Source of the DNA: a virus
Taxonomy: Duplodnaviria; Heunggongvirae; Uroviricota; Caudoviricetes
Virus record (IMG/VR): IMGVR_UViG_2703718673_000017
Length of the DNA: 9,706 nt
Reading direction: 5' to 3' (one strand)
Part shown: piece after piece, positions 1 to 9,706 of the stretch
How the letters are laid out: every line of letters starts with the position of its first letter
How positions within the stretch are numbered: the stretch's first letter is position 1
Position numbers and translations under genes: made by a program
Notes under the pieces: generated by a model
The model's database searches: none
What the model saw: the letters and a program-made list of their open reading frames with translations, nothing else
Told to the model about the DNA's origin: nothing

Positions 1-60
1 CGTCCCCACCGCTGACGTGGTGTATGACACACCCGTTGTGATTTTTTCCATCTGGTACAT
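1..60 (-). CDS. S: Holin, 5' portion only (class II S21/Stx-phage-like); gene continues past the window start
   Basis: Minus-strand ATG at 60..58 and a second in-frame ATG at 51..49 give MYQMEKITTGVSYTTSAVGT..., which I recall as matching the N-terminus of S21/933W-type pinholins with the Met1/Met4 dual start. SD GGGAGA (72..67) lies 6 nt upstream of the first ATG. Position downstream of nanS fits a lysis cassette. Truncated by the window edge. Confidence 0.7.
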   Translation of the reverse strand, partial: MYQMEKITTGVSYTTSAVGT

Positions 61-135
61 GCCCCGTCTCCCGCAATCCGGAAGCTCGCAACAACAGGAG
101 GGGCATCAGCTCACACCGACAGCCCCTGCGTATGG

Positions 136-405
136 TTACATCATCATTTCGCCGCCAGGCTGAGGCTCACTGCTACCGTCAGGCTGAGACACAACGCCAT
201 CTGAAACAGCACTGTCACCCGCGCCGTCTTCAGGCTCAGGAGCAGCCGGTCCCCCCAGCAGCTCATCCAGAATGGCATCCACTTCAGCATCAAGACGCGC
301 CTCAAGATTCTGGCGGAGTTGCTGTTTCAGTGCGCTTCTGACTTCTTCAGAGCGCAGGACGTCCTTCACTGCTTCAGCAGTGACCAGAGATTTTATTTCT
401 GACAT
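136..405 (-). CDS. Hypothetical protein, 89 aa, helical N-terminus and acidic Pro/Gly/Asp-rich low-complexity tail
   Basis: Internal ATG (405..403) of the track ORF 136..561. The N-terminal extension in the track overlaps the 60-aa gene in another frame and looks non-protein-like. Weak SD (GAGA). No family recognised. Confidence 0.45.
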   Translation of the reverse strand: MSEIKSLVTAEAVKDVLRSEEVRSALKQQLRQNLEARLDAEVDAILDELLGGPAAPEPEDGAGDSAVSDGVVSQPDGSSEPQPGGEMMM

Positions 406-442
406 GGGATTTTCTCGTTGAAAGGTGTTGTTAAGAAAGTTG

Positions 443-625
443 CTACGAAATGAGAGGCTCTTCGGGTTTTGTTCCGGCTGACTGGCTGGCGCTGATTTTT
501 TCCGCCGCCGCGGCATCAATCTTTTTGCGTATATAGTTCCGGATAACCTTATACCCGCCACTTACCAGATATAACGTGCACACCACCGTGCAGAAATACA
601 ATAAAATAAGCTGTACAAATCTCAT
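443..625 (-). CDS. Small membrane protein, 60 aa, one N-terminal TM helix and a basic C-terminal tail
   Basis: Track ORF. Strong SD GGGAGGG (636..630) 4 nt upstream of ATG 625..623. Hydrophobic segment FVQLILLYFCTVVCTLYLV. Lies between nanS and the holin. Confidence 0.55.
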   Translation of the reverse strand: MRFVQLILLYFCTVVCTLYLVSGGYKVIRNYIRKKIDAAAAEKISASQSAGTKPEEPLIS

Positions 626-719
626 TATCCCTCCCGGTTATTGATATGGTGTTGACATCGTTAATACCTGTTGGTTAAAAAAGTGTCCTGCATGTTTTGC
701 TTTGGATATAACGACATTT

Positions 720-767
720 GCCGCCGGTTCTGGCTCCTTGTTTTCCCTGCCCCGGCGGCCTTTTTTT
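720..767 (+). terminator. Plus-strand terminator-like hairpin with T7 run
   Basis: Perfect 8-bp GC-rich inverted repeat gccgccgg (720-727) / ccggcggc (752-759) with a 24-nt loop, followed by c + T7 (761-767). The T-run is on the plus strand only; on the minus strand it is preceded by A7. Sits just 3' of the nanS stop codon (773-775). Confidence 0.35.
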
Positions 768-772
768 CCTGC

Positions 773-2710
773 TTACGGGTTATTCACTTCCACTGTTATA
801 CTTTCAATCAGCACCGGATATGTCGCACCGCTAGTGATATCGGTCACGCGCAATTTGTCTGCCGTAAACGTGCCGACCGGTGACTGTGACAGCATGAACG
901 GCGTCCCGTCCTTACCATCAATGACCGGCGTCACCTCAATACTGTTGTTACCGGCAAAACGGAAGCCCAGCGTATGCCATTCGTTATCAAATGCGCCGAA
1001 TGACCCCAGCTTCGTGTTCTGACCAGCATTTCCCTTGTGGTACATCACATTAAGGTCTGTGGCATCGCTCTGTACGTAAAACGACGCCAGCAGGTTATGA
1101 CCGGCATTACCTTCCAGTGTGACGCCCTGAGGCAGTGAAGAAACCGGCCAGTACAGCGCCAGTGCGTACTGATTAGCTGTCAGTGTGCCATCAACTTTAA
1201 AACGACAACTGATAAGCCCGCCCTTCTCCAGCAGGTCTGCGCCATTACCGGCATCATGCTGCATAAACCACGAGGAACTTCCTGTCTGTTTGGTCCACCT
1301 CAGCGCCTTACCTCCTGCAGCACCTGCATCATCAACTACCAATGCACGCCCTCCTTCAGCTCCCCATCCCTGCGGATTCAGTAAACCACCTGACTCTGTT
1401 GCACGGTAATAAAGCAGCGTTGTCACTGATTTCCCGTCCGTTGACGGTGTTGATGGTGTGTCCGGTGACGGCTTCTCATCCGGCGGCATCACAACCTGTT
1501 CCCCACCCACCAGTTCAGCCGTCCGTCCTGCATGGAGAAGAATCGCTGAGGCAAGACGGTCAGAAATAATCCCCCTGCGTGCCCATGAGCTGAAATGGCT
1601 CGCACGGTCTGCTGACGTCCAGTTTGCCGACGTCCGGGAGGCCGCACCGTAATATCCTGATGCCGGAATATCCGGGTCTTCTTCCGGTTTGTTCGTCGGG
1701 ACATTTGCTCCGTTCTCATCGGTCATGAACGGCACAAAGTGAATATTCTTTTCCGTTTTGTTTTTGTAACTGCCGTACACCGTCTGGTAAGTGGATTCGC
1801 TCTTCTGCTTCCAGAAATAAGTTGTGTCTCCACATATCCAGGGAACACCGTCAGCAGAACCACCAGCGCACTGTCCCACCATATCTGCAAGGTCCGTACG
1901 ATATTGTTCCACTACTTCTGTAAAACGGGCTGTGTGATTTGCTGGCGTTCCGTCAAAGTCAAATTCCCCCTGCATCCACACCACGGCAAGCAGCACATTT
2001 TTCGGGTTCTTTGCCAGCGCGGCTTTTGTACGACCGATGAGATCCTTATACAGCGGCCTGCCCACACCCCAGCGGGTAGAACTCTCTGAGGCACCGGTCA
2101 CGTCACTGTATGTTCCATCTGCCCCGGTGGTGAAAGCTGAACCACCACGGCAGCACGGAACCAGAAGAATACCCGCATTCGCCGGTATAAACGGCAGCAG
2201 CTTTTTGGCAATATGCAGCCCCTGCCCCACGGTTCCGTACTGACCTTTCGACAGGTCAGCTTTCGGATGGTTAAGACGGCTCATGTCCTGTACATCATGC
2301 AGACAGTGGTCTGCCGGAATAATGTCGTTATATTTACAGGGAGCGCCATCCGGCGTCACTGTGCTGCGACGAGCCAGTTGCTTTATACGCGGGTCAGGAC
2401 GGTCATATGTCTGCGGCAGAGGAAGCCCCTCACCGTAAGCCATGCCGTTCGACTGCCCGGCCAGTGGAATAACGTAGTAATAATCTGGCTCCGTGGTGAC
2501 CACTCCCGGATAGCCACCATCCCCCGTGCCGGGCACAACCACTGGCGTGGTCACATCCCCCTCCGCGGCAATCGCCTGCATCAGGGTATAAGGGGTTATG
2601 GCCACAGGACTACCAAACGGCTGCCAGCCCTCTTTCAGTTTGTGTGTCAGCTTTTCCGCAAGATCTGACGGCGACGCCGCCCTGACAACATCATAATGTT
2701 TAATCGACAT
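773..2710 (-). CDS. nanS: Prophage-encoded sialate (9-O-acetyl-N-acetylneuraminic acid) O-acetylesterase NanS-p, 645 aa
   Basis: Track ORF with ATG start and SD GGGAGA 6 nt upstream. N-terminus MSIKHYDVVRAASPSDLAEKLTHKLKEGWQPFGSPVAITPYT is what I recall for EHEC/Stx-prophage NanS-p (DUF1737 N-domain). Followed by an SGNH/SASA-like esterase core, a Pro/Thr/Ser-rich linker (PPDEKPSPDTPSTPSTDGKS) and a C-terminal beta-rich domain. Sits between Q and the lysis genes, as in Stx-type prophages. Confidence 0.9.
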   Translation of the reverse strand: MSIKHYDVVRAASPSDLAEKLTHKLKEGWQPFGSPVAITPYTLMQAIAAEGDVTTPVVVPGTGDGGYPGVVTTEPDYYYVIPLAGQSNGMAYGEGLPLPQTYDRPDPRIKQLARRSTVTPDGAPCKYNDIIPADHCLHDVQDMSRLNHPKADLSKGQYGTVGQGLHIAKKLLPFIPANAGILLVPCCRGGSAFTTGADGTYSDVTGASESSTRWGVGRPLYKDLIGRTKAALAKNPKNVLLAVVWMQGEFDFDGTPANHTARFTEVVEQYRTDLADMVGQCAGGSADGVPWICGDTTYFWKQKSESTYQTVYGSYKNKTEKNIHFVPFMTDENGANVPTNKPEEDPDIPASGYYGAASRTSANWTSADRASHFSSWARRGIISDRLASAILLHAGRTAELVGGEQVVMPPDEKPSPDTPSTPSTDGKSVTTLLYYRATESGGLLNPQGWGAEGGRALVVDDAGAAGGKALRWTKQTGSSSWFMQHDAGNGADLLEKGGLISCRFKVDGTLTANQYALALYWPVSSLPQGVTLEGNAGHNLLASFYVQSDATDLNVMYHKGNAGQNTKLGSFGAFDNEWHTLGFRFAGNNSIEVTPVIDGKDGTPFMLSQSPVGTFTADKLRVTDITSGATYPVLIESITVEVNNP

Positions 2711-2796
2711 CGAATTTCTCCCGTGTACAGGAACAGAGTTAAAAAGCCGGAACCGGAATCAAATCACAGGATGACCATCTGCCAGTGGCTGGTCGT

Positions 2797-2823
2797 AAAA
2801 AAAAGGCCGCGCCATGCGCAGCC
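2797..2823 (-). terminator. Rho-independent terminator (minus strand) 87 nt upstream of nanS
   Basis: Minus-strand RNA forms an 8-bp stem (ggctgcgc / gcgcggcc, one mismatch) with a 3-nt loop, followed by U8 (plus A-run 2797-2804). Confidence 0.5.
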
Positions 2824-3024
2824 GGAAATAAAGGGATAACGATGATAGTTTGAGAAAAACAGAAATAACACTTTTGTGGCAAAGCATGGTGCCGGGTGCC
2901 TCCCGGTGAATTCAGTACCAGCACCTGAATCCGCGATTATCCCATATACCTGGTTGCTGATTGCCCCTCCGCACAGGGGGATTCGCCATGCAGTAGTATT
3001 TTTAATAAACAGTAAACAAAAAAA

Positions 3025-3422
3025 TCAAGCATTATGCAGGCTGTTTCTTTTTATCACCGGCCACAGCAATACCACAATGCCGCAGACCAGCCCCCCATCC
3101 GCCAGCACCGACATGATTCTNNNNNNNNNNNNNNNNNNNNNNNNNNNNNNNNNNNNNNNNNNNNNNNNNNNNNNNNNNNNNNNNNNNNNNNNNNNNNNNN
3201 NNNNNNNNNNNNNNNNNNNNNNNNNNNNNNNNNNNNNNNNNNNNNNNNNNNNNNNNNNNTAATTTCTGACGTAAACGCGGACAGCGCTGGCTGATTACGC
3301 AGTACCTGTTCGATCTTCGCTTTCTAGGAAGCCTCACATTCACCATCTGCACAGGCCACCAGGTATGCGGCGTTAATCACCGCCTGTGCCAGATCGCGTT
3401 TCTCAAACTTTCCTTTTTCCGG
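3025..3422 (-). pseudogene. Degraded cargo gene at the Q-proximal moron site: TerB-like fragment with in-frame amber, split by the N gap, plus a C-terminal hydrophobic fragment
   Basis: Minus frame 3422..3327 encodes PEKGKFEKRDLAQAVINAAYLVACADGECEAS, then in-frame TAG (3326..3324), then KAKIEQVLRNQPALSAFTSEI up to the gap. No ATG in this frame after the upstream TAA (3425..3423). The A..A.ADG...E.AKIE pattern resembles TerB-family domains. After the gap, 3120..3025 encodes ...IMSVLADGGLVCGIVVLLWPVIKRNSLHNA*. The frame relationship across the gap cannot be determined. Confidence 0.3.
3121..3259. other. Assembly gap (139 N)
   Basis: Run of n characters. Track ORFs spanning it (translated as X) are artefacts. 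Confidence 0.99.
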
Positions 3423-3525
3423 TTAACGTGACACACCAATAACTCTTGTCGAAAAAGCCAGCAAGCAGAAAGACCGGTATTCACAACCACCAGCGCGTTT
3501 ACTGTACTGGCGTGATTTCAGTCAT

Positions 3526-3548
3526 AAAAAAACCCGCCTGGCGACGGG
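3526..3548 (-). terminator. tR'-like rho-independent terminator downstream of the Q-dependent late promoter
   Basis: Minus-strand RNA acccgucgccaggcggguuuuuuu: 6-bp stem (one G.U), 4-nt loop, U7. Located about 65 nt downstream of the putative PR' start, consistent with a short 6S-like late transcript. Confidence 0.6.
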
Positions 3549-3596
3549 TGTAAAAAATCTTCTAACGTCAGGCATAAAACGCCCATCGTTAGGGCA

Positions 3597-3624
3597 AATT
3601 TACCACAGATTCGGGAAAAATCAA
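3597..3624 (-). promoter_or_regulatory. Putative late promoter PR' (and presumably the qut region) immediately downstream of Q
   Basis: Minus strand: -35 TTGATT (3624..3619), 16-nt spacer, extended -10 TGgTAAATT (3605..3597). Position right after the Q stop and before the tR'-like terminator matches lambdoid late-operon organisation. Confidence 0.45.
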
Positions 3625-3629
3625 CAAAG

Positions 3630-4451
3630 CTATCTGGTCACCTTTTTCAGTTGTTGTTCTGCCCATGCTTCTTCAATATCAAACTGCACCACCAGCGTAT
3701 CGTAAAAACGTTTAACTGTTTTTTTCCATGTATCAAGAGATATGGCATCGGTTACATTACATATGGCATTAAATGCCTCCGTTGAAGGTAATCTTTCATA
3801 GCCACGACCACCACAACGCTGGCAGTCTCTGATAACAGGCATACCACGTTTTACCGACTCTTCACGATGAATGGCAACACCGCGCCCACGAAAATCTTTA
3901 CAGGCGGTGGAAACCTCCCCCTTCCCTCCACACTCCGGACAGGCAACTTTTACCACCTCCCTGACTTTTTTCCATTCCTCCCAGTAAGACGGATACACGC
4001 CTTTTGTGCACTTTGCCCACACTGGCGGCTTACCATCCGGATACTGGATCTTGTTTGTAAAAACCTCGCTTTCAATAAATTTTTTTCCGTGACAACAGGG
4101 GCACTGTTTTTTGCTCGCCGCGCTACGGGCATAATCTTCAAACGCATACGAAGCCATAATACGCATCACTGCCGGTTTTATTTCTGCCGGGAGTTTTCTT
4201 AACGCCGCCACGCGATCACACCGACTGAGTGCATATTCTGTCAGCAATTCTGTTGCCCGCTCTCTGTCATTCATACTAATGCCCATTTTCCCAAGGAACG
4301 CAGAAAACCCCATCTCAGCCCAATTCTGTGTCATGCCCTGCGCGGCCATCACATCAGTGATACTCAGCGTATCTTTCGACGTTGAGGCCGATGCATCAGT
4401 CAGGCCGGGGGATTTTGGGGAGTAGTATTTCGGTAAATCTTCCAGTTTCAT
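3630..4451 (-). CDS. Q: Late-gene antitermination protein Q (Phage_antitermQ family, QuuQ/Q82-like), 273 aa
   Basis: Track ORF. ATG overlaps the rusA stop (ATGA at 4451..4448). Motifs YSPKSP, DVMAAQGM, FYDTLVVQ and Cys pairs (CPCCHGKK ... CPECGGKG ... CQRCGGRG) resemble Qin-type Q proteins as I recall them. Position immediately 3' of rusA and 5' of PR'/tR' is diagnostic. Confidence 0.8.
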   Translation of the reverse strand: MKLEDLPKYYSPKSPGLTDASASTSKDTLSITDVMAAQGMTQNWAEMGFSAFLGKMGISMNDRERATELLTEYALSRCDRVAALRKLPAEIKPAVMRIMASYAFEDYARSAASKKQCPCCHGKKFIESEVFTNKIQYPDGKPPVWAKCTKGVYPSYWEEWKKVREVVKVACPECGGKGEVSTACKDFRGRGVAIHREESVKRGMPVIRDCQRCGGRGYERLPSTEAFNAICNVTDAISLDTWKKTVKRFYDTLVVQFDIEEAWAEQQLKKVTR

Positions 4452-4822
4452 TTTTTGACCTGCCCTTCAAGCATTATGGGGTAAATCTTCACCCCCAGAC
4501 GTCCACCAGATACTGGCTGAGCACGAACGATATTGATTTCATCAAACTGCTCATCGTCCATTAGCAACCCCGCATGCGTCAGCGCATCCAGCGGCGCTTT
4601 CAGAATATTGTCCAGGTCACGGCGGCGCTTATCCGGTGGCTCGGCAATAATCTTTATCGCCAGCCTTCCGGACAGGCTTAATTTCAGCCGCTGCTGGCGA
4701 ACAATAAGCGCCACAGCCCGGCGATAACGCTCACCGGCTTTTGATACAAAATATGTGCTGCCACGACGTCGCCAGTAGGTGTTCACCGTCGGCGGGTAAG
4801 GTAAAACCAAATCTATGAGCAT
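4448..4822 (-). CDS. rusA: Holliday junction resolvase RusA, 124 aa
   Basis: LPYPPTVNTYW and PDKRRRDLDN match RusA signatures (E. coli RusA has LPWPPSNNRYY and PDRRRRDLDN). SD AGAGGTGA 4 nt upstream of ATG. Classic nin-region position just upstream of Q. Confidence 0.85.
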   Translation of the reverse strand: MLIDLVLPYPPTVNTYWRRRGSTYFVSKAGERYRRAVALIVRQQRLKLSLSGRLAIKIIAEPPDKRRRDLDNILKAPLDALTHAGLLMDDEQFDEINIVRAQPVSGGRLGVKIYPIMLEGQVKK

Positions 4823-4834
4823 CAGTCACCTCTT

Positions 4835-5884
4835 TTACCCGAGCACGCCAGTCGCAAAGGCGTGATCAAGAAAACGAAAAATTAACTCAATCTGAGAGCC
4901 GTACTTTTTCTCAAACTCCAGCGGGTCTGCATGAAGTTCGTTGTGGTGCTCCCGGCACAACGGTAGCGTGAAAATATCGTGGGCCTTTGTCCCCATTCCC
5001 CCCTGACCATGACCAATCAGGTGATGCGGATCGTCAGCAGGCTTACCACAACACGCACACGGCTGTGTCTTTACCCAGCGCGTGTATTTCTCATTAACCC
5101 AGCGGCAACGTTTAGGCCGCCTCATGAACGATTCAGGAGACTCCGGATCAACGGCGATACTGACAACCGTTTTTTTCTGTGGTGGATTTTGTTGCTGGTG
5201 GACGTGAAGTGGCAGCGCAATATTTTTTGTGCGCTGCTTCAGTATGCTGATGGCTGTCTGTTCTCCCGGTACGATGTCACTCTCACGGTATACGGAGCGG
5301 ATTTTTTCCGCTGGTAATCCCAGCGAACGACGCGCTACTGCCTCAGGTAGTGCATCCACCACCTGATTGCAGGCCGCCCACCAGGATAATTCAGCCAGCG
5401 ATAATTCACGCTCCTGTGTGCCATTCATTGCGTGACGAATGACGTCAATCATCCATGCTGACAGGTTTTGGTGAGCAAGTTGCTCAAGTGATTCGGAGGT
5501 CTGGTCACGCAACTGGTTGTCGCAGTGCCAGCACAACACCATTGCGCCGGTACCATAACGGTGAATGACGGTTTCACTGTGGTGATAATCGCCGTGTGGC
5601 CACTGGCAGGATTTAACATGGCGCAGTAACCAGTCAGACAGTGCGCCAGCGCCACCAGCAGCACGAATCACTCGTTCGTCGCTGAAAAATGGCAGTAATG
5701 ATTTATCCTCCGCCAGCGGCTGGCGAACGGCAGGAACGACCCCGGACGGCAGATTACGCATGCTTTTCGGTTCCGGCTCCACCAGTACCCGGGTATTGTG
5801 GAATACCGGCATGGATTCACGGCCCGGCTTAACGATCACCAGCCCGAGTTCCGGTACCAGAACAGGTCGAAGTAATACCCGCAC
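4835..5884 (-). CDS. DUF968-type nin-region protein with C-terminal HNH/zinc-finger-like motif (YdfU-like), 349 aa
   Basis: Track ORF. Start codon is GTG (5884..5882) with SD GGAGG (5893..5889) overlapping the stop of the upstream gene. C-terminus CACCGKPADDPHHLIGHGQGGMGTKAHDIFTLPLCREHHNELH looks like an HNH-type nuclease motif. Same relative position as ydfU in Qin. Confidence 0.6.
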   Translation of the reverse strand: MRVLLRPVLVPELGLVIVKPGRESMPVFHNTRVLVEPEPKSMRNLPSGVVPAVRQPLAEDKSLLPFFSDERVIRAAGGAGALSDWLLRHVKSCQWPHGDYHHSETVIHRYGTGAMVLCWHCDNQLRDQTSESLEQLAHQNLSAWMIDVIRHAMNGTQERELSLAELSWWAACNQVVDALPEAVARRSLGLPAEKIRSVYRESDIVPGEQTAISILKQRTKNIALPLHVHQQQNPPQKKTVVSIAVDPESPESFMRRPKRCRWVNEKYTRWVKTQPCACCGKPADDPHHLIGHGQGGMGTKAHDIFTLPLCREHHNELHADPLEFEKKYGSQIELIFRFLDHAFATGVLG

Positions 5885-5885
5885 G

Positions 5886-6164
5886 TTACCTCCAGATGCG
5901 TTGCTGGAATGTGCGGGACGGACGCGGTGGGCGTTCGGAGTAAGGAAGCCTGACGGAGATTATCCAGTGACGATAATCGAGACTGAGGGCTTTCTTAACC
6001 TCGTATCCGCGCCTGCGGTAACACTGAATCAGCCATTCAGCCTGTTCTTCGGTGCAGGGGTCGTGCTGATACCAGTCAGATTTGAATGCATGAGAACGCC
6101 GCCCGTGCCTGCTGGCAGGGGCGGCAGAGTTATCCGAATTGTAAAATTTGGTATCGTGCGCCAT
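5886..6164 (-). CDS. Hypothetical small protein (about 92 aa), possibly Rem-like by position
   Basis: Internal ATG 6164..6162 of track ORF 5886..6293. The longer N-terminal extension would translate through the hok mRNA terminator and fbi element, so it was rejected. Stop is tightly coupled to the start of the downstream DUF968 gene. Weak SD. Sits where rem lies in Qin (hokD-rem-ydfU); sequence identity to Rem is not verified. Confidence 0.5.
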   Translation of the reverse strand: MAHDTKFYNSDNSAAPASRHGRRSHAFKSDWYQHDPCTEEQAEWLIQCYRRRGYEVKKALSLDYRHWIISVRLPYSERPPRPSRTFQQRIWR

Positions 6165-6235
6165 CTGTTTTCTCTGCTGGCGCAGCAGGTGCCAGTTGTT
6201 CAGGCTGACGGATGGATTGTAAACCAGAACGACCA

Positions 6236-6261
6236 GAAAAAACAAAACCCGCCGAAGCGGG
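6236..6261 (-). terminator. Rho-independent terminator at the 3' end of the hok mRNA
   Basis: Minus-strand RNA aacccgcuucggcggguuuuguuuuuu: 5-bp GC stem with a UUCG-type tetraloop, then a U-rich run (plus A-run 6237-6247). Confidence 0.6.
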
Positions 6262-6331
6262 TTAAGTGCGGGTGCGTTGAGGATGCCTGACACATCAGCG
6301 GTGGCGAGGGATTTCTCCCCCGCCTGGTCTC

Positions 6332-6487
6332 TTACTCCTCAGGTTCGTAAGCTGTGAAGACAGCGACCTCCGTCTGGCCGGTTCGGATTCGTACCTCGCA
6401 GAGGTCTTTCCTCGTTACCAGTGCCGTCACTATGACGGTTAAACAGATGACGATCAGGGCGATTAACATCGCCTTTTGCTGCTTCAT
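6332..6487 (-). CDS. hok: Hok-family type I toxin (HokC/Gef, HokD/RelF-like), 51 aa
   Basis: MKQQKAMLIALIVICLTVIVTALVTRKDLCEVRIRTGQTEVAVFTAYEPEE matches the Hok/Gef family (compare Gef MKQHKAMIVALIVICITAVVAALVTRKDLCEVHIRTGQTEVAVFTAYESE). SD AAGGAG 8 nt upstream of ATG 6487..6485. Confidence 0.9.
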   Translation of the reverse strand: MKQQKAMLIALIVICLTVIVTALVTRKDLCEVRIRTGQTEVAVFTAYEPEE

Positions 6488-6544
6488 AACCTGCTTCTCC
6501 TTGCCTTTCGGCGCGTAAGAGGCTAACCTACGTTTGTGAAGCAT
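6332..6544 (-). CDS. mok: Mok-like in-frame N-terminally extended reading frame overlapping hok (70 aa)
   Basis: Track ORF with ATG 6544..6542, extending hok by 19 codons in the same frame, as in chromosomal mokC/hokC. GAGG lies 9 nt upstream. Confidence 0.6.
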   Translation of the reverse strand: MLHKRRLASYAPKGKEKQVMKQQKAMLIALIVICLTVIVTALVTRKDLCEVRIRTGQTEVAVFTAYEPEE

Positions 6545-6610
6545 AGATTGGGCCTCAGATTAATGTTAAGCGTCTTGCAGGACGCGTAATGTTAACTGGG
6601 GCTTTTCTCT
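6540..6610 (+). ncRNA. sok: Putative Sok-like antisense RNA (boundaries approximate)
   Basis: Plus strand, antisense to the mok translation-initiation region. Candidate promoters: TTGTGA (6534-6539) with ATTAAT (6559-6564), or TTGCCT (6501-6506) with TAACCT (6524-6529). A 7-bp closing stem (6552-6558 with 6596-6602) is followed by a T-rich run 6603-6610. Ends are inferred by analogy to R1 hok/sok and are not verified. Confidence 0.35.
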
Positions 6611-6662
6611 GTCTGCCTTACGGTGGCATGCCCGAGGCAGACAGCCTCAAGCACCCGCAGCA

Positions 6663-6690
6663 ATTCTACTTAACTCTCGCTTTACAGCAA
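6663..6690 (-). promoter_or_regulatory. Putative hok mRNA promoter
   Basis: Minus strand: -35 TTGCTG (6690..6685), 16-nt spacer, -10 TAGAAT (6668..6663). The predicted start near 6656 (GGGUGCUUGAGGC...) resembles the R1 hok mRNA 5' end (GGCGCUUGAGGC...) as I recall it. Confidence 0.45.
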
Positions 6691-6730
6691 ACCGTTTTGC
6701 CCGATATGGGAATTCCCATACGGAATGAAT

Positions 6731-6835
6731 TCAGTTCCCCAGGCGCTCCATCAAAAACACAACCAGGCAGTAAACACCCACAACAGCAATAACAGCCAGA
6801 GCGCCTTCCATTACCAGTGAAATATCATCCGACAT
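6731..6835 (-). CDS. Small hydrophobic peptide, 34 aa, single predicted TM helix (not in ORF track)
   Basis: ATG 6835..6833 preceded by SD GGGAGGG (6845..6839, 3-nt spacer). Translation MSDDISLVMEGALAVIAVVGVYCLVVFLMERLGN, stop TGA 6733..6731. Same strand as all other genes. Confidence 0.4.
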   Translation of the reverse strand: MSDDISLVMEGALAVIAVVGVYCLVVFLMERLGN

Positions 6836-6870
6836 ATTCCCTCCCTTGGTGTGAATCCCGGCGAACGTTT

Positions 6871-6948
6871 TTACCCCCACCGACAAATAACATATACTAG
6901 AAAAGCAATAGCTATAGCAACGCCTGCAAATGCATCTGGCCGGCTCAT
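6871..6948 (-). CDS. Small hydrophobic peptide, 25 aa, single predicted TM helix (not in ORF track)
   Basis: ATG 6948..6946 overlaps the stop of the 190-aa gene (ATGA). SD GGGGGAGAA (6960..6952). Translation MSRPDAFAGVAIAIAFLVYVICRWG, stop TAA 6873..6871. Confidence 0.4.
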   Translation of the reverse strand: MSRPDAFAGVAIAIAFLVYVICRWG

Positions 6949-7517
6949 TGGTTCTCCCCCTGTGTCGCTTCTACTGCGATCTGACTGGCGTATTCGTTAA
7001 TGGTAACGATAAGTTCTTGCTCGGCCTCATCCAGACAACTACCGATACCTCGCCTGTCCACTTCAGAAGCATCGAAATCTGCACGAAGCCTGGCGACCTT
7101 CAGGATTGCGGACAACACCTCATCAGGGATTGCCGGAGAGTTGGTTGACGTTTCCGAGATTATCCGAAAATTATTGGTTGACGAACCCTTATTTTCCCGA
7201 AAGTTTCCAGCCTGAAGCATGGCGGCGCGGTGACACCAGATAATCCAGCCAAGCGCCATATCCCATGCCATGTATTCTCTATCGCCATTTTTTGCTCTGC
7301 GGCGATCTACAGATTCCCCGAAACGCTTCTCCATAAATAATTCATAGGCTGCCCGTTCATCCGATACTGATGCCAGTGATGCCAGTGATGCCAGTGCAAT
7401 TTTTAATGCGGTAAGCATGTTGTTTTGATCTTCATCGAGTCCGAACGGTATTTCATCCCGTGATGACTCAATTCCGGTAATCGTGTTCTGTAGCCATTCT
7501 TTGGTTAATTCAGTCAT
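6945..7517 (-). CDS. Hypothetical protein, 190 aa, with internal ASL tandem repeat
   Basis: Track ORF with ATG start. No family recognised. Contains the 9-bp tandem repeat encoding ALASLASLASVS. Preceded by a 126-nt AT-rich intergenic region with an SD-hairpin-AUG arrangement. Confidence 0.7.
   Translation of the reverse strand: MTELTKEWLQNTITGIESSRDEIPFGLDEDQNNMLTALKIALASLASLASVSDERAAYELFMEKRFGESVDRRRAKNGDREYMAWDMALGWIIWCHRAAMLQAGNFRENKGSSTNNFRIISETSTNSPAIPDEVLSAILKVARLRADFDASEVDRRGIGSCLDEAEQELIVTINEYASQIAVEATQGENQ
7368..7394. repeat. Perfect 9-bp tandem repeat (tgatgccag x3) inside the 190-aa CDS
   Basis: Plus strand 7368-7376, 7377-7385 and 7386-7394 are identical 9-mers. In frame on the minus strand, encoding an (ASL)n tract. 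Confidence 0.85.
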
Positions 7518-7643
7518 TTTTCACTACCGCCCTTTCGGGCGGTCTCCTGATGTTCTGAGGGTGCAGGAATCCCTCCGGTTAAGGATTTAATAAAAATCAT
7601 TTCTGATTTAAATTTTCAGTGTTTAGTTGTTGGTTTATAGCCT

Positions 7644-7955
7644 TTATGCTTCGGCCTTATTTCTCAGCCATACACAAACAGGACCATCTTCGGTGTCATG
7701 TATCGAACCGATAAACCATCCCTCACCTTCTGGTCGCTCAGGTTCCCATGCTGAAATATCAGGGCCATCTGCGTCCAGATTAAAATCATCTTCATCCATA
7801 CTACGGATAGCCCACTGAAGATTATTTTTCTCCATCCAGGCGTTAAACTCTTCCGTTGAAATATATTCCCGACCATCACAGAATTTTTCATATTCAGGAT
7901 GCGTCCAGCAGCCATATTCATTACGTTCCACTGGCATTTCTTTAATTACGCTCAT
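7644..7955 (-). CDS. Hypothetical phage protein, 103 aa, acidic
   Basis: Track ORF. ATG 7955..7953 overlaps the stop of the upstream 62-aa gene (ATGA). G-rich SD (GGGGGG) 3 nt upstream. No confident family assignment. Confidence 0.65.
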   Translation of the reverse strand: MSVIKEMPVERNEYGCWTHPEYEKFCDGREYISTEEFNAWMEKNNLQWAIRSMDEDDFNLDADGPDISAWEPERPEGEGWFIGSIHDTEDGPVCVWLRNKAEA

Positions 7956-8140
7956 TTACCCCCCTTATTTAATTTTCTACGACACTTTTTACAATCATCT
8001 GGACTTTCGAATGTATCCGGCTCACGCTCATTGCCAAAATACATCCACCCACCGCAAATACTTGTTATTTCACCTTCAGCAAAATAATGATGTTTTTTCG
8101 CCATAAGTGGCCTTGCCCAGCCCGGATTCGTTTTACTCAC
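7952..8140 (-). CDS. Hypothetical small protein, 62 aa, possible Cys-rich zinc-binding motif (SICGGW ... DDCKKC)
   Basis: Track ORF. Start codon is GTG (8140..8138), supported by SD AAGGAGG with a 6-nt spacer; it overlaps the stop of the 118-aa gene (GTGA). Confidence 0.55.
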   Translation of the reverse strand: MSKTNPGWARPLMAKKHHYFAEGEITSICGGWMYFGNEREPDTFESPDDCKKCRRKLNKGGK

Positions 8141-8493
8141 TTGTTGCCTCCTTTGCGAAGCTCTGCGACTAACTCGTCACATATGTGCGTCAAAGAGCAA
8201 AGTTTGATTGCTGGATGTTCGCGCACCATCTCCACACCCTGCGCCCGCAATTCTGCCAGAAAAGCGTAGGGGTCAGTTTTTTCACTGTGGTACATGGCAT
8301 CATAGATAATCATTGCAGCGACACCTGCCTGTCCTGCATCTGTGACGGATATATGCTCAAGGGCTACGGCCATTGCGTGTTTCAACCTCTCATTTTCCAC
8401 CTCAAGCACCACACGATTAGCCTCCAGCTCTTCTATGCGTTTTTTTGCTGCTCCCAGCTCAACACGCAGCTCCTGATAGTTAATCTCGCTCAT
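8137..8493 (-). CDS. Hypothetical phage protein, 118 aa, N-terminal coiled-coil-like segment
   Basis: Track ORF. ATG 8493..8491 overlaps the stop of the 74-aa gene (ATGA). SD GGAGGAAGGAGA upstream. N-terminus has heptad-like charge pattern (ELRVELGAAKKRIEELEANRVVLEVENERLKHA). Confidence 0.7.
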   Translation of the reverse strand: MSEINYQELRVELGAAKKRIEELEANRVVLEVENERLKHAMAVALEHISVTDAGQAGVAAMIIYDAMYHSEKTDPYAFLAELRAQGVEMVREHPAIKLCSLTHICDELVAELRKGGNK

Positions 8494-8714
8494 TCTCCTT
8501 CCTCCCGCACTGCTGTTTTATATGCCCGAAGCACATGCGATGTTTTTCCTGACACAGTGCTTCTCAGAAAGAAAATTCCACTGGTGTTTATTACCAGATA
8601 CGGGTCAGCAAGACGCAGCATATCCAGTATGTGATTATGTTTTCTTGTTTCCAGCACCGTACTTGAAATAAGCATATGTGACACGGGGCCGAAATCATGA
8701 TATCTGATTTTCAT
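8490..8714 (-). CDS. Hypothetical small protein, 74 aa
   Basis: Track ORF. ATG 8714..8712 with moderate SD (AGGGTGA), 21 nt downstream of the stop of the 232-aa gene. First gene of a four-gene chain with overlapping stop/start codons. Confidence 0.6.
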   Translation of the reverse strand: MKIRYHDFGPVSHMLISSTVLETRKHNHILDMLRLADPYLVINTSGIFFLRSTVSGKTSHVLRAYKTAVREEGE

Positions 8715-8735
8715 ATCATCACCCTGCTGTAAAAA

Positions 8736-9434
8736 TTACCCGTTATCTCCTGTCGTTATTTTCTGTATGACATCACGATGCTTATTAATTTCCCGCAGCG
8801 CGGCGCATAAGCGCTCCCACTTCTGAACCTGACCTTTTGCCCGGCGCAGCTCGCGGTTAGCCACATGCAGCGATGGTAAAATCAGACCATCCGGATGCTT
8901 TCTGATGAACGACGACTGTGACTGCACTGTGACCGCCACACTTTCAGTTTTAATTTCTTCCTGTGTTTCCGCTTCCCGGACTGGTAACGCAACACCTGCC
9001 GGCTGAGGAAAGGCTTTACCATCGGTTTCCGTTACCGATGCAGCTTTCGGCTCTGCCGGTAAATTATCGCCCGGTATGCAGTAACGATATTTACCGTCCT
9101 GATTTACGCGAATCAGACGACCTTTGCTGACAGCCATCGCCAGTGATGAATTCGCCCGGCGGGAGGTAATCCCGAACATTAACGCCAGTTCGTCAGCCGA
9201 CTGAGGACCATGCTGTTCAATCGCGTTAATCAGCATCTCTGCAGTGGTTTTTGGGGCCGCTTCAGTTGCCTCACTCGTCAGCCACCACATCGACCCCTTG
9301 TTATCAGCTTCGCCACGACGCTTCAGCTTCCAGAGTTCGGTAACAGCATCGTCACGGCTGATTTCAAGACGGGCTGCAATCTCGTGCGACGAGGCTTTTT
9401 TCAGTGCTTTCAGTGCGTCAAAAACGGTTTCCAT
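8736..9434 (-). CDS. Hypothetical protein (about 232 aa) with two winged-helix/HTH-like segments
   Basis: Track ORF 8736..9500, with the internal ATG 9434..9432 preferred: it has SD GGGAGG and an 8-nt spacer and avoids overlap with the upstream gene. Segments [27 protein letters not shown] and [31 protein letters not shown] resemble winged-helix DNA-binding modules. Start at 9500 cannot be excluded. Confidence 0.65.
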
Positions 9435-9468
9435 TAAATTTTCCTCCCGGTAAAAATTACTTCTCAAC

Positions 9469-9706
9469 TCAGACAAAACCGGCCGCCTTCCGGCGCTCAT
9501 ATTCCTGTTTCAGCAATTCAATTGGCGTTGGCCCTGGCGGGCGTTTGGGTGCTGCCAGTTGTCGCCGGACTGGCGGAACACTGAGGCCATTACCAACATG
9601 CTTTGCCCATTTCGTCAGCTGCCTTTCCACAAGCCGTTTTAACTCCCCTTCGGTCATCTGGCGCTCAATCCCCTTTGAACGCATCTCGAGGCAAATGTGG
9701 TACAGC
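9469..9706 (-). CDS. Hypothetical protein, C-terminal portion; reading frame is open to the window edge
   Basis: Track ORF 9469..9684, but the frame stays open upstream through 9706 (LYHICLE precedes the Met) and no SD precedes ATG 9684. Probably the 3' end of a longer gene extending past the window. Confidence 0.45.

Follow-up and report, generated by a model that had tools for sequence, protein, structure and literature searches.

The plus-strand unit between the esterase and DUF1378 genes of prophage Sp6 is the gene of the Hfq-bound small RNA EcOnc33

Does the gap between a sialate esterase gene and a DUF1378 gene in a prophage late region carry, on the strand opposite to the genes, a small RNA gene of its own, and if so, on what would that RNA act? 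The question arose from a first-pass annotation of the window (the whole stretch of 9,706 nucleotides analysed here). The window corresponds to the late region of Sp6, a prophage of E. coli O157:H7, and its genes are encoded on the minus strand. From the letters alone that annotation had proposed a candidate plus-strand small RNA unit, antisense to the 3′ end of the esterase gene nanS, and it had offered as an alternative a terminator that simply blocks antisense read-through. The elements that it had named, TTGACA, TAAAAA at a spacing of 18 nt, an 8-bp stem and a T7 tract, are all present on the plus strand at the positions in Table 1, and the unit does diverge from the 60-aa gene as described. 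In the annotation of strain Sakai, to which window positions 401–1000 are identical, the same gap lies between ECs_1527 (the esterase) and ECs_1528. Positions 420–800 are found at 100% identity in 309 complete E. coli genomes, mostly of O157:H7 and including EDL933.

Table 1. Positions in the window of the unit and of the late-region features around it.
Feature	Position	Strand	Remarks
Q antiterminator	3630–4451	minus	
Short PR′ transcript	2851–3017	minus	Rfam STnc100 match (94 bits)
tR′	2805–2823	minus	G/C hairpin with T8, behind the STnc100 match
Sialate esterase	773–2710	minus	SASA/nanS type
Intercistronic gap	626–772		147 nt; holds the unit on the opposite strand
−35 hexamer	652–657	plus	TTGACA; read from the letters
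−10-like element	675–681	plus	A-rich; TAAAAA 676–681 (18-nt spacer), overlapping TTAAAA 675–680 (17-nt spacer)
EcOnc33 RNA body	687–767	plus	5′ end probably at 687–689, 3′ end in the T tract
Putative seed	687–707	plus	CCUGCAUGUUUUGCUUUGGAU; single-stranded 5′ region; sRNA half of the arcA and dps hybrids in the partial target list
Terminator hairpin	720–759	plus	8-bp G/C stem; 24-nt C/U-rich loop holding the invariant CTTGTTTTCCCT
Stem arms	720–727 and 752–759	plus	GCCGCCGG pairs with CCGGCGGC; all G/C
T7 tract	761–767	plus	Terminator U tail; the proximal face of Hfq likely binds here
DUF1378 gene	443–625	minus	60 aa; diverges from the unit
DUF826 gene, then holin and lysozyme genes	beyond DUF1378	minus	

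The unit at 652–767 is the already known EcOnc33, a small RNA gene of prophage Sp6 reported in 2014. In O157, lambdoid prophages encode sRNAs that are bound by Hfq and antisense to the late operon, and these ‘convergent’ sRNAs are located between a gene inserted downstream of PR′ (a ‘moron’) and the next open reading frame (Tree et al., 2014, Mol Cell 55:199, PMC4104026). The oligonucleotide table of that study contains a northern probe for EcOnc33, AAATGTCGTTATATCCAAAGCAAAACATGCAGGAC, which is the exact reverse complement of window positions 685–719 (1557239–1557273 of the Sakai chromosome, NC_002695.2), and the RNA that it detected is therefore that of the plus strand of the window. Table S2 of the same study places EcOnc33 on the chromosome, in Sp6, with an Hfq-CRAC peak at 1557089–1557136 on strand ‘−’, that is, minus in Sakai and plus in the window; it also records a predicted Rho-independent terminator, a northern band of ~71 nt, 5/5 passes and an AUC of 25.6M (PMC4104026). 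This value, close to that of the third-ranked EcOnc03, puts EcOnc33 among the stronger Hfq-binding signals of the newly reported EHEC sRNAs. EcOnc33 is also represented among the hybrids recovered by RNase E-CLASH (Waters et al., 2017, EMBO J 36:374, PMC5286369), where one read half, CCTGCATGTTTTGCTTTGGAT, has the coordinates 1557130–1557110 and matches plus-strand positions 687–707. The position of this read half fixes the mapping between the two numberings (window position = 1557817 minus the paper's coordinate; offset +141), and the CRAC peak therefore corresponds to window positions 681–728. The probe, the location in Sp6, the strand opposite to the late genes, the flanking genes, the published coordinates and the CLASH sequences in the partial hybrid lists agree exactly, with no sequence difference.

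The existence of the unit, its strand, its binding to Hfq and, in the partial hybrid lists, its hybrids with arcA and dps come from these published data and are confirmed by the mapping. The independent plus-strand sRNA that had been proposed, from promoter to hairpin and T7, is in fact this published RNA, Hfq-bound and detected by northern blot, so that at this locus a real sRNA gene could be recovered by reading the raw sequence. The published record that we could find for EcOnc33 consists of one row in a table, the size of a northern band and lists of hybrids; our literature search met the name in no main text, and found a promoter, start site, seed or function nowhere in print. Rfam holds no family for it, and there is no Rfam match at the locus, either at gathering score over the whole window or at E ≤ 10 over positions 400–1000. 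EcOnc33 is accordingly a known, functionally uncharacterised sRNA and not a new kind of element, and what we did not find in print is its anatomy, namely the promoter that withstands an 11-bp deletion, the CUGCAU seed conserved at the 5′ end and the motif that is invariant in the loop. Overall, we give a probability of roughly 80% to the reading that plus-strand positions 652–767 are the EcOnc33 gene of the lambdoid prophage Sp6 and its relatives, encoding an Hfq-dependent RNA that has its own promoter and acts in trans through its 5′ end.

On the sequence by itself the case for such a unit would be only moderate; the comparative and published experimental evidence puts it far beyond chance. 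The −35 hexamer matches the consensus at six of six positions, and it is the sole TTGACA on either strand of the 9.7-kb window. The −10 element, read either as TAAAAA or as TTAAAA, matches at four of six positions and has no T at −7, with a spacer of 17–18 nt. A consensus scan reported no sigma-70 site at the locus, because the −10 element lacks the T at position 6. The −10 region (CCTG..GGTTAAAA) is similar to that upstream of AsxR and EcOnc03 (GGTTAAAAT), two sRNAs whose 5′ ends have been mapped by RACE (Tree et al., 2014, PMC4104026). CLASH read halves in the partial hybrid lists cover 687–707 and 689–710 and begin 6–8 nt past the proposed −10 element, which is where a start had been expected from the promoter. 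A sigma-70-type promoter composed of TTGACA, a spacer of 17–18 nt and T(T/A)AAAA would thus start EcOnc33 at about 687–689, and its transcription would be independent of the Q-dependent late promoter; we infer both the exact start site and the activity of the promoter. From such a start to the T tract the RNA should measure 77–81 nt, which is 6–10 nt longer than the published ~71 nt. The earlier estimate of a transcript of about 80 nt therefore stands as regards a discrete RNA and not as regards its published size, a gap that could reflect 3′ trimming, a more downstream start or the calibration of the gel. Similarly, the RNA was expected to overlap the 3′ region of nanS; it does cover the intercistronic region downstream of that gene and stops short of the nanS coding sequence.

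The conservation of these elements was followed across the gap in 24 distinct full-length variants, 78–97% identical, taken from E. coli genomes and from IMG/VR prophage contigs. The prophage copies on viral contigs were collected with a pattern comprising the loop and the T tract and filtered by local BLAST; in genome contigs the same pattern was too loose, giving chance matches in unrelated AT-rich genomes, and was abandoned. Despite indels, TTGACA, the 17–18-nt spacer and T(T/A)AAAA are kept in all 24 variants. The −10 element is followed after 4–7 nt by CTGCAT in 23 of them and by CCGTAA in the remaining one. The promoter is contained in an imperfect direct repeat, TTGATATGGTG / TTGACATCGTT, at 641–662 of the plus strand, and in eight variants (L012, L015, L139, L162, L166, L173, L199 and L246) an 11-bp deletion fuses the two copies, leaving TTGACA still 17 nt from TAAAAA. 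Separately, L012, L015, L139, L162, L173, L199 and L246 have a 15-nt insertion at about 700–705 that doubles the 5′ motif (GCATTTTTTGCT-CA-GCATATTTTTGCT), so that their RNA would be ~98 nt long with two putative seed copies.

Coding explanations for the gap were considered and rejected. An ATG at 692 of the plus strand opens a frame that reads through the terminator, and it is absent from variants with T at 694. Two further plus-strand frames, 671–883 and 702–1022, have TTG starts and extend, antisense, into the coding region of nanS, and an 18-codon frame on the minus strand is frameshifted in variants with a 1-nt deletion.

The downstream end of the unit has the G/C-rich stem and following U tract of an intrinsic terminator, a single C separating the all-G/C 8-bp stem from T7. 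Its loop, of 24 nt (18–19 nt in short-loop variants), is unusually long, outside the 3–8 nt of a short-loop intrinsic terminator, and has at most three weak inner pairs; a scan for terminators by consensus failed to pick up the hairpin because of this loop. Folding of the RNA from 688 to 767, which had been suggested as a check, gave −22.8 kcal/mol (z = −2.1), a value that 8 of 200 shuffled sequences equalled or bettered. In the minimum-energy fold the RNA is essentially unpaired over roughly its first 33 nt, AUUU lies ahead of the stem and U7 behind it. There is no T run behind the hairpin on the minus strand, which reads AAATG there, and the hairpin therefore terminates the plus strand only and cannot end late transcription. 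Its proposed role would be to end EcOnc33 just before the esterase stop codon (773–775, minus strand), 6 nt short of which the T tract finishes.

That the stem forms in vivo is documented by published data, confirmed by the mapping: an intramolecular CLASH hybrid supported by 99 unique reads in the partial hybrid lists joins CCTGCCCCGGCGGCCTTT (746–763) to ATTTGCCGCCGGTTCTGG (716–733), which are the two stem arms. Conservation of the hairpin in related prophages, on which the original proposal had been made to depend, is borne out, since the stem and the T tract are kept in all 24 full-length variants, with at least six T in each. The 5′ arm is invariant, and the basal G–C pair has become G–U in 4 of 15 aligned variants, a change that retains pairing in the plus-strand RNA only. 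A covariation check on the aligned variants found no compensatory stem changes, and with a stem so nearly invariant covariation is therefore uninformative either way. Within the loop, the 12-nt segment CTTGTTTTCCCT is invariant although the loop itself has an indel of 5–6 nt.

Terminator hairpin, U7 tail, preceding AUUU and single-stranded 5′ end together form the layout of an Hfq-dependent sRNA. In the mechanism that we propose, the hairpin, the U tail and the preceding AUUU would bind Hfq, while the unstructured, G/U-rich 5′ end (CUGCAUGUUUUGCUUUGG) would pair in trans with mRNAs. EcOnc33 is most likely an Hfq-dependent, trans-acting sRNA of this type, pairing through its 5′ end. Its best CLASH partner in the partial target list is arcA (ECs_5359), with five unique hybrids that come from both replicates and both orientations (FDR 2.7e-4) and overlap an Hfq site; the target half, AUUUAGGUAGCAAACAUGCAGACC, spans the start codon. 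The coding region of dps (ECs_0890) is a weaker partner (two hybrids, FDR 0.0065), and one non-significant hybrid in the list involves the EcOnc33 loop. The interactions with arcA and dps derive from a single high-throughput dataset, with few reads and a partial target list, and we found no reporter, mutant or genetic test of EcOnc33 targets in the literature.

In the predicted arcA duplex CUGCAUGUUU(U)GC of the sRNA pairs with GCAAACAUGCAG of the mRNA. Against arcA positions −23 to +7 the duplex is predicted at −22.8 kcal/mol (duplexfold), a value equalled by 0.7% of 1000 shuffled sRNA 5′ ends, and the pairing is retained in most variants. Together, the CLASH partner and the duplex prediction therefore favour translational repression in trans through a seed at the 5′ end, arcA being the leading candidate: pairing at the start region (GCAAAC-AUG-CAG) would block ribosome loading. 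A fuller version of this model, which we offer as tentative, is that EcOnc33 represses arcA translation through its invariant 5′ CUGCAU together with UUUGC, pairing across the region from the Shine–Dalgarno sequence to the start, so that a resident Sp6-type prophage would retune the global regulator of aerobic and anaerobic respiration in its host, and perhaps dps as well, and that after induction the complementary late mRNA would titrate the sRNA and relieve the repression. Both the repression of arcA and any influence of EcOnc33, once induction has occurred, on the late mRNA complementary to it are what we infer. If the arcA interaction is true, a cryptic prophage would modulate the respiratory master regulator of O157:H7, which would be relevant to gut colonisation. 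Blocking of a global regulator's translation has a possible parallel in HnrS (EcOnc10–12), a 66-nt, Hfq-dependent sRNA of prophage late regions that blocks translation of hha at the ribosome-binding site (Poudyal et al., 2026, PMC13502914). HnrS differs from EcOnc33 in having another sequence, in residing in other prophages (Sp9, Sp10 and Sp12) and in being multicopy, whereas EcOnc33 occurs in most carrier genomes as a single copy (median one place).

The placement of EcOnc33 would also fit an action mainly in cis, on the part of the polycistronic late mRNA that runs from the esterase stop to the DUF1378 start: after induction, cleavage by RNase III or transcriptional interference would tune the lysis genes, or the late mRNA would soak up the RNA. 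Over ~80 nt EcOnc33 is perfectly complementary to the late transcript, in a stretch that lies 61 nt ahead of the DUF1378 start. All variants conserve its place beside the lysis cassette, as is the case also for PasA and PasC. However, EcOnc33 was detected, and was Hfq-bound, in uninduced cultures, in which late transcription stops at tR′, upstream of nanS. Moreover, the partial hybrid lists contain trans hybrids with core-genome mRNAs, and among the rows listed no hybrid with the sense strand is seen. We consider regulation in cis rather unlikely as the main function of the RNA, and retain pairing in trans through the 5′ end as the preferred reading.

PasA and PasC, from EPEC E2348/69, offer a close comparison for this placement, and share with EcOnc33 the niche and orientation (esterase, antisense sRNA, holin and lysozyme genes), a similar size (78–85 nt), a promoter of the form ATTGATA-N4/5-TTGACA followed by an A-rich −10, an RNA that starts with CTGC, and an end consisting of a G/C stem and T7 just ahead of the esterase stop. 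In contrast, the RNA bodies show at most a marginal similarity, and the proposed seed of PasA overlaps its terminator stem whereas the EcOnc33 hybrids in the partial list use the 5′ end. An nhmmer profile built from the EcOnc33 variants matched the PasA locus, at a second unit in prophage PP2 of E2348/69, with E = 0.04 and PasC with E = 0.8, and these matches, colinear and weak, comprise mostly the promoter and the T tract. The EHEC homologues of PasA and PasC have been named as EcOnc51/52, not EcOnc33 (Pearl Mizrahi, 2021, PMC8550237; Zhu, Shabalina, & Storz, 2026, preprint). With a marginal profile similarity and other named homologues, EcOnc33 is therefore best regarded as a positional analogue, and possibly a distant relative, and not as a PasA/PasC member. 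In the PP2 locus itself (L005), two tandem sRNA-like units lie antisense between the esterase stop and pasA. Each unit combines TTGACA and an A-rich −10 with a G/C stem and T7; the second unit, which is PasC-like, abuts the esterase stop and matches the 3′ end of the ‘minor 236-nt’ PasA.

A different function is suggested by AgvB and AsxR, namely that EcOnc33 is an anti-sRNA, or sponge, that neutralises a core sRNA instead of regulating mRNAs. Like EcOnc33, AgvB, AsxR and EcOnc03 are prophage-encoded, Hfq-bound, short and antisense to the late operon after an insert downstream of PR′, and they have their own promoters with a GGTTAAAA(T/A) −10 region and an intrinsic terminator; niche, orientation, size class and the similar −10 region are the points in favour of such a role. 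However, these RNAs, of 51–60 nt, have in common a 42-nt 3′ module, and its conserved sequence (GTATCTCATGC..TTGCCCGAACCC) is absent from EcOnc33, which has no similarity to them in sequence or structure and no match to RF02702 (AgvB) or RF02703 (AsxR) at E ≤ 10. An assignment of EcOnc33 to AgvB or AsxR was rejected on these grounds. Furthermore, the listed hybrid partners of EcOnc33 are mRNAs, whereas the partner of AgvB, AsxR and EcOnc03 is a core sRNA. A sponge is consequently an improbable role, and mRNA regulation in trans remains the reading that we prefer.

The alternative with which the locus was first annotated, an insulating terminator that keeps stray antisense transcription out of nanS and beside which TTGACA is incidental, could draw on the weak consensus of the −10 element and on the occurrence of the hairpin and T tract alone on a plasmid beside an IS3 element, but it is highly improbable given that there is no plus-strand gene upstream that needs termination, that a discrete, Hfq-bound RNA is made whose 5′ end, in the partial hybrid lists, lies 6–8 nt past the −10, and that the promoter, itself conserved, survives the 11-bp deletion in eight variants.

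Of 5426 complete E. coli genomes, 363 carry the unit, as do many IMG/VR prophage contigs, while searches of the INPHARED collection of sequenced phages with window positions 640–780, near and distant modes included, gave no match. The unit may thus occur solely in resident prophages, which are possibly defective. The plasmid copy (L013, 1501–1554; NZ_CP076711.1, a 69-kb plasmid) comprises the hairpin, the T tract and the loop motif alone and lies beside an IS3 pseudogene. It has neither the promoter nor the 5′ region and is probably a recombination remnant.

Two further RNA elements, the only Rfam matches elsewhere in the window, accompany EcOnc33 in Sp6. The STnc100 match is to a relative of StxS and PasD: the short PR′ transcript and tR′ lie directly upstream of the esterase gene, with no stx genes between. 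STnc100, StxS and PasD resemble EcOnc33 as Hfq-binding sRNAs of the same prophage late region, and differ from it in being on the sense strand, in arising when the late transcript terminates prematurely and in their unrelated sequence. The other match, to the sok antitoxin RNA (RF01794, 115 bits), is at 6332–6656 of the minus strand and overlaps a 70-codon open reading frame of the hok/mok type, a hok/sok toxin–antitoxin module in the early region of the prophage.

Follow-up and report, generated by a model that had tools for sequence, protein, structure and literature searches.

The interval between the late antiterminator gene Q and the sialate esterase gene nanS was found to carry, in minus-strand order, Q, a PR' promoter with its pause element, the tR' terminator, a spacer, a dead tciA gene, tciB, an STnc100-family sRNA gene, a terminator and nanS. 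The window, which is the whole stretch of DNA analyzed, was the entire draft contig LGBJ01000096.1 (9706 bp) of assembly GCA_001281725.1 in reverse complement, and all of its genes lie on the minus strand. Positions 1..4830 differed from prophage Sp6 of strain Sakai at 2 positions (99.9% identity), and the region 2500..3900 outside the scaffold gap was 100% identical to Sp6 in Sakai, EDL933 and many other closed genomes. The Sp6 counterpart in Sakai was NC_002695.2 1554170-1555247.

Q (4451..3630, minus strand), directly upstream of the interval, encodes a 273-aa late antiterminator matching Pfam Antiterm (PF03589) with 164 bits, and is annotated "antitermination protein Q" in both Sakai and EDL933. 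The downstream border of the slot is formed by a nanS-type sialate O-acetylesterase gene (2710..773, minus strand; 645 aa), whose product contains the Pfam domains DUF1737, SASA and DUF6645 and is annotated in Sakai as a 9-O-acetyl-N-acetylneuraminic acid deacetylase. The Hfq-bound sRNA EcOnc33 (approximately 71 nt by northern) has been listed in Sp6 at Sakai 1557089-1557136, minus strand (Tree et al., PMC4104026). It would map at approximately 822..869 (plus strand), antisense to the 3' end of nanS, if the Sakai record versions share coordinates; an Rfam scan of this site at approximately 822..869 gave no match. Open reading frames at 2876..3262 (plus), 3032..3352 (minus) and 3034..3294 (plus) were rejected as artefacts of translating through the run of N.

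Upstream of approximately 4830, from the DUF968 gene onward, the window diverged from Sp6 by approximately 10-14% and resembled the early region of a different O157 prophage, one that has a 229-aa PF06323-type Q. The full arrangement of the window was absent from complete genomes, the best coverage being 82%, and the breakpoint near 4830 reflects either a genuine mosaic or a chimeric joining of sequences at a repeat. When a gap-free copy of the contig was sought by exact-protein search, the same contig alone was returned, and the other loci had a different Q module. The early region also contained a hok/sok type I toxin-antitoxin module at 6482..6656 (minus strand), with a sok Rfam score of 114.9 bits and an adjoining HOK_GEF reading frame at 6332..6544 (minus strand).

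Late promoter, leader RNA and terminators

A PR'-like late promoter was located at 3624..3585 on the minus strand by alignment with lambda PR' over GGTAAATTTG..AACGATGGG. It consists of a -35 element, TTGATT, at 3624..3619, an extended -10 element, TGgTAAATT, at 3605..3597, and an AACGAT pause/qut-type element at 3590..3585. In lambda, an AACGAT-type element causes the promoter-proximal pause at which Q loads. A sigma-70 consensus scan (9/12) called no promoter here, so that PR' was recognised solely by the lambda alignment. The terminator scan placed the tR' intrinsic terminator at 3549..3525 (minus strand), with a stem at 3549..3532 followed by T7. Transcription from PR' (from approximately 3590) to the T-run of tR' corresponds to a leader RNA of approximately 65 nt, the predicted fold of which was -29.9 kcal/mol (z -3.5) and was equalled in stability by none of 200 shuffled sequences. 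Compensating changes were present in the tR' stem of phage Evi. Q, PR', the qut/pause element and tR', the components of a lambdoid late control module, were all found in the window.

A further intrinsic terminator was found upstream of nanS at 2823..2797 (minus strand), with a stem at 2823..2805 of 8 pairs (7 of them G-C) and then T8. It was kept in all four aligned loci, those of Sp6, 933W, O145 and JLK-2012. Terminator-like sites in the region numbered 4, compared to 1.4 +/- 1.2 in shuffled sequences. Weak Rfam matches to asX2, suhB and anti-hemB were rejected as terminator look-alikes, since they fell far under the gathering scores.

The tciA pseudogene and the scaffold gap

The visible part of tciA occupies 3410..3260 on the minus strand. 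Its TerB-like frame opens past a TAA at 3425..3423, contains no ATG, GTG or TTG before an in-frame TAG at 3326..3324, and continues into the gap. The first-pass annotation, made from the sequence alone, had described this frame without a start codon and with its TAG, and the description was borne out. A reconstruction of tciA, in which the stop was masked and Sakai sequence supplied the gap, matched Pfam TerB (PF05099) over residues 13-125 with 45.2 bits (E 1.3e-11; cut-off 24.4), indicating that the resemblance to TerB is genuine. The reconstructed protein was 94-95% identical to intact homologues of 142-143 aa and contained no further stops or frameshifts; the intact homologue from JLK-2012 scored 232 bits against phrog_632. 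The reading frame itself is incomplete, as approximately 17 N-terminal codons are absent and the TAG is internal, and tciA is a pseudogene rather than a functional TerB-family member. In EDL933, PGAP lists it as a pseudogene of the TerB family with the remark "internal stop", and flags it as a pseudogene in O145 RM9872 and O111 11128 as well. PADLOC assigned neither TciA nor TciB to a defence system.

The first lesion is a deletion. The post-tR' spacer at 3524..3412 (minus strand) is common to Stx2a phages, and bases 1-221 of the interval were 99.1% identical to Stx2_EH1910. In Sp6 this spacer reaches the ribosome-binding region of a 65-aa ORF and then passes directly into tciA at approximately codon 18, through the junction GGAAAG at 3413..3408 (minus strand). 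The loss at the junction amounts to approximately 1.9 kb (1926 bp when measured on O25:H4 CU568-3), and AAAAAG is present at both parental sites. As judged from these alignments, a deletion between the AAAAAG microhomologies was shown to have taken a small HTH gene, an N6/N4 DNA methyltransferase gene, three tRNAs, and the ribosome-binding site, start codon and first approximately 17 codons of tciA. The start of tciA is therefore missing because of this deletion of approximately 1.9 kb.

The second lesion, a GAG to TAG change, is independent of the deletion. The intact tciA genes of JLK-2012, Evi, CU568-3 and Xuzhou21 have GAG at the position of the TAG, and the TAG allele also occurs in the full-length tciA of O111 11128 and of a further prophage locus, L013. 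The allele is thus present in different prophages, while the Xuzhou21 counterpart has GAG, and it therefore recurs or moves between prophages. In the one prophage shared by two strains, the nonsense site reads TAG in L013 and GAG in Xuzhou21 (14375-14803) with a protein that is otherwise identical, and this suggests that prophage copies underwent gene conversion or that the mutation recurred. An early A-run of tciA was one base longer in O111 11128 (1454-1500) and Xuzhou21 (14375-14420) than in JLK-2012; the longer run shifts the ATG out of frame, and gene callers use a TTG 4 nt downstream, giving 142 aa.

Both lesions were counted across 5426 complete genomes of E. coli, of which 803 carried the tciA segment, at a median of 4 and a maximum of 8 sites per genome. 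A 41-mer containing the TAG was found exactly in 577 complete-genome records and the GAG version in 159 genomes, while a 47-mer across the deletion junction was present in 502 of the 5426 genomes (491 records exact). Neither lesion is a sequencing error; both are fixed alleles, shared by hundreds of closed genomes.

It is conceivable, but unlikely, that the doubly damaged gene has been kept in approximately 500 genomes by selection for losing TciA, the methylase and the tRNAs. The remnant would then act as untranslated leader sequence, bringing tciB and the variant STnc100 sRNA under the direct control of PR' and Q, and the recurrence of the TAG would be selected gene conversion. If this were true, the locus would be a rewired cargo slot and not debris.

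Partial expression of the remnant, through a 48-aa C-terminal fragment or through read-through of the stop codon, with the truncated allele as a selected new form, appears very unlikely. The remnant retains high identity to intact proteins with no additional lesions in its frame, the truncated allele is widespread, and a family of 48-aa proteins, phrog_3920, exists. However, the N-terminal part has neither a start codon nor a ribosome-binding site, and high identity is expected of a young pseudogene in a clonal lineage. The presence of the TAG in full-length copies (O111 11128, L013), with GAG in the same prophage elsewhere, is better fitted by recent mutation or gene conversion than by selection. 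The Sakai record annotates just the last 48 codons of tciA, with a GTG start, as "TciA/TerB-like protein" (ECs_5711); this is the piece after the TAG (Sakai locus 3725-3871) and it falls within the gap of the window. Fragments of this kind have their own PHROG, the phrog_3920 just mentioned ("unknown function"), which is most simply explained as, and is probably, a by-product of gene-caller annotation.

The pseudogene frame enters a run of N at 3121..3259 that is exactly 139 long, the length given in the first-pass annotation. The contig comes from a draft assembly, and the run is therefore a scaffold gap. The gap flanks were 298 bp apart in 25 of 25 listed closed genomes with 100% identity, in each of which a 1401-base query (2500..3900) covered 1560 bp. 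In these closed genomes the 298-bp stretch comprised 230 nt of the 3' end of tciA, including its stop, and the first 72 nt (24 codons) of tciB, with a 4-nt overlap. In the strain itself the gap is written as 139 N, compared to 298 bp in the references. Short-read assembly breaks at this point because the tciA repeat occurs at several places in the same genome.

The first-pass annotation had allowed that the true content of the locus might be hidden by the gap. That real additional cargo (tRNAs, a toxin or another moron) is concealed there, in a locus that is not decayed, is highly improbable. Such a reading would be compatible with the unreadable content of the gap, with the difference between the stated 139 and the reference distance of 298, and with the mosaic nature of the contig, which is found end to end in no complete genome (coverage at most 82%). 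In contrast, both flanks are 100% Sp6 up to the gap and belong to the same two genes, whose register is kept across the 25 closed genomes listed; an insertion would need to fall within tciA or tciB, and the tciA lesions stand outside the gap. The last alternative, an intact tciA whose TAG and missing start arose through sequencing or assembly error, could draw on the draft gap close by and on the GAG in some copies of tciA from other prophages, but it is already refuted by the census, in which the identical TAG context and the junction recur across many laboratories and platforms. The PGAP pseudogene flags in EDL933, O145 RM9872 and O111 11128 also speak against it. The comparison with the identical locus in closed genomes, a kind of check that had been proposed, revealed no intact TerB gene in continuous frame.

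tciB and the STnc100-family sRNA gene

The window itself shows the last 31 codons of tciB (3120..3025, minus strand), and the hydrophobic C-terminal fragment ending at 3025 that had been noted earlier is this part of a DUF3927 protein. On the Sakai sequence, tciB matched PF13064 with 60.5 bits and phrog_1470 with 102.6 bits; its product is 55 aa long with two hydrophobic segments. The GTG start of tciB overlaps the tciA stop (GTGA), and a GGAG lies 8 nt upstream. tciB was intact in every closed copy inspected (EDL933, Sakai, O145 RM9872 and O111 11128) and also in phage Evi, the protein being WP_000216629.1 in EDL933 and O145. Phage records name the pair tciA/tciB, and the corresponding PHROGs, phrog_632 and phrog_1470, are in the moron category. 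The names originate in phage P1 by homology alone (PMC9603915).

Downstream of tciB, a short variant of an STnc100-family sRNA gene was found at 3017..2851 (minus strand). It matched Rfam RF02076 over the full model span 1-206 with 94 bits (E 1e-19), compared to a gathering score of 47. The fold of the sRNA region alone was no better than that of shuffled sequences (z -0.75); the support for the sRNA therefore comes from the Rfam covariance model. No promoter for the sRNA could be identified. An STnc100 gene followed the cargo coding sequence in all of the related loci scanned (six others), including 933W, where it lies 75 nt after stx2B and scores 208 bits.

The Sp6 copy is without its own 3' terminator hairpin: a 24-nt segment of the model is reduced to 2 nt in the covariance-model alignment, and the sequence is deleted compared to 933W and O145. 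The segment with the STnc100 terminator and the anti-sRNA is also missing in JLK-2012 and O111. The terminator at 2823..2797 is the next one after the sRNA and would end the Sp6 transcript, which probably extends to 2797. Convergent anti-sRNAs were found in related loci, namely AsxR in 933W, AgvB in O145 RM9872 and an AsxR-like sRNA in CU568-3, while a covariance-model search for AsxR and AgvB (RF02703/RF02702) across 2600..3700 of the window gave no match even at E <= 1. CU568-3 (2609-3356) carries two tandem STnc100 copies together with the convergent AsxR-like sRNA between tciB and nanS, evidence that the slot's sRNA portion grows in some loci and contracts in others.

The stx2-linked copy of this family is the Hfq-bound sRNA EcOnc27/sRNA103, located 3' of stx2B, and a convergent sRNA pair is conserved between the moron coding sequence and the downstream ORF (PMC4104026, PMC7873438, PMC12711010). 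According to a 2026 preprint, STnc100 and the PasD sRNAs are related (bioRxiv 10.64898/2026.05.13.724894). Sp6 was left out of the prophages with a convergent sRNA pair by Tree et al., whose supplementary table lists no Hfq-bound sRNA in Sp6 at Sakai 1,554,9xx-1,555,1xx (PMC4104026). In EDL933, STnc100_4 at 1,641,323 of the old sequence was reported with 4486 RNA-seq reads and a positive northern (PMC5331693), with probes that cross-react among the 11 STnc100 copies in EDL933. A link between STnc100_4 and the Sp6 copy through a constant coordinate offset was rejected, as the offsets between the old and new EDL933 sequences were 2655 bp at stx2 and 1218 bp at the Sp6-type locus. Because these offsets differ, the link is drawn from the new assembly, in which the Sp6-type sRNA was the sole STnc100 match in the 7.5 kb around the STnc100_4 position. 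On balance, the Sp6 STnc100 copy is likely to be active.

A partly decayed cargo slot compared with those of related phages

Taken as a whole, the interval is best read, with a probability of approximately 0.9, as the cargo (moron) slot in the late operon of a lambdoid E. coli O157:H7 prophage of the Sp6 type, partly decayed and broken by a draft-assembly gap. The first-pass annotation had recognised the stretch between tR' and nanS as the moron site of lambdoid phages, had suggested a decayed cargo gene and had placed a terminator at 2797..2823, and each of these points held up. Its further statement that neither tRNAs nor toxin ORFs are visible was upheld by ARAGORN, which detected no tRNA either in the window or in the Sakai locus, where there is no gap, by an Rfam search of the window, which found none either, and by the annotations of the identical closed loci, in which no stx ORF appears; no Stx-converting cargo was recognised. 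The view that the site holds only degraded remnants was too narrow, as the slot also contains the leader with PR', pause element and tR', an STnc100 sRNA gene at twice the gathering score, and tciB.

In a lysogen, PR' would yield just the leader of approximately 65 nt, stopping at tR'. After induction, the Q-modified polymerase would be expected to read past both tR' and the terminator at 2797..2823, transcribing the tciA remnant, tciB and the sRNA on the way, and to continue into nanS and the lysis genes. TciA would not be produced, and a GGAG-N8-GTG site of its own may still permit translation of TciB. Of the cargo, the sRNA would most plausibly be the active element in the lysogen, like its homologue EcOnc27/sRNA103, which follows stx2B. 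Reference O157 genomes already carry annotation for this locus, and both the sRNA family and the slot architecture are published, so that the case matters little past bookkeeping. The run of N and the TAG are not to be taken as hidden cargo or as errors.

The window resembles the Sp6 loci of Sakai and EDL933 in having Q, PR'/tR', a truncated tciA with the TAG, tciB, a short STnc100, a terminator and nanS. It differs from Sakai Sp6 in the 139 N that stand for 298 bp and in the early region of a different prophage upstream of approximately 4830. The tciA/tciB pairs of P1, JLK-2012, Evi and 434 are organized as in Sp6, with a TerB-family gene followed by an overlapping gene for a DUF3927 membrane protein, whereas the Sp6 tciA is truncated at the 5' end and contains a nonsense codon. 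The Sp6 sRNA shares with EcOnc27/sRNA103 and PasD its membership of the RF02076 family and its location between the cargo coding sequence and nanS. In contrast to EcOnc27/sRNA103, it scores 94 rather than 208 bits, its 3' hairpin is replaced, and it has neither a convergent partner nor an Hfq-CRAC call.

The slot is more complete in three relatives. Stx2_EH1910 has the same Q type and the near-identical 221-nt leader, after which come orf65 (a 65-aa HTH-like product), a DNA methylase gene, three tRNAs and stx2AB. O25:H4 CU568-3 carries orf65, the methylase gene, three tRNAs, intact tciAB, STnc100 and nanS, and phage Evi has an Sp6-type Q, tR', tRNAs and intact tciAB. ARAGORN placed a middle tRNA-Lys(ttt) between Met/Ile2-type and Arg tRNAs in O111 11128 (1106-1181) and Evi (1801-1877); it scored 37 bits in Rfam in Evi, had no Rfam match in O111, where PGAP leaves it unannotated, and may be a degenerating tRNA.

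The Stx2 phages 933W and Stx2_EH1910 share with the Sp6 slot the order Q, PR', tR', (methylase), tRNAs, a cargo pair of coding sequences, STnc100, terminator and nanS. They differ from it in that Sp6 has tciAB in place of stx2AB, has lost the methylase gene and tRNAs by deletion, and is without AsxR and the STnc100 sRNA's own terminator. The position of tciAB is exactly that of stxAB in phages sharing its Q and leader, which illustrates the swapping of cargo between the tRNAs and the STnc100 sRNA, and Sp6 represents the stepwise erosion of such a cargo slot.

What the first reader, a model, noticed from the sequence alone, without database searches (positions are those of the whole stretch)
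6236..6690. Apparently intact hok/mok/sok type I toxin-antitoxin locus inside the prophage nin-Q interval
The locus has a Hok-family toxin, an in-frame Mok-like extension, and a predicted roughly 415-nt mRNA whose 5' end (UGCGGGUGCUUGAGG, around 6643-6657) is nearly perfectly complementary to a 3' element (CCUCAACGCACCCGCA, 6267-6282) just before the terminator. That is the fold-back-inhibition arrangement of plasmid R1 hok mRNA. A Sok-like antisense RNA is predicted on the plus strand. Chromosomal hok loci in E. coli K-12 (including hokD in Qin) are reported to be degenerate, so an intact copy here may act as a prophage stabilisation or phage-exclusion function.
Basis: partly seen in the sequence, partly recalled or inferred. 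Interest (0 to 1): 0.55.

Follow-up and report, generated by a model that had tools for sequence, protein, structure and literature searches.

The report
Intact prophage hok/sok toxin-antitoxin locus
This is a complete copy of the well-known hok/mok/sok RNA-controlled toxin-antitoxin cassette, sitting in a lambda-like E. coli prophage; identical copies are already annotated as hokD in hundreds of sequenced genomes, so it is real but ordinary.

Summary
Window 6236-6690 (minus strand) carries every sequence element of a hok/mok/sok type I toxin-antitoxin locus. These are a 51-aa Hok/Gef toxin identical to K-12 HokD, an in-frame mok ORF, a leader matching Rfam RF01794 (114.9 bits, threshold 59), a 5'/3' tac-fbi pairing (pair probability at least 0.95; 1 of 2000 shuffles as good; covarying across 41 loci), a tac-ucb refold after 3' trimming, an intrinsic terminator, and a plus-strand Sok gene. 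The Sok -10 hexamer is identical to the one whose mutation abolished sokW function in Sakai prophage 5. K-12 Qin hokD keeps only the part from the hok Shine-Dalgarno onward, with relBE in place of the leader, so "intact versus K-12" is correct.

It is not new. The 521 bp are 100% identical in many O157:H7 and O26 genomes annotated hokD. 4739 of 5426 complete E. coli genomes have a match. O157 Sakai is reported to carry 14 Hok genes. Hok enrichment in prophages is published, and the roughly 92% identical hokW-sokW has been characterised experimentally.

The biological role of this copy (prophage stabilisation, phage exclusion or help with lysis) is untested.

The parts
6685..6690 (-). putative hok promoter -35 (TTGCTG)
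   Evidence: Read from the sequence. It lies 16 nt upstream of TAGAAT. The corresponding hexamer in Sp5 hokW is TTGCGG. It falls below the threshold of the consensus scan.
6663..6668 (-). putative hok promoter -10 (TAGAAT)
   Evidence: Identical in Sp5 hokW. It lies 6 nt upstream of G6656, the same spacing as TATGAT to GGCGCUUGAGG in the IncFII plasmid copy L004.
6236..6656 (-). predicted full-length hok mRNA (about 420 nt)
   Evidence: The 5' end is taken from Rfam model position 1. The 3' end is taken from the intrinsic terminator. Fold z-score is -7.9.
6645..6656 (-). tac (translational activator) element GGGUGCUUGAGG at the mRNA 5' end
   Evidence: Pairs with fbi in the full-length fold and with ucb in the 3'-trimmed fold. 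Invariant among 12 close loci.
6598..6604 (-). ucb (upstream complementary box) AAGCCCC
   Evidence: Pairs with tac in the fold of 6656-6284 and in the Rfam RF01794 consensus structure.
6482..6656 (-). hok mRNA leader matched by Rfam RF01794 'sok'
   Evidence: 114.9 bits against a gathering score of 59, E = 3.2e-26, full model 1-157. The hit is on the hok-sense strand.
6553..6556 (-). mok Shine-Dalgarno GAGG
   Evidence: Lies 8 nt upstream of the mok AUG. Conserved in the 41-locus alignment. Base-paired in the full-length fold.
6332..6544 (-). mok reading frame (70 codons, in frame with hok)
   Evidence: ORF listing. An in-frame upstream Met is also present in most homologous loci.
6497..6500 (-). 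hok Shine-Dalgarno GGAG
   Evidence: Read from the sequence. The block AAGGAGAAG is nearly invariant in the alignment.
6332..6487 (-). hok toxin gene (51 aa, identical to K-12 HokD/RelF)
   Evidence: Pfam PF01848, 81.6 bits. PHROG 251 'MokW-like host killing', 114.7 bits. Peptide identical to K-12 HokD. RefSeq annotates the identical locus as hokD, WP_000813254.1.
6346..6349 (-). TACG motif at Tyr47 (candidate TadA A-to-I editing site, Tyr to Cys)
   Evidence: The motif lies in a 9-nt loop of the minimum-free-energy structure. K-12 hokD mRNA is reported edited at the equivalent site (PMC5630033, PMC12214031).
6270..6282 (-). fbi (fold-back inhibition) element CCUCAACGCACCC
   Evidence: Pair probabilities 0.95-1.0 with tac. 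Shuffle test 1 of 2000. Found at stop+45 to +56 in 41 loci, with U-A/C-G and G-C/A-U covariation.
6236..6263 (-). intrinsic terminator of hok mRNA (stem 6263-6246, then U tract)
   Evidence: Terminator scan: 7-bp stem, 5 G-C pairs, tail TTGTTTTTTC. Conserved in K-12 Qin hokD.
6501..6506 (+). putative sok promoter -35 (TTGCCT)
   Evidence: Reverse complement of AGGCAA, which is identical in Sp5 sokW and nearly invariant in the alignment. Spacer of 17 nt to the -10.
6524..6529 (+). putative sok promoter -10 (TAACCT)
   Evidence: Identical to the Sp5 sokW hexamer. Primer YO-421 of Takada et al. replaces exactly this sequence (TAGGTTA to CCGGCTC on the hok strand) to make the 'pro-less' construct, which loses antitoxin activity.
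6536..6610 (+). predicted Sok antisense RNA (about 70-75 nt)
   Evidence: The start is inferred 7 nt after the -10. The RNA folds into a single-stranded tail of about 14 nt, a long hairpin and a U-rich end: -33.2 kcal/mol, z = -6.0. The tail is complementary to the mok AUG and Shine-Dalgarno. No expression data were available.

Best explanation
The locus is a complete hokD-type hok/mok/sok type I toxin-antitoxin cassette, carried as a moron in the replication-to-Q region of a lambdoid E. coli prophage.

Inferred mechanism, taken from the plasmid R1 paradigm and matched to the elements found here:
1. A weak promoter (TAGAAT) makes a stable hok mRNA of about 420 nt.
2. The 5' end of this mRNA (tac, 6656-6645) is locked to the 3' fbi element (6282-6270), so neither ribosomes nor Sok can engage it.
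3. Slow 3' exonucleolytic trimming removes fbi.
4. The 5' end then refolds onto ucb (6604-6598), which exposes the mok translation-initiation region.
5. The plus-strand promoter (TTGCCT-17-TAACCT) makes an unstable Sok RNA of about 70 nt. Its single-stranded 5' tail pairs with the mok Shine-Dalgarno and AUG, blocks mok translation and therefore coupled hok translation, and marks the duplex for RNase III.
6. When Sok synthesis stops, the pool of trimmed mRNA is translated and the 51-aa Hok peptide depolarises the inner membrane. Sok synthesis could stop on loss of the element, global transcription shut-off or prophage induction.

Shown here: presence, arrangement, conservation and predicted folding of every RNA and protein element. 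Inferred: transcription, 3' processing, Sok action, toxicity and the trigger.
For: - Rfam RF01794 hit at 6482-6656(-), 114.9 bits against 59.
- Pfam HOK_GEF, 81.6 bits; PHROG 251 'MokW-like host killing'.
- The Hok peptide is identical to K-12 HokD.
- The full-length fold contains the tac-fbi helix, z = -7.9, with pair probabilities of at least 0.95 and a shuffle test of 1 in 2000.
- The 3'-trimmed RNA refolds with tac on ucb, exactly as in the Rfam consensus.
- tac-fbi lies at a constant distance from the stop codon in 41 loci from Escherichia, Photorhabdus, Pantoea, Erwinia, Kluyvera, Citrobacter and an IncFII plasmid. Compensatory changes occur: U-A 26, C-G 12, U-G 2 at pair 4, and G-C/A-U at pair 12. 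91.7% of cells are paired, against 32-55% when partners are slid.
- The terminator is present.
- The predicted Sok folds into a tail plus terminator hairpin.
- The sok -35 and -10 and the hok -10 are identical to Sp5 hokW-sokW. That locus was shown to be a working toxin/antitoxin pair, with the same -10 mutated in the loss-of-function construct (PMC8621323).
- The identical 521 bp is annotated hokD in many O157:H7 and O26 genomes.
Against: - No expression, processing or toxicity data exist for this copy.
- Both promoters fall below the threshold of the sigma-70 consensus scan (8/12 and 7/12 matches by eye; neither is listed). They are assigned by homology only.
- NCBIfam models for the R1-type Hok subfamily and the HokA equivalog score below their cut-offs: 48.5 against 73 and 40.2 against 89.
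- Sequence-intact chromosomal hok loci (hokA of E. coli C, hokB of K-12, hokC of ECOR24) were reported not to give post-segregational killing or rifampicin-induced killing (summarised). Intact anatomy therefore does not guarantee activity.
- HokD-type toxins may need TadA editing of Tyr47 to Cys for full toxicity, and only 6% editing was reported for K-12 hokD.
Confidence: 0.9

Rival explanations
1. Role A, induction-coupled lysis helper. As reported for hokW-sokW of Sakai prophage 5, Sok disappears when the prophage is induced. Hok then accumulates in the inner membrane and accelerates or augments host lysis and phage release.
For: The closest experimentally studied homologue is about 92% identical over the locus, with the same sok promoter hexamers and the same hok -10. 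In that system sokW RNA is lost and HokW made in a RecA-dependent way after mitomycin C, and roughly half as many phages are released from the deletion mutant (PMC8621323). PHROGs files the family as a moron.
Against: It is a single study with a 2-fold effect. hokW sits at the far end of the Sp5 provirus, opposite in orientation to the neighbouring late-side gene. The present copy sits in the early-right region, co-oriented with its neighbours. The triggering route need not be the same. It is not known whether this prophage is inducible.
Confidence: 0.35
2. Role B, prophage addiction (post-segregational killing). This is the first reader's first suggestion: cells that lose or excise the prophage are killed, because stable hok mRNA outlives Sok.
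For: This is the established function of plasmid hok/sok (background). Every element needed for differential-stability control is present. hok is four-fold enriched in prophages (bioRxiv 10.1101/2025.08.07.668861).
Against: Intact chromosomal hok loci tested earlier did not mediate post-segregational killing. O157-type genomes carry up to 10 related places and Sakai carries 14 Hok genes, so related Sok RNAs from other copies might cross-protect. Against that, the Sok target segment is the most divergent part among close copies. There are no data for this copy.
Confidence: 0.25
3. Role C, abortive infection or phage exclusion. This is the first reader's second suggestion: a superinfecting lytic phage shuts off host transcription, Sok decays, and Hok kills the cell before the phage completes its cycle.
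For: R1 hok/sok on a high-copy plasmid reduced T4 plating efficiency and plaque size (Pecota and Wood 1996, as cited). Prophage morons often encode defence functions.
Against: The Hok peptide and its neighbours give no hit in PADLOC. hok is not enriched next to defence systems (section title). The published effect needed a high copy number.
Confidence: 0.15
4. Role D, functionally silent selfish passenger. The cassette is structurally intact but has no measurable phenotype at single copy, and it persists only by hitch-hiking and recombination among lambdoid prophages.
For: Earlier tests of intact chromosomal hok loci were negative. The cassette has sharp homology boundaries (about 6697 to 6268/6236) and sits in different places in different phages and in P1-like phage-plasmids. 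Editing at the Tyr-to-Cys site is low in K-12 hokD.
Against: There is strong purifying conservation of tac, fbi, ucb, both Shine-Dalgarno sequences and the coding sequence: pairwise divergence 0-0.07, against 0.2-0.4 in loops and the Sok target. Compensatory changes also maintain tac-fbi. Both argue for continued selection on regulated expression. hokW-sokW does have a phenotype.
Confidence: 0.2

Closest known systems
hokD (relF) of E. coli, as annotated by RefSeq in O157:H7, O26 and other genomes (WP_000813254.1)
   Same: The 521 bp of 6200-6720 are 100% identical in many complete genomes, where the CDS is named 'type I toxin-antitoxin system toxin HokD'. The peptide is identical to K-12 HokD. 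The synteny matches Qin: hok, a small gene, YdfU/DUF968 (85% identical) and then Q.
   Different: K-12 Qin hokD lacks the promoter, tac, ucb, mok start and sok, and has relB-relE fused about 15 nt upstream of the hok AUG. The window copy has all of these. The small gene downstream differs: the 92-aa PHROG 1212 protein has no similarity to Rem.
hokW-sokW of Sakai prophage 5 / VT2-Sakai (Takada et al. 2021, PMC8621323)
   Same: About 92% DNA identity from just upstream of the hok -35 to the end of fbi. tac, ucb, fbi, the hok -10 and the sok -35 and -10 are identical. Both have a 51-aa Hok.
   Different: The Hok C-terminus differs (…VFTAYEPEE here, …VFVDYESEK in HokW). There are 8 or so substitutions in the roughly 25-nt Sok-tail/mok initiation segment. 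Sp5 has no equivalent terminator hairpin straight after fbi. The position differs: the far end of the provirus in Sp5, the nin-equivalent region here.
hok/mok/sok (parB) of plasmid R1 and IncF relatives
   Same: The architecture and folding logic are the same: tac-fbi lock, tac-ucb refold, mok-coupled translation and a cis-antisense Sok with a single-stranded 5' tail. The Sok promoter layout is alignable: TTGCGC-17-TATCCT in the IncFII copy, TTGCCT-17-TAACCT here.
   Different: The DNA is too diverged for blastn (one search returns no IncF hok). The Hok peptides are about 40-45% identical (HokW against R1 Hok is given as 44%). The NCBIfam R1-type Hok model scores below its cut-off. The carrier is a prophage, not a conjugative plasmid.

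Membership tests
hok/mok/sok type I toxin-antitoxin family | Small (about 50 aa) Hok/Gef membrane toxin ORF | tested here: met
   Pfam PF01848, 81.6 bits against a cut-off of 22. PHROG 251, 114.7 bits.
hok/mok/sok type I toxin-antitoxin family | Structured hok mRNA leader (covariance model) | tested here: met
   Rfam RF01794, 114.9 bits against a gathering score of 59, full length, on the hok-sense strand.
hok/mok/sok type I toxin-antitoxin family | Upstream overlapping mok reading frame with its own Shine-Dalgarno sequence | tested here: met
   ATG at 6544, GAGG at 6556-6553, 70 codons running through hok. Translational coupling itself cannot be tested here.
hok/mok/sok type I toxin-antitoxin family | Long-range 5'-3' pairing (tac-fbi) that locks the full-length mRNA | tested here: met
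   Minimum-free-energy fold, pair probabilities of at least 0.95, shuffle test 1 of 2000, and covariation in 41 loci.
hok/mok/sok type I toxin-antitoxin family | Alternative tac-ucb pairing once the 3' end is removed | tested here: met
   The fold of 6656-6284 pairs GGG.UGCU with AGCCCC, z = -6.0. The same helix appears in the Rfam consensus. This is an in-silico result only.
hok/mok/sok type I toxin-antitoxin family | Cis-encoded antisense Sok gene (promoter, tail complementary to the mok initiation region, terminator hairpin) | tested here: met
   TTGCCT-17-TAACCT on the plus strand, identical to the hexamers of functional sokW. The predicted RNA has a tail, a hairpin and a U-rich end.
hok/mok/sok type I toxin-antitoxin family | Sok RNA actually transcribed and unstable; hok mRNA stable and trimmed at the 3' end | not testable with these tools
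   Needs Northern blots, dRNA-seq or a rifampicin chase.
hok/mok/sok type I toxin-antitoxin family | Hok toxic, and toxicity neutralised by Sok | not testable with these tools
   The peptide is identical to K-12 HokD/RelF. Toxicity of RelF and of HokW is reported in the literature but was not tested for this locus.
hok/mok/sok type I toxin-antitoxin family | Intrinsic terminator downstream of fbi | tested here: met
   Stem 6263-6246 plus a T tract.
R1-type Hok subfamily (NCBIfam NF007279) and HokA equivalog (NF007290) | Score at or above the curated cut-off | tested here: not met
   48.5 against 73 bits and 40.2 against 89 bits. The toxin belongs to the HokD/HokC-like branch, not to these subfamilies.
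HokD (RelF) orthologue group | Peptide identity with E. coli K-12 HokD and the RefSeq hokD name on the identical locus | tested here: met
   51 of 51 residues identical. RefSeq annotation as hokD.
TadA A-to-I edited hok mRNAs | Tyr codon TAC within a TACG motif, in a loop, at the position aligned with Cys46 of HokB | tested here: met
   TACG at 6349-6346 (Tyr47), unpaired in a 9-nt loop of the minimum-free-energy structure. Editing itself cannot be tested here; it is reported at 6% for K-12 hokD.

The most novel reading that the evidence does not exclude
Among closely related hokD-type cassettes, the stretch that diverges fastest is the roughly 25-nt Sok-tail/mok initiation segment (window 6527-6551). 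Pairwise divergence there is 0.35-0.40, against 0.05 in the hok coding sequence and 0 in tac. The most novel reading not excluded is that prophage hok/sok cassettes are under diversifying selection for mutually orthogonal Sok-target pairs. Each of the many co-resident lambdoid prophages of an O157-type genome would then keep a private, non-cross-protected addiction or induction switch. A further possibility is that placement in the early-right operon lets read-through transcription act as the trigger. Neither idea was tested beyond the divergence profile, and the Sp5 copy has a different position and orientation.
Probability: 0.15. Interest if true: 0.4.

Novelty: already known. Interest (0 to 1): 0.12.

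Why it matters
It matters little as a discovery. The locus is a textbook system, already annotated in reference genomes and catalogued in surveys: 14 Hok genes in O157 Sakai, and hok enriched four-fold in prophages. Its value is as a clean, complete example of what the truncated K-12 Qin hokD looked like before relBE replaced its leader. It is also a candidate for settling what prophage-borne hok/sok modules do (stabilisation, exclusion or help with lysis), which the literature still describes as open.

Tried and rejected
1. Degenerate or pseudogene locus: rejected. Every element aligns with the functional hokW-sokW, and no frameshift, IS insertion or promoter-hexamer change is present.
2. The 5'/3' complementarity arising by chance: rejected by the shuffle test, the pair probabilities and covariation.
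3. The 135-aa GTG ORF 5886-6293 that overlaps fbi and the terminator: rejected as a gene. RefSeq starts the downstream gene at the ATG equivalent to 6164, and the PHROG 1212 match covers only residues 27-92 of the shorter product.
4. The sigma-70-like site 6569-6540 reported by the scan inside the leader: not pursued. Two sites were found in the region against 0.7 +/- 0.9 expected by chance.
5. blastn against plasmids to recover R1 hok directly: it failed because the DNA is too diverged, and returned mostly large (about 70-125 kb) non-mobilizable plasmids carrying hokD. An IncFII copy was obtained by tblastn with the R1 Hok peptide instead.
6. Exact source of the window: not found. The best complete-genome match covers 82% at 95.6% identity, so the window is a mosaic not present end to end in that collection.
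7. PR read-through as the trigger for Sok loss: considered, but not supported by the Sp5 arrangement, where hokW lies elsewhere and in a different orientation relative to neighbouring transcription.
8. The large protein-database, structure-prediction and fold-search tools were not used, because the identity was already unambiguous.
Full report
**What is there**

On the minus strand between 6690 and 6236 the window carries a compact cassette. In transcript order it contains:
- a weak promoter, TTGCTG (6690-6685), then 16 nt, then TAGAAT (6668-6663);
- a predicted start at G6656;
- a structured leader of about 170 nt;
- a Shine-Dalgarno sequence GAGG (6556-6553) and an ATG at 6544, opening a 70-codon frame (mok);
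- a second Shine-Dalgarno sequence GGAG (6500-6497) and an ATG at 6487, opening the 51-codon hok frame, which is in phase with mok and shares the stop codon that ends at 6332;
- a 3' UTR of about 95 nt ending in a hairpin (6263-6246) and a U tract.

**Family identification**

- Pfam assigns the ORF to HOK_GEF: 81.6 bits against a cut-off of 22.
- PHROGs assigns it to family 251, "MokW-like host killing", category moron.
- Rfam's only match in this region is RF01794 "sok": 114.9 bits against a gathering score of 59, full model, at 6656-6482.
- That hit is on the hok-sense strand and ends at the hok AUG. The Rfam model called "sok" therefore describes the hok mRNA leader. It supports the leader structure rather than Sok expression.

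**The 5'/3' complementarity**

The 5' coordinates are 2 nt off: the string lies at 6659-6645.
- The first three bases of that string probably precede the transcription start. This follows from the 6-nt spacing after TAGAAT, from position 1 of the Rfam model, and from the same spacing in an IncFII plasmid copy.
- GGGUGCUUGAGG (tac, 6656-6645) pairs with CCUCAACGCACCC (fbi, 6282-6270) with one bulged C.
- The helix is in the minimum-free-energy structure: -180.5 kcal/mol, z = -7.9.
- Each of its 12 pairs has probability 0.95-1.00 in the ensemble.
- Against 2000 dinucleotide shuffles of the real 3' UTR, only one reaches the observed duplex energy.

**Folding pathway**

When fbi and the terminator are removed (6656-6284), the predicted structure changes as the R1 model requires. 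The 5' end now pairs with AAGCCCC (ucb, 6604-6598), which reproduces the outer helix of the Rfam consensus. In the full-length fold the mok Shine-Dalgarno sequence and AUG are base-paired.

**Comparative support**

A scan of one genome per species returned 59 loci.
- In 41 non-identical loci, tac and a complementary element lie at a constant position, 45-56 nt after the stop codon. These loci come from Escherichia, Shigella, Photorhabdus, Pantoea, Erwinia, Kluyvera, Citrobacter, Pseudocitrobacter, an IncFII plasmid, Sp5 and the window itself.
- Pair 4 is U-A in 26 loci, C-G in 12 and U-G in 2. Pair 12 alternates between G-C and A-U.
- On the full-length alignment 91.7% of cells are paired, against 32-55% when the 3' partners are slid by 1-3 columns. 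Sixteen cells have changes on both sides, against 6.4 +/- 1.9 in column shuffles.
- Caveats: the 41 loci were kept because they had such a duplex, and 5 loci with a tac motif lacked one within range. The second half-helix is under-counted, because the bulge shifts the register in Photorhabdus.

**Sok**

- On the plus strand, TTGCCT (6501-6506), a 17-nt spacer and TAACCT (6524-6529) align with TTGCGC-17-TATCCT of the IncFII copy. They are identical to the hexamers of Sp5 sokW.
- Takada et al. made their promoter-less sokW by replacing exactly this sequence. Primer YO-421 carries CCGGCTC where the wild type has TAGGTTA. The construct lost antitoxin activity, and sokW supplied in trans partly restored growth.
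- An RNA starting at about G6536 would have a single-stranded tail of about 14 nt complementary to the mok AUG region. It would continue into a long hairpin and a U-rich end near 6606-6610: -33.2 kcal/mol, z = -6.0.
- Neither promoter reaches the threshold of the generic sigma-70 scan, so both rest on homology.

**"Intact" compared with K-12**

K-12 Qin hokD aligns with the window only from about 15 nt upstream of the hok AUG through fbi and the terminator. Upstream of that point it has relE and relB. The same relBE-hokD arrangement, without a tac motif, recurs in other genomes (L015 and L017). The window is syntenic with Qin downstream: YdfU/DUF968 is 85% identical, followed by RusA and Q. 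The small gene next to hok is unrelated to rem.

**Why it is not new**

- The 521-bp query is 100% identical in many complete O157:H7, O26 and other genomes, where the CDS is annotated hokD. 343 records are at least 99% identical. 4739 of 5426 genomes have a match, with a median of 2 and up to 10 places per genome.
- Related copies occur in 79 phage records (Stx phages, mEp460-like phages and others, annotated MokW, HokD or gef) and in plasmids, mostly large and non-mobilizable.
- Fozo et al. counted 14 Hok/Gef genes in O157 Sakai.
- A 2026 preprint reports hok in 3852 prophages and 2501 phages, with four-fold enrichment in prophages.
- hokW-sokW of Sp5, about 92% identical, is experimentally a type I toxin-antitoxin pair.

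**Function**

The regulatory mechanism is inferred with high confidence from anatomy and homology. The biological role is open.
- The only data on a close prophage homologue show RecA-dependent loss of sokW RNA, HokW production and roughly half the phage release from the deletion mutant after mitomycin C.
- Plasmid hok/sok mediates post-segregational killing, and at high copy number it gives partial exclusion of T4. Intact chromosomal hok loci did not show post-segregational killing.
- PADLOC has no model that matches Hok or its neighbours.
- I rank the roles as follows: help with lysis on induction (0.35), prophage addiction (0.25), silent passenger (0.20), abortive infection (0.15).
Tyr47 is encoded by TAC inside a TACG motif in a predicted loop (6349-6346). 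This is the site at which K-12 hokD mRNA is edited by TadA to a Cys codon, at 6%. Two homologues have the Cys hard-coded.

**Context**

All neighbouring genes are on the same strand and belong to phage families. Apart from a weak 5-bp candidate at the far end (9494-9478), the hok terminator is the only minus-strand terminator-like site found between 9184 and 4723. The window as a whole has no end-to-end match among complete E. coli genomes: the best covers 82% at 95.6% identity. This fits the mosaic nature of lambdoid prophages. Homology with Sp5 begins at about 6697 and ends just after fbi at about 6268. This delimits a portable cassette that sits at a different place in Sp5.

**Verdict**

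The finding is already known. Interest is low.

Noticed in passing
window 6527-6551: Among 12 closely related hokD-type cassettes, the most variable stretch is the Sok 5'-tail / mok initiation segment. Mean pairwise divergence is 0.35-0.40, against 0.05 in the hok CDS, 0.03 in fbi and 0 in tac. This could reflect selection for non-cross-reacting Sok-target pairs among co-resident prophages. No formal rate test was done.
   Followed up: partly
window 6346-6349 (minus strand): Tyr47 of Hok is encoded by TAC within a TACG motif in a predicted 9-nt loop. This is the TadA A-to-I editing context reported for K-12 hokC, hokD and hokE, which recodes Tyr to Cys. Homologues L048 and L060 have Cys hard-coded at this position.
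   Followed up: partly
window 6482-6656: The Rfam family RF01794, named 'sok antitoxin', matches the hok-sense strand and ends at the hok AUG. It models the hok mRNA leader, not the Sok RNA itself.
   Followed up: yes
window 6731-6835 (minus strand): A 34-aa strongly hydrophobic ORF (MSDDISLVMEGALAVIAVVGVYCLVVFLMERLGN) lies immediately upstream of the hok promoter. RefSeq annotates it as hypothetical (WP_001278460.1). It has no match in Pfam, PHROGs, NCBIfam or PADLOC.
   Followed up: partly
window 6705-6720: A perfect 16-bp palindrome, TATGGGAATTCCCATA, lies between the small ORF and the hok -35. It is outside the region shared with Sp5 hokW. Its function is unknown.
   Followed up: no
window 2851-3017 (minus strand): Rfam STnc100 sRNA hit, 94 bits against a gathering score of 47, between the Q gene and the SASA/NanS-p-like esterase gene. 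A 2026 preprint relates STnc100 to the prophage sRNA PasD.
   Followed up: partly
window 3121-3259: A run of 139 N (masked or unknown bases) lies downstream of the Q gene. ARAGORN finds no tRNA in the window. A related O157 prophage carries Ile, Arg and Arg tRNA genes after its Q gene.
   Followed up: partly
window 1-9706: The window has no end-to-end match in 5426 complete E. coli genomes (best 82% coverage at 95.6% identity, in 4 pieces), although the hok cassette itself is 100% identical in many of them. The Q ORF in the window runs 3630-4451 (273 aa), whereas locus L001, which has an identical cassette, annotates a 229-aa Q protein. The prophage appears to be mosaic.
   Followed up: partly
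window 5886-6293 (minus strand): The mechanical ORF list gives a 135-aa GTG ORF that overlaps fbi and the hok terminator. The annotated gene in an identical locus starts at the ATG equivalent to 6164 (92 aa, PHROG 1212, unknown function), so the longer ORF is spurious.
   Followed up: yes
L013, L010, L040; phage record PP818812.1 (hit H29): Near-identical hokD-type loci occur on contigs labelled Xanthomonas pisi (431 nt), a Veillonella parvula MAG (22.9 kb) and Acinetobacter idrijaensis (275 nt), and in an 'Actinobacillus phage' record. These are most likely contamination with Enterobacteriaceae DNA or mis-binning.
   Followed up: no
L003 (VT2-Sakai / Sp5) 3155-3367: In Sp5 the hokW cassette lies near the far end of the provirus, next to a very large oppositely oriented ORF, not in the nin region. 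It has no terminator hairpin directly after fbi. The cassette is therefore a portable moron with variable insertion sites.
   Followed up: partly
L015, L017 (and K-12 L002 5120-5873): The truncated relB-relE-hokD fusion of K-12 Qin, which has no tac, mok start or sok, recurs in other E. coli and Shigella genomes.
   Followed up: partly

Follow-up and report, generated by a model that had tools for sequence, protein, structure and literature searches.

The abortive-infection protein BstA is neutralised by aba, a short DNA element within the bstA locus itself, which acts as DNA and at high copy (Owen et al. 2021, PMC8585504). In BTP1, aba comprises 63 bp from −29 to +34 of bstA. The element depends on terminal CCCGCC direct repeats and is specific for the cognate BstA (PMC8585504). 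How aba switches BstA off is listed by the authors as an open question, and the palindrome described below is not mentioned in their paper (PMC8585504). We compare with aba a palindrome located next to a hok/sok locus of a viral sequence. Both are short DNA elements in cis which are embedded in a prophage gene of the bstA family, and the parent gene of our palindrome codes for a BstA homologue with a KilA-N N-terminal domain.

Other elements share single features with this palindrome. Lambdoid operators and further palindromes bound by dimeric regulators are perfect dyads of 16–24 bp near a promoter. The cis elements of hok/sok (fbi, tac, ucb/dcb and the sok promoter) belong to a bona fide hok/mok/sok locus, which the palindrome adjoins. 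Rho-independent terminators have in common with it a GC-cored stem with A/T-rich flanks. Remnants at lambdoid mosaic junctions are short foreign gene pieces which lie exactly at a module boundary, as is the case here. Finally, hairpins and quasipalindromes are associated with template-switch and deletion endpoints, and a breakpoint at the base of a hairpin-forming palindrome is what our locus appears to have in common with them.

The prophage locus

The window, that is the whole stretch of 9,706 nucleotides which was analysed, is the nin region of a lambdoid prophage. Its stretch from 6300 to 7000 is found with 100% identity in E. coli O157:H7 PV15-279 and in many further STEC genomes. In the annotation of PV15-279, the genome identical around hok, every gene of the locus is on the minus strand, in the order replication P, several hypotheticals, the 34-aa ORF, hok (annotated hokD), a hypothetical, DUF968, rusA, Q and SASA esterase; the window is collinear with this genome over part of its length. 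The following features are needed for the argument.

6332..6544, minus strand: mok (70 codons) and in the same frame hok (51 aa, 6332–6487), hokD in RefSeq
6482..6656, minus strand: hok mRNA leader/sok antisense region, Rfam RF01794, 114.9 bits against a gathering score of 59
6663..6691, minus strand: inferred hok promoter as read from the sequence, −35 TTTGCT (6691–6686), 17-nt spacer, −10 TAGAAT (6668–6663)
6699..6734, no strand: 36-nt patch shared by the window and PPompW-type prophages, absent in 933W-type hok loci
6702..6733, plus strand: remnant of a KilA-N/BstA-like gene, nt 174–206 of the 774-nt vB_EcoS-666R9 gene
6705..6720, no strand: perfect 16-bp palindrome TATGGGAATTCCCATA, intact core of the canonical 20–24-bp palindrome NNGATATGGGAATTCCCATATCNN
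6726..6733, no strand: TGAATTCA, KilA-N codons TTA ATT CA (Leu-Ile-Gln) with T changed to G
6731..6835, minus strand: 34-aa hydrophobic ORF MSDDISLVMEGALAVIAVVGVYCLVVFLMERLGN, hypothetical protein WP_001278460.1 in the identical O157:H7 genome

With a 51-aa Hok, a 70-codon mok and an RF01794 match of 114.9 bits the locus is a hok/sok type I toxin-antitoxin system, and the palindrome at 6705–6720 lies outside this unit. Since the RF01794 match starts at 6656, the hok transcript is expected to start near this position. The promoter was placed from this match start and from its conservation across hok loci; its −35 element could alternatively be read as TTGCTG (both readings together cover 6691–6685). 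A consensus scan of the window did not call this promoter because the −35 matches at just three of six bases. In a three-way alignment the promoter is kept in the window, PPompW and 933W. The 34-aa ORF found no match in a PHROG search; its stop codon (6731–6733) is inside the KilA-N remnant and its last sense codon AAC (6734–6736) straddles the right edge of the remnant.

Several further observations concern the surroundings. On the minus strand at 6871–6948 there is an unannotated hydrophobic ORF of 25 aa, MSRPDAFAGVAIAIAFLVYVICRWG, the start of which overlaps the stop of the upstream 190-aa ORF (ATGA). It looks paralogous to the 34-aa ORF, and its ...ICRWG* tail resembles the small ORF abutting hok in 933W-type loci. 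Downstream of Q, Rfam reports an STnc100 sRNA match at 2851–3017 on the minus strand (94 bits against a gathering score of 47), and a masked run of 139 N occupies 3121–3259. ARAGORN found no tRNA genes in the window; the O157 genome identical around hok carries tRNA-Arg, tRNA-Arg and tRNA-Ile between Q and the esterase.

The 36-nt patch next to hok

The initial annotation had noticed two palindromes, and its description of them is accurate. TATGGGAATTCCCATA is a perfect palindrome with arms at 6705–6712 and 6713–6720 (100%), and its end lies 13–14 nt upstream of the inferred −35 of hok, against 14 bp in that description. TGAATTCA at 6726–6733 overlaps the stop of the 34-aa ORF, as TCA at 6731–6733 is TGA on the minus strand. 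Neither palindrome has a U-run, and from 6300 to 7100 no terminator-like site was found. As palindromes, however, neither is significant and what is not random is the sequence itself. A perfect palindrome of at least 16 bp is held by 16% of 300 dinucleotide-preserving shuffles of the window, and by our own arithmetic about 38 palindromes of 8 bp are expected per 9.7 kb. On the other hand, the 22-mer CGATATGGGAATTCCCATATCG matches 6702–6723 with two mismatches, which is seen in none of 200 shuffles; the same 18–22-mer recurs at at least 120 viral loci and at 82 species-level loci, and the adjoining 13 nt also match KilA-N codons. Given this recurrence and the homology of the flank, chance palindromes without any history have practically no probability, although palindromy alone would not tell them apart.

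The homology of the window to hokW/sokW of 933W ends at 6698 and resumes about 36 nt further on in the 3′ end of the small hydrophobic ORF. In the three-way alignment there is a single gap of 38 columns in 933W with homology on both sides. The window thus carries a patch of 36 nt, 6699–6734, which is absent from 933W-type loci and which is flanked by the end of the hok cassette (...AAACCGTTTT) on one side and by the small-ORF module with its 3′ end (TTCCCCAGGCG...) on the other. The same patch is found beside hok in PPompW-type prophages, with a different upstream gene (paa/adfO); there, the palindrome is the perfect 24-mer CCGATATGGGAATTCCCATATCGG. The second suggestion made for the palindrome, a recombination or cassette junction, is therefore right in the main: a foreign patch lies between cassettes, with the palindrome at its left end.

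The patch is homologous to a KilA-N gene. In a local alignment the window at 6702–6733 and nt 174–206 of the vB_EcoS-666R9 gene (locus L005) are identical in 30 of 33 columns. The remnant retains the codons R-D-M-G-I-P-I-S-E-L-I-Q with a deletion of 1 nt after CCCATA and two substitutions. KilA-N genes of E. coli and Proteus phages read here GAT ATG GGA ATT CCC ATA TCG GAR TTA ATT CAA (DMGIPISELIQ), and by this codon match TGAATTCA is TTAATTCA, the Leu-Ile-Gln codons, with one T-to-G change. The EcoRI-centred TGAATTCA is thus an accident of mutated KilA-N codons and not a separate element. To the right of the palindrome, CGGAATGAATTCA matches CGGAATTAATTCA of locus L077 in 12 of 13 ungapped bases. 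A global-alignment test of the 30 nt right of the palindrome against the KilA-N gene was not significant (p 0.27) and we therefore claim homology only up to 6733–6734. The group-d hok-linked relics of the second geometry, for example locus L023, retain a longer piece of 44 nt, of which 38 are identical to the KilA-N gene.

Five carrier genes are members of Pfam KilA-N PF04383 (E 4e-27 to 4e-19). The carrier gene of the E. coli phage matches phrog_6287 BstA (E 3e-89) and PADLOC BstA (E 3e-21); the E. coli/Proteus carrier gene is thus a homologue of the BstA abortive-infection protein. A KilA-N HMM search placed 94 of 120 viral palindrome sites outside any KilA-N ORF, and among ORFs spanning the palindrome in the hok-linked viral loci none is an intact KilA-N ORF. 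The plus frame of the window reads ...LPDMGIPIRNEFSSPG... and is KilA-N-like just at DMGIPI, whereas the PPompW frame reads DMGIPISE followed by a stop.

A plausible source of the remnant is the arrangement found in vB_EcoS-666R9 (L005, ON470614), where Rfam sok at 1803–1973 (minus) and the KilA-N gene at 2328–3101 (plus) are divergent. We note that hok/sok and the BstA-like gene lie about 350 bp apart and divergently in all sampled loci which are 100% identical to the L005 gene; in L005 1803–3101 a toxin-antitoxin locus and an abortive-infection gene are thus neighbours. In the window, hok has a −35 region of the 933W type, unlike the type which is found beside the intact KilA-N gene. A simple deletion from the arrangement of hok with an intact KilA-N gene was therefore rejected as the whole story, and one deletion does not suffice for the history. 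The window has the appearance of a 933W-type junction with a 36-nt patch in it.

Is the palindrome the operator of a dimeric regulator acting on the hok promoter, as was first proposed? It is perfect, and the distance of its centre from the inferred hok start, about 57 nt upstream, is one at which sites for activators can be located. A hok-leader pattern fetched 120 viral contigs. The palindrome is exact in 40, decayed in 4 and absent in 76 of them, and hokW of 933W, which has the same leader and promoter, is without it. Counted from where the hok-leader pattern ends, the centre of the palindrome lies about 50 nt away in the window type and 67 nt away in the second geometry; beside the intact gene this distance is 530 nt, a value which is constant in every locus of the vB_EcoS-666R9 type. 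Thus, with the palindrome absent from about two thirds of the cassettes with the same promoter and with varying spacing, the operator role finds no support. Moreover, the palindrome is present in a single copy within the window, no regulator gene is found within 6.5 kb in the identical O157 genome, and the sequence derives from a coding region. It differs from lambdoid operators in all these respects: a single site, no cognate regulator gene, a coding origin, and neither retention with the promoter nor a fixed spacing. In contrast to the cis elements of hok/sok, it is located on the upstream side of the hok promoter and is covered neither by the hok transcript nor by the Rfam model; R1-like and 933W-type loci do not have it. 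A match to the sites of E. coli regulators (NarL, RcsB, Fis and others) was considered and dropped, none being known to bear a convincing resemblance. In our view an operator function is very improbable.

The distribution among E. coli genomes was also determined. The parent KilA-N gene is present in 137 of 5426 complete genomes, and no O157 strain is among the 30 parent-gene matches listed. The window-type patch occurs in 371 E. coli genomes and the intact 22-bp type of the palindrome in 633 genomes at 1084 places, with up to 4 copies per genome. One such second copy is also hok-linked: NZ_AP018488.1 2120538–2120612 has the intact 22-bp palindrome in another prophage of the same O157:H7 genome.

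A role of the RNA was also considered. The hairpin follows directly on the stop of the 34-aa ORF, which it partly overlaps, and shares its transcribed strand with hok; it could stabilise the 3′ end of the small-ORF message or weakly insulate hok from read-through of the nin operon. The predicted folds are stable: the 28-nt segment of the window gives a hairpin of −12.8 kcal/mol (z −3.1), a 51-nt segment −18.6 kcal/mol (z −2.35), and the 51-nt segment of PPompW a hairpin of about −20 kcal/mol. The hairpin is followed on the transcribed strand by CGGGCAAAA, which is no U-tract, and a terminator was not called. Furthermore, 933W-type loci keep the arrangement of small ORF and hok without the hairpin, and descent from a KilA-N gene rather than local design explains the sequence. 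We therefore regard this role as improbable. A Rho-independent terminator was rejected, as a U-tract is missing and 6300–7100 is without a terminator-like site. Unlike in terminators, no U-tract is present in either the window copy or the canonical version; Klebsiella phage 2b-type and D3-type KilA-N genes carry hairpins with A-tract, stem and T-tract at the homologous position. A known RNA family was likewise rejected: Rfam gives nothing at the hairpin, be it in the window or in nine KilA-N loci.

We consider it probable that 6702–6733 is an orphaned fragment of a KilA-N (BstA-like) gene at a module junction, with a breakpoint set by the hairpin, with no role for hok and in the course of decay. 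The following sequence of events is suggested. A fragment of a KilA-N gene would have lodged in the nin region, on the plus strand, where the hok cassette meets the small-ORF module. The 16-bp palindrome is the core of a stem–loop carried within the KilA-N coding sequence, and the base of this hairpin may have been the breakpoint at which templates were switched or illegitimate recombination occurred during the formation of the patch. We infer this breakpoint because the fragment starts at the base of the stem–loop in both hok-linked copies: in both geometries the KilA-N homology starts 0–3 nt from the left edge of the palindrome. The right end reaches 13 or at least 22 nt into the KilA-N gene, and with respect to the 3′ end of the small ORF the patch is placed differently in the two geometries. 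As hok keeps the same promoter and leader with or without the element, the element would not control hok. The local copy is decaying through the deletion of 1 nt which breaks the outer pairs, and the host strains are generally without the parent KilA-N gene.

There are two points which argue against a pure scar. The core of 16–20 nt is identical in three hok-linked lineages whose flanks are about 10% apart, in a sample of lineages mostly fetched by an exact core match; this could mean residual selection on the orphan copies and not neutral decay. In addition, some orphan copies are found in contexts unlike scars, such as the iterons of Dhillonviruses (see below).

The stem–loop of the parent genes

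The exact 20-mer GATATGGGAATTCCCATATC was searched for in species-representative genomes, one genome per species. It is found at 83 sites (82 loci), where about 0.5 are expected, and these are spread over Cyanobacteria, Bacteroidota, Chloroflexi, Patescibacteria, Verrucomicrobiota, Spirochaetes, Firmicutes and Alpha-, Beta- and Gammaproteobacteria. Of these sites 49 are in KilA-N ORFs at one fixed position, and 34 are outside any KilA-N ORF. Within the ORFs 43 sites read MGIPI and 6 read YGNSH, the latter in KilA-N ORFs of Bacteroidota at the same position of the domain and in the other frame. As two reading frames are used at the same position, the conserved entity is a nucleic acid and not a peptide.

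A sample blind to the palindrome gives the same picture. We drew 80 loci by the peptide motifs QGTWVHP and KLFADY; all 80 have the 20-mer with 0–2 changes, down to a protein identity of 61%, and it is still kept in a GC-rich genome of this sample. Diversity at third codon positions is 0.11 inside the palindrome and 0.50 outside, and the variable third positions inside are found only in or beside the central AATT. The outer pairs covary. For 79 copies with distinct flanks the covariation score is 0.150 versus 0.083 ± 0.010, a value which is reached by none of 500 shuffles; since these copies were fetched by an exact core match, only the outer pairs are informative. The pairs at ±11 are CG (56), GC (6), UA (6) and AU (4), those at ±12 are CG (19), UA (11), GC (10) and AU (5), and beyond ±13 pairing is at background level. 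The few stem mismatches seen have no clear bias for G.U on the sense strand.

These patterns show selection on a predicted stem of 10–12 bp with a free loop of 4 nt. We propose a class of KilA-N intragenic stem–loops, recognised in the sequences by fixed position, synonymous constraint and compensatory change, all of which are found in the parent genes. The window copy is an orphan and partly decayed member of this class. It keeps 8 of the 12 symmetric pairs of the canonical stem outside any ORF, and its outer stem pairs are out of register by the loss of one T after CCCATA. Unlike in an ordinary mosaic scar, the piece which was retained is the most conserved nucleotide element of the parent family and recurs as orphans.

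More distant KilA-N genes possess their own versions. We aligned eight phage KilA-N genes with 25–53% identity at the protein level, and all eight carry an individual inverted repeat at the same position. The repeats are TTTAACTACGGGAATTCCCATAGTTAAA, CGATATCG-6-CGATATCG, GCCGATATG-8-CATATCGGC, GGTCaGCCGG-4-CCGGCcGACC, GTGAAGC-10-GCTTCAC, AAATACCTCG-4-CGAGGGATTT and TAAAGGTGGGA-3-TCCCACCTTTA; the KilA-N gene of Nodularia phage 2AV2 has merely a weak 4-bp repeat, CTTC-6-GAAG. In 6 of 10 ORFs no other 36-nt segment of the gene is as stable as the one at this spot, with a near-tie in two more. In the D3-type and Klebsiella-2b-type stems the changes are compensated (CCTCG/CGAGG, CCCG/CGGG, CCCCC/GGGGG, GTGGG/CCCAC), and the peptides at the stem change completely (NTSDSRD, NTPEKGD, NVGESHL).

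Full-text searches for the palindrome sequence and for KilA-N together with palindrome, inverted repeat or hairpin returned nothing relevant. The KilA-N stem–loop is apparently an undescribed conserved nucleotide element of a large phage gene family.

Orphan copies and the comparison with aba

Orphan copies are also found far from hok. In Dhillonviruses the 22-bp palindrome lies between iterons in a repeat region downstream of the helicase-primase gene (L006 2440–2560), which the annotators of SO-1 flagged as a possible origin. A segment of 54 bp with the palindrome and one GGCAACCAAT iteron is present in Maverick, UAE_MI-01 and one IMG/VR contig and absent from SO-1, SSL-2009a and EK99P-1. 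The copy in UAE_MI-01 has an ATAACG variant, as in KilA-N genes of the Proteus type. No Dhillonvirus is among the organisms named in the KilA-N tblastn matches listed (60 listed; 40 of 64 in named genera). Transposition into Dhillonviruses by way of a target-site duplication was rejected: the 33-bp "duplication" is a further member of the native iteron array, and presence or absence is therefore equally explained by gain or loss of an iteron. The stretch AACCGTTT left of the palindrome, common to the window and the Dhillonviruses, was likewise dismissed as probably a coincidence; in the window it is part of the hok cassette, in the Dhillonviruses part of a diverged iteron.

In two Patescibacteria MAGs (L151 7747, L162 7669) a perfect palindrome of 44 bp, CCATACTCCCGGGATATGGGAATTCCCATATCCCGGGAGTATGG, directly precedes an efp-like ORF; its 20-nt core is the same and the context is not phage-looking. 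Five loci of Alcaligenaceae, cyanobacterial and proteobacterial origin (L148, L202, L177, L136 and L193) show clustered palindromes centred on GGAATTCC, for example ACGGGAATTCCCGT and GCAGGAATTCCCGC, at up to about 60 nt from the canonical one. Such clusters suggest local families of these sites in some genomes. In two group-d relics (L268 and L210) the copies are decayed with both arms changed together (GATGTGGGAtTCCCACAT), which is compatible with a hairpin-templated quasipalindrome correction or with selection for pairing in orphans. Plasmids contain few copies of the palindrome; some are under annotated KilA-N genes on cyanobacterial plasmids, and those on E. coli plasmids are under no listed gene.

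These copies bring us back to aba. The orphan palindrome might be functional in trans: a DNA hairpin or cruciform recognised by KilA-N could, when carried on a phage genome in replication, titrate or disarm abortive-infection proteins of the BstA type from the matching KilA-N lineage, in the way aba acts on the BstA of BTP1, and be kept by the prophage as an anti-defence decoy. In phages of E. coli and Proteus, the gene from which the palindrome derives codes for a BstA homologue and in the Proteus phage is placed directly downstream of cI, and BstA systems are neutralised by a short DNA element within the bstA locus (PMC8585504). The lytic Dhillonviruses, for which no KilA-N is among the tblastn matches listed, carry the palindrome polymorphically in a putative origin, and the core is unchanged in several hok-linked lineages. 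The BTP1 aba sequence itself contains GATAAGGtCCATATC, in our reading an imperfect inverted repeat with the arms GATATGG...CCATATC; it is weak and has the same arm sequence as the palindrome.

The differences from aba are considerable, however. The mapped aba lies at −29 to +34, whereas the palindrome is at codons ~58–66 of its parent gene. In contrast to aba with its direct repeats, the palindrome of the window has none: neither CCCGCC nor GGCGGG occurs between 6600 and 6800. For these reasons, a location at the gene start with different features, the identification of the palindrome as aba was rejected. While aba is cognate-specific, the palindrome is nearly invariant across phyla and is also present in KilA-N genes with other C-terminal domains. 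The N-terminal domain of the BTP1 BstA does not belong to the palindrome subfamily, and its gene is without a hairpin where the palindrome aligns; in the window copy the outer pairs are lost, and the resemblance to aba consists of one short match. We thus consider a decoy function unlikely, if clearly less so than an operator or an RNA role. The same reserve applies to its generalisation, namely that KilA-N genes across bacteria and phages might carry a cognate hairpin or cruciform site in the coding sequence of the DNA-binding domain and that the orphans would be decoys; this we regard as a doubtful, speculative extension.

Should the decoy reading be true, one KilA-N lineage would have frozen its cognate site as NNGATATGGGAATTCCCATATCNN, a KilA-N domain which recognises its own site would provide an aba-like self-recognition or self-immunity, and the hok-linked STEC copy as well as the copy in the putative Dhillonvirus origin would be anti-defence decoys.

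Under the reading that we prefer, an orphaned gene fragment, there is no dedicated palindromic operator for hok in this STEC prophage, and both "sites" belong to a single gene scar. One version of the stem–loop is conserved base for base from E. coli phages to cyanobacteria, Chloroflexi and Bacteroidota, in two frames and in free-standing copies. A conserved DNA hairpin within the coding sequence of a DNA-binding domain is a testable candidate for the recognition target of KilA-N, and the KilA-N hairpin may explain the frequent domain shuffling and the mosaic junctions at KilA-N genes.

Follow-up and report, generated by a model that had tools for sequence, protein, structure and literature searches.

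Organization of the locus

The window, a 9,706-nt stretch of DNA from a Caudoviricetes virus, encodes on its minus strand a 190-aa protein and two hydrophobic peptides (pep1 and pep2), followed by a hok/sok locus. The features, in the direction of the minus strand, are:

7526-7548, minus: SD AGGAG (7544-7548) and a GC hairpin (7526-7543) that separates the SD from the AUG of the 190-aa gene
6945-7517, minus: the 190-aa gene, an ORF annotated as hypothetical (WP_000137952.1 / ECs_2756)
7368-7396, no strand: 9-nt tandem repeat TGATGCCAG, 3.2 copies, inside the 190-aa gene and encoding ASL repeats
6871-6948, minus: pep1, a 25-aa single-TM micropeptide gene, identified by its ORF, ATGA overlap and SD
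6866-6876, minus: left copy of the 11-nt direct repeat GGGTAAAAACG, which holds the pep1 stop codon
6731-6835, minus: pep2, a 34-aa single-TM small protein gene (ECs_2755 / WP_001278460.1)
6701-6723, no strand: palindrome between the pep2 stop and the hok -35
6693-6702, minus: right-hand direct repeat, with a degenerate sequence in the window (GGGCAAAACG), recognized by locus comparison
6663-6690, minus: putative hok promoter read from the sequence, with -35 TTGCTG (6685-6690) and -10 TAGAAT (6663-6668)
6332-6656, minus: hok/sok locus, with the leader at 6482-6656 (Rfam match), mok at 6332-6544 and hok at 6332-6487

Only positions 6300-7700 of the window are identical to O157:H7 strains, the Sakai counterpart of the locus being prophage Sp14; no single complete genome matches the full 9.7-kb window over more than 82% of its length. 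The three ORFs had been described as unannotated in an earlier note on this DNA, which is true of pep1 only, since the 190-aa gene and pep2 are in the RefSeq/PGAP and Sakai annotations. A literature search found no mention of ECs2755 or ECs2756 in the main text of any paper. The EDL933 novel-gene tables list mok (X040) and a 74-aa ORF (X041) from the locus, and neither pep1 nor pep2 (PMC4765031).

Both short ORFs have the strong SD and the hydrophobic stretch claimed for them. pep1 is preceded by the SD GGGGGAG at 6954-6960 (anti-SD duplex -9.4 kcal/mol) and its best 17-residue Kyte-Doolittle mean is 2.66; pep2, which begins at an internal ATG of a 51-aa TTG ORF, has the SD AAGGGAGGG at 6839-6847 (-11.8 kcal/mol) and a mean of 2.95. 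Such hydrophobicity is paired with such an SD in only four of the 110 ATG ORFs of 20-60 aa in the window, namely pep1, pep2, hok and one other, and the combination in pep1 and pep2 is more than chance.

The 190-aa gene is a mosaic early gene

The PHROG matches by segment divide the 190-aa protein into modules A (residues 1-46), B (50-103) and, after a linker, C (about 130-186). Its AlphaFold2 model is all-helical with a mean pLDDT of 53; the linker between B and C is modelled at low confidence and is probably disordered. The protein has 3501 homologous clusters, most with a DUF551 annotation and with residues 1-137 in common, and its N-terminal and middle modules are 75-97% identical to hundreds of DUF551-annotated prophage proteins. 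DUF551 (PF04448) itself is absent, the Pfam search giving no match. In the alignment the DUF551 domain is deleted from the 190-aa gene, and the last few codons are homologous to the end of the DUF551 gene. These alignments place the protein in the uncharacterised, mosaic EaA/Ea22/DUF551 phage family, as a member without DUF551. The earlier note had counted a match to a known nin-region family with no associated peptides as evidence against its own reading, and this family match is in part such a case. The 190-aa modules occur also in EaA/Ea22-region genes of Stx phages. The gene differs from lambda Ea22/EaA/DUF551 in lying in the rightward early region, before hok, DUF968, RusA and Q, rather than in exo-xis. 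The sole functional clue for the family is the pro-lysogenic effect of Ea22. Its mosaic, portable-domain nature has been described (PMC10834534).

Copy number of the tandem repeat TGATGCCAG differs among strains, giving 573-nt and 564-nt alleles of the gene. The SD-hairpin-AUG structure reported upstream is present (fold z = -3.05), and the same layout is found in a diverged relative, L100. A 28-aa uORF (7514-7600), ATGA-coupled to the 190-aa start, was rejected as a gene: it lacks an SD (+0.4 kcal/mol) and is not kept in a relative with the same hairpin.

pep1, a micropeptide gene that overlaps a stop codon

The ATG of pep1 (6948-6946) and the TGA that ends the 190-aa gene (6947-6945) overlap in the ATGA at 6948-6945 to which the earlier note had drawn attention. 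The exact pep1 sequence is missing from about 15 billion predicted proteins. pep1 belongs to a widespread, almost never annotated family of 27-aa TM smORFs, carried by about 30% of complete E. coli genomes. tblastn matched 93-99 phage records; pep1 is present in 933W, Stx1 and Stx2 phages, P1-like plasmids and the virulent Vequintavirinae phage Av-05. The family comprises 60 alleles over 210 loci, and the start, stop and SD are conserved across alleles. pep1 is intact in 122 of 123 cassette loci, and its length versions (25-27 aa) differ by an in-frame 6-nt indel.

The gene upstream of pep1 varies in domain content among loci, and at least four unrelated C-termini precede pep1 (PEPPQEVNQ, GLISVEDVLR, NIEQEVNR and KKKGMNQ). 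The ATGA overlap is conserved in every locus examined, whichever C-terminus lies upstream, and in 6 of 6 loci that were found by tblastn or blastn, not by a pattern containing ATGA. In the annotation of K-12, yfdT follows the DUF551 gene yfdS and no pep1-sized gene is recorded there. With its 4-nt overlap and an SD inside the 3' end of the upstream gene, pep1 resembles the downstream member of ATGA termination-reinitiation pairs. It differs from them in being unusually short (25-27 codons) and in keeping the overlap while the C-terminal domain of the upstream gene is swapped. Ribosomes terminating on the upstream gene would re-initiate on pep1, the output of which would then track that of the upstream gene.

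pep2 and the site upstream of hok

An exhaustive HMMER search of 1.84 billion proteins returned only 6 representatives of pep2, all close relatives, and two scans of species-representative genomes returned none; these sparse and empty results mark pep2 as a narrow orphan family restricted to some E. coli prophages. More distant pep2-like ORFs (50-54% identity, alignable as DNA) are present in phages Evi, Tritos and mEp460_ev081, where pep1 is lacking. In all three the ORF lies directly 5' of the hok promoter, about 215 nt before the hok start codon, and three different contexts lie upstream.

Expression of pep2 is documented in published Ribo-seq data from Sakai, where pep2 values may be inflated or blurred by reads common to paralogous prophage copies. 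In LB, ECs2755 had an RNA RPKM of 132.6, a ribosome-footprint RPKM of 885, coverage of 0.95 and an RCV of 6.79, as compared to a mean RCV of 1.55 for 250 short annotated genes; the RCV of XECs145, its Sp6 paralogue, was 4.35 (PMC5597208). With the same reservation about shared reads, the RNA RPKM of pep2 was 133-168 vs 7-9 for the upstream early genes ECs2758 and ECs2760 (PMC5597208). pep2 is thus, by these data, efficiently translated in untreated lysogens. Ribosome occupancy, proposed earlier as a check on both peptides, is seen in this way for pep2, while pep1 is below the minimum of about 30 codons implied by the ORF lists of the Ribo-seq study (shortest listed 93 nt). The RNA contrast with ECs2758 and ECs2760 suggests that in the lysogen pep2 expression would depend little on the early operon, which is repressed. 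A consensus scan found neither a sigma-70 promoter upstream of pep2 on the minus strand nor an intrinsic terminator.

Comparison of a pep1-hok locus (L136) with a pep1-pep2-hok locus (L003) shows that pep2 and the palindrome together form an indel of about 173 nt flanked by GGGTAAAAACG. The palindrome has the perfect 16-bp core TATGGGAATTCCCATA (6705-6720) that the earlier note had placed downstream along with a hok promoter; relatives carry a perfect 22-bp version, CGATATGGGAATTCCCATATCG. It folds as a hairpin without a U-tract, is missing from the pep2-like/hok loci of Evi, Tritos and mEp460_ev081, and adjoins paa/adfO in PPompW phages. The putative hok promoter is placed consistently with the Rfam sok/hok-leader match, the start of which is at 6656. 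In some respects pep2 is like the phage morons (lambda bor/lom, HK97 gp15): its RNA in lysogens is about 15-fold above that of the two upstream early genes, and it is part of a discrete indel. It differs in that the consensus scan recognised no promoter or intrinsic terminator of its own, and in being far smaller than classical morons.

The analysis bears out the earlier proposal of a cargo-exchange site upstream of hok. In Qin, as had been stated, relB-relE lie directly upstream of hokD, in place of the peptides; in PPompW phages paa/adfO occupy the position. The other side of pep2 varies as well. hok was scored downstream of pep2 in 104 of the 113 loci with enough flank. Each of the remaining nine retains the hok promoter or leader: the hok region is variant or truncated in five, and four have a promoter remnant only. 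For example, in L005 IbrA/B-like genes lie just 3' of the palindrome, in the usual position of hok, of which only the promoter remnant is left, and in L066 a truncated hok leader and a DNA methyltransferase follow pep2 in that position. That pep2 almost always adjoins hok could point to a functional link with the toxin, outside the main explanation given below.

Coding status and comparison with known systems

The conservation that the earlier note had asked about is found in both small ORFs as in-frame constraint with intact frames. The pN/pS of pep1 is 0.37 in frame vs 0.84 and 1.26 in the other two sense-strand frames; for pep2 it is 0.29 vs 0.87 and 1.23. Against L066, the most diverged copy, both show a synonymous excess (binomial p = 0.003 for pep1 and 0.001 for pep2). 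Substitutions among the 60 pep1 alleles fall 38/30/119 by codon position, and 37/25/75 in the 16 codons free of the search pattern, indicating purifying selection on pep1. The pep1 and pep2 ORFs are intact in nearly all copies, with almost no inactivating mutations. Because of the purifying selection, the in-frame indels and, for pep2, the Ribo-seq data, the assignment of pep1 and pep2 as genuine protein-coding genes is supported.

Neither peptide, variant sequences included, has a family in Pfam, NCBIfam, PADLOC or PHROGs. Pfam and NCBIfam at E <= 1 gave only noise, with no membership in Hok_Gef, Ldr, TisB or Ibs, and the PADLOC defence-system models gave only noise for all three proteins. 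In Rfam the sok/hok leader was the sole match, with nothing in the peptide region. One promoter-like site (9/12) lies antisense to pep1 at 6870-6898, where 1.8 are expected by chance in the region. pep2 was also considered as a degenerate hok paralogue and rejected, BLASTP against Hok giving no alignment.

Type I toxins are kept translationally silenced, and pore formers of the TisB type have internal charges in the TM segment. pep1 and pep2 are like the type I toxins (Hok/Gef, TisB, Ibs, ShoB, Ldr) in that they are very short, single-TM, hydrophobic and prophage- or plasmid-borne, and they adjoin a bona fide hok/sok locus. They differ in having no sequence match to the toxin families and no antisense RNA recognised by Rfam; their TM segments, unlike that of TisB, have no internal charges, and lysogens that are not under stress translate pep2 strongly. 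When overproduced, small hydrophobic peptides are frequently toxic, and pep1 and pep2 may have a toxin role under induction. Small proteins such as AcrZ, MgtS, KdpF and CydX act by binding larger membrane proteins. The two peptides share with these and with DicB a length of 25-50 aa, one TM helix and, for pep2, expression in normal growth, but no homology; the analogy is one of working mode, not of membership. DicB, a prophage small protein, is reported to protect the host from phage through inhibition of inner-membrane receptor proteins (PMC6832061).

Two adjoining units

The best explanation, to which we give a probability of about 60%, is that the region is a patchwork of two evolutionarily independent, adjoining units, and that the peptides are most likely small accessory membrane proteins. 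The locus comparisons delineate a first unit that consists of an EaA/Ea22/DUF551-family early phage gene, here the 190-aa gene that has lost DUF551, and pep1. The second, similarly delineated, is pep2, which has a strong SD of its own and lies just 5' of the hok promoter or its remnant. The 190-aa gene, pep1 and pep2 do not form a single functional unit: pep1 occurs without pep2 (120 of 210 loci), pep2-like ORFs occur without pep1, and the 190-aa modules occur without pep2 (182 phage records). The charge distribution and flanking tryptophans suggest that both peptides would insert N-out/C-in in the inner membrane. By analogy with the small proteins above, each would most likely bind and modulate a larger membrane protein, of the host or the phage. 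They are most likely not toxic at native levels, and are probably neither self-sufficient toxins nor partners in a three-gene defence system.

An unlikely alternative is that pep2, perhaps together with pep1, belongs functionally to the phage hok locus, either as a membrane peptide that modulates Hok (e.g., an antiholin-like inhibitor or a helper) or through transcription that runs into the hok promoter and tunes hok/sok. It would account for the hok promoter or leader just 3' of pep2 in 113 of 113 loci with enough flank, and for the sole distant relatives of pep2 (Evi, Tritos, mEp460_ev081) also adjoining hok behind three upstream contexts; a hok leader also lies within 600 nt after pep1 in 151 of 210 loci, 933W among them. 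However, hok stands without pep2 in most places (4757 genomes matched the hok region vs 732 the cassette), pep2 persists in four loci where hok is reduced to a promoter remnant (L005 is the annotated example), and in L066 it precedes a truncated leader and a methyltransferase. pep2 has no sequence similarity to Hok, well-studied hok/sok systems such as that of plasmid R1 are not known to need a protein partner, and the co-inheritance could be explained by physical linkage at a recombination boundary. A broader proposal, in which pep1 is a universal "trailer" subunit made along with EaA/DUF551-type proteins and pep2 a protein modulator of Hok, is slightly more doubtful.

The earlier note had grouped the 190-aa protein and both peptides as a single cargo module and had offered, as a hypothesis, a toxin-like or abortive-infection role. 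The three genes do share order and strand, pep1 overlaps the 190-aa gene by ATGA, and the site elsewhere holds relBE, R-M, IbrAB-like or paa cargo. Neither part of the proposal survives well, and we consider it very improbable: the 190-aa modules, pep1 and pep2 have different and largely independent distributions, and the upstream partner of pep1 changes its domain content. The toxin-like role finds no match in PADLOC, Pfam, NCBIfam or the toxin families, pep2 is translated efficiently, above the average, in healthy lysogens, and inactivating mutations are almost absent from the copies.

Slightly less credible again is a -1 frameshift at the ATGA that would join pep1 to the protein encoded upstream and give a membrane-anchored isoform of EaA/DUF551-type proteins. 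pep1 is indeed in the -1 frame with respect to the upstream gene, the overlap is kept whatever the upstream C-terminus, and phages do use programmed frameshifts, e.g., lambda G/GT. The sequences before the junction (CGCCAATGA, GAATCAATGA and TTTACGATGA) have no conserved slippery heptamer, on which ground the fusion was judged unlikely, and the conserved ATG with an SD-like purine run 6-10 nt upstream fits re-initiation better.

Least probable of all is that the small ORFs are non-functional and conserved by recent common descent or an overlapping nucleic-acid element, as might be read from the identity of most cassette copies (>89%), the near-invariance in nucleotides of the pep1 3' half and spacer (L066 excepted) and the weak promoter-like site antisense to pep1; against it, the third-position and synonymous excess is confined to the sense frame, bar the expected echo in the wobble-sharing antisense frame, the pep1 indel stays in frame, start, stop and SD are conserved over the 60 pep1 alleles, Ribo-seq backs pep2, and the region matches no Rfam family.

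Implications

For annotation practice, the two-unit reading implies that a "module" assembled from adjacency alone may be a point where independent mosaic units meet. Should pep1 be translated, a conserved gene has escaped notice in intensively studied phages, 933W and other Stx phages among them, and in about 30% of complete E. coli genomes, and pep1 would be a natural model of a very short ORF kept stop-coupled while the gene upstream of it is shuffled. In pep2, prophages of pathogenic E. coli express a membrane protein that is restricted by lineage, and its constant location next to hok means that a connection of a small protein with a type I toxin can be tested directly. If pep2 modulates Hok, phage hok loci would be three-component systems and not purely RNA-controlled type I toxin-antitoxins. 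Were the broader proposal of a trailer and a Hok modulator true, pep1 and pep2 would each represent a new family of phage membrane micropeptides that has a dedicated partner, and the trailer role of pep1, co-translated with EaA/DUF551-type early proteins, would span temperate and virulent coliphages.

Organization of the region

All genes of the region are on the minus strand. Gene order, overlaps and SD sites are firmly established.

Features of the region (window coordinates)
6945-7517, minus strand: 190-aa ORF
6871-6948, minus strand: pep1, small ORF of 25 aa
6731-6835, minus strand: pep2, small ORF of 34 aa
6705-6720: palindrome, perfect 16-bp core
6685-6690 (-35) and 6663-6668 (-10), minus strand: inferred hok promoter
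6332-6656, minus strand: hok/sok locus (Rfam sok model match, 6482-6656)

The TGA of the 190-aa gene and the pep1 ATG overlap as ATGA. Both small ORFs have strong SD sites (anti-SD duplex of -9.4 kcal/mol for pep1 and -11.8 kcal/mol for pep2) and hydrophobic cores of 17-19 residues; the window has 110 ATG ORFs of 20-60 aa, and just four of them (pep1, pep2, hok and one more) combine the two. An SD-hairpin-AUG structure precedes the 190-aa gene (fold z = -3.05) and is seen again in a diverged relative. The ORFs, the ATGA, the strong SDs, the hydrophobic stretches, the SD-hairpin-AUG, the 16-bp palindrome and the inferred hok promoter had all been described correctly in an earlier note.

The hairpin of this SD-hairpin segment (7526-7548), which is conserved, brings the SD close to the AUG of the 190-aa gene. 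A 28-aa ORF (7514-7600, minus strand) passes through the segment and its end overlaps the 190-aa start codon as ATGA. It is probably not a gene: it lacks an SD (+0.4 kcal/mol), and L100, a relative that keeps the hairpin, does not preserve the overlap. On the plus strand, a sigma-70-like site (6870-6898, TTTACC-17-TATACT, 9/12) is directed antisense into pep1, overlapping its stop. The stretch is almost invariant among copies of the pep1-pep2 cassette, and the site could be due to chance, 1.8 such sites being expected in the region. The fourth small ORF that pairs a hydrophobic segment with a strong SD (-10.8 kcal/mol) has 60 aa (443-625, minus strand; MRFVQLILLYFCTVVCTLYLVSGG…) and may be another small membrane protein. 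It lies downstream of a large 645-aa ORF (773-2710), presumably the SASA-family esterase that appears in the list of matches to the window.

Occurrence and annotation

Over the region of interest only (6300-7700), the DNA is 100% identical to several O157:H7 genomes, e.g. Xuzhou21, and 99.4% identical to most others, the difference being one copy of a 9-nt repeat. No single complete E. coli genome matches more than 82% of the full 9.7-kb window (identity 95.6%). The Sakai counterpart is prophage Sp14, with ECs_2754 (mok/hok), ECs_2755 (pep2) and ECs_2756 (a 187-aa allele of the 190-aa gene). RefSeq/PGAP already lists hypothetical proteins for the 190-aa gene and for pep2, the latter on about a thousand contigs; the module had been called unannotated, which holds for pep1 only. 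About 15 billion predicted proteins include no exact match to the 25-aa pep1 sequence; variants of 27 aa are called as proteins in a handful of genomes only.

The Q/antiterminator-side half of the window is unlike the Xuzhou21 and Sakai Sp14 arrangement, the identity extending over 6300-7700 only. The late-gene, Q-proximal part contains a match to the sRNA STnc100 (2851-3017, minus strand; 94 bits, Rfam gathering score 47), and 139 masked bases (N) at 3121-3259 lie near a TerB-family gene and a tRNA cluster by homology to Xuzhou21.

Pep2 and its linkage to hok

Coding constraint on pep2 is evident from the sense-strand pN/pS of eight representative cassette alleles, 0.29 in frame vs 0.87 and 1.23 out of frame. 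Its most diverged copy, in locus L066, differs by 12 synonymous and 8 non-synonymous changes (binomial p = 0.001). Ribosome occupancy in lysogens is already public: in Sakai grown in LB, ECs2755 had an RNA RPKM of 132.6, a footprint RPKM of 885, an RCV of 6.79 and a coverage of 0.95, values to be read with the caveat that several near-identical copies in Sakai allow reads to multi-map (PMC5597208, S2 table). The mean RCV of 250 short annotated genes is 1.55, and that of the Sp6 paralogue XECs145 is 4.35 (PMC5597208). Since ECs2758 and ECs2760, upstream on the same strand, have RNA RPKM of only 7-9 (PMC5597208), pep2 RNA probably comes from a nearer promoter or is selectively stabilised.

Pep2 is an orphan of narrow distribution: its 24 clusters are from E. 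coli wherever they are named, 1.84 billion proteins include 6 representatives, and a set of 185,579 species-representative genomes has none. Of 5426 complete E. coli genomes, 732 carry the cassette, at a median of three copies. The sole distant relatives are unannotated ORFs of phages Evi, Tritos and mEp460_ev081 (50-54% identity; E about 0.06-0.08, yet alignable at the DNA level). All three ORFs are located about 215 nt upstream of the hok start codon, with an AGGAGG SD of their own and no pep1. Where flanks sufficed, hok was scored downstream of pep2 in 104 of 113 loci; of the other nine, which all retain hok promoter or leader sequence, five have a hok region that is variant or truncated, and four have no more than a promoter remnant. 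Because this linkage persists in three distinct contexts, even where protein identity is down to 50%, a functional tie of pep2, perhaps also of pep1, to Hok is the most interesting of the remaining readings, and an unlikely one.

The junction beside hok

Relative to loci in which pep1 directly adjoins hok (e.g. pPE4, 933W), pep2 and the palindrome form an indel of ~173 nt with the direct repeat GGGTAAAAACG at both ends. The 11-nt repeat lies at 6866-6876 and 6693-6702 and is single-copy where the segment is absent; this pattern suggests an insertion, or a deletion by microhomology. Relative to Evi-type loci the palindrome itself is an insertion of ~34 nt, and in PPompW phages it adjoins paa/adfO, with only the last two pep2 codons present. 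In most relatives (e.g. L003, L134, L139) the palindrome is perfect over 22 bp, CGATATGGGAATTCCCATATCG, is centred on an EcoRI site and immediately precedes the hok -35; that of the window (6701-6723) lacks 1 nt. Having no U-tract, the palindrome does not qualify as a classical terminator; candidate roles are an RNA 3' hairpin, a protein binding site or a recombination hotspot.

The palindrome marks the junction where differing cargo (pep2, paa/adfO) meets hok. In L134 (1656-2402), for example, hok is preceded by the adhesin gene paa/adfO. Two of the nine pep2 loci lacking a scored hok were examined more closely. In L005 (519-2374) a PAPS-reductase/IbrB-like pair (IbrA/B-like genes) takes hok's place behind a promoter remnant. 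In L066 (5598-7607) a DNA cytosine methyltransferase replaces the hok coding region behind a truncated leader, and the ORF beyond it might be a restriction-enzyme partner. Qin carries relB-relE upstream of hokD, as had been stated, and the proposed cargo-exchange site is real: the cargo junction coincides with the palindrome and hok promoter, and pep2 goes with the block on the hok side, not with the 190-aa gene.

The 190-aa gene

The 190-aa protein has no Pfam, NCBIfam or PADLOC match. Its parts are modules of the EaA/Ea22/DUF551 family and match several PHROGs, one segment at a time. A homologue search gave 3501 clusters, mostly named "DUF551 domain-containing protein", that share residues 1-137 at 75-97% identity. 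The alignment consists of module A (1-46), module B (50-103), a low-complexity linker and module C (~130-186). Longer relatives with module C continue into a further linker and then the DUF551 domain; in many others that domain directly follows the first linker. The window protein has no DUF551 domain, homology resuming only in the last few codons (…TQGENQ* vs …PPQEVRQ*). A mosaic, portable-domain character has been described for Ea22 of this family (PMC10834534). The AlphaFold2 model is all-helical and of low confidence (pLDDT 53). Within the gene, a 9-nt tandem repeat (TGATGCCAG x3.2, 7368-7396) encodes ASL repeats in the inter-module linker; its copy number varies across O157 strains, giving 573-nt and 564-nt alleles.

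The modules recur within EaA/Ea22-region genes of 182 phage records, none of which has the pep1-pep2 cassette, and pep2 is absent from 120 of 210 pep1 loci. The units are distributed independently. With these distributions, and no defence or toxin signature, the toxin-like or abortive-infection-like module of three genes put forward in the earlier note is very unlikely.

Pep1, a widespread family

Of 123 cassette loci, 122 have an intact pep1 ORF. An in-frame 6-nt indel separates the 25-aa from the 27-aa form, and the pep1 consensus is MTWPEAFTTVGIAMAVALVVYSICRWG. W3, A6, F7, C24, R25 and W26 are invariant but fixed by the search pattern; G11, Y21, I23 and G27, not so fixed, are shared by 59 of 60 alleles. 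A tblastn search with a 27-aa variant found 93-99 phage records, including 933W, Min27, BP-4795 and many Stx1 and Stx2 phages, as well as P1-like phage-plasmids and the virulent Vequintavirinae phage Av-05; of 5426 complete E. coli genomes, blastn with one allele found pep1 in 1645. Pep1 has no match to a Pfam or PHROG family and belongs to a widespread family overlooked by Pfam, PHROGs and PGAP, even in 933W. At 78-84 nt it is shorter than the shortest ORF listed in the Sakai Ribo-seq study (93 nt). In the reference Stx2 phage 933W (NC_000924.1, 58832-58909), the unannotated homologue MTWPEAFANVGTVMAVVLVVYSICRWR is ATGA-coupled to ST933Wp77, directly upstream of sokW/mokW/hokW.

Upstream of pep1 are genes with at least four unrelated C-termini. 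Six loci were found without the ATGA criterion; all six have the ATGA on the upstream stop, preceded by a purine-rich SD-like run, and in all six pep1 is unannotated. Fusion of pep1 to the upstream protein by frameshifting, a reading that the overlap might invite, is highly improbable, as there is no conserved slippery site.

Substitutions at codon positions 1/2/3 number 38/30/119 (minimum spanning tree; 60 alleles, 210 loci), or 37/25/75 in the 16 codons free of the search pattern, with 58 synonymous and 59 non-synonymous codon changes. The pN/pS is 0.37 in frame vs 0.84 and 1.26 in the other sense-strand frames, and is low elsewhere only in the antisense frame with shared wobble positions, as expected. 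Coding constraint on pep1 is thereby established, and that the small ORFs are non-coding or due to chance, contradicted by this codon-position pattern, is the least probable reading of all.

Proposed functions

The anatomy of the locus is far more secure than its function. The preferred picture, with a probability of about 60%, is one of independent units in which pep1 is coupled by reinitiation and both peptides are small accessory membrane proteins. Ribosomes finishing the upstream EaA/DUF551-type gene would terminate and reinitiate at pep1; because of this mode of synthesis, pep1 dosage would track the upstream gene. Both peptides would be single-pass inner-membrane proteins, predicted to be N-out/C-in because of N-terminal acidic residues, an arginine after each TM segment and the tryptophans flanking the pep1 helix.

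AcrZ, MgtS, KdpF and CydX are small accessory membrane proteins. Pep1 and pep2 appear to resemble them in their uncharged TM segments and near-universal intactness, and pep2 also in its high translation in healthy cells; the likeness to type I toxins is less. Small hydrophobic prophage proteins without assigned function are a familiar kind. The features also fit prophage proteins such as DicB, a small protein reported to act on host membrane proteins (PMC6832061). Two questions raised by the locus could be tested cheaply: whether pep1 translation is coupled to the upstream stop codon, and whether there is some interplay of pep2 with Hok.

Follow-up and report, generated by a model that had tools for sequence, protein, structure and literature searches.

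Textbooks treat split ribosome binding sites as a curiosity of a few genes, above all genes 38 and 25 of phage T4. For the gene 38 initiation region, a contraction of the spacing from 22 to 5 nt was reportedly described by Gold in 1988. The SD and AUG of genes 38 and 25 are separated by 22 and 27 nt, distances that RNA structure brings to 5 and 11 nt, and mutations that destabilise the structure lower initiation (PMC3014915). At both sites the structure is reported to be required if initiation is to be efficient (PMC3014915; PMC7297116), and the terms "split" and "noncontiguous" are in use for ribosome binding sites of this kind (PMC7297116). The gene 25 site, at the gene 26-25 junction, is the subject of Nivinskas et al. 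1999 and Malys and Nivinskas 2009, both taken here from a review (PMC3014915). Beyond T4, our literature search for split ribosome binding sites in prophages returned only work on rpmE/thrS. We read the gene 25 and gene 38 sites directly from the T4 genome (NC_000866) and set them beside a site in the window, by which we mean the whole 9,706-nt stretch of DNA that was analysed:

T4 gene 25: SD GAGG, a gap of 1 nt, an 18-nt hairpin (7 bp, 4-nt loop), then 8 nt to the AUG.
T4 gene 38: SD AAGGAG directly against a GC stem capped by a UUCG tetraloop, with the AUG 4 nt past the stem.
Window site: SD AGGAG, a gap of 0 nt, an 18-nt hairpin (7 bp, GAAA loop), then 8 nt to the AUG.

A sequence-only reading of this DNA had likened the window site to T4 genes 38 and 25. 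The T4 genome bears this out, with the gap, hairpin size, and spacer of gene 25 being nearly identical to those found here.

As a lambdoid prophage of E. coli O157:H7, the window has its genes on the minus strand, in the early-right (pR) operon. These comprise the repressor, cro, and O- and P-like replication genes, followed by a DUF1627 gene and then by a chain of small overlapping genes, the last of which encodes 103 amino acids. Downstream of the 190-aa gene that the site precedes are hok/sok, DUF968, RusA, and Q. Genes of the chain overlap by 4 nt and have strong canonical SDs 2-7 nt from their starts. From the stop codon of the 103-aa gene to the AUG at 7517 there are 126 nt, a distance that excludes translational coupling as the source of ribosomes and means that the 190-aa gene initiates de novo. 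PGAP/RefSeq places the start at the same ATG in an O157:H7 genome with full identity to a 221-nt query made up mostly of the intergenic region, and the MTELTKE-type N-terminus is conserved in homologues placed behind a canonical SD. The 190-aa protein matches PHROG families of unknown function and no others. Coupling through a 29-codon upstream ORF (ATG at 7599, with a TGA that overlaps the AUG as AUGA) was rejected because this ORF is not conserved: most relatives have ACG in place of its ATG, one has GTG, and a frameshifting indel is present in one. The features of the locus are as follows:

7644..7955, minus strand: the upstream 103-aa gene (ORF list), at the end of the overlapping, coupled chain.
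7557..7590, minus strand: the 5' part of the long cassette, AAUCCUUAACC followed by a weak hairpin, GAGGG 7575-7571 / CCCUC 7561-7557.
7544..7548, minus strand: SD AGGAG, read from the sequence, 26 nt 5' of the AUG by linear count.
7526..7543, minus strand: hairpin ACCGCCC-GAAA-GGGCGGU, 18 nt, with a 7-bp stem and a GNRA tetraloop.
7543-7537, 7536-7533, and 7532-7526, minus strand: 5' arm, GAAA loop, and 3' arm of that hairpin.
7518..7525, minus strand: A-rich single-stranded spacer AGUGAAAA, 8 nt from the hairpin to the AUG.
7517-7515, minus strand: AUG of the 190-aa gene, opening the ORF 6945-7517.
6945..7517, minus strand: the 190-aa gene (ORF list), of unknown function, with an Ead/Ea22-like N-terminus, MTELTKE.

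Read directly, minus-strand positions 7548-7515 are AGGAG-A-CCGCCC-GAAA-GGGCGG-U-AGUGAAAA-AUG. The sequence-only reading had placed AGGAGA at 7548-7543, CCGCCC at 7542-7537, GAAA at 7536-7533, and GGGCGG at 7532-7527, and all of these coordinates are correct. Its 6-bp hairpin core is likewise exact, and the extent of the stem needed revision: on folding, A7543 and U7526 form a seventh pair, which makes the stem 7 bp and leaves 8 nt before the AUG. The nucleotides UAGUGAAAA do lie at 7526-7518, directly before the AUG at 7517, and the residual spacing is 8 nt instead of the 9 nt first counted, since U7526 is paired. The gap between the SD (7548-7544) and the 18-nt hairpin is 0 nt. By linear count, the 26 nt from SD to AUG is beyond the limit of ∼15 nt used for the split class.

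This layout suggested to us that the site works as a split (noncontiguous, hairpin-bridged) ribosome binding site, a reading that we consider fairly probable. The 30S subunit would pair with AGGAG(A/G) just 5' of a permanently folded 7-bp GAAA hairpin; the closed hairpin would loop out 18 nt and bring an AUG that is 26 nt away to about 8 nt from the SD, whereby the AUG would be able to reach the P site. That ribosomes actually initiate in this way we infer from the anatomy, stability, accessibility, conservation, and spacing constraint of the site and from the T4 geometry.

Folding and duplex energies are consistent with such a site. The folding energy of the hairpin is -12.4 kcal/mol for its 16-nt core and -14.1 kcal/mol for all 18 nt. 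The hairpin forms with a pair probability of 1.0 for each of the six G-C pairs and 0.77-0.84 for the seventh pair in contexts of 120-260 nt. It is thus too stable to serve as a switch, which points to a constitutive architecture. Structure-dependent initiation, as the sequence-only reading proposed it, is in keeping with the energetics, the conservation described below, and the T4 geometry; the attached condition, translation only when the hairpin forms, seems not to apply at a pair probability of 1.0, and the arrangement is likely constitutive. Against the 3' end of 16S rRNA, the upstream SD AGGAGA forms a duplex of -7.4 kcal/mol, and the AGGAGG carried by most relatives reaches -9.7 kcal/mol. 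There is no SD inside the spacer AGUGAAAA, whose own duplex with the anti-SD comes to -0.4 kcal/mol (+1.6 to -1.2 kcal/mol for the SD-less spacers of the junction variants). The 3' arm AAGGGCGGU, if unfolded, would form an anti-SD duplex of -8.1 kcal/mol. Because 12.4-14.4 kcal/mol must first be spent on opening the stem, the balance for use of this arm is unfavourable by 4-6 kcal/mol, and this closer SD is thermodynamically disfavoured. Accessibility depends on the context folded. The AUG is unpaired with a probability of 0.8-0.86 in two shorter contexts and 0.22 in a 261-nt context, and the spacer with a probability of 0.6 in the two shorter ones. The upstream SD is unpaired with a probability of only about 0.3-0.35 in the long context, where its partners are weak pyrimidine tracts, pairings that a 30S subunit could displace.

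We gauged chance expectation with a composite definition: a 6-bp hairpin having five or more G-C pairs, preceded at no more than 7 nt by an SD-like tetramer and followed after 3-12 nt by an ATG. The window holds a single such SD-hairpin-AUG arrangement. Dinucleotide shuffles of the window produced the composite in 2 of 300 cases and the motif itself in 0 of 200. When 1.09 Mb of DNA from related prophages was scanned in a generic way, the cassette was the sole SD-hairpin-AUG arrangement, two terminator-like false positives aside. The whole-window scan against Rfam 15 had no match at the site, and the hits of a permissive scan of 7480-7680 stayed at chance level (E above 2). No description of the hairpin sequence was found in the searchable literature.

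The unit is widespread. The 221-nt query has matches in 898 of 5,426 complete E. coli genomes, at 1-5 places in each and roughly 1,650 places in all, and in many of these genomes the homology ends a few bases past the hairpin and a different gene comes next. From IMG/VR we gathered about 280 copies, chosen by an upstream anchor or by two downstream proteins, which represent 68 distinct 124-nt contexts. In nearly all of them GGAG(G/A) sits directly against CCGCCC-GAAA-GGGCGG, and an ATG comes after a further 6-9 nt of A/U-rich spacer; the four exceptions are a P1-like phage copy with a truncated downstream ORF and three recombinant loci (L179 type), described below. GGAG is invariant in all but these four copies, and the base 5' of it varies (A/C/G). 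At least 12 different A/U-rich junction sequences follow GGGCGG, with 13 spacer variants tallied, and the ATG behind the unit opens at least six unrelated families: Ead-like MT/AELTKE proteins (138-288 aa), DUF4014, DUF7167, MQDIKE, MLTLKHF, and MGITKE. Closure of the hairpin leaves a residual spacing of 8 nt at the window site, and the SD-less junction variants range over 5-9 nt. The MGITKE junction, the sole one with an SD of its own (GGAG), also has the longest spacer, 11 nt. The element is absent next to distant relatives of the upstream 103-aa gene (Atlantibacter, Pseudescherichia, Dryocola) and from the Rac and Qin prophages of E. coli K-12. We note that all copies come from closely related E. 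coli phages, and their conservation thus partly reflects shared ancestry. As a separate observation on annotation, the PGAP start of one frameshifted copy is wrong, with the ORF read through the hairpin.

Judged by this distribution, the element is not private to the 190-aa gene and reads as a widespread portable module at a mosaic junction. The SD-hairpin unit would serve there as an initiation module for whichever SD-less gene is joined 6-9 nt downstream. Homologues of the downstream genes that lack the hairpin fit this picture: DUF4014 homologues (loci L281 and L277) have AAGGAG 6 nt from the ATG, and Ead-like genes have AAGGA 9 nt upstream, from which it follows that these gene families normally use an SD. 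In the cassette context, the sole SD that appears to be available is the one upstream of the stem. A broader possibility, which we offer as speculative and rather improbable, is that the unit is both a portable adaptor and the recombination junction of a lambdoid gene-swapping hotspot, such that any incoming SD-less ORF placed 6-9 nt past the stem could be expressed, and that all accessory genes linked to the cassette might come under the joint control of one factor, through the hairpin or through the SD-complementary UUCCUG/UCCU tracts in the long cassette.

The unit also seems separable from the long cassette. A bare UCAGGAGG-hairpin unit without the upstream 50 nt is found right behind the stop codon of another gene in ArgO145 and in many viral contigs, and the 5' part of the long cassette (7557..7590) appears to be dispensable for the split site. 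This 5' part is homologous to the intergenic region and canonical SD ahead of ArgO145 gp16, and it is probably the relic of the intergenic region and SD of a deleted gene. Its weak hairpin (7575-7557) tolerates disruptive changes and, given this tolerance and its origin in a relic SD region, was left out of the mechanism.

The variants of the stem suggest that the hairpin is maintained at the RNA level. Frequent variants are C-to-U changes at positions 4 and 6 of the 5' arm, which keep G.U pairs in the sense RNA, and an A/G variation at the base that pairs with U7526, which keeps an A-U or a G.U pair. The position-6 change is found ahead of four different downstream genes; the position-4 change is found in six contexts ahead of DUF7167 and, combined with position 6, ahead of MLTLKHF. 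A position-2 C-to-U change, also compatible with G.U pairing, is confined to a single locus, and the loop variant GAAA-to-GGAA stays in the GNRA class. Each disruptive variant (C6-to-A, C2-to-G, UAAA loop) was seen once. Pairing holds for 96% of the cells in the stem alignment, one-sided variation affects four pairs (C-G to U.G, A-U to G.U), and no two-sided, compensatory change is present among the aligned copies. A hairpin of the antisense strand is unlikely, because there the same substitutions would give A.C mismatches, and a DNA-level palindrome or protein site is unlikely as well, the frequent one-arm C-to-T changes breaking the DNA symmetry while keeping the RNA G.U pairs. A single case further in favour of the split site is the P1-like phage copy, in which the downstream ORF is truncated to 13 codons and the SD has decayed to GGGATG with the hairpin intact.

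Initiation might instead be independent of the SD, with recruitment of the S1 type to the unstructured A/U-rich spacer and start region. The upstream GGAG would then be incidental, and the hairpin would be a structural insulator, an mRNA stabiliser, or a processing barrier that frees the start codon. The spacer and first codons are indeed A-rich and, in the two shorter contexts, mostly unpaired, and a tight distance between hairpin and AUG would suit an insulator too. GNRA-capped GC hairpins are, in addition, classic nuclease barriers. Against this mechanism, GGAG is invariant amid varying flanking bases; the strong canonical SDs of the hairpin-less homologues mark these genes as normally SD-dependent, the neighbouring operon genes use strong SDs, and in the P1-like copy the SD decayed where the ORF is dead. 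We regard SD-independent initiation as unlikely.

Alternatively, the real SD would be the 3' arm AAGGGCGGU itself, 6-9 nt from the AUG and masked by a hairpin that acts as a translational repressor, the genes being expressed weakly or when the stem is opened by, e.g., a ribosome, a helicase, or a protein. When unfolded, this arm has an ideal linear spacing as well as the anti-SD duplex given above. The 3' arm GGGCGG is invariant in the about 280 copies, with the 5' arm variable; two targeted IMG/VR scans contained no fully compensated U-A variants; and three L179-type loci have kept the gene although recombination put other sequence in place of the SD and of the two leading bases of the 5' arm. 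A sequence-specific role of the 3' arm, for example as a cryptic SD or a protein site, would also fit this invariance. The same invariance is nevertheless expected from wobble rules alone, because G-to-A changes in this arm give C.A mismatches. Set against a masked SD are further the cost of opening a stem whose pair probability is 1.0, the lack of a conserved ORF crossing the hairpin in the long context, and the lack of a promoter inside or next to the hairpin that would yield transcripts without the 5' arm; a strong, invariant GGAG abutting the stem would also be left unexplained. These points make a masked SD quite unlikely, and the split ribosome binding site remains our preferred reading.

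A transcriptional role for the hairpin, as a terminator or attenuator placed between the replication and late-regulator genes or as a nut/boxB-like antitermination site, with the proximity to the start codon being secondary, is very improbable, since it would neither hold the ATG at 6-9 nt nor strip the genes of their own SDs. In its favour we counted that lambda has terminators in the equivalent P-to-Q interval and that the stem GCCC/GGGC with its GAAA loop may resemble lambda boxB, GCCCUGAAAAAGGGC. On the other side, all 13 spacer variants are A-rich after the stem and lack a U tract on both strands, the antisense tail reading UCUCCUGAUG; a terminator scan of 6900-8200 gave no site, and there is no Rfam match. 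The nut/boxB identity was rejected for want of a boxA: the DNA out to about 650 nt from the hairpin has no match to a GCUCUUUA-like consensus, and across the whole window such matches are fewer than expected by chance. The 4-nt GAAA loop also differs from the GNRA-like pentaloop of boxB. A nut site sits just past an early promoter; the position here is well downstream of the replication genes, with copies at other operon positions, some of them in early-left regions directly behind stop codons.

If confirmed, the split ribosome binding site described here would add a third natural case to the two of T4, this time in temperate instead of virulent phages, and one that is reusable across many unrelated genes, which bears on how newly acquired mosaic genes come to be expressed. 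The candidate element is carried by up to about one-sixth of complete E. coli genomes, often in several copies, O157:H7 prophages included. Models for gene-start prediction presume a fixed SD spacing, and hairpin-bridged sites therefore matter for annotation; the SD-hairpin arrangement also has a bearing on how insulated synthetic ribosome binding sites are designed.

Among the known systems, the window site combines the geometry of T4 gene 25 with the stem style of T4 gene 38. As in gene 25, the hairpin lies wholly between the SD and the AUG, the spacer is without an SD, and the linear spacing is close (27 nt in T4, 26 nt here). The two have no sequence homology, and their stems differ: that of T4 is A/U-rich and weak, at about -7.4 kcal/mol, and that of the window is G/C-rich, has a GNRA loop, and folds at -12 to -14 kcal/mol. 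The gene 25 site serves one gene in T-even phages, in contrast to the prophage unit, which precedes at least six genes at a mosaic junction of temperate lambdoid phages; the T4 site is proven experimentally, and the window site is known from sequence and folding. With gene 38 it shares an SD that abuts a G/C-rich stem with an extra-stable tetraloop (UUCG in T4, GAAA here), followed by a short A/U-rich spacer and the AUG. Unlike in the window, the predicted gene 38 stem overlaps the 3' end of the SD, the residual spacing is 4-5 nt (8 nt in the window, 5-9 nt in its relatives), and a single gene is served; here too, there is no sequence homology. The two validated T4 cases lie on either side of the 5-9 nt found among the junction variants.

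Two further systems share parts of this architecture. In E. coli thrS (Sacerdot et al. 1998, cited in PMC7297116), a stable hairpin also interrupts the ribosome-binding region, but the SD is at a normal distance from the AUG, and the hairpin separates it from an upstream single-stranded enhancer; that hairpin is the operator for ThrRS autoregulation, whereas a regulator is neither known nor implied for the prophage site. The hairpins of T4 e, soc, and I-TevI likewise hold an SD-like purine run inside an initiation-region hairpin, which here is the 3' arm. In those genes, however, the masked SD is the sole one, and late promoters inside the structure yield unmasked transcripts, whereas the prophage site has a strong free SD outside the stem and no internal promoter was detected.

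Two tracts upstream of the SD region (7544-7549, minus strand) are complementary to it in sequence:
Window 7564-7569, minus strand: SD-complementary tract.
Window 7582-7585, minus strand: SD-complementary tract.
The loop of the weak upstream hairpin includes UUCCUG, complementary to CAGGAG in the SD region on the minus strand, and pairing of this loop with the SD would create an H-type pseudoknot in which the SD is masked. In the MFE fold, AGGA is paired with UCCU at window 7585-7582 on the minus strand. The common variants of the loop, UUUCUG and UUCUUG, retain wobble compatibility with the SD region. The complementarity of UUCCUG and UCCU to the SD may be a by-product of a composition that is both SD-like and anti-SD-like.

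Short reading frames run across the SD and hairpin in both contexts of the cassette:
Window 7514-7599, minus strand: 29-codon ORF, ATG at 7599.
L130 (phage ArgO145) 1466-1495: 9-codon mini-ORF AUG-SGGRPKGR-stop, also present at many IMG/VR loci, such as L254.
The 29-codon ORF contains both elements, and its TGA overlaps the AUG of the 190-aa gene as AUGA. Its own ATG is replaced by ACG in most relatives, one relative carries a frameshifting indel, and the ORF is probably not a gene. The mini-ORF belongs to the minimal context, where its start overlaps the stop of the upstream gene as UAAUG; it covers the SD and the hairpin and ends 3-4 nt upstream of the next AUG. Whatever the junction variant, its frame meets a stop (UAA, UAG, or UGA) at codon 1 or 3 past the stem. 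A termination-reinitiation relay via this mini-ORF is conceivable in the minimal context; in the long context, the mini-ORF frame lacks a start codon.

Several copies of the cassette have diverged:
L131 (P1-like phage vB_EcoM-Ro157c2YLVW) 1198-1260: copy with an intact hairpin and a decayed SD, UCGGGAUG.
L179 (three IMG/VR loci) 360-405: recombinant copy, GGGGAUCCCUCAGGCCCGAAAGGGCGG.
L132 (vB_EcoS-666R9 and two sister phages) 1200-1262: copy with changed loop and stem.
At L131, the Ead-like ORF that follows is cut down to 13 codons, and the next annotated gene has its own GGAG 9 nt upstream. In the recombinant, other sequence stands in place of the SD and of bases 1 and 2 of the 5′ arm, a 4-bp hairpin is left, and the DUF7167 gene has an in-frame GTG 36 nt upstream of its usual ATG. 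The L132 copy has a poly-G replacement within the upstream hairpin's loop and a C-to-G change that puts a G·G mismatch in the main stem; these changes could be either real divergence or sequencing error.

One annotated start lies upstream of the SD:
L006 (E. coli 2014C-3011) 914-1162: DUF4014 gene as annotated by PGAP.
This start is an ATC codon whose reading frame crosses the hairpin, and a 1-nt deletion within an A run shifts the frame past the true ATG. Because an unusual RBS and a frameshift are combined here, the PGAP start is an annotation artefact.

The cassette is otherwise limited to phages of E. coli, and Actinobacillus is an odd host for it: match H72 (PP818812.1, 11347-11419) carries it at 94.5% identity in a record named Actinobacillus phage vB_Apl-pPE4. 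This copy resembles those of E. coli prophages.

Other features of the window are as follows:
3121-3259: run of 139 N.
6242-6323, minus strand: isrK-like Rfam match.
2851-3017, minus strand: STnc100 Rfam match.
6332-6544, minus strand: hok/gef ORF.
6482-6656, minus strand: sok Rfam match.
No tRNA was found in the window by ARAGORN; in L002, a related O157 prophage, the place of the N run is taken by a tRNA-Ile gene and two genes for tRNA-Arg, which lie downstream of Q. The isrK-like match is weak and sub-threshold (27 bits). STnc100 (94 bits) lies upstream of the gene for a 645-aa NanS-like esterase, and sok (114.9 bits) overlaps the start of the hok/gef ORF.
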